Virus record (IMG/VR): IMGVR_UViG_3300030095_004873
Coordinates: 1 to 39,691 of that record
Origin: a virus
Lineage: Duplodnaviria; Caudoviricetes
Direction: 5' to 3' (one strand)
DNA length: 39,691 nucleotides
In this document: positions 1 through 39,691 of the stretch, in pieces
How positions within the stretch are numbered: position 1 is the stretch's first letter
Layout of the letters: each line of letters begins with the position of its first letter
Made by a program: the position numbers and the translations under genes
Notes under the pieces: generated by a model
Told to the model about the DNA's origin: nothing
Seen by the model: only the letters and a program-made list of their open reading frames with translations
Databases searched by the model: none

Positions 1-1758
1 TATATATATTGGGAGGCATCTAAATTAGATAAAAGAAGTTTCGGAATGTGTTATTTAAAAATAAGGCGTTCAGGATTTTCTTTTATGAGTTCTTGTGAAG
101 GAGTTAATACTGCTACTATATCTAAAGATTCCAGAATCGGTATATTATCTAAAACAGGATCAGATGCAAAAAAAATGTTTACTGATAAAGTTGTTCCAAT
201 CTCTAATAATTATCCTTTCTTTTTTAAACCCATTCAAGATGGTATGGATAAACCAAAAACCGAATTAGCCTATCGTGTACCAGCTTCTAAGATAACTAAG
301 AAAAACATGTATGATATGGGTGAAGAAGAGTTAGAAGGTTTAGACACTACAATTGACTGGAAAAATACTTCTGACAATAGTTATGATGGAGAAAAACTAC
401 AATTACTATTACATGATGAAAGTGGTAAATGGGAAAAACCTGAAAATATTTTAAACAATTGGAGGGTTACTAAAACTTGTTTAAGATTAGGAAGTAAAAT
501 TATTGGTAAATGCATGATGGGTTCTACCTCTAATGCATTAGACAAAGGAGGTAATAATTTTAAACAATTATTTTATGATTCCGATCCTTCTAAAAGAAAT
601 GCTAATGGACAAACCAAGAGTGGTTTATATAATTTATTTGTTCCTATGGAATGGAACATGGAAGGCTTCATAGATAAATATGGTATGCCAGTTTTAAGAA
701 ATCCCAGCACATATGTGGATGGAATAGATGGAGAAAATATTTATCAAGGAGCAATTGATTATTGGGAAAATGAAGTAGAGTCATTAGCTATTGATCCTGA
801 TGCTTTAAATGAATTTTATAGGCAATTTCCTCGTACTGAATCCCATGCATTTAGAGATGAAAGTAAACAATCATTATTTAATTTAACAAAACTATATCAA
901 CAAATTGATTATAACGATTCTTTAATTATTAAACATCATATGGTTCAAGGAAGTTTTCATTGGAAGGATGGTATAAAAGATAGTAAAGTAATATGGACTC
1001 CAAATTCAAGAGGTAGATTTTTTGTATCTTATGTACCTAAACCTGAACAACAAAATAATGTTATTACAAAGAATGGTAAAAAAATTCCTGGTAATGAACA
1101 TTTAGGTTCGTTTGGTTGTGACTCATATGATATTTCAGGAGTTACTGTGGGTAGTGGTTCTAATGGAGCATTACATGGTTTGACTAAATTTAATATGGAT
1201 GAGTGGCCAAGTAATCATTTTTTTTTAGAATATATAGCAAGACCACAAACTGCAGAAATATTTTTTGAAGAAGTATTAATGGCATGTGTTTTTTATGGTA
1301 TGCCAATATTGGTTGAAAATAATAAACCTCGTTTATTATATCATTTTAAAAACAGAGGATATAGAGGTTTTAGCTTAAATAGACCAGATAAAACATTTAA
1401 TAAATTATCTAAAACAGAAAGAGAATTAGGAGGTATACCCAACACATCTGAAGATGTTAAACAAGCTCATGCATCTGCAATTGAATCTTATATAGAAAAA
1501 TACATTGGCTTAGATATGGAGGGTACATTTAGAGAAAAAGATGATATGGGTATGATGTATTTTCAAAGAACATTAGAAGATTGGGCTAAGTTTGATATAA
1601 GCAATAGAACCAAGTTTGATGCAGCAATAAGCACTGGTTTGGCCATTATGGCAAATCAAAAACACTTATATACCCCGACAAAAGAAAAGTCAAAAATTAG
1701 CATTAACTTTGCAAGGTATAACAACAAAAGTTCAGTAAGTCAATTACTTAATAGATGA
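1..1758 (+). CDS. terL: Terminase large subunit (5'-truncated by window edge)
   Basis: Frame is open from base 1 (YIYWEASKLDKRSFGMCY...), so the true start is upstream. Terminase-type Walker A KIRRSGFS, Walker B LLLHDESGKW, motif III GSTS and nuclease-domain GCDSYD; directly precedes the portal. Confidence 0.9.
   Translation, partial: YIYWEASKLDKRSFGMCYLKIRRSGFSFMSSCEGVNTATISKDSRIGILSKTGSDAKKMFTDKVVPISNNYPFFFKPIQDGMDKPKTELAYRVPASKITKKNMYDMGEEELEGLDTTIDWKNTSDNSYDGEKLQLLLHDESGKWEKPENILNNWRVTKTCLRLGSKIIGKCMMGSTSNALDKGGNNFKQLFYDSDPSKRNANGQTKSGLYNLFVPMEWNMEGFIDKYGMPVLRNPSTYVDGIDGENIYQGAIDYWENEVESLAIDPDALNEFYRQFPRTESHAFRDESKQSLFNLTKLYQQIDYNDSLIIKHHMVQGSFHWKDGIKDSKVIWTPNSRGRFFVSYVPKPEQQNNVITKNGKKIPGNEHLGSFGCDSYDISGVTVGSGSNGALHGLTKFNMDEWPSNHFFLEYIARPQTAEIFFEEVLMACVFYGMPILVENNKPRLLYHFKNRGYRGFSLNRPDKTFNKLSKTERELGGIPNTSEDVKQAHASAIESYIEKYIGLDMEGTFREKDDMGMMYFQRTLEDWAKFDISNRTKFDAAISTGLAIMANQKHLYTPTKEKSKISINFARYNNKSSVSQLLNR
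1704..1711 (+). promoter_or_regulatory. Bacteroidota-type -7 promoter box (TAACTTTG) upstream of portal
   Basis: TAACTTTGCA matches TAnnTTTG, about 44 nt before the portal ATG and inside the terL 3' end. Confidence 0.5.
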
Positions 1759-4190
1759 AGAAGGTAAATATAGATATTAAGGCTGCTGCATTTCCAGATC
1801 AATTTGTTTCTGATTCCGAAAAAGCTACAGTAGAGTATGGGCTACAGGTGGGACAAGCAATTCAATACGAATGGTTTCGTAGAGATAGCAACACTTGTAG
1901 ATTTTATAGCCAATGGGCAGAGTTTAATAAATTAAGACTCTATGCTCGTGGTGAACAGTCTATTGCTAAATATAAAAACGAATTAGCTATAGATGGAGAT
2001 TTATCTTATCTAAACTTAGATTGGACACCAGTTCCAATTATTCCTAAATTTATTGATATTGTTGTTAATGGAATGCAAGACAGAATGTTTAAAGTAAAAA
2101 CATATGCTCAAGACGCAATGTCTGCAGAAAAAAGAAGTAAATTTCAAGATATGGTTGAAGAAGATATGTTGGCTAAACCAATATTATCTCAAATGACTCA
2201 AGACTTTGGTATTGATGTATTTAATGTGCCTGAAGAAGAATTGCCTGAATCAGGAGAAGAACTTGAGTTGTTCATGAACTTAAAGTATAAACCAGCAATA
2301 GAAATAGCTTGTGAAGAAGCAGTCAACACTTTGTTGGCAGAAAATCATTATGATGATGTTCGTAAAAGAATTGATTATGATATGGCTACTTTAGGAGTAG
2401 GTATGGCTAAACATGAGTTTCTACCTGGTCAAGGAGTAAAAGTAGATTATGTTGATCCAGTAAATGTTGTATACAGTTACACTGAAGATCCTTATTTTAA
2501 AGATTGTTTTTATTGGGGTGAAATTAAAACAGTTCCAATAACTGAGCTTATTAAAATTGATCCTACACTTACTAATGAAGATTTAGAAGAAATATCTAAA
2601 TATAGTCAGTCATGGTATAATTACTATCAAACTGCACAAATGTATGAAAACAGTATGTTTTATAGAGATACTGCAACACTCATGTATTTTAATTATAAAA
2701 GCACTAATTCATTTGTTTACAAAAAGAAAAGAATGGAAGATGGTACTTTTAAAACTGTAGAAAAAACTGATGAGTTTAATCCACCTGAAGAAATGATGAA
2801 AGAAGGTAATTTTGAAAGAGTGGAAAAAAAGATTGATGTATGGTATGAAGGGGTAATGGTTATGGGTACAAACATTGTTCTGCAGTGGCACATGATGGAA
2901 AATATGGTGAGACCAAAATCTTCTAATCAGTTTGCAATGCCTAATTATGTAGCTTGTGCTCCAAGAATGTATAAAGGAACACATGAATCTTTAGTTAGAA
3001 GAATGATTCCTTTTGCTGATTTAATTCAAATGACTCATTTAAAAATTCAACAAGTAGTATCAAGAGTTGTACCAGATGGTGTATTTATTGATGCCGATGG
3101 ATTAAATGAAGTAGATTTAGGTACAGGTCAAGCATATAACCCTGAAGATGCATTACGATTGTATTTTCAAACTGGTAGTGTTGTGGGTAGAAGTTACACT
3201 GGTGATGGTGAATTTAATAATGCACGAGTTCCTATTCAACAGTTAAATTCTAACACAGGAGCTGGTAAGTTACAAATGTTAATTGGTAATTATAATCATT
3301 ATTTAGACATGATTAGAACAGTAACAGGTTTAAATGAAGCAAGAGATGGCTCAAGTCCAGATCCTAATTCATTAGTTGGTGTTCAAAAGTTAGCAGCATT
3401 AAATTCAAATGTAGCAACAAGACATATTTTAGATGCAAGTTTATTTATTGCGAGAAGAATGGCTGAATGTTTAACAATTAGAACTGCAGATATTCTTAAA
3501 TATGCAGACTTCAAAGATGAATTTGCAATGCAAATAGGTAAATATAATCTTGCAATATTAGAAGATATTAAAGATTTATACATTTATGATTTTGGAGTTT
3601 TTATAGAACTTGCTCCTGATGAAGAACAAAAAGCAATGCTTGAACAAAATATTCAAATGGCATTGTCTAAAGAAAATATAAGCTTGGAAGACGCAATTGA
3701 TATTAGGGAAATACATAATATTAAAATGGCTAATCAGTTGTTAAAAGTTAAGAGAAAGAAAAAACAAGAAGCTGAACAAGCTCAACAAATGCAGGCTCAA
3801 CAAATGCAGGCCCAACAAGCTATGCAACAACAACAAGCTGCAGCAGAGATTGCAATGCAAAAACAAAAAATGGAAACTGAAGGTAAAATAGCAATTGAAC
3901 AAGCTAAGATTGGTTATGAGATACAAAAGCTGACTGCAGAGAAAGAACTTAAATTAGCATTAATGGCGGAAGAGTTTCAATATAATATGCAACTAAAAGG
4001 AATGGAACAAAAAGCTATTGATGTTAGAGAAGATGCTAAGGAAGAAGGAAAATCTCAACGAATTAGTCAACAATCTACACAGACATCTAAAATGATAGAA
4101 CAGAAAAAAAGAGATTTACCACCAGTAAATTTTGAATCAAACGAAGATAGTTTAGATGGTTTTGACTTGGCAGAGTTCGATCCAAGATAG
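1755..4190 (+). CDS. Portal protein
   Basis: 811 aa, ATGA-coupled to terL. Portal-like IIPKFIDIVVNG segment and long Q/E-rich C-terminal coiled coil. Canonical terL-portal-scaffold-MCP order. Confidence 0.85.
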   Translation: MKKVNIDIKAAAFPDQFVSDSEKATVEYGLQVGQAIQYEWFRRDSNTCRFYSQWAEFNKLRLYARGEQSIAKYKNELAIDGDLSYLNLDWTPVPIIPKFIDIVVNGMQDRMFKVKTYAQDAMSAEKRSKFQDMVEEDMLAKPILSQMTQDFGIDVFNVPEEELPESGEELELFMNLKYKPAIEIACEEAVNTLLAENHYDDVRKRIDYDMATLGVGMAKHEFLPGQGVKVDYVDPVNVVYSYTEDPYFKDCFYWGEIKTVPITELIKIDPTLTNEDLEEISKYSQSWYNYYQTAQMYENSMFYRDTATLMYFNYKSTNSFVYKKKRMEDGTFKTVEKTDEFNPPEEMMKEGNFERVEKKIDVWYEGVMVMGTNIVLQWHMMENMVRPKSSNQFAMPNYVACAPRMYKGTHESLVRRMIPFADLIQMTHLKIQQVVSRVVPDGVFIDADGLNEVDLGTGQAYNPEDALRLYFQTGSVVGRSYTGDGEFNNARVPIQQLNSNTGAGKLQMLIGNYNHYLDMIRTVTGLNEARDGSSPDPNSLVGVQKLAALNSNVATRHILDASLFIARRMAECLTIRTADILKYADFKDEFAMQIGKYNLAILEDIKDLYIYDFGVFIELAPDEEQKAMLEQNIQMALSKENISLEDAIDIREIHNIKMANQLLKVKRKKKQEAEQAQQMQAQQMQAQQAMQQQQAAAEIAMQKQKMETEGKIAIEQAKIGYEIQKLTAEKELKLALMAEEFQYNMQLKGMEQKAIDVREDAKEEGKSQRISQQSTQTSKMIEQKKRDLPPVNFESNEDSLDGFDLAEFDPR
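3780..3818 (+). repeat. 15-bp in-frame tandem repeat (AQQMQ x2 plus partial copy) in portal coiled coil
   Basis: gctcaacaaatgcag at 3780-3794 and 3795-3809, then gcccaacaa. Confidence 0.8.
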
Positions 4191-4216
4191 GCTAAATAAA
4201 GACTAAAATAATTGTA

Positions 4217-4224
4217 TAACTTTG
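4217..4224 (+). promoter_or_regulatory. Bacteroidota-type -7 promoter box (TAACTTTG) upstream of scaffold/MCP
   Basis: Intergenic TAnnTTTG, 22 nt before ATG 4247. Confidence 0.65.
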
Positions 4225-4246
4225 TAGAAATTAAATTTAATATAAT

Positions 4247-5374
4247 ATGGAATTAAAAGTAAGAGCTGTAGAAGGCAACGAAAACAAATCAAAAGCTGAA
4301 ATAGAAGAACAACTTCTAAACAAGCATGAAGAAGAATTAAAACAAGAAGAGCCACAAGCAGTTGAAGAAACTGAAAAAGTGGTAGAGGAACAACCTCAAA
4401 CAGAGGATGAAAGTAAAACTCCCTCATCAGAGTTAAATGATGAAGACGTTCTTTCTTTTTTGAAGAATAGATATGACAAAGAAATAAATTCAGTTGATGA
4501 ACTTTTTACAGAAAAAGAAGTAAATGAACCATTACCTGAAGATGTTTCTGCGTATTTAAAGTACAAGCAAGAAACTGGTCGTGGTATCGATGATTTCTAT
4601 AAATTACAAAGAAATTATGATACTATGGAAGATGAGGCTGTACTTGCTGACTATATTGCAACAAACGAAGAAGGTTTAGATGCAATAGATATTCAAGATA
4701 TCATGGAGGATAAATTTGGCTTTGATGAAGAGTTAGATGAACCGAAAGATATTAAGAAGAAAAAGTTAGCTAAAAAACGAGAACTCGCAAAGGCGAAGAA
4801 GTTTTTTAATGAACAAAAAGATAAGTATAAAATTCCTCTTGAGTCAAGTGGGGGTGGATTATCAGAAGATCAAGAAAAACAACTTAATGCTTATAAAGAG
4901 GCTCTTGAGAAATCGAAGACTGTTGAAGAGGCAAATGCAAAAAAGAGAAACTATTTTACAGAAGAAACTAAAAAAGTTTTTTCCAACGATTTCAAAGGTT
5001 TTGATTTCGCTGTTGGTGAAGATAGTTTTACTTATAAGCCAGGAACTACAGAGGAATTGTTTAATGTCCAAAACGACTTTAACAACTTTGTAAAAAAGTT
5101 TGTAGATGATAGTGGAATGATATCAGATGTAAAATCTTATCATAAAGCTTTATCAGTTGCAAGTAATCCTGACAAATTTGCCAAACACTTTTATGACTTA
5201 GGTATGTCACAGGCTGTAGAAAATGTTTCTAAAAAATCTAAAAACATTAATATGGATGTGAGAAAAACCCCAAGTTATGTAACAAAGGATGGATTAAAAA
5301 TTCGTGCTATGCAAAACAAAAGTGACAACGATAGTGGTAGAGGACTCAAAATTAGAAGTATTAAAAAAATGTAA
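4247..5374 (+). CDS. Putative capsid scaffolding protein
   Basis: 375 aa, very acidic N-terminus, helical/coiled-coil character, basic C-terminal tip; lies between portal and MCP. Confidence 0.7.
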   Translation: MELKVRAVEGNENKSKAEIEEQLLNKHEEELKQEEPQAVEETEKVVEEQPQTEDESKTPSSELNDEDVLSFLKNRYDKEINSVDELFTEKEVNEPLPEDVSAYLKYKQETGRGIDDFYKLQRNYDTMEDEAVLADYIATNEEGLDAIDIQDIMEDKFGFDEELDEPKDIKKKKLAKKRELAKAKKFFNEQKDKYKIPLESSGGGLSEDQEKQLNAYKEALEKSKTVEEANAKKRNYFTEETKKVFSNDFKGFDFAVGEDSFTYKPGTTEELFNVQNDFNNFVKKFVDDSGMISDVKSYHKALSVASNPDKFAKHFYDLGMSQAVENVSKKSKNINMDVRKTPSYVTKDGLKIRAMQNKSDNDSGRGLKIRSIKKM

Positions 5375-5395
5375 AACAATTTAAAAATTAAAATT

Positions 5396-6862
5396 ATGGC
5401 AGTAAATGTAGCCCCTGGTTTTGATTTGCAACCAAGTAGTCAGCAAGTACCGCTTTCTACAAATTATATTACAGACTTCAATTTCTTGAATCAGTATTTA
5501 CCTGATACATTTGAAAAAGAGTTTGAAAGATATGGCAATCGATCTATAGCATCCTTCCTAAGAATGGTAGGAGCTGAAATGCCTTCTAACTCTGACCTTA
5601 TTAAATGGGCAGAGCAAGGAAGATTACACGTTAAATATCAATCTTGTACTTCAGGTGCAGCAGCAGCAGCACTTACTGGAGTATGGACAGTACCTAACAA
5701 CATCTCTAACTTTAACCCTGCATTAGCTGGAACACCAAATTCTGCAGCACTTAGAGTTGGACAAACTGTAATGATTTCTGATAGAACTGCAGGTTCAAAC
5801 CTCAGTAATAAAGGAATTGTAACTGTTGGACCAGGTTCTGGTGGTAACGCAGTAAACCAAGTAACTATCGCTTACTATGAGGCTGGAGGCCAAGCAGTAG
5901 CGGCGGGAGTAGCTTGTGATATTTTCGTATATGGTTCTGAATTTAACAAAGGAACTAATGGAATGGTAGGTTCTCTTGAAGCTGATGACTTCATCTTTGA
6001 CAACAAGCCAATTATTATCAAGGACAAATACAATGTATCTGGTTCTGATATGGCTCAAATCGGATGGATTGAAGTTACTTCAGAAAATGGAGCATCTGGA
6101 TATTTATGGTATCTAAAGTCTGAACACGAAACAAGACTAAGATTCGAAGATTACTTAGAAACTGCAATGATTGAAGCAGTTCCTGCAGAAGCAGGTTCTG
6201 GTGCTGGTGACTTCTTACAAGGAGTTGGAGCTGGTGCGTCTGCGGCAAACCTTAATGGTTCTGATGGTATCTTCTTCGTAGTAGGAGCAAGAGGTAATGT
6301 ATATGGTGGAGGTAATCCAGCAACATTAGCTGACTTTGACTCTATTATTTCAAGATTAGACAAGCAAGGTTCTATTGAAGAAAATGTAATTTTCTTAAAC
6401 AGAAACTTCTCATTTGACATAGATGATATGTTAGCTGCTCAGAACTCTTATGGAGCTGGTGGTACATCATATGGTTTATTTGACAATGATGAAGAAATGG
6501 CTCTTAATCTTGGATTCACTGGATTCAGGAGAGGCTATGACTTCTACAAGTCAGACTGGAAATATCTAAACGATCCTACAATGAGAGGTGGTATCGTAGG
6601 TGGAAAAGTAAATGGACTATTAGTCCCTGCTGGTTCTACTACAGTATACGATCAAATCTTAGGTAAAAACGCTAAGAGACCATTCTTACATGTAAGATAT
6701 AGAGCTTCCGAAACTGAAGACAGAAGATATAAAACTTGGATCACTGGTTCTGCTGGTGGAGCAAGAACTTCTGACTTAGATGCGATGGAAGTAAACTTCT
6801 TGAGTGAGAGAGCTGTATGTACTTTAGGTGCAAACAACTTCTTCTTATTCCAAGATGCTTAA
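5396..6862 (+). CDS. Major capsid protein
   Basis: 488 aa with strongly biased, high-expression-like codons (TTC, AAC, GAC, GCT), followed by a strong terminator. N-terminal YLPDTFEKEFERYGNR...WAEQGRLH resembles MCPs of crAss-related flavobacterial phages. Confidence 0.85.
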   Translation: MAVNVAPGFDLQPSSQQVPLSTNYITDFNFLNQYLPDTFEKEFERYGNRSIASFLRMVGAEMPSNSDLIKWAEQGRLHVKYQSCTSGAAAAALTGVWTVPNNISNFNPALAGTPNSAALRVGQTVMISDRTAGSNLSNKGIVTVGPGSGGNAVNQVTIAYYEAGGQAVAAGVACDIFVYGSEFNKGTNGMVGSLEADDFIFDNKPIIIKDKYNVSGSDMAQIGWIEVTSENGASGYLWYLKSEHETRLRFEDYLETAMIEAVPAEAGSGAGDFLQGVGAGASAANLNGSDGIFFVVGARGNVYGGGNPATLADFDSIISRLDKQGSIEENVIFLNRNFSFDIDDMLAAQNSYGAGGTSYGLFDNDEEMALNLGFTGFRRGYDFYKSDWKYLNDPTMRGGIVGGKVNGLLVPAGSTTVYDQILGKNAKRPFLHVRYRASETEDRRYKTWITGSAGGARTSDLDAMEVNFLSERAVCTLGANNFFLFQDA

Positions 6863-6878
6863 TATTTAATCAATAATT

Positions 6879-6908
6879 AGGGGAGGATGTCTCCTCCCCT
6901 TTTTATTT
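6879..6908 (+). terminator. Intrinsic terminator after MCP
   Basis: AGGGGAGGA-tgtc-TCCTCCCCT perfect 9-bp stem followed by TTTTATTT. Confidence 0.9.
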
Positions 6909-6933
6909 TATAATTTAATTAAAATTTAATATA

Positions 6934-7695
6934 ATGAATAAGACAAAAAAACAACCTATTGTAGATAAATTCTACAAACTTAAAAGAGATTCAGCACCTT
7001 TAACTTATATGCTGGCATCTCGAAACTCACCAAGATATCCTTTATTATGGTTTGATGATGAACAAAATGTCAATAGACCATTGAGATATGCTAAAAATCA
7101 AAAATCACCTTTTGAAGATGAACAAGATGGAAATGCAATCTTAGAACCTATAATGTTCGAAGATGGTATTCTTTTTGTATCAAAAACCAACCAAGTATTG
7201 CAACAATTTTTATATTATCATCCACAAAGAAACTTTGTGTTTGAAGAAATAAACAAGGAGCAAGATGCTGCGGAAGAATTAGAAATAGTAGAATTAGGTT
7301 TAGAGGCTCAAATAATGGCAAAGCAATTAGAGTTTGAAAAACTAATTTCTGTATGCAGAGTTCTTCTCGGAAGTGGTGTAGATAAGAAAACTTCAACTGA
7401 ATTGAAAAGAGATATATTGTTATATGCTAAAAACAATCCTATAGATTTCTTAGACACACTTAATGATCCGATGTTAGATTTACAAGATGATGTGTATAAA
7501 TTTTTTGACAATGGATTTTTAACATTTAGAAACCAATCTAAAGATGTGTATTTTGATTTACCTAAAAACAAAAAGAAACTATTAACAGTTCCTTTTGGTG
7601 AAGATCCATATTTTATAGTAGCATCACATTTTCAAAGTGATGATGGCGTGGAGATATATAAACTGTTACAAAGAAGGCTTAAAAAAAGTAAATAA
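6934..7695 (+). CDS. Conserved phage protein downstream of MCP (morphogenesis cluster, function unknown)
   Basis: 253-aa ORF with A-rich start context and normal codon usage; position equals the conserved post-MCP gene of crAss-like phages. Confidence 0.75.
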   Translation: MNKTKKQPIVDKFYKLKRDSAPLTYMLASRNSPRYPLLWFDDEQNVNRPLRYAKNQKSPFEDEQDGNAILEPIMFEDGILFVSKTNQVLQQFLYYHPQRNFVFEEINKEQDAAEELEIVELGLEAQIMAKQLEFEKLISVCRVLLGSGVDKKTSTELKRDILLYAKNNPIDFLDTLNDPMLDLQDDVYKFFDNGFLTFRNQSKDVYFDLPKNKKKLLTVPFGEDPYFIVASHFQSDDGVEIYKLLQRRLKKSK

Positions 7696-7702
7696 GCTTT
7701 CG

Positions 7703-7710
7703 TATCTTTG
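7703..7710 (+). promoter_or_regulatory. Bacteroidota-type -7 promoter box (TATCTTTG)
   Basis: Intergenic TAnnTTTG, 33 nt before ATG 7744. Confidence 0.65.
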
Positions 7711-7743
7711 TGGTATTGTTTAACCCATAAAATTTATATTAAC

Positions 7744-8025
7744 ATGGCAAAATTTTTATCAATCCCTGTAACTGATGAGCAAAAACAATTAGTTAGTGCT
7801 GATGGCATTATTCTTTTAGAACAAGCGTCTACAACTACTGTTGTTATAACTTATGCATCTGCTAAAGTTGTAACTGTAACTCATGCTGCGTTGGGTGCAA
7901 ACATTGAATCAATGAGAGATTATCTTCAAGATTCTATCGTATTTGCTCAACAACAACCATGGCATCAAGTTAAGTATGAATGTGATGCATTACCTAAAGC
8001 GGTAAGTGGTATCGGAGTAGCTTAA
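7744..8025 (+). CDS. Small beta-rich virion protein (possible capsid decoration protein)
   Basis: 93 aa from ATG 7744 (MAKFLSIPV...). The TTG start at 7708 falls in the promoter box. The gene has its own promoter box and terminator. Confidence 0.65.
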   Translation: MAKFLSIPVTDEQKQLVSADGIILLEQASTTTVVITYASAKVVTVTHAALGANIESMRDYLQDSIVFAQQQPWHQVKYECDALPKAVSGIGVA

Positions 8026-8049
8026 TTTAAAGCTCAGAATTATTTAGTG

Positions 8050-8083
8050 AAAGGGGGTAAAAAATTTACCCTCTTTTTTTTTT
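8050..8083 (+). terminator. Intrinsic terminator
   Basis: AAAGGGGGTAAA-aaa-TTTACCCTCTTT stem (one G-U pair) running into a T10 tract. Confidence 0.85.
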
Positions 8084-8085
8084 AC

Positions 8086-8093
8086 TATCTTTG
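8086..8093 (+). promoter_or_regulatory. Bacteroidota-type -7 promoter box (TATCTTTG) for tail operon
   Basis: TAnnTTTG right after the terminator and 17 nt before ATG 8111. Confidence 0.65.
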
Positions 8094-8110
8094 TAAAAAC
8101 TCAATTTACA

Positions 8111-9124
8111 ATGATAAATGAAGTACGAAATACTGTATTAGCCATAGCTAACAAAAACAACTATGGTTATATATCTCCCCAAGATTTTAATCTTTATTGT
8201 GAACAAGCACAATTAGATATATTTGAAGATTATTTTTATCAATACAATAATTGGATTAATAAAGAAAATGCAAGAATTTCAGGAACTGGATATGCTAATA
8301 TAGTTAAAGGTTTAGAAGAAGTAGTAGATAGTTTTTCAGCAGAGGTGTTTTTAGATCAAACAGCAGCAAACTTAAACAATGCTAATTTATATAATTTACC
8401 TCAAGACTATTATTTAATTAATAAAGTATTTTATTACCCAACAGCAATATTTAGTGGTACTACAACTGGAGCTCAGGGTTATAAGTTAATTGATGCTACT
8501 GGTGGGTTTGTGCCTTCACCGGCAAATCCTACATTTTTACAGAATCCACCTATTGGAAGCATTATAGTTAACACTTCTTCTAACCCAATCTCACAAGCAT
8601 ATGTAACTGCAGTAGATAGTACCACAACATTAAGTCTTAGTGCTGACATTACTAATGCAGTAGGGCAAAACTATGTGGCTTATACTAATACTAATATTAC
8701 AGAAGTAGAAAGAGTTAATCAACAAAAAATATATATGTTGACAAGCTCAAACTTAACTGCACCAACTACACAGTTTCCCGCTTATGTTTTAGGTGGAGCA
8801 ACATCTAATGTACAAGCAGGACCTAATTCTGCAATAGGAAACACTATTACAGTTTATCCAAGTACCATTAGACAAAAAGGTGCTATGCAGGTACAATATA
8901 TAAGATATCCTGTAACACCTAATTGGACATATGTAACACTTGCAGGAGGTGAGCCTTTATTTAATGATACTGCTGCAGATTATCAAGATTTTGAATTGCC
9001 TATATCAGATCAACCAGGTTTGATTGCAAAAATATGTCAATATATTGGTATTGAAATTAGAGAGGCAGATGTCTATGAGTTTGGACAACAAGAGATAGTA
9101 CAAGATAACCAAATACAAACATAA
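8111..9124 (+). CDS. Tail ring / head-tail adaptor protein
   Basis: 337 aa. N-terminal NKNNYGYISPQDFN...AQ and C-terminal YIRYP..P...DFELP pattern of crAss-like ring (P22 gp4-like) proteins, with a central beta-rich insertion. Confidence 0.65.
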   Translation: MINEVRNTVLAIANKNNYGYISPQDFNLYCEQAQLDIFEDYFYQYNNWINKENARISGTGYANIVKGLEEVVDSFSAEVFLDQTAANLNNANLYNLPQDYYLINKVFYYPTAIFSGTTTGAQGYKLIDATGGFVPSPANPTFLQNPPIGSIIVNTSSNPISQAYVTAVDSTTTLSLSADITNAVGQNYVAYTNTNITEVERVNQQKIYMLTSSNLTAPTTQFPAYVLGGATSNVQAGPNSAIGNTITVYPSTIRQKGAMQVQYIRYPVTPNWTYVTLAGGEPLFNDTAADYQDFELPISDQPGLIAKICQYIGIEIREADVYEFGQQEIVQDNQIQT

Positions 9125-9126
9125 AG

Positions 9127-10041
9127 ATGGCATATATAACACAATTTACATATTACGAAAATAATGGTAACACACCTACAGATGCTAACCTGGGTTCTTA
9201 TCAATATGTCTCATTACAAGATATAGTAAATAACTTTATGTTAATATATCAAGGCAATCATGAGTTGGTAAATAACTTAGAAAGATATCAAGTTTTGTTT
9301 CATGCGAAAAGAGGTATACAAGAGTTGAACTATGATGCTATGAAAGAAATTAAAGTTCTTCAATTAACTTTAGACCATAACTTCAGTTTTACTTTGCCTT
9401 CTGATTATGTAAATTGGGTAAGAATATCACAATATAAAGATGGAGTTTTATTTCCATTAACAGAAAATATACAAACAAATTTTAGTACAGCTTATCTTCA
9501 AGACAATCAATCTAATATATTGTTTGATGAGGATGGTAATGCATTGAGCCCACAAGATTCTGAGTTAGATTTAAGTAGAGCTACAAGGTCTATTTATTTA
9601 AACAATAAAAGTCCTTTTGATGGAGAAGAAGGTTACTGCATAGATGGATGTTGGTACTTTGATTATAGAGTAGGAGCAAGATTTGGATTAAATACTGAGA
9701 CAGCAAACATAAACCCTACATTTAAAATAGATAAACAAGCGGGTAAAATTTATTTTAGTTCGGCTGCGGGAACAGATTCTATAGTATTAGAATATGTTTC
9801 TGATGGAATGGAAAATGGTAATGATTCTCAAGTTAGTGTAAACAAATTATTTGAAGAATATCTGTATGCTTACATAAGATATGCTATTTTGAATGGTCGA
9901 TTTGGAGTGCAAGAGTACATTGTTAATAGAGCAAGAAAAGATAAATCTTCTTTATTAAGAAATGCAAAACTAAGATTAAGTAATATACATCCTGGTAGAC
10001 TCTTAATGAATTTAAGAGGCCAGAATAAATGGATTAAATAA
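9127..10041 (+). CDS. Second tail ring / tubular protein
   Basis: 304 aa with LPSDYVNWVRIS and VLEYVSDG motifs of crAss-like ring proteins; TAATG-coupled to the next gene. Confidence 0.65.
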   Translation: MAYITQFTYYENNGNTPTDANLGSYQYVSLQDIVNNFMLIYQGNHELVNNLERYQVLFHAKRGIQELNYDAMKEIKVLQLTLDHNFSFTLPSDYVNWVRISQYKDGVLFPLTENIQTNFSTAYLQDNQSNILFDEDGNALSPQDSELDLSRATRSIYLNNKSPFDGEEGYCIDGCWYFDYRVGARFGLNTETANINPTFKIDKQAGKIYFSSAAGTDSIVLEYVSDGMENGNDSQVSVNKLFEEYLYAYIRYAILNGRFGVQEYIVNRARKDKSSLLRNAKLRLSNIHPGRLLMNLRGQNKWIK

Positions 10042-13000
10042 TGGCATTAGAAAGTGTAGTATTTATACAAGGTAGAATGAATAAGTCTATCGATGAAAGG
10101 CTTCTACCTCAAGGAGAGTATGTAGATGCTCAGAATGTTCGTTTGGGTTCTACCGAAACGACAGAGGTTGGTGCTGTAGAAAACTCACGAGGTAACACAC
10201 GATTAACTACTTTACAATTTGCAGGACAAAACTTTTCCGCAAATGCTGTGTGTATAGGTGCATATGAAGATGGTATTACTGAAACTGTTTACTGGTTTGT
10301 GCACGATGCTAATAATCCTGTTACAGGAGGCAGATTAGATGCTGTGGTTTCATACAATACTCAAAATCAAGGAATTACTTATCATGTGCTTTCTGCAAGT
10401 GTTTTGAATTTTCAACCTACATATTTAATAACTGGTGTAAATCTGATTGATGATTTACTTTTTTGGACTGATGATATAAATCCTCCACGAAAAATAAATA
10501 TAAACAGAAGTTATGCATATCCTGCAAGTCCAGGTTATAATGATGTAGTAGTGGCAGAGGATTTTAATGTAATACAAAAACCACCTGGTTATGGAGCTGC
10601 AGATACTCTATCTGCTCCTTCATTAGAAATGGTAAATGTGAATGGACAAGAAAATTATTTAGAAAACAGATTTATTTCATTTGCATATAGATATAGATAT
10701 CAAGATGATGAATATAGTGCTACATCTTTATTTTCTTTACCTGCTTTTCAACCTAATAATTTCTTTTTCAGTCCAGCTAATTATGTAAATGAAGGAATGC
10801 TTAATAGATTTAATGCAGTTAATGTTTCATTTAACACTGGTTCATCAAGAGTTAAGCAAGTAGATTTACTTTATAAAGACTCAAACACAAATAGTATTTA
10901 TGTAATTGAAAGATTTGACAAAGATGACTATGGATGGGCAGATAATACCACTCAAACATTTTTGTTTACTAACAGTAAAATTTATACAACATTAGGTGCA
11001 GATGAATTATTAAGACTATATGATAATGTGCCAAGATTTGCAAAAGCACAAACCATAATGGGTAATAGACTTATTTATGGTAATTATGTAGATGGGTATA
11101 ATATGACAAATGCTTCTGGAGGAAGGATATCAGTAGATTATAGTACCTCTTTAAAAGCAGTTGATGTAGATTTTGAAATATTACCTGATGCAACTTTAAC
11201 TCAAGGTATAGCATATTCATTATCGGGCTCAAGCATACAATACAACAACTCTTTAGCTACTTTTGATTTAAGCAACATAGCTACAAAACTAAAAAAAGAT
11301 TCTACAATAAGATTTGTATTTAGAATTACTACAGATCAATTAAATGGAGATACAGCTAATGCTTGTTATTTGCCTACATTTAGTAATGGAGATGTATCAA
11401 TAACATTAAACTTTACTTTACCAACAGACTACAATAGTGTATACGATATGGCAAGTAGTAGTGAGTTTCAAGCAAGGGTTGGAACAGTTTTAAACACAAA
11501 TTATCAACCTATTGCAACATGTGCTGATGGAACTTCAGTAACTGATAATTTTAACTGTTCACTTTCGACACCAACAAATTGTACTGGATGGACAAAACAC
11601 AACAGTAGTATAACAGATGCAAGTTCTCAACAAGGATGGGGTGATTTTATAACAACTGTTCCTGGTTCAAACAACATATCGTTTCAACCACTTGCTATGA
11701 ACTACCGAGAAACAAATGCACCGGTAACTAATTTATTTGAATACTTTAGATTTGAAAGCGGTACAATAACATTTAGTGCATCATCTGATGTCGGAAGTTT
11801 ACATAGTAATAGAGATTATGAAACTGGAATTGTTTATATGGATGACTATGGCAGAGCCTCTACTGTATTGGTATCAGAATACAATACTATTTTTGTTCCT
11901 GCAGAAAACTCTGAGAAGAAAAATTCAATACAAGCTCGTATAAGTAGTTTACCTCCTTCTTGGGCTACAAGATATAAGTTTGTAGTAAAGCCAAGTAAAG
12001 GTAACTATGAAACAGTATATAGTAACTTCTTTTATGTGAGACCAAGTAATAATGTGGTTTATTTTAAATTAGAAGGAGACAATCAAAATAAATGTAAAAA
12101 AGGAGACACTTTAATTGTAAAGAGAGATGTTAATGGCCCACGACAATCATTAACTGAGTGTGAGGTATTAGATGTATCTGCAGAAGCAGAAGATTTTTTA
12201 GATACTCCAAATGAATTAGGTTCTGGTACACCAGGAACATCACATCAGATTGCTGGTTTATATATGCAAATAAAAGCACAAAACTTTTCTGTGGCAGGTG
12301 ATTTAGCAGATCCTGTTATAAACAATGGAGTTGAAAAATATAAAAGTAAAAATGAAAATAGGTGTAATGCTCAAGTAAATTATAAAGCATTTATAGAAAC
12401 CGCTGGACCTGTTTATGAAGTGTATGATGTACCTGCGGGTAGTATTATTACAATAAAATGTGAGTATGGAAGAAATGATAGAAGCGGACAAAATTGTCCA
12501 GGGATGAGATATGTTTATGATAAGTCTTTTACTGCTTCACAAAACTTTACTAATTTATATGAGTGGGCTATAGGTGATAACTTTGATCCTAACACAGGAA
12601 ACTGGGAGGAAGGCAATGCAGCTACAAGCATTTTTGTAACTACAATTGCAAGTTCTGCTGCTAATATACAATGTACAAGCCCTAATCCTTTTGAACCAAC
12701 TTGGCAGTTTTGGCAGGCTGGTTTTAGTGGGACAATTGATCCAGCGCAACCTTTATATCTTTCTGTAAGAAGTGGTATAAAGGGATGTAATAACTTATTT
12801 GGAGATTCTTTTTCTTACATAGAATTAGAAATTATAGTAACAAGAGCTAATGATTTATTGGTATTTGAAACAGAACCTACTGAAGCAAATGATGAAATAT
12901 TTTTTGATGCTTCTAAGGATTTTCCTATTACAGGAGGTTTTCATATAAGTGGCTCTGCTGATGGTGATCAAAATCAAACTGCAACTCAAGATGCAGTAGT

Positions 13001-14777
13001 AGATGTGCCTTTTATAAATTGTTACACATTTGGTAATGGAGTAGAAAGTTTTAAAATATTAGATAAAATAGCTACAAAAAGTTTGGTAATGGGGCAAAGA
13101 GCACTTGCGGTATCTAATGCAGACTTTAAGGAAGCAGATAGATTTGCTGGTTTAACTTATAGTGGAGTATTTAGTTATTCAACTAACACCAATAACTTAA
13201 ATGAATTTAATTTAGGATTAGTAAACTTTAAAGATTTAGAGCAAAACTTCGGACCAGTAATGAAATTACATGGTAGAGAAACAGATATACTTGTACTACA
13301 AGAAGATAAAATTAGTTATGTTCAACAAGGAAAAGACTTATTAAGTGATGCAGTAGGTGGTGGAGCTGTGGTTTCTACTCCAGAAGTATTAGGAAAACAA
13401 ATAGCAAGAATAGAAGAATATGGTATAAGTTTTAATCCTGAAAGTTTTATACAATGGGGTGATGCAATGTATTTTACAGATACTAAAAGGTCTGCAGTAA
13501 TTCAATTAGGTGCTCAAGGCGCAGCCGCAAGTCCTATAAGTATAGTTTCTGACATCGGAATGAGATCGTGGTTTAGGGATCAATTTGTAGAGCATTTAAC
13601 AACACAAAAATTAGGAGGGTATGATCCTTATATGGATGAATATGTTTTAAGTACAAACGACATACAAGTGCCTTTTCCAACAACACCAATAAAATGTGGA
13701 ACTACAATAACAATAAATAACCTTACTGCTGCTAAAACTTTTACTTTAGATTTTGGAGAAGTTATAGATAGTACAACTACAGTTAGTTTTACAGTTACTG
13801 GAACTGCATCTATAACTGGAGTTTGGAATAGCACTAATGCCACTCCTAATCCATTAAATTTAACTAATGCAAGTGGTACATTAACTTATAATAAATCTTT
13901 AAATACACCAACTACAGCTACAGTAACAATAACTCCAACTGGAAGTTGTTCGTTTACTATGACACCAAATTGTCCAGATGAAACTACTTTAACTGTTGTC
14001 CAGGTGGTGTTAAATTCAAGTAATGCTGCAGGTGATCAAATACATGTAGAATATGGATGGAGTGATACACAAACTATTAGCCCTATAGCAAGTACACAAT
14101 CTACTTTTGGCTCAAACAGTACAGTGGCATCGACATTTTTCTCACAAACTGGTGTTAGATCATTAGGAGTATTTCCTTACCAAGGTTCTAACTTTATGTT
14201 GAGAACTAATAAGTTAGAAGCAGACAATTATAATGTTGGTGATGGAAGTTATAAATTTAGCTTCTTATCAAGCAATACTCAGTATAACAATACTGTAGCG
14301 GACATAGCAACTTTAACTGCAGGAGCAAATATAATTGGAAGTGGTTTAGTTACAAACCCAACAGTAGATATTTACAAAGCAGACTTAACTCCTTCAACAA
14401 ATCCTGCATTTAGTATACCAAATGGAAATCAATACTTATATTTGATATATGATTTTAGAACTGTAAGTGCACAAGCATTGTGTTATGATGCAAGTTCTAC
14501 AACAGATGCATGTTGTGATTGTACATTTACTTGTACATCGTGGAGTGCAGGAGCAAGACAAGATAGTGCTGGAGTAGCTTGTCAACAACAACTAACAAAA
14601 ACATATTATTTTTTAAATACACCAACTCCTTCAACATATCCAGTAATTGGTAGTATCGTATTTACAAGTACAACTTGTGATGCCACTTCCACTTTACCAT
14701 CAGGATATTATAAATATACAAGTGGTTGGTTAAGAGTAGATAATAATGGAATAGTAATACAACAAGGAACATGTTAA
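10041..14777 (+). CDS. Tail stabilisation / muzzle (nozzle) protein, N-terminal part, with Cys-rich C-terminal extension
   Basis: 1578 aa. GRMNKSIDERLLPQGEYVDAQN start, LFWTDDINPPRKIN, FAYRYRYQDDEYS, YGISFNPESF and GGYDPYMDEY are motifs I recognise from P22 gp10-like/crAss muzzle proteins. Confidence 0.75.
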   Translation: MALESVVFIQGRMNKSIDERLLPQGEYVDAQNVRLGSTETTEVGAVENSRGNTRLTTLQFAGQNFSANAVCIGAYEDGITETVYWFVHDANNPVTGGRLDAVVSYNTQNQGITYHVLSASVLNFQPTYLITGVNLIDDLLFWTDDINPPRKININRSYAYPASPGYNDVVVAEDFNVIQKPPGYGAADTLSAPSLEMVNVNGQENYLENRFISFAYRYRYQDDEYSATSLFSLPAFQPNNFFFSPANYVNEGMLNRFNAVNVSFNTGSSRVKQVDLLYKDSNTNSIYVIERFDKDDYGWADNTTQTFLFTNSKIYTTLGADELLRLYDNVPRFAKAQTIMGNRLIYGNYVDGYNMTNASGGRISVDYSTSLKAVDVDFEILPDATLTQGIAYSLSGSSIQYNNSLATFDLSNIATKLKKDSTIRFVFRITTDQLNGDTANACYLPTFSNGDVSITLNFTLPTDYNSVYDMASSSEFQARVGTVLNTNYQPIATCADGTSVTDNFNCSLSTPTNCTGWTKHNSSITDASSQQGWGDFITTVPGSNNISFQPLAMNYRETNAPVTNLFEYFRFESGTITFSASSDVGSLHSNRDYETGIVYMDDYGRASTVLVSEYNTIFVPAENSEKKNSIQARISSLPPSWATRYKFVVKPSKGNYETVYSNFFYVRPSNNVVYFKLEGDNQNKCKKGDTLIVKRDVNGPRQSLTECEVLDVSAEAEDFLDTPNELGSGTPGTSHQIAGLYMQIKAQNFSVAGDLADPVINNGVEKYKSKNENRCNAQVNYKAFIETAGPVYEVYDVPAGSIITIKCEYGRNDRSGQNCPGMRYVYDKSFTASQNFTNLYEWAIGDNFDPNTGNWEEGNAATSIFVTTIASSAANIQCTSPNPFEPTWQFWQAGFSGTIDPAQPLYLSVRSGIKGCNNLFGDSFSYIELEIIVTRANDLLVFETEPTEANDEIFFDASKDFPITGGFHISGSADGDQNQTATQDAVVDVPFINCYTFGNGVESFKILDKIATKSLVMGQRALAVSNADFKEADRFAGLTYSGVFSYSTNTNNLNEFNLGLVNFKDLEQNFGPVMKLHGRETDILVLQEDKISYVQQGKDLLSDAVGGGAVVSTPEVLGKQIARIEEYGISFNPESFIQWGDAMYFTDTKRSAVIQLGAQGAAASPISIVSDIGMRSWFRDQFVEHLTTQKLGGYDPYMDEYVLSTNDIQVPFPTTPIKCGTTITINNLTAAKTFTLDFGEVIDSTTTVSFTVTGTASITGVWNSTNATPNPLNLTNASGTLTYNKSLNTPTTATVTITPTGSCSFTMTPNCPDETTLTVVQVVLNSSNAAGDQIHVEYGWSDTQTISPIASTQSTFGSNSTVASTFFSQTGVRSLGVFPYQGSNFMLRTNKLEADNYNVGDGSYKFSFLSSNTQYNNTVADIATLTAGANIIGSGLVTNPTVDIYKADLTPSTNPAFSIPNGNQYLYLIYDFRTVSAQALCYDASSTTDACCDCTFTCTSWSAGARQDSAGVACQQQLTKTYYFLNTPTPSTYPVIGSIVFTSTTCDATSTLPSGYYKYTSGWLRVDNNGIVIQQGTC

Positions 14778-14781
14778 AATT

Positions 14782-15987
14782 ATGGCTGGAACTATAGGAA
14801 CATATTATTTTGATGGTACAAGCTTTGCAAATGCAAGTATGCTTTACACTGATGCATCTCTTTCAACAGTTGCACCAAATGGATATTATACGCAAAACGA
14901 TATAATAAGACAATTAGTTGGAGGACCTGGTAACCCTGTGTTATTACAAGCACAAGCATGTGTATCCTGTAGTGTACCCTGTGGATCTGGTGTTAGTGGT
15001 AATGGTGGAACAGGGAAATACTTATTAACAATGAATTTAGGAAATTCAACTGGTGCAGTTAAAGTAACTTTTAATCCAGCAAGTATACCTGATAAATGCT
15101 CGTGGACTTATGATTCAGTTACAAGAAGCGAATACTCTTCTGCGACTGAAGGATATTTACAGGGAGTTATTGGAACAGTATCATCAGGAAATTCTTGTAG
15201 TGGCTTACCTTTAACTAATGCAAATGGTAGTAATGGACAAACAACAACTGGAGCAACTTATTTATATGATGCGGGTAGTAACTCTTTTGTAAATCAAGGT
15301 ACACCAGCAACATTAGGACCTTATGCTAATCAAGCTGCGGGTGGTATAGATTTAACTACTAATGCACCAGGTAACTGTATTATGGTTGTACCAAAACCAA
15401 ATGCTACTCCAGAAACAGTAGATTTTGTAATTGAAGGACCATGTGGTAGTACAGGTTGGAATATTTCAGTTTTATGTCCTGTTGCACTAACAAGTTTTAC
15501 CGCAAGTGCGGGAGCTGGAACTCAGCAATTAGCATGTGCACAAGATCACACTACTAATACATATTATAATATGCCAGTGGCGGGAACTGCGGGTAATCCA
15601 GCAGTAACAGATTGGATATTTACTGATGCAAATGGAGTGAATAAAGCTGCAGATAATTATTATAAAATAAGCAGCAATCAAGAGATGCATGTTGTAAATG
15701 GTGTGTTACAAGGAATTAGTCTTTGTGTTTCATCTTATCTTTCAAGTGCAATGGGAGTGTTTAATGATTTCTGTGGTGGCACAGCACCTGGACCTCCAAG
15801 TCAAACATATTATCATACTGGATCTGGTTCACTACCAGTTGCAAATGATTTTGTATATAGCAATCCTCAAGGGACTGTTGCTTTATCCGATGGTTATTAT
15901 TATTTAGGAGGAGTATCTCCTAATAGATATGTTATTAGAGTAGTCGGAGGTAATGGACAAGTATCATCAAATCAATTATGTAATTAA
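14782..15987 (+). CDS. Gly/Thr/Cys-rich tail-associated protein (putative receptor-binding/adhesion)
   Basis: 401 aa with three copies of a TYY...YY...C module also found at the muzzle C-terminus. Confidence 0.65.
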   Translation: MAGTIGTYYFDGTSFANASMLYTDASLSTVAPNGYYTQNDIIRQLVGGPGNPVLLQAQACVSCSVPCGSGVSGNGGTGKYLLTMNLGNSTGAVKVTFNPASIPDKCSWTYDSVTRSEYSSATEGYLQGVIGTVSSGNSCSGLPLTNANGSNGQTTTGATYLYDAGSNSFVNQGTPATLGPYANQAAGGIDLTTNAPGNCIMVVPKPNATPETVDFVIEGPCGSTGWNISVLCPVALTSFTASAGAGTQQLACAQDHTTNTYYNMPVAGTAGNPAVTDWIFTDANGVNKAADNYYKISSNQEMHVVNGVLQGISLCVSSYLSSAMGVFNDFCGGTAPGPPSQTYYHTGSGSLPVANDFVYSNPQGTVALSDGYYYLGGVSPNRYVIRVVGGNGQVSSNQLCN

Positions 15988-15988
15988 T

Positions 15989-16771
15989 ATGGCAACTTAT
16001 ACACTAACATATACAAATAATTCAGGAGTCGATGGAAGAGGTGGATGGCCATCCTTCTATTCGTTTCAACCTGAATTTATGATTGGAATGAATAGTTATT
16101 TTTACACTTTTAGTGGAGGAAATATTTTTAGACACAACACTAATAATAATAGAAATGAATATTATGAAGTTCCAGGAAACTTAGCACCTTCTTCTATCAC
16201 AAGTGTATTTAACCCTCGACCTATAAAAGATATAAAACTATTTAAAACCATGTCTTTTGAAAGTAATGCTGCATGGTCTTGTACACAATTAGCTACTGAC
16301 TTGAGTGCGGGTTCTATGTTAGGAACATACTTTGAACAAAAAGAGGGAGAGTGGTTTACATTTATTAGAAATAATGAAGGAACAATTAATTGGAGAGAGA
16401 GATCTGCAAATGGTATTGGGGCGTGTGCTTCAGTACAAGGTCCTACTGCAGCGACTATAGTAGGATTTAATTCACCAGTAGGAAGTATTATAAGTATAGG
16501 TGATTTAGTATATAAAGGTACAAATCCACCAGTATTAGCAGGAACAGTAACTGCAATTGATAACACTGCACCTGATTTTAGTATCACTATTGATGCTACA
16601 CTTCCAGCAGTTGCACCAGTTCAAGGTGATTTTATAGCTTATATTAAAAATAGTGTTGCTGAATCTCATGGAGCAAGAGGATATTATATGGAGTTTACAT
16701 TATCTAATGCATTAACATCAGCAGTAGAGTTATATTCTGTCGGTAGTAGTGTGATGAAAAGTTATCCATAG
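15989..16771 (+). CDS. Tail protein resembling the C-terminal part of crAss-like muzzle proteins
   Basis: 260 aa from ATG 15989, 1 nt after the upstream stop. Motifs TLTY...GWPSFYSFQPEFMIGMN, KLFKTMSFES, KEGEWF and GARGYYM. Confidence 0.7.
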   Translation: MATYTLTYTNNSGVDGRGGWPSFYSFQPEFMIGMNSYFYTFSGGNIFRHNTNNNRNEYYEVPGNLAPSSITSVFNPRPIKDIKLFKTMSFESNAAWSCTQLATDLSAGSMLGTYFEQKEGEWFTFIRNNEGTINWRERSANGIGACASVQGPTAATIVGFNSPVGSIISIGDLVYKGTNPPVLAGTVTAIDNTAPDFSITIDATLPAVAPVQGDFIAYIKNSVAESHGARGYYMEFTLSNALTSAVELYSVGSSVMKSYP

Positions 16772-16779
16772 ATTTTTAT

Positions 16780-16787
16780 TATCTTTG
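16780..16787 (+). promoter_or_regulatory. Bacteroidota-type -7 promoter box (TATCTTTG) for the ejection-protein operon
   Basis: Intergenic TAnnTTTG only 7 nt before ATG 16795, implying a near-leaderless transcript. Confidence 0.6.
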
Positions 16788-16794
16788 TCGTAGA

Positions 16795-17205
16795 ATGCAA
16801 TTAAATATACAACCACTCAAAGCCACTGACTATGAGGAGATTTTATGTAAGTGGTGGAAAGATTGGAGATGGACTCCACCCCCTCAAGATTTTTTACCTG
16901 AAAATGGTACTGGAGGATTAATGGTTTATGATGGAGATACACCAGTAGTAGCTGGATATCTGTATAATACAAACTCTAATGTGGTGTGGATAGATTGGAT
17001 AGTATCTAATTTTAAATATAAAAATAAAGAAAATAGAAAACTTGCAATCAAATTATTAATTTTAGCATTAGAAGATAGAACTAAACAATTAGGAAAATAT
17101 ATTTGTTATGCACTCATTAAAAATAAATCTTTAATTTCTACTTACAAAGAATTAGGTTATACTCAAGGTGATGCATATAGTACAGAATTAATAAAAAGAA
17201 TATAA
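16795..17205 (+). CDS. GNAT-fold-like protein (position of T7 gp13-like protein)
   Basis: 136 aa with GNAT-like topology (LMVYDGDTPVVAGYLY, WIDWIVSN, YKELGY); sits between tail and ejection genes as in many podophages. Confidence 0.55.
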   Translation: MQLNIQPLKATDYEEILCKWWKDWRWTPPPQDFLPENGTGGLMVYDGDTPVVAGYLYNTNSNVVWIDWIVSNFKYKNKENRKLAIKLLILALEDRTKQLGKYICYALIKNKSLISTYKELGYTQGDAYSTELIKRI

Positions 17206-17206
17206 T

Positions 17207-17821
17207 ATGGCAGGATTTACTACATTGGCGGCAGGAGTCGGAGCAGCAACAGCACTTGGTGGCGGTTTAATGTCTTTCGGTCAGTCCGCAAAAGCATCTA
17301 AACAAGCGGCAGATGCACAAAAAAAAGCTGATAGGCTAATGGCAGAAGCTCGAAAAAATGCACAGAAAGATGTATACGCAAAACTACAAGTTCCATTAGA
17401 TGCATTTAACGAACAATATAGACAAACAAACCAAGCTGCAACTGCTGGTATACAAGCACTACAAGAAGGTGATGCAAGAACACTTGCGGCTGGTATAGGA
17501 CAAATCTCAGGAGCAGTTAATGAAGCTACAGAGAAAACAAGAATTGATAAAGCAGAAGCTTTATTTGGTTTAGAAAAAGACAAAGCAACTTCTCAAGAAA
17601 ATATTAAACAACAACTAATAGCCATGGATTCGGGTGCTGCAAAAGATGCTGAAATGAAAGCAGCAGATAAAGAAAAAATTGCCGCTTCAAGTTTACAACA
17701 AGGTATTAAACAAGCTGGAAAAGGAGCAGTAGGTGTAGCAGGTATGGCGAAGGGATTGTTTGGTGATGAAGACTTGACCCCTGAAGAGTTAGACGCTTTA
17801 TTTAAATACTTAAAGGATTAG
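17207..17821 (+). CDS. Small DNA-ejection / internal virion protein
   Basis: 204 aa. Hydrophobic Gly/Ala N-terminus, Ala/Gln coiled coil and Gly-rich C-terminus, typical of pilot/ejection proteins. Confidence 0.6.
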   Translation: MAGFTTLAAGVGAATALGGGLMSFGQSAKASKQAADAQKKADRLMAEARKNAQKDVYAKLQVPLDAFNEQYRQTNQAATAGIQALQEGDARTLAAGIGQISGAVNEATEKTRIDKAEALFGLEKDKATSQENIKQQLIAMDSGAAKDAEMKAADKEKIAASSLQQGIKQAGKGAVGVAGMAKGLFGDEDLTPEELDALFKYLKD

Positions 17822-17842
17822 TAGGTAGTTAAAAAAAAATTT

Positions 17843-19864
17843 ATGGCATTACAAGAAAAATCATTTCAACCACAAGACTATCAAAAGTATGTACAGAGAG
17901 GTCCTGATCATTATGTGAACTGGGAGAAGATGTCTCAAGATGTCACTAAACTTTTTACAGATGAGGCTACTCGTAGAGAAAATGTAAAGGCAGATATTGA
18001 TGAAAGAACTCAATCGTTATATGATCAGTTAGCAGAAGTTGAAGTAAATAAAGATGGAAAATGGAGTGATGAAGTTTTATCATCTGCTAATCAAATTCGT
18101 AAAGCTTTAGGCACTTACAATTCTTTATTAAAAAAAGGAGCTATATCTGTTACAGAATATAAAACTCAAATGGAAAGAGTTAAAGGACAAATGTCTGAGC
18201 TTAATATAATTACTAAAGAATTAGGTTCTACTTATGATTTACATCAAGGTAGATTAGCGGTTGGAGAGAATGGAGAAGTATTAGCAGCTCCTGATGAGAT
18301 AGCGGTATTTAATTCTGCAAGTGGATATGGTAAATTAAAAAATACCAAGATATATATCGATCCAGTTACTATGAATGCATTTATGTATAAATTAGATGAT
18401 GATGGTAAGATTCCAGACTTTACAAAAAACCCTGAGAAATTTTTAGCAGTAAATAATTCAAGAGCAATTTTAAATTATACTAACGACAGAAGTCAATATG
18501 TTATATCTGATGTATCAAAAAATTATGTTGATGACATAGGTAAATTTGTTTCTGAAAGTTTACAGAGATTTAGTGGTGAATTTAGAGATGGTACTTATGT
18601 GTTGAGTGAAGAAGGTATTAGAGCTATGAATAATTCAGGATTCGGTGATGATATCAATGCCGAAATGAGTGATTTAAAAAACATAATATTTGAAAAACTA
18701 ACTGCTGAGGGAGACAAAGGTCTTGCTAATACCATCTCTACATTAAATGGTGACTACATAATGGCAATGAGTGAGGATGAGTTTAAGAAAAAAGGTGGTA
18801 CAGATTTAAAATATTTTATTAAAATAGATCCTGATGCTGCAGATGGAATGACATATGAATTTAGTAGTGATGCTGCAAGAGATGCGGCTATTGCTGAGAT
18901 AAAAGAAAATGTTGGTGAAAATGTTGAGTTGATGGTAGGTAAGTCTATTAAAGTAAGTAATCCTACATATGAACCTGGTGAAAGTGCTGTTCAAGCAGGT
19001 GAAGGTGCTAACAATGATCTTGCTGCAGGTTACTTTAGAGATTTAAAAAATATAGTAGGTGGTGGTGAAGGAAACTTCAGTGCATCAGTAGAAGACTTAA
19101 AGGATAAAGCTAATGCAAGATTAGCTGATTCAGGTTCTCAAATTACTGATATAACAAGAGAGAAAAACTTTATTGAAATTGTAATAGTAGATTCAAAAGG
19201 TAATAGAACTGTTAAAAAAATAGATAGGTTTGAGACAGATGATAAGGGAGCTTATACAGATGTAAAAATTCCTGACTCAGTAATATATCAAAAACTTAAC
19301 ACTGAATTAAGACCTTCAGGTATGGATGACTCATTCGAGTCTTTAGAAACTGCAGCTACTGATGGAGGGTTTAATTATGACTTTGAAGAGGGTACATACT
19401 TTGGGGATGAAACACGAACCAATGTTGCTCCTTACACAGAAAAAACTCATAAACCTTTTAGCGATACATTTACTGTAGGTGATGATGCAAAGGCGGTAAA
19501 ATATTCAAATACTTTGCAAAGTAAAATTAGTGCAACAGGTTATAGTAATCAATTGAGTCAGTTTAAATCACATTTACCTGGTGAGTTATCTTCAGCTTTA
19601 AGCAAACAAGGTATAGATATTAAGCCAAGTGGCTTTGTAATTACAGGTACAGATTTAACAGGTGGTAGTAATGAATTTAAAATTTCATACACTAACCCTT
19701 ACAATGGTAAGAAAAGTAGCAAAACATTCTTATTTAATACTCATAATTCATCTACAGACAATACTACTGATATTATGAATGCAATGGATACTGTTATGAA
19801 TGATATTATAGCAGAGTCAAACAGAACAAAAGGAGGAACAGAAAATAACCAAGGAGCACCATAG
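17843..19864 (+). CDS. Putative internal virion / ejection protein
   Basis: 673 aa, helical N-terminal half, located between the small ejection protein and the giant protein. Confidence 0.55.
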   Translation: MALQEKSFQPQDYQKYVQRGPDHYVNWEKMSQDVTKLFTDEATRRENVKADIDERTQSLYDQLAEVEVNKDGKWSDEVLSSANQIRKALGTYNSLLKKGAISVTEYKTQMERVKGQMSELNIITKELGSTYDLHQGRLAVGENGEVLAAPDEIAVFNSASGYGKLKNTKIYIDPVTMNAFMYKLDDDGKIPDFTKNPEKFLAVNNSRAILNYTNDRSQYVISDVSKNYVDDIGKFVSESLQRFSGEFRDGTYVLSEEGIRAMNNSGFGDDINAEMSDLKNIIFEKLTAEGDKGLANTISTLNGDYIMAMSEDEFKKKGGTDLKYFIKIDPDAADGMTYEFSSDAARDAAIAEIKENVGENVELMVGKSIKVSNPTYEPGESAVQAGEGANNDLAAGYFRDLKNIVGGGEGNFSASVEDLKDKANARLADSGSQITDITREKNFIEIVIVDSKGNRTVKKIDRFETDDKGAYTDVKIPDSVIYQKLNTELRPSGMDDSFESLETAATDGGFNYDFEEGTYFGDETRTNVAPYTEKTHKPFSDTFTVGDDAKAVKYSNTLQSKISATGYSNQLSQFKSHLPGELSSALSKQGIDIKPSGFVITGTDLTGGSNEFKISYTNPYNGKKSSKTFLFNTHNSSTDNTTDIMNAMDTVMNDIIAESNRTKGGTENNQGAP

Positions 19865-19866
19865 AT

Positions 19867-22800
19867 ATGAATAATAAATATTTAGAAGAACTTTATGGGT
19901 GGATTAGTACAACTGATAGAACCTTTAATGAAAAGTATACACTTGATGAGTTTGTTGAAAATATGGATTCAGAAGATTATGCTATACAAATGTACTCCTG
20001 GATATCAGAACAAGATCCTACCTTTCAAGACCGATACACAGTTGACCTTTTTGTTGAAAAGGTAAAAAAAAAAGATTTATCTCCGCAAGATGCTATTACA
20101 GAAAGCATGGAAGATGCTTCACTTTTGGATGGTTCTCAAGGGATGGGCTCTCAGCAAATAGCTGGACCTACTGTAAACCAAGATTCTTCCGAAGAAGTTA
20201 TTCCAATAAATAAAGAGTTTAAAATTAATGAAGGTGAAGTTGATGAAGAAACTTATAATGAGTATACAGATGCTCAAGACCAACGACAACAAATAGCTGA
20301 CGATCCTTTTGAAAATGCATTAAGTTATGTGAATGCAGAATTGGTATCCCAAAATGAAAAGAATTTATCTGTAGATTTAAAATATAGATTTGGTAGATAT
20401 GGGTTTGAATTTACTCCTGATATTATTGGTGATAATATTACTATTACATCTAAACAAATAGATCCTAATACAGGAAAGCCTTACACTTTAGAGATTGAAG
20501 CAGACAGTAATGATGAAGCACTTAATCTTCAGACTGCACAAAACATACAAGATTTTATAAGAAAATATCAAAAAGTCGACACAAGGTTTGAAGATGTTTC
20601 TGGTCAACTAATAAATCAAGATAAAAAATTTCAATCAGAAGCTGAGATTAAAAATGCATTTAAAATTTTAGATGGAGAATCCAAAGCTTTTAATAGTCGA
20701 GTCCAAGAATATATAAAGAAAAGAAGAATATATCTTAATAAAAAAGCTCAAGCAGATGGGATGACTCAAGCCCAAATAAACACTGACATTGGACAAGCAT
20801 TTTTAAAAGAATTAGAACAAGTAAGGGTTTCGTTAGATGCAGAAAAGGAAGAGCTTTATGCAGAAGATGTCAGCCTTGCTAATAGAGGTTACGAAATAGA
20901 TTTATTAGTAGGAAAGTATTCCGAAATGAATGCGGGTAAAGGAACACGTTTAGGTGCACTGTGGGATGGATTTACTACAGGTGTTTCCAGATTATCCGAA
21001 ACACCTATTAATTATTTAATAGATGGTGTTGTAGAAGTAGCTCCTTTTAGTTTTCTTGTAGGGTCAACCCAGTATGAAAAATCATTTGCTCAAAGAGCTG
21101 AAGAGTTAGGATATTTCGATCCTTCTGATTTGGATAAACCTTTTGCATCTTTTGAAGCTTTCAAAGAATCTTTTTCATCTGATCAAATAAGTGAAATTGA
21201 CAACTACATAGAAGATAGGGTTAAGAAAAGTCTAAAATATGGCAACATATCTTTTAATGATGATGGTTCTATTACAACTGATAGAGCAAGACTTGGTAGT
21301 AGATATTCAGAACAAATGTTCAAGTCAGATGTAAAAGAATTAACTTCAGATGGTATGCTTCCTTTAGTAAGAAAAGGATATGATATGATGATGGGTGATG
21401 ATGATACTACTCCAGAATATTCAGAATTGATGAGAGAAGGTTTTTGGGGTGGAGCAATGTTAGGTTTGTCAGAATCAATACCAGCTTTTTTACCACTTCC
21501 AGGTGGATGGATATCTCGTACAGGAAGAATGTTTGCACAAGTGGACTCTCACTTGACTGATGAAATGATGAATAACCCAAACTTTGCAGACATACCAGAG
21601 TCAGAAAGAAAAGCTGTAGCTATGCCAATTGCAATAGTTGTGGGTGCTTTAGAGTATGTAGGTTTTAGAAACATAATGAATCAAAAAGGTTTGTTAAATA
21701 AATATGTTTTAAAAGGTTTACAACTTTATAAAGGATCACATCAAACCAAAGGATTAACATTCAGGCAAATAGTATTAAATGAAATACAAAATGATATTAA
21801 AAAAGGAGTATTGATTGTGGGTGCTGCAGGTCTTGCAGAATTTGAAACAGGGGTAGCTCAAGAGATAGCTGATATCAGTGGTAAAAGTATTTATAATGAA
21901 ATAAAAGGAACAGAGATGTTTCAAACACCTGATAGTTTTAAGGATGCATTAGGTCAAATCATTTATGCTGGAGGGCAAGAAATGGTAGGAGGATGGGTTA
22001 TGGGTACAATACCAGGTGTTGCGGCTGGGTTTGTAGGTAATGATTATACTGCTATTTCAGATCCTATGTTTGAAACTTTCGAGTCAATCAGTAGTGATAG
22101 AACTTATTTCACAGCATTTGTTCAAAAAATAAAAAATGATATTAATAGTGGAACTATAGATAAAAAAGAAGGAAAATCTTTATTAGATGCGGTAAATGCA
22201 TTGAATGGTATCGTAGATAAAGTACCTCAAGATATCGATGTAAAGCTTAGAAAAAAAGCAGTAGGTTTGTTATATAATAAATCTTTATTACTACAAAAAA
22301 GAGATAAACTTGCACCAGAACTAAGAGGTAAGGTTGATAAAGAAATAGGTAAGATTGACAAAGAGTTAAAAAAATTAATAGATGGAGCAGTTTCTGTTAA
22401 AGGAACTGAAGCTAATATAGAACAAGAAGAAGAAGTTAGTGATGAACAAGCTACTGCATATATAAATAAAGAAAATGAAACACGATCGAAGTTAGGATTA
22501 CCTGCTATAAAGATAACACCAGAGTCGATTAAAAATGCTAAATTAGAACTTAAAAAAGAAAAAGATGCCAGTAAAGAGCAAAGCCCAGTTCAGGAAACTG
22601 GCGAAGTTGAATCCCAGTCTACTGAAGAAGTGGATGAAACAGTATCCAGTGGAGTACAAGAGTCTGCCGGAACGAGTAACCAAAAAGGTACAGAGCAAGG
22701 TAAAACTACCGCGCCGAAAAAGACGGAAGTAGAAGAAGAGGTCTCTGACATCACTGAGTTTGTTGGTGAAACAGAAACTGATGGTGTAGTAGATCCTACT

Positions 22801-25800
22801 ACAGAGCTTGGTGTTCAAGAAGAGGTAGAGTTTGAGACTGAGAATGTAACTAAAGATGGTAAAGTTAAAAGAAGTAAAGCAACTAAACCAGTTGATACAA
22901 AAGTAAAAGGTAAATTTAATAGTGTTATTAAGTTTGCATCTCGTGCTGCAAGTGCAGTTAAAAGAATATTACCTAAAGTAAATATAATTCTACATGAGTC
23001 TTCTGAAAATTTTAAACAAGCCACTGGTAAAACTGGTAAAGGTTTCTTTAATCCTACCAATCAAACTATACATATAGATTTAACAAAAGGAAGTAACAAG
23101 ACAGTAGCTCACGAAATGTTTCATGCCTTATTAGTAAACTCTGTTAAGACTAATCCTCAAGCAAGAGAATTAACAAAAAGAATGGTTAAAGCTGTGGCAA
23201 AAGCTAAAGGTTTGACTAAAGAACAAAAACAAAAAATAGATACATTTATATCTAACTATGATGCCGATATTCAAAACGAAGAAAAGTTAGCAGAAATATT
23301 AGGGGTTTTAGCTGATGGCTACACTAAACTGGATGCGCCTACAAAAAGTAAAATAAGACAGTGGATAGAAAAGATAGCTGCAAGATTAGGATTAAATCTT
23401 TCTACATTTACTAAATCAGATCAAGATATAATTGATTTAATGAATACTGTTGCTCAAAAAATTAGAAGTGGAGAAACTATAACTAAAAAAGATGTTGCTG
23501 CACTTAAGACTAAAACAAAACCTAAACCTAAAAAACAAACACCTAAAAAGAAAAAAGGTGATCAGTTAGATGTATTTGAAGGTAGAGAACAAAAAGAAGC
23601 TAAACCAATAGCAGAAAGATATATGATGAGTTTAAGAGGGTTTATTAGTCCAAGAGCCTTATATGATACATCAAGATTAAAAAGAGAGTTAGAGAACATA
23701 GGAATGAGATTGGGTACTGCAAAGAATGAGTTTACTGGTGAGATAACAGGTTACTATTTCCAAAAAGTTTCAAAAAGAGGTAATCCATATTTCTATAATC
23801 CTTTTGGTAGACAACAAAAAGATATTGACAAAGCTGGAAGTGGAATTTCTAACATCGCAGAGCTTATAGTTAAACTAAAAGAAAATAACTTTACACCTGA
23901 AGCTATTAAAAAATATTTATTAGAAAATAAAAAAATAGCCTCTAACATAGTAAATAAACTTATGAACACCAGCACTTTTGTGTTAAGCAGAATGCCAGAG
24001 TCTTTTCAAAAATTAAAAGGAGGATTTCTTACTGGAATAAAATTATTTAACAAAATAGCTAAGTATAAAGATAGGTTGTCAAACAACAATACAACTCCTT
24101 TTGGAAAAAAAATGGTGGAGTTAAAACAAGAGTTAGAACAATTAAAAGCACAGAAAAACAAAAAAAGAGATATTGCAAAAACACAATTAGCAATAGATAA
24201 ACTAAAAGCTAAAAATCCAGGAGCTAAAATCTATAAACTCACTAACACTGAGATAATGAGTAAGACTATTGAGTTTTTGAGAAAGCAACCAGAGTATATG
24301 GCTGTCAAAGACAAGAAAGGATTATCATTGCTACAAGCTCAAATGGAGATGCAGTTAGAAAAAGCTTTCTATCAAGCTCCAACTAAAGATATGGCTAATC
24401 AAATGAGATTAGCACGAGCTATAGTCAATATACAAACAAAAAATGTACAGAGTTTAGAGAGGGTAAAAGCAAATTTAAGAAACTTTATAAGAGTGGTATT
24501 CCCTGCAGATATGTATACTAAACCTGAAACATTAGAGTTAGTTCAAGAAGTTCAAAATGCAACTTTAGAAAATATAAAAGAAGTAAAATCTAAGTTAATG
24601 GATATGGCAACAACAAAAATTGTCCAAGGCTTAGAAACAAAAATTAAAAGTTTACTAAATAAAAATTTTACTTCGATAGAAGGAGGTAGAGCTAAAGCGA
24701 GAATTGTTGACTCTCAAACCATAAAGCTTTTAGAACAAGTGAAAAGTATTTTTAATACTGTACAAAGTATAAAAGATAATCCTAAAAGTATAGAAAACTT
24801 AGTGCAGAAAAATTTAGACAAAATAGCTAAATTAAAAACTGAAGCAGTTCAAGATGAAAATACTTTTGCAGAACTAACTGCATTAGAAATGATTAATGAG
24901 TATGCCAATGCACAGTTGGAAGATGATTCGAGTTTTGAAAAAGTGGCAGGTTTAAATAGAGTTTTTGAAACACTTAATGAAACCCTTACAGAAGGTAGAA
25001 ACACATTAGAAGCACAAAAGAGAAGAAGATATCATACTTATTTAAAAGATATTGAAATAGCTTGGGAAAGCATTACTGGTAACAAAATAGAATTGTTGAT
25101 ACAAAATCCTAATTTTGATTCACAACTTCCAGAAGATAAGAGTAATCTACGAATGATAGTAAATCCTGATGCTAAAAAACTTATGAAGGAATATCAGAAC
25201 TTAACTGATGCTAAAAAGAGACAAGCAAAGTCTTTACCTGCTCGTATGATAAATAGTGTTACTTCAGCATTTACAAGAACACAGATAGCTAATATTTTAG
25301 ACTTAACTACTCTTGTTGAATATATTACTAAAATTCCTGGTGAATTGTTTAAAGGACCATTTCAAGATATAACTGCAAGACTGGTTGATGATGCATCAAT
25401 TATACATAAAGGATTTGGTATTCAAGATAGATTTGCAATAGAGTCACAACTTGATAAGATATATGGTAAAGGTTGGATGGGTAAAATGGAGAACGATGCT
25501 ATACCAAGAGATACTGGTATAGCTGCAGACTTAGAGAGATACAATAAGGCTAAAGCAATGTATCAAAGAAATAAGACTGATAAAAATAAATTTAAAATGG
25601 ATGCTTTACAATTACATTTATCTCCTTATCAAATAGCATATCATTTAAATCAGTATAAAGATCCTGCAAACCATGCTTCATATGAAGCAAAATATGGTAA
25701 AGACTATAAAAGAGTGATGAAAGAAATGAGAGAATACATGGAAGCCAATAATCCTGAAGCCATTGCTTTAGCAGATTATATGGTGAATGAAGCTTATCCA

Positions 25801-27516
25801 AAAATGTATGAAAGGTACAACAAAACATATAGAGAAGTATTTGGAATGGATTTGCCTTGGAGTAAAAATTATGGTGGTCAAATATTTAGAGAAGGAGTAG
25901 AGCCAAGTGAAATTGATTTATTAGCCGAAGGAAAAGGAGCATTTGCTGCAATGGCAGCACCCGCATCTTCCAAGGTTAGAAGCAAAAACAAAATACCTAT
26001 TCAAGACATGGACTTGATGAGAAGTTTTATAGCATATCGAGAACAAATGAATTGGTTTGCTGCATATTCACCAGTTTTAAATAGAATGAATAAGTTATTT
26101 AAAAACCCAAACATAGCAAAAGCTATACAATCACAATATCCAAGTGGTTTTTATAATATGATAATAAAACAAATAGATACCTTAGCAACCAAAGGTCTTA
26201 GTAATACTGCAGGAGAACAATGGTTAAATGCTGCAACAAACTACTTTGTGGTAGGTAGACTGGGTGTAAATCCGACTATCTATTTAAAACAGTTAGTGTC
26301 TTTTCCTACCTATGCCAATGATATAGGTTATATAAACTGGACAAAAAATGCAATCCAAAGTATTGGTGAGATTAGAAGTTTAATGAAAGAGGTATTAGAT
26401 AACTCTATATATTTACAAGACAGATATGGTAAATCTATTATTAAAAACTTAGAAAATTTTGTACCTACTACTGATTATGAATCTAAACTTACTCAAGGAA
26501 ACTTTCAAAAATTACTTGATGCAACTATGTATCTTGTAAAACAAGGTGATAAAGGTGCAATAATGATTGGTGGTATACCTCTTTATAGATATCATAAAAA
26601 TAAAATAAGAAAAGAAAATCCAGGCTTAACTGATCAACAAGTAATGGCAAAAGCTATTAGAGAGTTTGAAATAGCAACAAGACAAACACAACAGTCTACT
26701 GATTTACAAAACAGAGACTACACACAAACCTCTGGTATATTTGCAAGAACTATGAATATGTTCAAAACATCGATTAGATCGTATTTAAGAAAAGAAATTA
26801 TATATTTTAGAAATAGTAATAAAATGATAAGATCGTTTGGTAAAGAAGGAAGAGGTACATTGGGACAAAACTTAAGAGGTTTGCTTACATATCACACAGT
26901 ATTACCAGTATTTTTTCAATATCTATCGGCTGGGCTTCCAGGAGTGTTAGCTCCTTGGGATGAAGAAGATAAAACTGATCTTGCAAGAGCAGTAATAATA
27001 GGAAATTTTAATGCATTGTTTGTAACAGGAGACATACTTGCTATGTTTGCTGATGCTTTCACTGGTAAACCTTGGGAAGCAGATGTAACAGATGTACCAT
27101 TAATAGAAGTAGCAGAATTAATATCTAAACACGTCCAAAGAATAGCAAGAACTAAAGATGAAGATAAAAGGAATGACTTAATCACAAAGTTTATGATGGA
27201 AGATGTTCCAAGTTATTTTGGTTTAAACCTTAAGTCTCTAAATAGATGGAGAAAAAACATACAACAAATAATGGAAGATCCTTCAGATCCTAAAGAGGTG
27301 TTACTAAGATTATTTAACTTTAGTGATTTCCAAATTAAAAGTAATGAGGAGAGAAATAAAAAGAAAACAAAATCATTAAGCAAAAGAGATTTAAAAAGAA
27401 TGTTCCCTGATCTATACGAAGAAATGCAAGTACCAGATGATGTTCAACAACAAATTGATGAGATTGAGGCTGAAATTAAAAGAGTAGAAGAAGAAGCGAA
27501 AGAACAAATACAATGA
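19867..27516 (+). CDS. Giant (2549 aa) polyvalent-type internal virion protein with zincin-like metallopeptidase motif
   Basis: Last large gene of the virion operon. TVAHEMFHALL (HExxH) with downstream EEKLAE; Gly-rich hydrophobic helices in the N-terminal third; helical C-terminal region; no RNAP DxDxD motif seen. Confidence 0.75.
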   Translation: MNNKYLEELYGWISTTDRTFNEKYTLDEFVENMDSEDYAIQMYSWISEQDPTFQDRYTVDLFVEKVKKKDLSPQDAITESMEDASLLDGSQGMGSQQIAGPTVNQDSSEEVIPINKEFKINEGEVDEETYNEYTDAQDQRQQIADDPFENALSYVNAELVSQNEKNLSVDLKYRFGRYGFEFTPDIIGDNITITSKQIDPNTGKPYTLEIEADSNDEALNLQTAQNIQDFIRKYQKVDTRFEDVSGQLINQDKKFQSEAEIKNAFKILDGESKAFNSRVQEYIKKRRIYLNKKAQADGMTQAQINTDIGQAFLKELEQVRVSLDAEKEELYAEDVSLANRGYEIDLLVGKYSEMNAGKGTRLGALWDGFTTGVSRLSETPINYLIDGVVEVAPFSFLVGSTQYEKSFAQRAEELGYFDPSDLDKPFASFEAFKESFSSDQISEIDNYIEDRVKKSLKYGNISFNDDGSITTDRARLGSRYSEQMFKSDVKELTSDGMLPLVRKGYDMMMGDDDTTPEYSELMREGFWGGAMLGLSESIPAFLPLPGGWISRTGRMFAQVDSHLTDEMMNNPNFADIPESERKAVAMPIAIVVGALEYVGFRNIMNQKGLLNKYVLKGLQLYKGSHQTKGLTFRQIVLNEIQNDIKKGVLIVGAAGLAEFETGVAQEIADISGKSIYNEIKGTEMFQTPDSFKDALGQIIYAGGQEMVGGWVMGTIPGVAAGFVGNDYTAISDPMFETFESISSDRTYFTAFVQKIKNDINSGTIDKKEGKSLLDAVNALNGIVDKVPQDIDVKLRKKAVGLLYNKSLLLQKRDKLAPELRGKVDKEIGKIDKELKKLIDGAVSVKGTEANIEQEEEVSDEQATAYINKENETRSKLGLPAIKITPESIKNAKLELKKEKDASKEQSPVQETGEVESQSTEEVDETVSSGVQESAGTSNQKGTEQGKTTAPKKTEVEEEVSDITEFVGETETDGVVDPTTELGVQEEVEFETENVTKDGKVKRSKATKPVDTKVKGKFNSVIKFASRAASAVKRILPKVNIILHESSENFKQATGKTGKGFFNPTNQTIHIDLTKGSNKTVAHEMFHALLVNSVKTNPQARELTKRMVKAVAKAKGLTKEQKQKIDTFISNYDADIQNEEKLAEILGVLADGYTKLDAPTKSKIRQWIEKIAARLGLNLSTFTKSDQDIIDLMNTVAQKIRSGETITKKDVAALKTKTKPKPKKQTPKKKKGDQLDVFEGREQKEAKPIAERYMMSLRGFISPRALYDTSRLKRELENIGMRLGTAKNEFTGEITGYYFQKVSKRGNPYFYNPFGRQQKDIDKAGSGISNIAELIVKLKENNFTPEAIKKYLLENKKIASNIVNKLMNTSTFVLSRMPESFQKLKGGFLTGIKLFNKIAKYKDRLSNNNTTPFGKKMVELKQELEQLKAQKNKKRDIAKTQLAIDKLKAKNPGAKIYKLTNTEIMSKTIEFLRKQPEYMAVKDKKGLSLLQAQMEMQLEKAFYQAPTKDMANQMRLARAIVNIQTKNVQSLERVKANLRNFIRVVFPADMYTKPETLELVQEVQNATLENIKEVKSKLMDMATTKIVQGLETKIKSLLNKNFTSIEGGRAKARIVDSQTIKLLEQVKSIFNTVQSIKDNPKSIENLVQKNLDKIAKLKTEAVQDENTFAELTALEMINEYANAQLEDDSSFEKVAGLNRVFETLNETLTEGRNTLEAQKRRRYHTYLKDIEIAWESITGNKIELLIQNPNFDSQLPEDKSNLRMIVNPDAKKLMKEYQNLTDAKKRQAKSLPARMINSVTSAFTRTQIANILDLTTLVEYITKIPGELFKGPFQDITARLVDDASIIHKGFGIQDRFAIESQLDKIYGKGWMGKMENDAIPRDTGIAADLERYNKAKAMYQRNKTDKNKFKMDALQLHLSPYQIAYHLNQYKDPANHASYEAKYGKDYKRVMKEMREYMEANNPEAIALADYMVNEAYPKMYERYNKTYREVFGMDLPWSKNYGGQIFREGVEPSEIDLLAEGKGAFAAMAAPASSKVRSKNKIPIQDMDLMRSFIAYREQMNWFAAYSPVLNRMNKLFKNPNIAKAIQSQYPSGFYNMIIKQIDTLATKGLSNTAGEQWLNAATNYFVVGRLGVNPTIYLKQLVSFPTYANDIGYINWTKNAIQSIGEIRSLMKEVLDNSIYLQDRYGKSIIKNLENFVPTTDYESKLTQGNFQKLLDATMYLVKQGDKGAIMIGGIPLYRYHKNKIRKENPGLTDQQVMAKAIREFEIATRQTQQSTDLQNRDYTQTSGIFARTMNMFKTSIRSYLRKEIIYFRNSNKMIRSFGKEGRGTLGQNLRGLLTYHTVLPVFFQYLSAGLPGVLAPWDEEDKTDLARAVIIGNFNALFVTGDILAMFADAFTGKPWEADVTDVPLIEVAELISKHVQRIARTKDEDKRNDLITKFMMEDVPSYFGLNLKSLNRWRKNIQQIMEDPSDPKEVLLRLFNFSDFQIKSNEERNKKKTKSLSKRDLKRMFPDLYEEMQVPDDVQQQIDEIEAEIKRVEEEAKEQIQ
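20064..20213 (+). other. Candidate programmed -1 frameshift/transcriptional slippage site (A10) and 46-codon trans-frame extension
   Basis: GTA AAA AAA AAA GAT (A run 20064-20073). The -1 frame is closed by TGA at 20055-20057, then open to TAA at 20211-20213, with no ATG. Confidence 0.55.
22565..22732 (+). CDS. Overprinted +1-frame basic microprotein (55 aa) nested in the giant gene
   Basis: MPVKSKAQFRKLAKLNPSLLKKWMKQYPVEYKSLPERVTKKVQSKVKLPRRKRRK*. ATG in A-rich context, locally GC-richer atypical codons, and resemblance to MP(F/Y)KSxAQ...W...LPE(R/K)V small phage proteins. Confidence 0.65.
   Translation: MPVKSKAQFRKLAKLNPSLLKKWMKQYPVEYKSLPERVTKKVQSKVKLPRRKRRK
23581..23822 (+). repeat. 17-bp in-frame direct repeats (GREQK / GRQQK) 225 bp apart in the giant gene
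   Basis: ggtagagaacaaaaaga (23581-23597) and ggtagacaacaaaaaga (23806-23822), 16/17 identical. Confidence 0.65.
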
Positions 27517-27785
27517 AACTAAAACAATTTAGCATAGAGGACTTTGATGAATATACTTGTATGTATAATAGTTACTTGGTTTTAACAGGTCGAGCATCTT
27601 ACACAGAAATATTAGAAAAAGATGAAGGTGCTGCATTTATTTTTAATCCCACTAAACATTATGTTCCATTGCAAGATGATGCTTATGATATTCTTACAGA
27701 GTATTTTGAAGAAATAGAACAATACGAAATATGTGAAGAGTTAAGAAAAGCTAAATCCTTAGCTGCAGTTTTGTATGTTATTTAA
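27513..27785 (+). CDS. Small acidic phage protein with C-terminal UVR-like helical hairpin
   Basis: 90 aa, ATGA-coupled to the giant gene; YFEEIEQYEICEEL pattern common in small phage proteins. Confidence 0.65.
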   Translation: MKLKQFSIEDFDEYTCMYNSYLVLTGRASYTEILEKDEGAAFIFNPTKHYVPLQDDAYDILTEYFEEIEQYEICEELRKAKSLAAVLYVI

Positions 27786-28101
27786 AATTGTGCTTGTAGT
27801 TAAATCTCTCTGCCTCTAACTTATAGTATTGAAAAGCAAAAAATCCATGTACATGTGAATCTGTGGGAAAAAAATATTTCCAACCTTGAGACCTACCTTT
27901 GTGTATATAATAACAAAAAGCAACTGCTAATTTACCACTGGATTTTTTAAAATTAATAACTGCCGAATCATCTGATATTGGTATTACCTCATCTACTGAA
28001 AAGGATTCATTGTTGACATTTCCTGCTCTATTAAAATTTGAAAACCTTTCGGCAATTGTAATGGCAAATTGACTAAGCTCGACAGCTCTTTCTTTTTTCA
28101 T
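27778..28101 (-). CDS. Hypothetical phage protein
   Basis: 107 aa, ATGA-coupled to the upstream ORF; last gene of the minus-strand operon. Confidence 0.7.
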   Translation of the reverse strand: MKKERAVELSQFAITIAERFSNFNRAGNVNNESFSVDEVIPISDDSAVINFKKSSGKLAVAFCYYIHKGRSQGWKYFFPTDSHVHGFFAFQYYKLEAERFNYKHNFK

Positions 28102-28289
28102 ATTTCATCTGTTAGTGATTGAATTAAATCAGCACAAACTTTACAGATGTCTTGAGCTCTTTGCTTTACAGCTTCATGATCTCTTTCCATTAAATCTTCA
28201 TATAGGTCATCGACAGAGTCGTGGAGACTATTAGACACATGGTTGACATGTGCTATCGCATTTAAATCATCTGCCGAAATTTTGGCCAT
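28098..28289 (-). CDS. Hypothetical small helical protein
   Basis: 63 aa, tightly packed in the operon (3-nt gap upstream, ATGA overlap downstream). Confidence 0.7.
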   Translation of the reverse strand: MAKISADDLNAIAHVNHVSNSLHDSVDDLYEDLMERDHEAVKQRAQDICKVCADLIQSLTDEI

Positions 28290-28292
28290 CTA

Positions 28293-28940
28293 TTAATCCA
28301 TTGATGTTAATAACAACGTCCCAACTGTTGCATCAATCTTTTTGATGGTTCTGTATAATAATTTTGATTTTTGTTTTACTTCACTGCGATCTTTCAAAGA
28401 AGAATCTTGACCTAAGTTACAATATAAATTACAATCTATATGTAACAAAGTGTCAATTTTTTTTTTAGGCGTCCAAGTTTTGTAATTTAAGATTTTATCT
28501 ATATCTTCTACTGAATATCTACAATCATCTTTTGCCCAAACCATATTTTTTAACCTTTTTTTTAAATCGTTATTGTTCAAATTAAGAATTTCATTTTGTT
28601 TTTCCAAGTTTTTTACTCTTTTTTGCAACAAATTTAGAATATTTTTAGGCTTTTTTTCTTCACTTCCCTTCCATTCTAATAAAATTTGATTGTATTTTAC
28701 CTCTAAAGATGGGTTAGCCCTAACCATATATGGCCATTCTTTTAAGGCATGAATAATGGTAGCATGGTTTTTACTAAAGATTCGAGCTATGTCTTTTAAT
28801 TTATATGCACCATACTTTCTAAGTACAGTATACATAAGTGCTCTTGCTTCTATGTATTCTATTTTTCTACTGTTGCTAAAAATGTCAAGCAACTCGAGAT
28901 GTTCGCTGGTGAGATCCAGTAACAATTGTATTCGTTTCAT
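28293..28940 (-). CDS. DnaA C-terminal (domain IV)-like HTH protein with coiled coil and extra C-terminal domain
   Basis: IFSNSRKIEYIEARALMYTVLRK...LKDIARIFSKNHATIIHAL matches the DnaA domain IV pattern (SR...ARQ.AMY...IG..F.RDHTTV.HA). Confidence 0.7.
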   Translation of the reverse strand: MKRIQLLLDLTSEHLELLDIFSNSRKIEYIEARALMYTVLRKYGAYKLKDIARIFSKNHATIIHALKEWPYMVRANPSLEVKYNQILLEWKGSEEKKPKNILNLLQKRVKNLEKQNEILNLNNNDLKKRLKNMVWAKDDCRYSVEDIDKILNYKTWTPKKKIDTLLHIDCNLYCNLGQDSSLKDRSEVKQKSKLLYRTIKKIDATVGTLLLTSMD

Positions 28941-29256
28941 TTGATTTGATATAAGTATTTAAATTTATTAAATCTAAATAATCATCTAATGATATCATTA
29001 TTAGATTACTTAGTATTGTCATGAACCCTTCTTCTTTTATGATTTCTAAAGCAAAGGGATAAGGTTTATTATTGTGATGAACTATTCCTCCTAAAACATA
29101 AGATGTAAATGGATTAGGTGGTAAGTCTAACACATTATCCTCTATAAACTTTCCTATTTTATAAGATACAATCGGGTTTAAGATGTGTAATGCATCCATA
29201 AACTCATCTTCCATTTCATATCCACTATCCTTTATATATTTCTGTTCTAATACCAT
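28885..29256 (-). CDS. Hypothetical phage protein (start uncertain; may be ATG 29214)
   Basis: 123-aa ORF filling the gap between VRR-NUC and the DnaA-like gene, overlapping both. Confidence 0.6.
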   Translation of the reverse strand: MVLEQKYIKDSGYEMEDEFMDALHILNPIVSYKIGKFIEDNVLDLPPNPFTSYVLGGIVHHNNKPYPFALEIIKEEGFMTILSNLIMISLDDYLDLINLNTYIKSNETNTIVTGSHQRTSRVA

Positions 29257-29464
29257 ATGCTTCTAACTCTTTAATTCTATACTTTTGTAATGCAGAAACT
29301 TTTCCTTTAGGTTTTTTAATTTCTGAAAACAATACATCACTGTCTTTAGGAATAGCAATAAGATCTGGTATTCCATTTTTGTTAGTCTTAATAAGTTTAA
29401 TAACATAATAACCTTCCTCTTCTAATTCCTTTATTCTTTTACTCTGTATTTGTTGCTCAGTCAT
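29225..29464 (-). CDS. VRR-NUC domain nuclease (putative Holliday junction resolvase)
   Basis: MTEQQIQ...GIPDLIAI...FSEIKKPKGKVSALQ is a PD-(D/E)XK VRR-NUC signature; near an SF2 helicase as commonly seen in phages. Confidence 0.85.
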   Translation of the reverse strand: MTEQQIQSKRIKELEEEGYYVIKLIKTNKNGIPDLIAIPKDSDVLFSEIKKPKGKVSALQKYRIKELEAYGIRTEIYKG

Positions 29465-29852
29465 TGCCACCTTTTTTTCCACGAGGGTTTACTGGTTTAG
29501 GGGGTATTACCACATTATTTGGTGAAGGCTTTATAACTGGTGTGTTGTTGGTATTATTATTAGAGTTATTGGAATTATTAGAGTTATTATTAGGTACATA
29601 TATAGGTCTATTATTATTCCAAGTAGGATCATAATGATAGTAACCATTGTAATAAGGTCTCCAATAGTTTCTCCCATAATTTATCACATTGTAATAAACA
29701 TTAGGCTTAATCATATCTATAGGTAATCGTAATGTGTCTCCTTTTTCAGTAACCGCTAAGACATGTGTTATTAATATTTTAGGCTTAGGTTTTTGCACCA
29801 TACACCCATACATTAAGCTACTCAATACAATAAATATTACATATTTCCTCAT
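29457..29852 (-). CDS. Putative lipoprotein with Tyr-rich and Asn/Pro-rich low-complexity tail
   Basis: MRKYVIFIVLSSLMYG-C: basic n-region, hydrophobic h-region, lipobox Cys17. Confidence 0.65.
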   Translation of the reverse strand: MRKYVIFIVLSSLMYGCMVQKPKPKILITHVLAVTEKGDTLRLPIDMIKPNVYYNVINYGRNYWRPYYNGYYHYDPTWNNNRPIYVPNNNSNNSNNSNNNTNNTPVIKPSPNNVVIPPKPVNPRGKKGGND

Positions 29853-29853
29853 A

Positions 29854-31086
29854 TTACAAAGTTAACAAATCCTTTTTGAAATGATTAAGCGTGTAGTCCT
29901 TCTTTTTTACTACTGCTTTATAAATATTATCTTCAATTCCTCCTTTAGTAAAAATCCAGTATATTTTATTATATAAACGATTTTTAGTTGTCATCCTATC
30001 TCTTGATTGCCAGTAACTTGTAGCACTAAAATCAATATTATAATAAACTAATGCTTCAGCTTGTTTTAAACTAATTCCTTCTCTACCACTCACTATTTGA
30101 AGAGCAATGTTTTTATCTGTGGTACTAAATTCCTCGAGTGTGTTACAAATCGATTTACCAAATATTTCTTGTATAGCTTCATACTCTGCAGTAAACTTAT
30201 AAAAAATCGCTATTTTTTTACCCTTAAATTTTTCTCTAATGTATAAAGCTTTGGTAGTATCAAGAACCATTGAATGTCCACTTTCAAACTTTACTGTTCC
30301 TGAATACAATTGATGAGTCTTTGACATTAGTTTTACTGCGGTGTCTGCTAAAATAACATGTTCTTTACCCTCTATAACCCTATCAGTAGACAATTTTTTA
30401 ATCAACTTTCTAATTGCTGATGGAATATCTACATATAATATTTTTTCATTTGTTTCAACTTTAAACCCAGCTTCTTTTTGAGTATATGCAATTGTATAAG
30501 GTTTCATATCATCTATAATAGATCGCTTACCCTTACTATAATCATTGATATAATTACCATTAATTTTTCTTTGTCGTACATCCACATATGTTTTAGCAAA
30601 TGCATAAAAGTTTTTAAACCTTCTAAAAGGATTAGTTGATATTCCACACACTTGATGATACATTTGACTGTATGATTCTGGAGTTGGTGTACCTGATAAC
30701 AATATGGTATAAGTCTCATGAGACAATAAAATATCCATAATCTGTCTCGCCCTTTTACTTTTCTTTGGAAAAGCCCCTAATGTATGGGCTTCATCACATA
30801 TTAGGACGTCCCACTTTGTCTCACTTGGAATTTTGTGTAAGCTTTCATAATTAATTACTAATAAATTATAGGTGTGCTTCAAAGATTTATAGTCAGCTTC
30901 TATACTGGATATAGCTTTTTTCTTAGTAACAAAAAGACAGTTCGTGACTGGCAGAAGGCTCACCATACTCAAACTCGTAGCTGTCTTACCAGTACGAACC
31001 TCCATAGCAAGATACAAAAATTTGTATTCTTTAAGAAGGGGTAATCCTTTATTTACTATTTCTTGTTGGTAATCTCTTAACTTCAC
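29854..31086 (-). CDS. Superfamily 2 (SNF2-like) DNA helicase
   Basis: Q-motif LRDYQ, Walker A EVRTGKT, DEAH, LSGTP, REGISL and QSRDR; GTG start overlaps the MTase stop. Confidence 0.88.
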   Translation of the reverse strand: MKLRDYQQEIVNKGLPLLKEYKFLYLAMEVRTGKTATSLSMVSLLPVTNCLFVTKKKAISSIEADYKSLKHTYNLLVINYESLHKIPSETKWDVLICDEAHTLGAFPKKSKRARQIMDILLSHETYTILLSGTPTPESYSQMYHQVCGISTNPFRRFKNFYAFAKTYVDVRQRKINGNYINDYSKGKRSIIDDMKPYTIAYTQKEAGFKVETNEKILYVDIPSAIRKLIKKLSTDRVIEGKEHVILADTAVKLMSKTHQLYSGTVKFESGHSMVLDTTKALYIREKFKGKKIAIFYKFTAEYEAIQEIFGKSICNTLEEFSTTDKNIALQIVSGREGISLKQAEALVYYNIDFSATSYWQSRDRMTTKNRLYNKIYWIFTKGGIEDNIYKAVVKKKDYTLNHFKKDLLTL

Positions 31087-32297
31087 AATATATCTTTTAA
31101 TTGTTTTACAACTTCATACACCACATCTACAGTGACTGCATTGCCACAAGTTTTGTATCGTTGTGTGTTGCTTACTTTTTTGACTTCACCCTCATACTCA
31201 CCATACTCAGTCCAATTATCAGGAAATCCTTGTAGCCTTTCACACTCAAGTGGAGTTAATCTTCTTATTTTATTCTTACTTACAATTCCATTAGGCTCAG
31301 AAGAACGAATAGTAAATGCATCCTCACCATCATCCTTAATTGCATTGCCATAGTTTTTAGAATTACCTAATTGAGTGGGAACAATCACACTATCTAATGG
31401 GTGTGTGGTTACTGCATTAGAAACATCATCATCCCTGGTTTCTAATCTTTTCTTTCTATTATCTTCTTCTCCCTTTGGTTTTTGTCTTGGATAAGTTCTG
31501 AGTGCTCCTGAAATAGCAAGAGGTGGCATGGTACTTATATCCTTTTCACTGTGTCTTCGTGCAGATAAACAAGGGCTTTCATCATCTTCTCTTATTCTAA
31601 GACCTTCATCATTACGATAGTCTGCCATCTTGATATAGGTATCAGAAGAGCCCATCTTCCAATACCTTGCAGTTATTGTTCGTGCAGATCGAGGTCTCCG
31701 ACTGTGTAGTTCCCCTTCGTTGTTCCTTGTCGATCCATTAGGAACTTTGTCATCTTTTTGGATAGGAAAAATTCCTCTCCAATCTCTTGGGGGGTTTGCA
31801 GAATATCCGACAAGGTAGATTCTCTCTCTGTTTTGGGGTAGAAACCACGATGTATTACACAATTGCCATTCAAGTCTATAGCCCCCAATGTTGGTAAAGG
31901 CTTGGATGATTGCCGCAAAATCTTCGCCAGAGTTTGAGGAGAAAGTCCCTTTAACATTTTCCCAGATAAAAACTCGTGGTTGGCACTCAGTGATGAGTCT
32001 AATTGCTTCAAGGATAAGACTTGATCTTTCGCCACCCATTCCCCTACGCTTTCCAGCCAAACTAAAGTCTTGGCAAGGGCTTCCGAAGGTGATGACATCG
32101 ATTTTTGGTAATTGTTCTCTTCGAACATCTGTAACTGATCCGACATATGTACTGTTTTTAAAGTTATGTTTATATATTGCAATAGCATGTTTATCCACTT
32201 CAGAAAAATAAGAGTGACAATCATACCCAGCTTCTTCAAAGCCCAGCTTGAAACCTCCTATACCTGAAAACAAGTCTAATATATTTAATTTTTTCAT
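31083..32297 (-). CDS. C5 cytosine DNA methyltransferase (orphan, possibly multispecific)
   Basis: Start at ATG 32297 (TAATG-coupled to primase). Motifs I LFSGIGG, IV GSPCQDFS, VI ENVKG, VIII PQNRERIY, IX RRLTPLECERLQGFP and X YKTCGNAV. Confidence 0.93.
   Translation of the reverse strand: MKKLNILDLFSGIGGFKLGFEEAGYDCHSYFSEVDKHAIAIYKHNFKNSTYVGSVTDVRREQLPKIDVITFGSPCQDFSLAGKRRGMGGERSSLILEAIRLITECQPRVFIWENVKGTFSSNSGEDFAAIIQAFTNIGGYRLEWQLCNTSWFLPQNRERIYLVGYSANPPRDWRGIFPIQKDDKVPNGSTRNNEGELHSRRPRSARTITARYWKMGSSDTYIKMADYRNDEGLRIREDDESPCLSARRHSEKDISTMPPLAISGALRTYPRQKPKGEEDNRKKRLETRDDDVSNAVTTHPLDSVIVPTQLGNSKNYGNAIKDDGEDAFTIRSSEPNGIVSKNKIRRLTPLECERLQGFPDNWTEYGEYEGEVKKVSNTQRYKTCGNAVTVDVVYEVVKQLKDIL
31673..32146 (-). 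CDS. Nested +1-frame ORF in the MTase gene, similar to M.EcoHK31I beta polypeptide
   Basis: 157 aa from ATG 32146 (frame open from 32239). Contains ESTLSDILQ...EEFFLSKK, the segment that normally follows motif VIII of C5 MTases. Confidence 0.65.
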   Translation of the reverse strand: MSDQLQMFEENNYQKSMSSPSEALAKTLVWLESVGEWVAKDQVLSLKQLDSSLSANHEFLSGKMLKGLSPQTLAKILRQSSKPLPTLGAIDLNGNCVIHRGFYPKTERESTLSDILQTPQEIGEEFFLSKKMTKFLMDRQGTTKGNYTVGDLDLHEQ

Positions 32298-34705
32298 TAA
32301 AATGGAAAATCTGTTTGATCCTCTTTCTTTTGTAATTGCATAAATCTTATCCATTTACCAGCAGTCTCTCTACCTTCTTCTGGTGTGCAGTCCCATTTAA
32401 ACTCTGCATAAGCATAGAGCCATTTATAAAACCTTCTTCTTGATACAGTCATTTTAGATTTAGGAGCAAAGTCAGGATTCTCTTCAATAAAATCTAAATA
32501 CAAATCATTCATATATAATTTTGTGTTTAATACTAACTTGTGGTTTTTAGTACCTCCAACTACACCACACCATTCTATAAACTCGTGGCAAGTTTCGGCA
32601 GATAACTTTCTAACTTTCAAATTAACAAAATCACTTTTGATTAAACCATATTGTAAATATAGTTGAAGACATTCAATCATAAACACATCAAACTGACACC
32701 ATTCATCATCATCCCATTCTCCGAACATCATCTTACCAAACTCTTTAAGTGGTGTAAAATCTTTTGTATAATATTGTGATAACTCTAATTCCCACTTTCT
32801 TCTTTCAAATGATGAGCCTTTACCTTTGATTGCATAGTTAGTAGTGATTGCTACTTTTGGACTCTTTGCAAATGGTATCTTAATTGCATCTTTGTTTTTC
32901 TTCTCAAGAGTTAATCCTTCTGTTACCACAGAGAATAATCGTTCAAAGTTAAAATGTTTGCTTACATCATCAAAGCATAGTATCTGTGTATCTGCACTTA
33001 CTAACTGATAAGCAAAACTTCTTTCAAAGTTAAATGACTTACCATCAATAACAACTACTTTTTTCATTTGTGATATTCCATTCATAAACAAACCCTTACC
33101 AGTTCCTCCTTCAGGATTGTCTGATATGACTTCATCATTTAATATTGTAGCTGGGCAATAGGCTAAATTTTTATATGCATGTAGTAAATAACCAATTGTA
33201 GATTTCATTGATCTAACTCTACTATCATCTTGACCACATATGTTTGTGATAAAAGTTCTATAATCACAATGAGTTATTTCACACTCAGTAAAAACTCTAT
33301 CAATGACATGATCTTTCCACACATAACCTCCAATATCTAAGTAATCTATTACAGTCAATGCATCATGAGTCACTTTGACTGCACCATTTTTGTAATATAA
33401 ATAAGCAGTATCTTTGTCATCCTCTATAAAATATACATCTATAGAATTTAACAAGGTTAAAAACTCTTCTCTAAAATACCTGGTGCACTCTGCGAAATAA
33501 TTATATATAGCCAGGTCATCCATCTCTTGCAGATAATCTAATATGAAATCCTTGATTTCTTTTTCTGATGTATGGTCTATTAAGTTATTTGTTACTCTTA
33601 CAAAAACATAGTTTTTACTGCCTTCTGGATTAAATTTATAAAAGCCATTCTCTTCTAAGAAATGTTTAAATAATATGTGTACAATTTTAATAGTCCCTTT
33701 GTCGTTTTTAGTCCAAAACTTATGATTAGATTGTTCTTCTTCTATTCTATTAATCACATTATCTATAGTAACTTCATCAATCTTTGACTCTTGTAGTTGT
33801 ACTCTGATGTCTTTTTTTGCTACTCCTCTTTTTAATTTATGTCTGATTTGATTTACTTTATCTTCATCTTCATAATATTTAGTTCCAAAGTTTTGTCTTT
33901 GAGCATAGGCAGAATCTATAGTTCTTTTAATTTCTGATCGGTCAAAGTTCCTGGACTCATATTGATTTAAAATATATTCTGCTAAGTTTTGATTTATACC
34001 ATAATCATTGAAAGCTGCAGCTAATACATAAGTGTGATGATTTCTTTGTCCTTCATTCATAGGGTATTTCTTCTCCCACCACTTCACTAATATCTCTACA
34101 ATTTTATTCTCATCTGTTACTGGTATTGTTGCTTTATCTACATGCTTTATGTACTCAGTGTATTCTTCTTCTTCTATTCTGTCCCATAAACTCGATGTTT
34201 CATTTATATATATTAATGGGTCATATGATTCATAACAAACTCTTGAAATGTTTTTACTGGTGGTATCAAATTGTGGAGATTTAAAATAAACCTCTAAACT
34301 TTTAAAATAGTTAACATGTTGTTCAGGTTCTGTAGGAATTTTAACTAATGCTTTTAAACCCTTACCACTTGGAGAGATAAAAACTGAATAAACATATTTA
34401 TTTTTTGTAAGTCTTTCTTTTTCCTGGAGCATATCTCGATTTGCCGAATATCCATCAAAGTCCAAACAAATCAAACCACTGTGTTGATTCAATGAATTAT
34501 CATTTCGTTGGGTAAATGTTCCAGAAAAACAAATGGAAGGAAGATTTTGTTTTAACTTATTCCTTTGCTCTTTGTCTTTGGTATTTCTTATTTTTTTAAC
34601 TAATTCTTTTGATGCTCCATCTTTTATCCTTTGTAAAATAACATCTACTGGTCTGTAGAAGGGTTGACTGGTATCCTTTATATCCTTGAATATAGTTATG
34701 TTCAT
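32297..34705 (-). CDS. Primase-helicase (BT4734/VirE N-terminal-like primase domain, PriCT, P-loop helicase)
   Basis: KQNLPSICFSG, HSGLICLDFD, FISPSGKGLK (BT4734-like); EGQRNH (PriCT-like); Walker A GGTGKG and Walker B LCFDD. Confidence 0.85.
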   Translation of the reverse strand: MNITIFKDIKDTSQPFYRPVDVILQRIKDGASKELVKKIRNTKDKEQRNKLKQNLPSICFSGTFTQRNDNSLNQHSGLICLDFDGYSANRDMLQEKERLTKNKYVYSVFISPSGKGLKALVKIPTEPEQHVNYFKSLEVYFKSPQFDTTSKNISRVCYESYDPLIYINETSSLWDRIEEEEYTEYIKHVDKATIPVTDENKIVEILVKWWEKKYPMNEGQRNHHTYVLAAAFNDYGINQNLAEYILNQYESRNFDRSEIKRTIDSAYAQRQNFGTKYYEDEDKVNQIRHKLKRGVAKKDIRVQLQESKIDEVTIDNVINRIEEEQSNHKFWTKNDKGTIKIVHILFKHFLEENGFYKFNPEGSKNYVFVRVTNNLIDHTSEKEIKDFILDYLQEMDDLAIYNYFAECTRYFREEFLTLLNSIDVYFIEDDKDTAYLYYKNGAVKVTHDALTVIDYLDIGGYVWKDHVIDRVFTECEITHCDYRTFITNICGQDDSRVRSMKSTIGYLLHAYKNLAYCPATILNDEVISDNPEGGTGKGLFMNGISQMKKVVVIDGKSFNFERSFAYQLVSADTQILCFDDVSKHFNFERLFSVVTEGLTLEKKNKDAIKIPFAKSPKVAITTNYAIKGKGSSFERRKWELELSQYYTKDFTPLKEFGKMMFGEWDDDEWCQFDVFMIECLQLYLQYGLIKSDFVNLKVRKLSAETCHEFIEWCGVVGGTKNHKLVLNTKLYMNDLYLDFIEENPDFAPKSKMTVSRRRFYKWLYAYAEFKWDCTPEEGRETAGKWIRFMQLQKKEDQTDFPF

Positions 34706-34870
34706 TCTGTGTTGATTTAATTAAAGTTAATCTATTGATATTCAATACTTTATATTATTCTATGTTAGTTATGTTGAAATAATGTTATAAAAAATATAGA
34801 ATAAAAATATAAAATCTATAAACATTAATGTGTATAAAAAACAAAATTTTTATAACACAACTAACATTAT
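34706..34870. other. Candidate replication origin / AT-rich regulatory region
   Basis: Largest non-coding stretch, very AT-rich. 13/14 inverted repeat (34762-34775 and 34854-34867) and an IHF-like dyad at 34728-34752; directly upstream of primase-helicase. Confidence 0.5.
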
Positions 34871-34874
34871 CTGC

Positions 34875-34908
34875 AAAAAAAAGGGGAGATACACACACTA
34901 AACTCCCC
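34875..34908 (-). terminator. Intrinsic terminator after ssb
   Basis: Minus strand GGGGAG-14 nt loop-CTCCCC followed by T8. Confidence 0.75.
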
Positions 34909-34943
34909 AATTGATTGCAGTGCCTTTCGGCTACCAAACATTC

Positions 34944-35216
34944 TTAAAAAGGTAAGTCTGATCTTTCATCGTTACCTACTGCTTGTGGTTGCTCTTTAGT
35001 TTCGCCTTGAGGTTTAGGTACAAATGTATCTAACTCAACATAAGGTTTACCTGAAGATGCAGTTAAAACATTTAAGTTAACCCATCCATTTCGAGCATTA
35101 CTTTTAAGGAAAGGAATTGCATCCTCTACCTTAACACTTAAATTTCCGATAACAAAATCGGGGGCATTTTCTCTTCTTTTAAAAGAAAAGCCATCTGCAA
35201 AAACTTTGTCTGCCAT
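34944..35216 (-). CDS. ssb: Short single-stranded DNA-binding protein
   Basis: 90 aa, beta-rich core, flexible linker and acidic ...DERSDLPF tip; downstream of the annealase/exonuclease pair. Confidence 0.65.
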   Translation of the reverse strand: MADKVFADGFSFKRRENAPDFVIGNLSVKVEDAIPFLKSNARNGWVNLNVLTASSGKPYVELDTFVPKPQGETKEQPQAVGNDERSDLPF

Positions 35217-35218
35217 AA

Positions 35219-35416
35219 TTAATTGATTTTTATATTTCTCTCCAAATGTTCAATAGTGGCAAGAATGATTTCATCCTTTTCTTGCCTACTTTCACAGATG
35301 CTTGGAGCTTCCATCTGTAATACTTTTGTTTTACCATATACTTTTTCTCTGACCGACCTTATACAATTATAAAGTTTGTCTATGAATATATGAATTAATG
35401 TCTTCGTTAGCCTCAT
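35219..35416 (-). CDS. Hypothetical small protein (start uncertain)
   Basis: Fills the gap between exonuclease and ssb, ending 2 nt before the ssb ATG; overlaps the exonuclease 3' end. Confidence 0.5.
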   Translation of the reverse strand: MRLTKTLIHIFIDKLYNCIRSVREKVYGKTKVLQMEAPSICESRQEKDEIILATIEHLERNIKIN

Positions 35417-36116
35417 CACTAAAAAAATTATTATACACTTCTGTTGCTTGTTCAACTTTTCGTTGTCCTGATCTTAAAAATTCAGAAGAACAATCGAATA
35501 TACCTAATCTACTGGTGTTCTTGCAAATCACAAAAAACACCATAGGTTTGCCAAACATCCTTTGATAGATATATGCTTGACTATCGTAATTATAAGTCTT
35601 TGCACTGTACAAAAATTTATCGATGTCGGAGCTGGTCTTAATGTCAATAAGATAATCTTTATGCACAATATCAGCTTTACCTTTCCACCAATTAGCCATA
35701 ATTTGCTCTACTGCTGGAACTTCATACTCATTTCCTTCTGCATATATAAAATCATACATCTCCAGGTTGCCCTTCATTTTTTCAACTAAAGAGTCTACAT
35801 GGTCTGCTTCATGCCTTAACATGATTATATCATCTTGAGGACATAATTCTCTATATGCTTTCGTTGATCTTGATGAAACATCGGCTATTTTAAAGTCTTT
35901 AACTTTATCAGGCTCAATCATACATGCATGAAAGTAAGATCCTACAACCATTGGTTTAGTTCTTAACTTTGGCACTCTAAATTGAGTAGGATTTTTTAGC
36001 AGATAAATAATATCAGAATTAGAAAGGTATTGTCTACCATACTCTCCATAATAAAATTCATCATTCTTTAATTTATCTAAAGCCTGTTCTGTGGGTTCAA
36101 ATACTTTATCAGCCAT
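35367..36116 (-). CDS. RecE/exonuclease VIII-like PD-(D/E)XK exonuclease (DUF3799-like)
   Basis: YLSNSDI, GSYFHACMIEP, KGKADIV, IDIKT, YDSQAYIY; TAATG-coupled to the annealase. Confidence 0.85.
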   Translation of the reverse strand: MADKVFEPTEQALDKLKNDEFYYGEYGRQYLSNSDIIYLLKNPTQFRVPKLRTKPMVVGSYFHACMIEPDKVKDFKIADVSSRSTKAYRELCPQDDIIMLRHEADHVDSLVEKMKGNLEMYDFIYAEGNEYEVPAVEQIMANWWKGKADIVHKDYLIDIKTSSDIDKFLYSAKTYNYDSQAYIYQRMFGKPMVFFVICKNTSRLGIFDCSSEFLRSGQRKVEQATEVYNNFFSDEANEDINSYIHRQTL

Positions 36117-36706
36117 TATTTTATGTGTTTACCAAGTTCCTTCTTTACACTTGTAGTAATCTTGTACTTCGCAGATAAGTTCTTAACTATTTTAGTAAGA
36201 CCTATTTCTTTGTTAGCAACTACATACTTTAAAACTTTTTCCCAGTTGTCATCTCCTAAGGTCAGCTCATAAGTAACATTCTTTTGTTGAGGTATTGGTT
36301 TAGATGTTGCATTGATTACATCTTCTCCTACCCAAAGAGACAAGCCTAACCCATGCATAGCACATGCTTTAGCAGTTGATCTTTGAATAGCAGTATTTAC
36401 ATCCATTGATGTAATCTTTTCAATTCTTATTGAATTGTTTCTAAAATCCATTATTGGTAAATAATCAATGTGTTCTATTTCATTAATAGTAATTCCCACT
36501 TTAACATAAGCAGTCCTTCCATCAGTGAAAAAGTTTAACCCACTGGATTGGTCCTCATACACATTTCTCTGTGCATTAGGATATCTTAATTTTACAAATG
36601 CCCAAGCATTTGCCCATGATAAATAGTCAAAGTTTCCCTTCTTTTCTACTTTGTCTTTAATGTTGACTTTAGCCAACTCTTCGAAATAATTGTTTTGTTT
36701 TGTCAT
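36116..36706 (-). CDS. Single-strand annealing protein, Sak3/DUF1071 (Rad52-like) family
   Basis: VEKKGNFDYLSWANAW, LPIMDFRN and DVNTAIQRSTAKACAMHGLGLSLW signatures. Confidence 0.88.
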   Translation of the reverse strand: MTKQNNYFEELAKVNIKDKVEKKGNFDYLSWANAWAFVKLRYPNAQRNVYEDQSSGLNFFTDGRTAYVKVGITINEIEHIDYLPIMDFRNNSIRIEKITSMDVNTAIQRSTAKACAMHGLGLSLWVGEDVINATSKPIPQQKNVTYELTLGDDNWEKVLKYVVANKEIGLTKIVKNLSAKYKITTSVKKELGKHIK

Positions 36707-36707
36707 T

Positions 36708-37103
36708 TTATTTAATTTGATTTAATTTCTGTTTATGCTTGGTATATTTATTGAGTATACCTTCTCTTCTGTTTTTTAGGTTTTGTATATGTTTATCATT
36801 CTTCCTGGTGTTGACTTCAGTTTTTATTTTATCCTCAATTAACCCAAGTTTGAATAAGCAGTTGGAAATAGCAAGATTTATTGCTCCCTTTCTCCAACCA
36901 TCTGAATGAAATATATTATATTCATTTTCATCTAAGACCTTATAATAATCTCCACCCTTGTTCATGTTTAATATTTCTATATTGTCACCAAACTTTTGAA
37001 TTTTGACTCCTGATCCTACAATTACAATACCTTTTTGCATTGATTGTTTGACCGCCAATGTGTCTGCCATTGCTTGATTCCATATGTCCTCTAAACTATA
37101 CAC
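36708..37103 (-). CDS. Hypothetical phage protein
   Basis: 131 aa, operon-packed, C-terminal coiled coil. Confidence 0.7.
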   Translation of the reverse strand: MYSLEDIWNQAMADTLAVKQSMQKGIVIVGSGVKIQKFGDNIEILNMNKGGDYYKVLDENEYNIFHSDGWRKGAINLAISNCLFKLGLIEDKIKTEVNTRKNDKHIQNLKNRREGILNKYTKHKQKLNQIK

Positions 37104-37392
37104 TTGCTTTGATTTCTTCTACCAATATTCTATAATCAGGATCTTCATTTACTAATAACTTTGCTCTTTCATATCCATGAAGGATAGAACTCATAGGAAC
37201 ATTATAGCCATGATCCTCTAAATATGATTTTATAAATGTGAGTCTGATTGGTCTCTCCATACAAAGAAGATATAAAATCTGTCTTGCATCCACCTGATTT
37301 CTTCTTTTAGATTTTTCGAACAACTTGTCCATTTCTAAATGAAATGCTTTAGCTACAGCTTTAGCATATTTATCAAATATTATTTTTTTCAT
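37096..37392 (-). CDS. Second DnaA domain IV-like HTH protein
   Basis: VAKAFHLEMDKLFEKSKRRNQVDARQILYLLC...SSILHG follows the DnaA C-terminal pattern. Confidence 0.65.
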   Translation of the reverse strand: MKKIIFDKYAKAVAKAFHLEMDKLFEKSKRRNQVDARQILYLLCMERPIRLTFIKSYLEDHGYNVPMSSILHGYERAKLLVNEDPDYRILVEEIKASV

Positions 37393-37718
37393 TTATATTC
37401 TTTTAATTTTTCGTTCTTTAATTTTATTAATCGTGCTTTTATTACTTCCTCCTCTTTTAATATCTGAACTTTAAGCAGTATTAAATATCCTATTAAATCT
37501 TTTAATGTATCTTCTGATTTCATTGGATGTTCAAACCCTAATTTTTTTATTCTACTTAACTTGTCATCTATTCTTGCCAGGATTCCTTCCTTAGCAGATA
37601 GCTTACTAAATATTTGTGGGGGGTGATTGGCAGTATCTCCATAGGCTTTGTTCTTTTCAATCAACAACATAACCACTTCTCTTCCTACCTCTGTTATTAA
37701 ATCTGATGTGCTTTTCAT
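37389..37718 (-). CDS. Nucleotide-modification-associated domain 1 (DUF1599/Nmad1-like) protein
   Basis: KNKAYGD...RIDDKLSRI...EDTLKDLIGY signature. Confidence 0.75.
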   Translation of the reverse strand: MKSTSDLITEVGREVVMLLIEKNKAYGDTANHPPQIFSKLSAKEGILARIDDKLSRIKKLGFEHPMKSEDTLKDLIGYLILLKVQILKEEEVIKARLIKLKNEKLKEYK

Positions 37719-37724
37719 GTGTGT

Positions 37725-37895
37725 TTATTTATTTATCAAACATACTAAGAAAGTTATCACTAAACAAGTAATAGAGAAAGCAAATACTTTCATAGTCTCT
37801 TCATATTTCTTGTCGGACCTTCCTTGTCTACTTCTATATTGCCTTACCTTTTTTCTTTTCAGAATTTCTCTACCTTCATTAGTATAATGTTTCAT
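37725..37895 (-). CDS. Small membrane-anchored basic protein (56 aa, below ORF-track cutoff)
   Basis: MKHYTNEGREILKRKKVRQYRSRQGRSDKKYEETMKVFAFSITCLVITFLVCLINK*; ATGA-coupled to the upstream ORF; C-terminal TM helix. Confidence 0.7.
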   Translation of the reverse strand: MKHYTNEGREILKRKKVRQYRSRQGRSDKKYEETMKVFAFSITCLVITFLVCLINK

Positions 37896-38014
37896 TTTTT
37901 ATTTCTTAATTGTTTAATGATTTTAACAGCTTGTTTAATTTTTTTGTCCAGGTGATTTTCTAAAGCCTCTATTCTGTGCTCTAAAAAACTAATTTTATTG
38001 TCTTTATAATTCAT
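37892..38014 (-). CDS. Small coiled-coil protein (40 aa, below ORF-track cutoff)
   Basis: MNYKDNKISFLEHRIEALENHLDKKIKQAVKIIKQLRNKK*; fills the gap exactly (3-nt gap upstream, ATGA overlap downstream). Confidence 0.6.
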   Translation of the reverse strand: MNYKDNKISFLEHRIEALENHLDKKIKQAVKIIKQLRNKK

Positions 38015-38017
38015 AAT

Positions 38018-38206
38018 TTAATCTTTAAATCCATATACAATCCAAGTAGCATCAGTTTCGCCTACTGCTTCACTAATCCACCATTCATTGTTTCGGTTGT
38101 TAAAATATTCTATCTCTTTCATTAAGTGATCTTCTTCAAACTCTTTAGAGATAATTACTTTGCCACTGTCCTTGACAGACCAAAGTTGTGTAAATAGGTC
38201 TTCCAT
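38018..38206 (-). CDS. Hypothetical small acidic protein
   Basis: 62-aa ORF in the early cluster. Confidence 0.6.
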   Translation of the reverse strand: MEDLFTQLWSVKDSGKVIISKEFEEDHLMKEIEYFNNRNNEWWISEAVGETDATWIVYGFKD

Positions 38207-38290
38207 CTACCACCACAAGCCCACACTTTTTGGGTGTGAGCTATGGCTTTGATTAACTAACTAAACTATAACACTTGATCCATAAGGAAA

Positions 38291-38452
38291 TTAAATAAAG
38301 TAGTGTGGATCGTCACCATCTTTATTGTTTGTATTTTTCCCAATAGGAAATAGATCTGATAAAAATTTATCAAACACTCTTCCTTGATATTTCATTAAGT
38401 TGCTTTGGGGATTATTTTCTTTTCGTTCTGCTATTTTATTTGATTTTGCCAT
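38291..38452 (-). CDS. Small early protein (53 aa, below ORF-track cutoff)
   Basis: MAKSNKIAERKENNPQSNLMKYQGRVFDKFLSDLFPIGKNTNNKDGDDPHYFI*; good start context just after a putative promoter. Confidence 0.6.
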   Translation of the reverse strand: MAKSNKIAERKENNPQSNLMKYQGRVFDKFLSDLFPIGKNTNNKDGDDPHYFI

Positions 38453-38474
38453 ATTAAATTGTTTGTTCTGATTG

Positions 38475-38506
38475 CTAAAGTAATTCTTTTATAACTTCTT
38501 TCCAAA
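38475..38506 (-). promoter_or_regulatory. Putative early Bacteroidota -33/-7 promoter
   Basis: Minus strand TTTG-N20-TACTTTAG: one mismatch to TAnnTTTG with canonical 19-21 spacing, 22 nt before ATG 38452. Confidence 0.55.
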
Positions 38507-38710
38507 TCTTTTCTTAATTATTTCGAACTTTTTTGCACCTCTTGGAGCATGTTGCTCGGCTTTTAGGATGGCTTGTCGAGAACTTATTGCCTCGACTTCC
38601 ACCCTATTGTAATCGTAACCACAATCTTCATCTCCATGAAAATGTAGATACCAATACTCCACTAAATATTTTTTTAGTGGCTTTTTATCTTGGTCGTGTA
38701 GGATTTTCAT
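38489..38710 (-). CDS. Hypothetical early protein
   Basis: 73 aa with the KKYLVEY...VEVEAISSRQA pattern common in small phage proteins. Confidence 0.65.
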   Translation of the reverse strand: MKILHDQDKKPLKKYLVEYWYLHFHGDEDCGYDYNRVEVEAISSRQAILKAEQHAPRGAKKFEIIKKRFGKKL

Positions 38711-38715
38711 ATTAG

Positions 38716-39138
38716 TTATTGATTATCCAATTTTGTAGGATGTATATTTATTGTTCTTCCTCTTGATAATCCAGCCTGGACAAACTCCACGATCTCAACT
38801 TTATTCTCCTCTACATTGATTGTTCCCATGTCATCGAACTCTTCTCCTCTCCATCTCACCCTTCCAGTTATTGAAAGTTTATTTGGTTTGAAGAAATACT
38901 TTATTAAGTATTCTAACCACTCAATGTAGTTGTAGAATTTTTCATTCCCATCCCACACTAAATAATGATAATCGTTATATTCTTCTACTATCCATTGTAG
39001 CCATATGGATGGTTTTCCATTTGGTGTGTAACCATCTTCATGTCTTGTTTCATAAAGAGTTTCCATTGCTTGTAACTCTTTTTTAGTCAACTTACGATTA
39101 AAGTCGAACTGCCCATCAAATTCTGTTGTATATCCCAT
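38716..39138 (-). CDS. Conserved viral protein of unknown function
   Basis: 140 aa; MGYTTEF.G...WLQW...WDGNEKFYNYIEWLEYLI...G.V.WRGEE..D.G is a pattern I recognise from diverse phages. Confidence 0.75.
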   Translation of the reverse strand: MGYTTEFDGQFDFNRKLTKKELQAMETLYETRHEDGYTPNGKPSIWLQWIVEEYNDYHYLVWDGNEKFYNYIEWLEYLIKYFFKPNKLSITGRVRWRGEEFDDMGTINVEENKVEIVEFVQAGLSRGRTINIHPTKLDNQ

Positions 39139-39139
39139 A

Positions 39140-39373
39140 TTATTTATTATTTATTAAGTTATCATTTATTGGAGGAATTGCAGTTTCCTCAATCTCCAGA
39201 TCCATTTCTCTTGCCACATAATTAATATGCTTTTGAGTTGTCTGTGACCAATAACCAAGTTGATAAAGTTTATTATTAACTCCATCAATAATGGCTACTT
39301 TCGTAGAGTAGGAATAAATGTCATCTCCTACTCTTGTTAAATTCTGTTTGTATTTGTCAAATTTTTCTATCAT
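39140..39373 (-). CDS. Conserved small phage protein (SYxTxVA / SxTTxKH family)
   Basis: Likely start ATG 39373 (MIEKFDKY...); motifs IYSYSTKVA and WSQTTQKHIN. Confidence 0.7.
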   Translation of the reverse strand: MIEKFDKYKQNLTRVGDDIYSYSTKVAIIDGVNNKLYQLGYWSQTTQKHINYVAREMDLEIEETAIPPINDNLINNK

Positions 39374-39398
39374 AATTTTATTTATTATTTTATTTAAT

Positions 39399-39596
39399 TT
39401 AATGGTTAACATTATTCAGAAATACAACACTATCTAAAATGTTATTGGTTTCTGAGTCAAACAAATCTTCTTCAAGATGATTTATTCTCATCACATCAGA
39501 ATCGTTATTGAATCTATAATTTATGTCGCAGTTGTCAATGTTTCCATGTTCTGCTTCCAAGTTTTTAATAATTTTTTTAAGGTCTTTAATTTTCAT
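39399..39596 (-). CDS. Hypothetical early protein
   Basis: 65 aa with MKIKDLKKIIKNL N-terminus typical of small phage proteins; AT-rich leader. Confidence 0.65.
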   Translation of the reverse strand: MKIKDLKKIIKNLEAEHGNIDNCDINYRFNNDSDVMRINHLEEDLFDSETNNILDSVVFLNNVNH

Positions 39597-39691
39597 AGTT
39601 ATTTAATTTAATTTAATTATTTATAAATATAGTTTAAATATATTTAATATCCTAATTGCTTTCTCTTAGCTTATAGTACCAATCTTTTGTT

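Follow-up and report, generated by a model that had tools for sequence, protein, structure and literature searches.

The DNA analysed here (a window of 39,691 nucleotides, IMG/VR record IMGVR_UViG_3300030095_004873) is part of a podophage genome, in which terminase, portal and virion genes were recognized by comparison with PHROGs (27 of the 53 ORFs were scanned). Its portal protein matches those of Elemovirus and Panino at 46–47%, and its terminase those of Elemovirus, Panino, Baltivirus, Bacelvirus, Callevirus and Gundelvirus at 33–47%. Since the closest cultured relatives, as judged from the portal and the terminase, infect Flavobacterium, Maribacter, Cellulophaga and Tenacibaculum, and a relative of the window (L188) sits within a contig of Flavobacterium caseinilyticum, the host of this phage is presumably a member of the Flavobacteriia. 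Elsewhere in the window, a 272-aa gene (15953–16771) matches the C-terminal domain of the crassvirus muzzle protein (PF25729, above the cut-off), and an intergenic T10 with the appearance of a terminator (8074–8083) follows a 105-aa ORF.

A plus-strand ORF of 2549 aa (19867..27516; the giant gene) occupies the third place in what, by gene position, resembles the T7 gp14/gp15/gp16 cluster of virion cargo genes. The first gene of the cluster (17207..17821, plus strand; 204 aa) encodes a T7 gp14-like internal virion protein according to a weak match (phrog_805, E 1.2e-6; the score of 25.5 bits against PF24072 is below the cut-off of 27), and the second (17843..19864, plus strand; 673 aa) ends 2 nt before the ATG of the giant gene. 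The start codon of the second gene is closely preceded by an A9 run (17831–17839), which is also found in L004. The giant protein has no Pfam or PHROG match and lacks a DxDxD motif. A profile of it matched the giants of Gundel, elemoA and MW202828, and gave no match to those of phi18:3, phi19:3, phi13:2, phi38:1 and Panino; BLAST searches with its first 1000 aa, or with the gp14-like protein, retrieved no GenBank phage. The alignment of the gp14-like protein was too divergent for scanning. The term “ejection protein”, used for the giant in the preliminary description, may be apt in view of the gene order and of the annotation of phi18:3, whose gp120, gp121 and gp123, at the corresponding cluster positions, were annotated from virion MS/MS.

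A run of ten adenines, the candidate slip site (20064..20073, plus strand; GTA AAA AAA AAA GAT), lies near the beginning of the giant gene and is the only run of at least ten A on the plus strand of the window. In translation, the region preceding it (19867..20064, plus strand) comprises two repeats of approximately 33 codons each, and N-termini similar to this one also occur in homologues. The −1 frame is closed by a TGA (20055..20057, plus strand) just upstream of the run and is open downstream of it for 46 codons, up to the TAA at 20211–20213 (20073..20213, plus strand). The run, the TGA, the open −1 frame and the lack of an ATG in it had been pointed out in the preliminary description and were confirmed in the sequence. 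In the −1 frame, KKK is followed by 46 residues forming a basic, aromatic tail (11 K/R, 1 D/E), and the predicted short product of 115 aa (69 + 46) would have both repeats in common with the giant. The +1 frame is open for 31 codons after the run (20066..20161, plus strand). The A10 of the window is genuine and not an assembly error; contigs of five public DNA runs (X3, X7, X8, X13 and X14), four of which are a possible source of the window DNA, cross it without a gap.

In the giant gene, 12 of 2449 positions are followed by at least 46 open −1 codons; a second −1 gap, of 51 codons, is located at 21402–21560. Synonymous resampling of frame 0 gave a probability of 0.021 for the open −1 frame arising by chance, and of 0.089 for the +1 frame. 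It had also been noted previously that Asp and Glu codons in this region avoid a preceding T. The observation holds (0 of 9 in the overlap versus 120 of 341 elsewhere in the gene), but it is the open frame seen from another side and adds no independent evidence. Judged from the genome of the window alone, the open −1 frame is therefore modest evidence, and it is the relatives that decide. A second coding A10 is present in the window (28457–28466; CCT AAA AAA AAA ATT), within a minus-strand gene (28293–28940) encoding a DnaA C-terminal-like domain. Stops soon follow in the two shifted frames at this site, and the run is missing in all 14 of the homologues compared.

Relatives were collected without using the A run. 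Two protein motifs far from the run yielded 76 loci (from the best 80 of 202 matches), and a conserved 136-aa gene approximately 3 kb upstream yielded a further 80 + 18 (the 80 being the best 80 of 569), of which 25 were excluded, as their contigs end before or just past the start of the giant gene. The final set, including the window and 10 GenBank/RefSeq records, consisted of 160 genes, 137 of them distinct, which formed 107 clusters at 75% nucleotide identity; the start positions of L085 (Panino) and L156 were adjusted by hand. The clusters are mutually related, and the counts given below thus describe non-independent events.

A run of A9 or longer was found within the first 620 nt of the giant gene in 103 of the 107 clusters, and in 92 it is exactly A10 with the giant in frame. 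The conservation of poly-A among homologues, proposed earlier as a check, is thereby borne out. The 92 in-frame runs occur in two codon phases (74 NNA AAA AAA AAA and 18 NAA AAA AAA AAN), and the remaining clusters have A11 in frame (4), A9 in frame (3), an out-of-frame run (4) or no run (4). Among the cultured phages, elemoA_7-9A, phi38:1, Calle_2 and Gundel_1 carry A10 in frame, and the run occurs even in phages whose giant body is not matched by the profile of the window. The first KKK of the protein (before codon 160) is encoded entirely by AAA in 80 of 85 genes; beyond codon 200 this applies to 0 of 125 KKK, against 31% expected, and the 449,985 nt of downstream coding sequence contain not a single A10. 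Giant genes thus avoid such runs everywhere but here. These counts indicate that the A10 run is selected at the nucleotide level across the phage group.

In three loci (L089:16423–16520, L073:5353–5430 and L188:9616–9745) the N-terminus preceding the run (25–150 codons) has been swapped among unrelated repeat types, and the run and the tail have stayed. Four loci (L042, L099, L100 and L190) have neither a run nor a KKK at the start of the giant gene, and no standalone copy of the tail was detected in the DNA retrieved for them. To judge from these four run-less lineages, the cassette formed by the run and the tail can be lost.

The second check proposed earlier concerned the −1 frame in homologues, and it was found to be open for 16–50 codons in all 99 in-frame clusters, with a median of 33 against a null mean of 11.7. 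Entry into this frame would have to take place at the run, since 81 of 103 clusters have a −1 stop no more than 10 codons upstream of where the run ends, and since in 95 of 103 no ATG, GTG or TTG precedes the tail motif. That the −1 frame is initiated independently was rejected on account of this shortage of start codons and of the complete lack of Met among 3182 tail residues.

Substitution patterns were then compared between the frames. In 40 disjoint pairs, pN/pS within the overlap was 0.45 (0.34–0.57) for the −1 frame, 0.96 for frame 0 and 1.23 for +1, and in the flanks of the same pairs it was 1.12–1.18 for −1 and 0.61–0.68 for frame 0. With pairs picked by upstream identity alone and aligned as nucleotides, the −1 value was 0.66 (0.53–0.79, 41 pairs), or 0.57 (0.36–0.79) for 20 close pairs selected and aligned in the same manner. 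When the 41 pairs were aligned by the frame-0 protein, a procedure that favours frame 0 and mis-aligns distant tails, it rose to 0.92 (0.74–1.10), a value only slightly below the 1.22 and 1.48 of the flanks. In the overlap, frame-0 codon position 2, which is the wobble position of the −1 frame, is the most variable (0.194 versus 0.108 and 0.147), and in the flanks it is the least variable. The reduced variation anticipated in the preliminary description is therefore present, in that substitutions preferentially leave the −1 protein, and not that of frame 0, unchanged; it is weaker under the frame-0 protein alignment. The patterns indicate that, family-wide, the −1 frame is under purifying selection as a protein.

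The +1 frame is open as well in the relatives (median of 38 codons versus 17 in the null). Its stops are depleted approximately sixfold in the overlap (41 in 3079 codons, compared with about 0.08 per codon in the flanks); this depletion is confined to the −1 overlap, and the background level returns right afterwards. A second hidden protein in the +1 frame was rejected as a candidate, since its pN/pS exceeds 1 in spite of the openness (1.02–1.23 in the overlap and 1.24 between the two stops). Slippage by the polymerase, the mechanism preferred below, would feed this frame as well.

It is hardly probable that no second protein is made, i.e. that the KKK and the acidic linker are features of the giant protein itself, or that the run and the sequence 3′ of it are a DNA or RNA signal, and that the open frame is a by-product. 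Such a reading is in keeping with the single-genome probability of only about 0.02, with the depletion of stops in the +1 frame and with the failure of the window tail to match the family profile (see below). However, a need of the protein cannot explain all-AAA coding (80/85 versus 0/125), nor does this reading account for the reversed variability of codon position 2 or for the motif residues of the tail, which vary synonymously in the −1 frame, and no RNA structure was found. A small second protein, made from the giant gene and missed by annotations, is very likely on the strength of these comparisons.

Selection on the −1 tail is weakly shown within the clade of the window itself. The window tail has diverged from the family and keeps only the second half of its motif, and a tail profile built without this clade gave no match to the tails of the window, L009, L012 and L013 (E up to 10); the same profile does retrieve the tails of Panino, phi19:3 and phi13:2, which had also been held out. 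Members L009–L013 have an identical GTA-A9-GAT site followed by 46–53 open −1 codons. Pairwise −1 ratios within the clade are 0.85–1.38, for distant pairs near saturation, and in two close pairs 3/6 and 3/6 changes are silent in −1 (frame 0: 4/12 in total). Of the strain substitutions, the two inside the overlap, G20141A and A20195G, leave the −1 protein unchanged and each alter an amino acid in frame 0; a further strain variant, T20211A, abolishes the −1 stop and lengthens the tail by three residues.

Across the relatives, the predicted short products are mostly 72–121 aa long. Both halves of the tail motif, [YF]G-hydrophobic...[WYF]xxG, are present in 68 of 103 clusters, and all four Gly codons are used for its two glycines, which amounts to synonymous variation in the −1 frame. 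The Arg/Gly richness of the tails is partly what an acidic frame 0 gives in −1. Structure prediction with AlphaFold2 was performed for the product of L048, whose contig has A11 and so reads the tail directly; the model has a helical N-terminus and a C-terminal β-hairpin (mean pLDDT 73). The window tail was modelled as three strands in a β-meander (pLDDT 67). The tails are thus predicted to encode a basic, aromatic β-hairpin or meander. Searches with the tail in Pfam, PDB sequences and the ESM Atlas returned nothing usable, a fold search with the L048 model was uninformative (best Z 4.0), and four copies of the L048 product obtained a score of 0.07 in a complex predictor. A weak profile match to an AP2-like repeat protein (P0136) was treated as compositional.

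Run-length variants are present in public assemblies. An A9 occurs at the site in phi19:3 (L087:24250), phi13:2 (L088:24268), phi18:3 (L091:7507), phi46:3 (L092:8313) and Panino (L085:35386), and in the annotation of all five records the giant gene falls into two parts, a small ORF and a giant lacking its head. The Cellulophaga genomes of 2013 are reportedly 454 data. Since the Panino assembly is based on Nanopore Flongle reads (PMC11590407), and since the giant gene of phi46:3 has a second frame break (an A-rich stretch, L092:12758–13078, where it is annotated as two genes), the A9 of these five phages is probably a miscalled A10; in Gundel and Calle, which were sequenced with Illumina, the A10 is in frame. 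As probable miscalls, the out-of-frame A9 isolates were set aside as proof of two-way slippage. If the A9 were true, the giant itself would depend on a slip in these phages. Among the metagenomic contigs, L021 has an A12 (6193–6204) and L048 an A11 (5253–5263), both out of frame; in L048 the tail is read directly as a 78-aa ORF, and another frame break occurs downstream, so that an assembly error is possible.

In addition, 46 of 67 profile matches are short database proteins equal in form to the predicted −1 product. All ten that were looked up are singletons, and tails of the −1 type and of the +1 type occur in nearly equal numbers (approximately 11 and 12 of 47, sorted by eye); for both reasons, these entries were rejected as evidence of expression. 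The short proteins, together with L048, L021 and the five A9 isolates, are also what would be expected if the run were a DNA-level switch, in which replication slippage generates A9 and A11 genomes and, by phase variation, the giant gene is silenced or its product altered. Such a switch is highly improbable: the entries looked up are singletons, the two tail types are about as frequent as each other, as homopolymer miscalls would predict, the long frame is intact in 99 of the 103 run-bearing clusters, and a genome making only the short product would lose its giant virion protein.

Functional recoding at the run, by either polymerase or ribosome, is thus supported with considerable assurance by the sequence comparisons. 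The reading that we prefer, and consider rather likely, is that the A10 is a programmed RNA-polymerase slip site that gives a 115-aa product beside the giant. The slip would occur in transcription and would be made by the host enzyme: RNA polymerase would add one A at the A10 in a fraction of transcripts, ribosomes would consequently find themselves in the −1 frame, and ordinary translation would yield the 115-aa protein beside the 2549-aa one. Bacterial RNA polymerase is described as slipping efficiently on runs of at least 9 A or T, mostly adding bases (PMC5009743 and PMC6260861), and the constant feature of the site is the length of the run, not its codon phase. Three RNA runs were available as contigs, which drop minor variants; two of them cross the run without an indel.

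The same second protein could instead be made by the ribosome on an unchanged A10 mRNA, through a −1 shift on A_AAA_AAA or through sliding on AAA codons, an alternative that we regard as unlikely, though with several points to its credit. The heptamer A_AAA_AAA is present in the window and in the run of every relative, in all phases. According to PMC5009743, several phage frameshifts need no stimulator, and PMC4363877 reports that ribosomes slide on iterated AAA codons and that coding sequences select against AAA runs, which agrees with the downstream 0/125. However, seven adenines would suffice for this heptamer, whereas the run has a fixed length of 10 in each of two phases, and the sliding measured in vitro with E. 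coli is slight on A9–A10 and strong from A11 (PMC4363877). A_AAA_AAG, the strongest E. coli frameshift heptamer (PMC5009743), is offered in only 4 of 99 clusters. Hairpins had been suggested at 20078–20119, but this segment folds like its shuffles (z −0.31), as does 20074–20133 (z −0.03), and over 103 clusters the 3′ structure, computed without pseudoknots, has a mean z of −0.14 with 6% under −2; a hairpin stimulator was accordingly dismissed. Bacteroidia ribosomes mostly ignore SD sequences (PMC10798248). Of the two mechanisms named in the preliminary description, polymerase slippage is a better fit than canonical −1 ribosomal frameshifting and the more likely, since no stimulatory hairpin was found and A_AAA_AAG is rare.

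As to function, the short product would most simply be a small protein packaged along with the giant, made at a set ratio to it and binding either DNA or a partner in the cargo. Tentatively, the N-terminal repeats that it shares with the giant may let it enter the virion as the giant does, its basic, aromatic β-tail may bind DNA or a cargo partner there, and the slip rate may set the ratio of short to giant protein. A broader proposal, which we consider possible, is that Bacteroidota podophages across several families share one recoding cassette even where their giants no longer align: slippage of the host RNA polymerase on the A10 would swap a multi-thousand-residue body for a small basic β-hairpin, and the result would be a virion protein, so far unannotated, that plays a part of its own in genome packing or ejection. 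If so, programmed transcriptional slippage would be used by a dsDNA phage for building its virion. The findings point to a missing small protein in a large and abundant group of aquatic phages, they flag the annotation of the giant gene in five reference genomes (phi13:2, phi18:3, phi19:3, phi46:3 and Panino), and the claim is directly testable in the cultured models phi38:1, Calle, Gundel and elemo.

No description of the feature was found in the open full-text literature searched; the main texts of the papers on Panino, the North Sea flavophages and the crAss001 structure do not contain the word “frameshift”. If the slip is transcriptional, it would represent a mode of recoding that was not found in this literature for virion genes of tailed phages.

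Behind the tail genes, three genes follow one another in order of increasing size, an arrangement that resembles T7 gp14–16 and crAss001 gp45–50 (PMC10172136). The first gene of the cluster is weakly T7 gp14-like; the giant of the window has no family match.

The −1 frameshift of lambda G/GT and the +1 frameshifts in the capsid and tail genes of Listeria phage PSA (PMC5009743) resemble the predicted situation in that a phage structural-module gene yields a pair of proteins sharing their N-terminus in a fixed proportion. T7 gene 10, for which a slip site is likewise named, is a further case. However, those shifts are ribosomal, occur towards the 3′ end of short genes and lengthen the product, whereas the A10 lies in the 5′ part of a gene for a giant cargo protein, would shorten the product and is defined by run length. 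With its site at codon 66–69 of a 2549-codon ORF and its predicted shortened product, the locus differs from a tail chaperone of the lambda G/GT type, where two short overlapping ORFs precede the tape-measure gene and the product is lengthened by the shift.

Closer parallels are offered by bacterial genes. Slippage is known at Shigella flexneri spa13 (A10) and mxiE (T9) (PMC5009743, PMC6260861), and spa13, which belongs to a protein-delivery machine, likewise carries its A10 early in the gene, at about codon 60; a functional second frame is joined by slippage there. It is, though, a gene of a bacterial plasmid and not of a phage, and its slipped product is the long, needed one, whereas in the phage the unslipped product is the giant and the slipped one is predicted to be short. 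In Thermus thermophilus dnaX, transcriptional slippage on a 9-nt run gives tau and gamma (PMC5009743). As is predicted here, a long ORF with an internal homopolymer gives rise, through slipped transcripts, to a shorter product with the same N-terminus. Slippage is demonstrated in dnaX, whereas in the phage giant gene we infer it from the sequence. Both shifted frames of dnaX stop almost at once, so that gamma is a truncation; the −1 frame of the phages, in contrast, would add a conserved domain of 16–50 residues, at a run located near codon 25–150 of a virion gene.

What the first reader, a model, noticed from the sequence alone, without database searches (positions are those of the whole stretch)
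22565..22732. Hidden basic microprotein overprinted in the +1 frame of the giant gene's acidic linker
Seen: ATG 22565 in an A-rich context (A at -3) gives MPVKSKAQFRKLAKLNPSLLKKWMKQYPVEYKSLPERVTKKVQSKVKLPRRKRRK* (55 aa, missed by the ORF track). The host frame here is a disordered acidic linker (DASKEQSPVQETGEVESQSTEEVDE...) with abruptly GC-richer, atypical codons (GCC, GGC, ACG, GCG, CCG), as expected for dual coding. From memory it resembles stand-alone small phage proteins of the form MPFKSxAQ...W...LPE(R/K)V. Inference: a protamine-like DNA-binding/core protein nested in the ejection protein gene. With the -1 product, one locus could encode three proteins.
Basis: partly seen in the sequence, partly recalled or inferred. 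Interest (0 to 1): 0.8.

Follow-up and report, generated by a model that had tools for sequence, protein, structure and literature searches.

The report
Movable gene nested in giant gene
A 55-codon gene for a very basic small protein lies one base out of step inside this marine phage's 7.6-kb giant gene and shows the mutation pattern of a protected coding frame, and relatives carry the same gene in that place, inside a different head gene, or standing alone, so it likely is an old virion or DNA-packaging gene that moves into and out of other genes, unseen by annotation.

Summary
Confirmed. ORF 22565-22732 (55 aa, 20 K/R) lies in the +1 frame of the 2549-aa giant gene. An open frame alone is unremarkable (24% of synonymous recodings). 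The real evidence:
- It scores 40.8 bits on a profile of database-called genes (recodings at most 17.4), in a family of 3568 clusters.
- In 49 disjoint pairs of nested copies, variation shifts from host codon position 3 to position 1 (43 of 49).
- Its leader is A-rich and synonymously constrained, as Bacteroidota starts require.
All 11 near-complete relatives picked by capsid gene carry it. Across the family it sits in the giant gene, in the scaffold-position gene, or free just behind the giant gene, mostly once per genome. One full-length giant orthologue lacks the nested segment and has the gene 2 nt downstream. So 'overprinted' is likely backwards: an old gene was absorbed, and the acidic linker is its other reading. 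Cultured Flavobacterium elemo phages carry it unannotated. Function is inferred: a head or packaging DNA-binding protein (about 55%). Translation of a nested copy is not shown, and four copies are broken. Earlier scan notes report the same element in other genomes.

The parts
22565..22732 (+). Nested small gene, 55 aa, MPxKSxAQ..W..LPE family, +1 frame of the giant gene
22545..22564 (+). A-rich translation-initiation region written in host K/E codons (T-14, A-13 to A-8, A-6 to A-2)
   Evidence: Bacteroidota rule from PMC6847099 section 15
22564..22734 (+). Host-frame reading of the same bases: acidic linker from giant residue 900 (about 57 codons); gapped in the orthologue G077
19867..27516 (+). 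Giant gene, 2549 aa, no Pfam or PHROG hit; ejection or polyvalent virion protein inferred from gene order and relatives
20064..20213 (+). A10 run (20064-20073) and -1 frame with a basic/aromatic tail; candidate third product of the locus (separate feature)
4247..5374 (+). Scaffold-position gene between the portal and putative major capsid genes; hosts the nested gene in another part of the family, not here
17207..19864 (+). gp14-like internal virion gene (phrog_805; PF24072 just under its cut-off) and a 673-aa gene upstream of the giant gene: ejection-module context

Best explanation
The 55-codon frame is a conserved member of a large phage family of small basic proteins, nested in the +1 frame of the giant gene, and is likely translated from its own A-rich start on the late structural mRNA to give a predicted two-helix protein with a basic tail that likely binds DNA in the head during or after packaging. 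Shown: frame, homology, selection signature, constrained leader, and three genomic addresses in one phage family. Inferred, expression: ribosomes of a Bacteroidota host, which ignore Shine-Dalgarno sequences, start at the internal ATG because host K/E codons supply adenines at -13, -12, -6 and -3. Inferred, why it nests: a K/R-rich gene read one base earlier gives E/Q/D/S/T/G/V-rich disordered sequence, so once wobble Ts that would make stops are purged it can sit in any tolerant acidic linker. Inferred, history: the gene is older than the nesting and has moved by recombination between the scaffold-position gene, the giant gene and the free position. Odds: real translated gene about 0.9; head or packaging DNA-binding role about 0.55.
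For: Homology: 3568 clusters at E<=1e-3; 29 of 49 aligned members hit phrog_1375; 40.8 bits against at most 17.4 in recodings. Selection: differences by host codon position are 445/230/222 in the overlap against 585/324/999 downstream; position 1 exceeds position 3 in 43 of 49 pairs; amino-acid difference is 16% in the small frame against 26.5% in the host frame; window against L002 gives 13/7/4 against 8/5/26. Start: the leader is in the top 1% of 2663 background +1 ATGs; K/E/Q codons -5 to -1 end in A in 457 of 477 cases against 73-76% elsewhere; several GC-rich nested copies show GGAG or AGGA upstream instead (by eye). Prevalence: 24 of 41 capsid-picked contigs and 11 of 11 at least 90% complete. 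Addresses. Wobble T is 4% in nested against 22% in non-nested low-GC copies. Role: 8 of 20 stand-alone copies have terminase or portal as the nearest large gene; Gordonia MScarn gp4 lies between terS and terL, Patience gp10 shortly after the portal gene; Patience gp10 is expressed, 7 stringent spectra.
Against: No translation data for any nested copy. 3 of 166 nested-like rows are truncated (L321 and L322 share one allele; L327) and G022's copy has lost its ATG; G073, 98% complete, has no second copy, so it is sometimes dispensable. None was found in the fetched parts of phi38:1 (42.5 of 72.5 kb) or Panino (49 of 77 kb). Patience gp10 is distant (15.3 bits, shuffles at most 9.2) and has only 1 particle spectrum. 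The window's own copy does not hit phrog_1375. Codon adaptation favours the host frame (0.50 against 0.24) and does not support 'small frame older'. The ATG ranks 3rd of 116 out-of-frame ATGs in the giant gene; -3 is G in the five closest non-identical relatives. A close strain has R51Q from a host-silent change. The neighbourhood count has no baseline, and viral contig sets favour terminase and portal regions.
Confidence: 0.6

Rival explanations
1. The conserved 40-residue module is a docking or loading tag (for the procapsid or packaging machinery) rather than a DNA condenser; the nested copy is the bare tag plus a basic tail.
For: In the best 150 database hits the module is almost always N-terminal, and 48 of 150 are over 120 aa with visibly varied C-terminal parts. 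Invariant M-P-x-K-S-x-A-Q and L-P, plus a conserved aromatic, suggest a specific surface. Neighbourhood: terminase or portal.
Against: Capsid proteins of the phages that carry it (Bacteroidota podophages, actinophage siphoviruses) are very divergent, which fits a common ligand such as DNA better (inference). 83 of 150 hits are 80 aa or less, with little or no cargo.
Confidence: 0.2
3. The +1 frame is reached by a ribosomal slip in the A-rich run just upstream, giving a giant(1-899)-basic tail fusion instead of a free protein.
For: AAA AAA GAA AAA precedes the ATG, and the +1 frame is open 6 codons upstream.
Against: The ATG is kept in all 173 distinct nested copies scored (selected on it), the family starts at M-P when free, the frame closes within 2 codons upstream in 27 of 173, and the leader matches real starts.
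Confidence: 0.04
4. A dead relic: a once-free gene absorbed into the linker and no longer expressed.
For: Broken copies exist; the open frame is cheap given the host residues.
Against: Ongoing suppression of host-silent change in close pairs, with in-frame indels, start and stop kept; 163 of 166 nested-like rows not truncated.
Confidence: 0.04

Closest known systems
Lambda Rz/Rz1 two-component spanins (embedded, overlapped, separated architectures; PMC6139136, abstract and outline read)
   Same: A small gene that occurs embedded in a larger one in some phages and separate in others.
   Different: The spanin pair are functional partners forming one complex. Here the small gene lodges in two unrelated virion genes, and is a basic protein with no lipoprotein signal or cysteine.
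phiX174 genes E in D and B in A; DNA-binding protein J (all recalled, not looked up)
   Same: Out-of-frame nesting in a morphogenesis gene; J is a small basic protein that neutralises packaged DNA, the likely functional analogue.
   Different: ssDNA microvirus under tight genome-size limits, de novo overprinting, fixed position, no sequence or fold likeness found.
PHROG 1375 (unknown function): mycobacteriophage Barnyard gp9, Gordonia MScarn gp4; Patience gp10 by similarity to Barnyard gp9
   Same: Same FKSKxQ..W..W..LP core; 29 of 49 members hit it; Barnyard gp9 scores 31-32 bits on my profiles.
   Different: Actinophage copies are free genes with a basic N-terminal extension; the window's copy is too divergent to hit the model itself.
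Phage polyvalent proteins (PMC5512222, search listing and 8 passages read)
   Same: Hosts of some nested copies carry InPase or Kinase-PolyVal domains; the window's giant has an HExxH motif; such proteins are thought to be packaged.
   Different: The terms overlap, frameshift and small protein do not occur in that paper's main text; the window's giant has no Pfam hit.

Membership tests
MPxKSxAQ small phage protein family (phrog_1375-related) | Profile match above composition and recoding controls | tested here: met
   40.8 bits against at most 10.5 (shuffles) and 17.4 (recodings)
MPxKSxAQ small phage protein family (phrog_1375-related) | Direct hit to the phrog_1375 model | tested here: not met
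   No hit for the window copy; 29 of 49 relatives hit, so the link is transitive
Embedded (dual-coding) gene | Start, open frame and stop conserved inside an open host frame in relatives | tested here: met
   3 of 166 truncated
Embedded (dual-coding) gene | Purifying selection on the second frame | tested here: met
Embedded (dual-coding) gene | Translation of the nested frame | not testable with these tools
   Only contigs of RNA libraries were available
De novo overprinted gene | Second frame has no homologues outside the host-gene lineage | tested here: not met
   Stand-alone homologues in unrelated phages, 3568 clusters
De novo overprinted gene | Second frame has poorer codon adaptation than the host frame | tested here: met
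   0.24 against 0.50; also expected from stop avoidance in the host frame
Protamine-like or J-like DNA-binding core protein | Strong net positive charge | tested here: met
   +18 here, median +13 in nested copies
Protamine-like or J-like DNA-binding core protein | Present in virions | tested here: inconclusive
   1 particle spectrum for the distant homologue Patience gp10
Protamine-like or J-like DNA-binding core protein | Binds or condenses DNA | not testable with these tools
   Needs a bench assay
ArfA (PF03889) | Profile match | tested here: not met
DUF3008 (PF11450) | Profile match | tested here: not met
   No member listed at E<=1; language-model likeness only 0.83-0.86
Two-component spanin o-spanin (Rz1) | Lipoprotein signal with Cys, in a lysis cassette | tested here: not met
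   The protein has no cysteine or hydrophobic signal; the host is a virion-module gene

The most novel reading that the evidence does not exclude
A widespread virion or packaging gene behaves as a portable second-frame passenger: with its own start signal it has entered the disordered linkers of unrelated structural genes (scaffold, giant ejection or polyvalent proteins) more than once, in Bacteroidota phages and in GC-rich phages with Shine-Dalgarno starts, and has also left them again (the free copy in G076 still reads like a host linker in its -1 frame). The acidic linkers of many giant phage proteins would then be by-products of a hidden gene, and this one locus would make three proteins (full length, a -1 slip product at the A10 run, and the nested protein).
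Probability: 0.55. Interest if true: 0.85.

Novelty: new variant of a known kind. Interest (0 to 1): 0.7.

Why it matters
Embedded genes in tailed phages are known mainly from spanins. Here a large, functionally blank protein family hides in +1 frames across marine and freshwater phage contigs, and is unannotated in the one cultured record I inspected (elemoA_7-9A; 68 elemo records match at the same spot). It shows a route to gene overlap other than de novo overprinting: an existing basic gene is absorbed because its other frame is a harmless acidic linker. The orthologue pair (window nested, G077 free) and the cultured phage make both the translation and the function directly testable. The element itself has been reported repeatedly within this scan, which lowers the marginal value of this instance.

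Tried and rejected
Word-index homologue search found nothing; tblastn of the window peptide against cultured phages found nothing. The PDB sequence search gave only repeat-protein artefacts. Foldseek against PDB and the wide VIA search gave no meaningful match; the viral library gave weak hits (best E 0.2) to small uncharacterised phage proteins. A homodimer prediction gave no answer. ArfA and DUF3008 were not supported. The codon-usage test of which frame is older does not support my direction and is confounded. Local mRNA folding at the ATG is weak but not exceptional: 13% of 187 ATGs in the gene are as weak. RNA-library contigs from one study cover the whole stretch but cannot show transcription or frame. 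The prokaryote-genome scan gave one locus, not examined further. The careful tree did not finish and the quick tree is used. Five literature searches aimed at a prior report (listings and abstract starts only) found no description of this family or its nesting; the library lacks most subscription papers and bioRxiv supplements were closed. A search for elemo phage proteomics found nothing.

Full report
Observation. The ORF 22565-22732 is present as described and lies in the +1 frame of the 2549-aa ORF 19867-27516. The window is a 61%-complete virus record. It has terminase, portal, virion structural genes, a gp14-like internal virion gene and a BT4734/PriCT primase. Its cultured relatives are Flavobacterium elemo, Maribacter Panino and Cellulophaga phages, so a Bacteroidota host is inferred. 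The giant protein has no Pfam or PHROG hit; calling it an ejection or polyvalent protein rests on gene order, an HExxH motif and domains in other host proteins. The overlap is GC-rich (0.47 against 0.32) and has the poorest host-frame codon adaptation in the gene. Contigs of two other DNA runs span it with no difference listed.

Chance. Given the host residues, 24% of synonymous recodings leave the +1 frame open, 20% with the ATG, so the frame's existence is weak evidence. Its content is not. A profile built from the database proteins scores it 40.8 bits, against at most 17.4 for 5000 recodings and 10.5 for 2000 shuffles, and it is the only strong hit in the window's six frames. Those proteins were found with an alignment that included the window's copy as 1 of 49 rows, a small circularity.

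Family. The first viral scan gave 10 loci: 6 nested in the giant gene (70-100% identity, ATG and stop kept, indels in frame) and 4 free or N-terminal genes in other phage contexts. The profile finds 3568 clusters at 50% identity (E<=1e-3). In the best 150 the module is nearly always N-terminal; 83 are 80 aa or shorter and 48 exceed 120 aa. 29 of 49 members hit phrog_1375, of unknown function, which holds Barnyard gp9 and MScarn gp4; the window's copy does not hit it directly. AlphaFold2 predicts helices 6-15 and 17-26 (pLDDT 78, pTM 0.44).

Selection. Among 173 distinct nested copies I formed 49 disjoint pairs (at least 80% identical over the first 75 nt, alignable flank, at least 3 overlap differences). 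Differences at host codon positions 1/2/3 were 445/230/222 in 2225 overlap codons, 585/324/999 in 2737 downstream codons and 316/200/374 in 1139 upstream codons. Position 1, the small frame's wobble, exceeded position 3 in 43 of 49 pairs. Amino-acid difference was 16% in the small frame and 26.5% in the host frame. Window against L002: 13/7/4 in the overlap and 8/5/26 downstream. The pairing favours low overlap divergence, so the positional split, not the absolute rate, is the test.

Start signal. Bacteroidota use adenines at -3, -6, -12 and -13 instead of Shine-Dalgarno (PMC6847099, abstract and section 15 read). The window has all four. On a matrix from 164 starts of this phage group the leader is in the top 1% of 2663 background +1 ATGs and 3rd of 116 out-of-frame ATGs in the giant gene; 142 low-GC nested leaders score like real starts. 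K/E/Q codons just before the ATG end in A in 457 of 477 cases, against 1179 of 1609 further upstream and 2079 of 2752 downstream (related sequences, not independent). Several GC-rich nested copies show GGAG or AGGA upstream (judged by eye). The five closest non-identical relatives have G at -3.

Three addresses. Two pattern scans gave 119 and 120 loci (estimates of about 2100 and 620 in the collection). Of the 80 long-flank loci of each scan, 39 and 68 were nested; 39 and 40 short loci were left unclassified. The patterns demand AGY serine codons and so may favour nested copies. Many nested copies lie not in the giant gene but in the N-terminal linker of the gene between portal and capsid, a homologue of window 4247-5374; 54 scaffold-type and 62 giant-type among 173. 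As a set not chosen by the small gene, I took 80 loci by capsid gene and searched the 41 on longer contigs: 24 have the gene, including 11 of 11 at least 90% complete. All 24 lie in a frame open across the whole 3-kb locus, 10 of them matching the window's giant by BLASTP; none of the 74 loci with a scaffold homologue (some cut short) has a copy there. 23 of the 24 have one match and one has an extra partial duplicate; 32 of 32 records picked by the small gene have exactly one match, 7 of them near complete. Three relatives carry the gene free, 1, 2 and 9 nt behind the giant gene's stop (G076, G077, G068). G077's giant aligns with the window's over residues 147-856 and 896-2521 (31%) and is gapped at the nested segment.

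History. A quick capsid tree (66 rows, one skipped) puts the window in a 35-row clade (SH-aLRT 99) with 32 giant-nested, 1 decayed and 2 free copies. The 28 scaffold-nested rows lie outside it, and giant-nested elemo lies on a long branch with Panino. Strong branches force at least 3 changes of the giant-nested state. One giant-nested record without a match to this capsid gene (G051, with DNA polymerase) and 10 nested copies at GC of 0.45 or more show that nesting is not confined to one lineage. Wobble T is 4% in nested against 22% in non-nested low-GC copies, as expected from stop avoidance. The free copy of G076 has only 2 stops in its -1 frame and still reads like a host linker (30 bits, 3rd of 20 free copies), which suggests it was once nested; part of that score follows from the protein itself. 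I infer that the small gene is older than the nesting, from its breadth and from its presence in unrelated hosts. Codon adaptation (host 0.50, small 0.24) does not support this but is confounded.

Function. Net charge is +18 (median +13). Of 20 stand-alone loci, 12 have a nearest large neighbour with a named PHROG function: 8 terminase or portal, 1 tail, 1 endolysin, 2 other (no baseline). MScarn gp4 lies between terS and terL, and Patience gp10 shortly after the portal gene. Patience gp10, a distant homologue (15.3 bits against 9.2 in shuffles), was detected by MS with 7 stringent spectra, 1 of them in particles (PMC4324244: abstract, 12 passages and Table S1 read). The best reading is a late, head- or packaging-associated DNA-binding protein (about 0.55), then a docking tag (0.2) or a host-directed role (0.12). 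It is not always needed: 3 of 166 nested-like rows are truncated, G022's copy has decayed, and none was seen in the fetched parts of phi38:1 or Panino.

Testable model. Flavobacterium phage elemoA_7-9A carries a 42-codon copy (62.6 bits on the alignment profile) inside gp90, unannotated; 68 elemo records give a weak tblastn match (E 0.2 to 1 in the rows shown) inside a gene annotated 'structural protein'.

Third product. The giant gene has an A10 run at 20064-20073 whose -1 frame gives a basic/aromatic tail. An A10 or A11 run followed in the -1 frame by a similar tail occurs at codons 32-87 in 13 of 19 giant ORFs examined, including phi38:1 and elemo.

Comparison and novelty. The closest precedent is Rz/Rz1, with embedded, overlapped and separated forms (PMC6139136, abstract and outline), but those genes are partners; here one passenger gene uses unrelated hosts. 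Five searches found no published description; the library is incomplete. Nine earlier notes of this scan report the same element in other genomes; they are not independent support. Verdict: real, a new variant of a known kind, interest 0.7.

Noticed in passing
window 20064-20213: T-A10-G run near the start of the giant gene with a -1 frame basic/aromatic tail; a similar run and tail in 13 of 19 giant ORFs examined, including phi38:1 gp101 and elemo gp90; not seen in the three scaffold-nested genomes, Panino, G059 or the partial G045 ORF. Candidate frameshift or transcriptional slippage.
   Followed up: partly
L230:1501-1850 (G024): Partial tandem duplicate of the nested gene about 200-250 nt downstream inside the same giant gene, without a start.
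   Followed up: no
L409 (G022) and L408 (G073), L322, L327: Decayed or stop-interrupted nested copies with an intact host frame; natural knock-outs.
   Followed up: partly
L407:18073-18247 (G076) and L133: Free copies whose -1 frame still resembles the host linker peptide, possible ex-nested genes.
   Followed up: partly
L267:7922-18830 (G047): A second set of homologues of window genes 8111, 9127 and 10041 far from the main structural module; duplicated tail module or chimeric assembly.
   Followed up: no
L141:5001-5105 (phage C75C1, OQ984151): A 34-aa free member of the family that is not annotated in the record.
   Followed up: no
L332:2501 and L286: Nested copies in other settings: 55 codons from the 5' stop of a long ORF, and inside a 451-codon GC-rich frame with no Pfam hit.
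   Followed up: no
window 4809-5093 and 19895-20065: Other out-of-frame ATG ORFs (94 and 56 aa) inside the scaffold-position and giant genes; no match to this family, conservation not tested.
   Followed up: no
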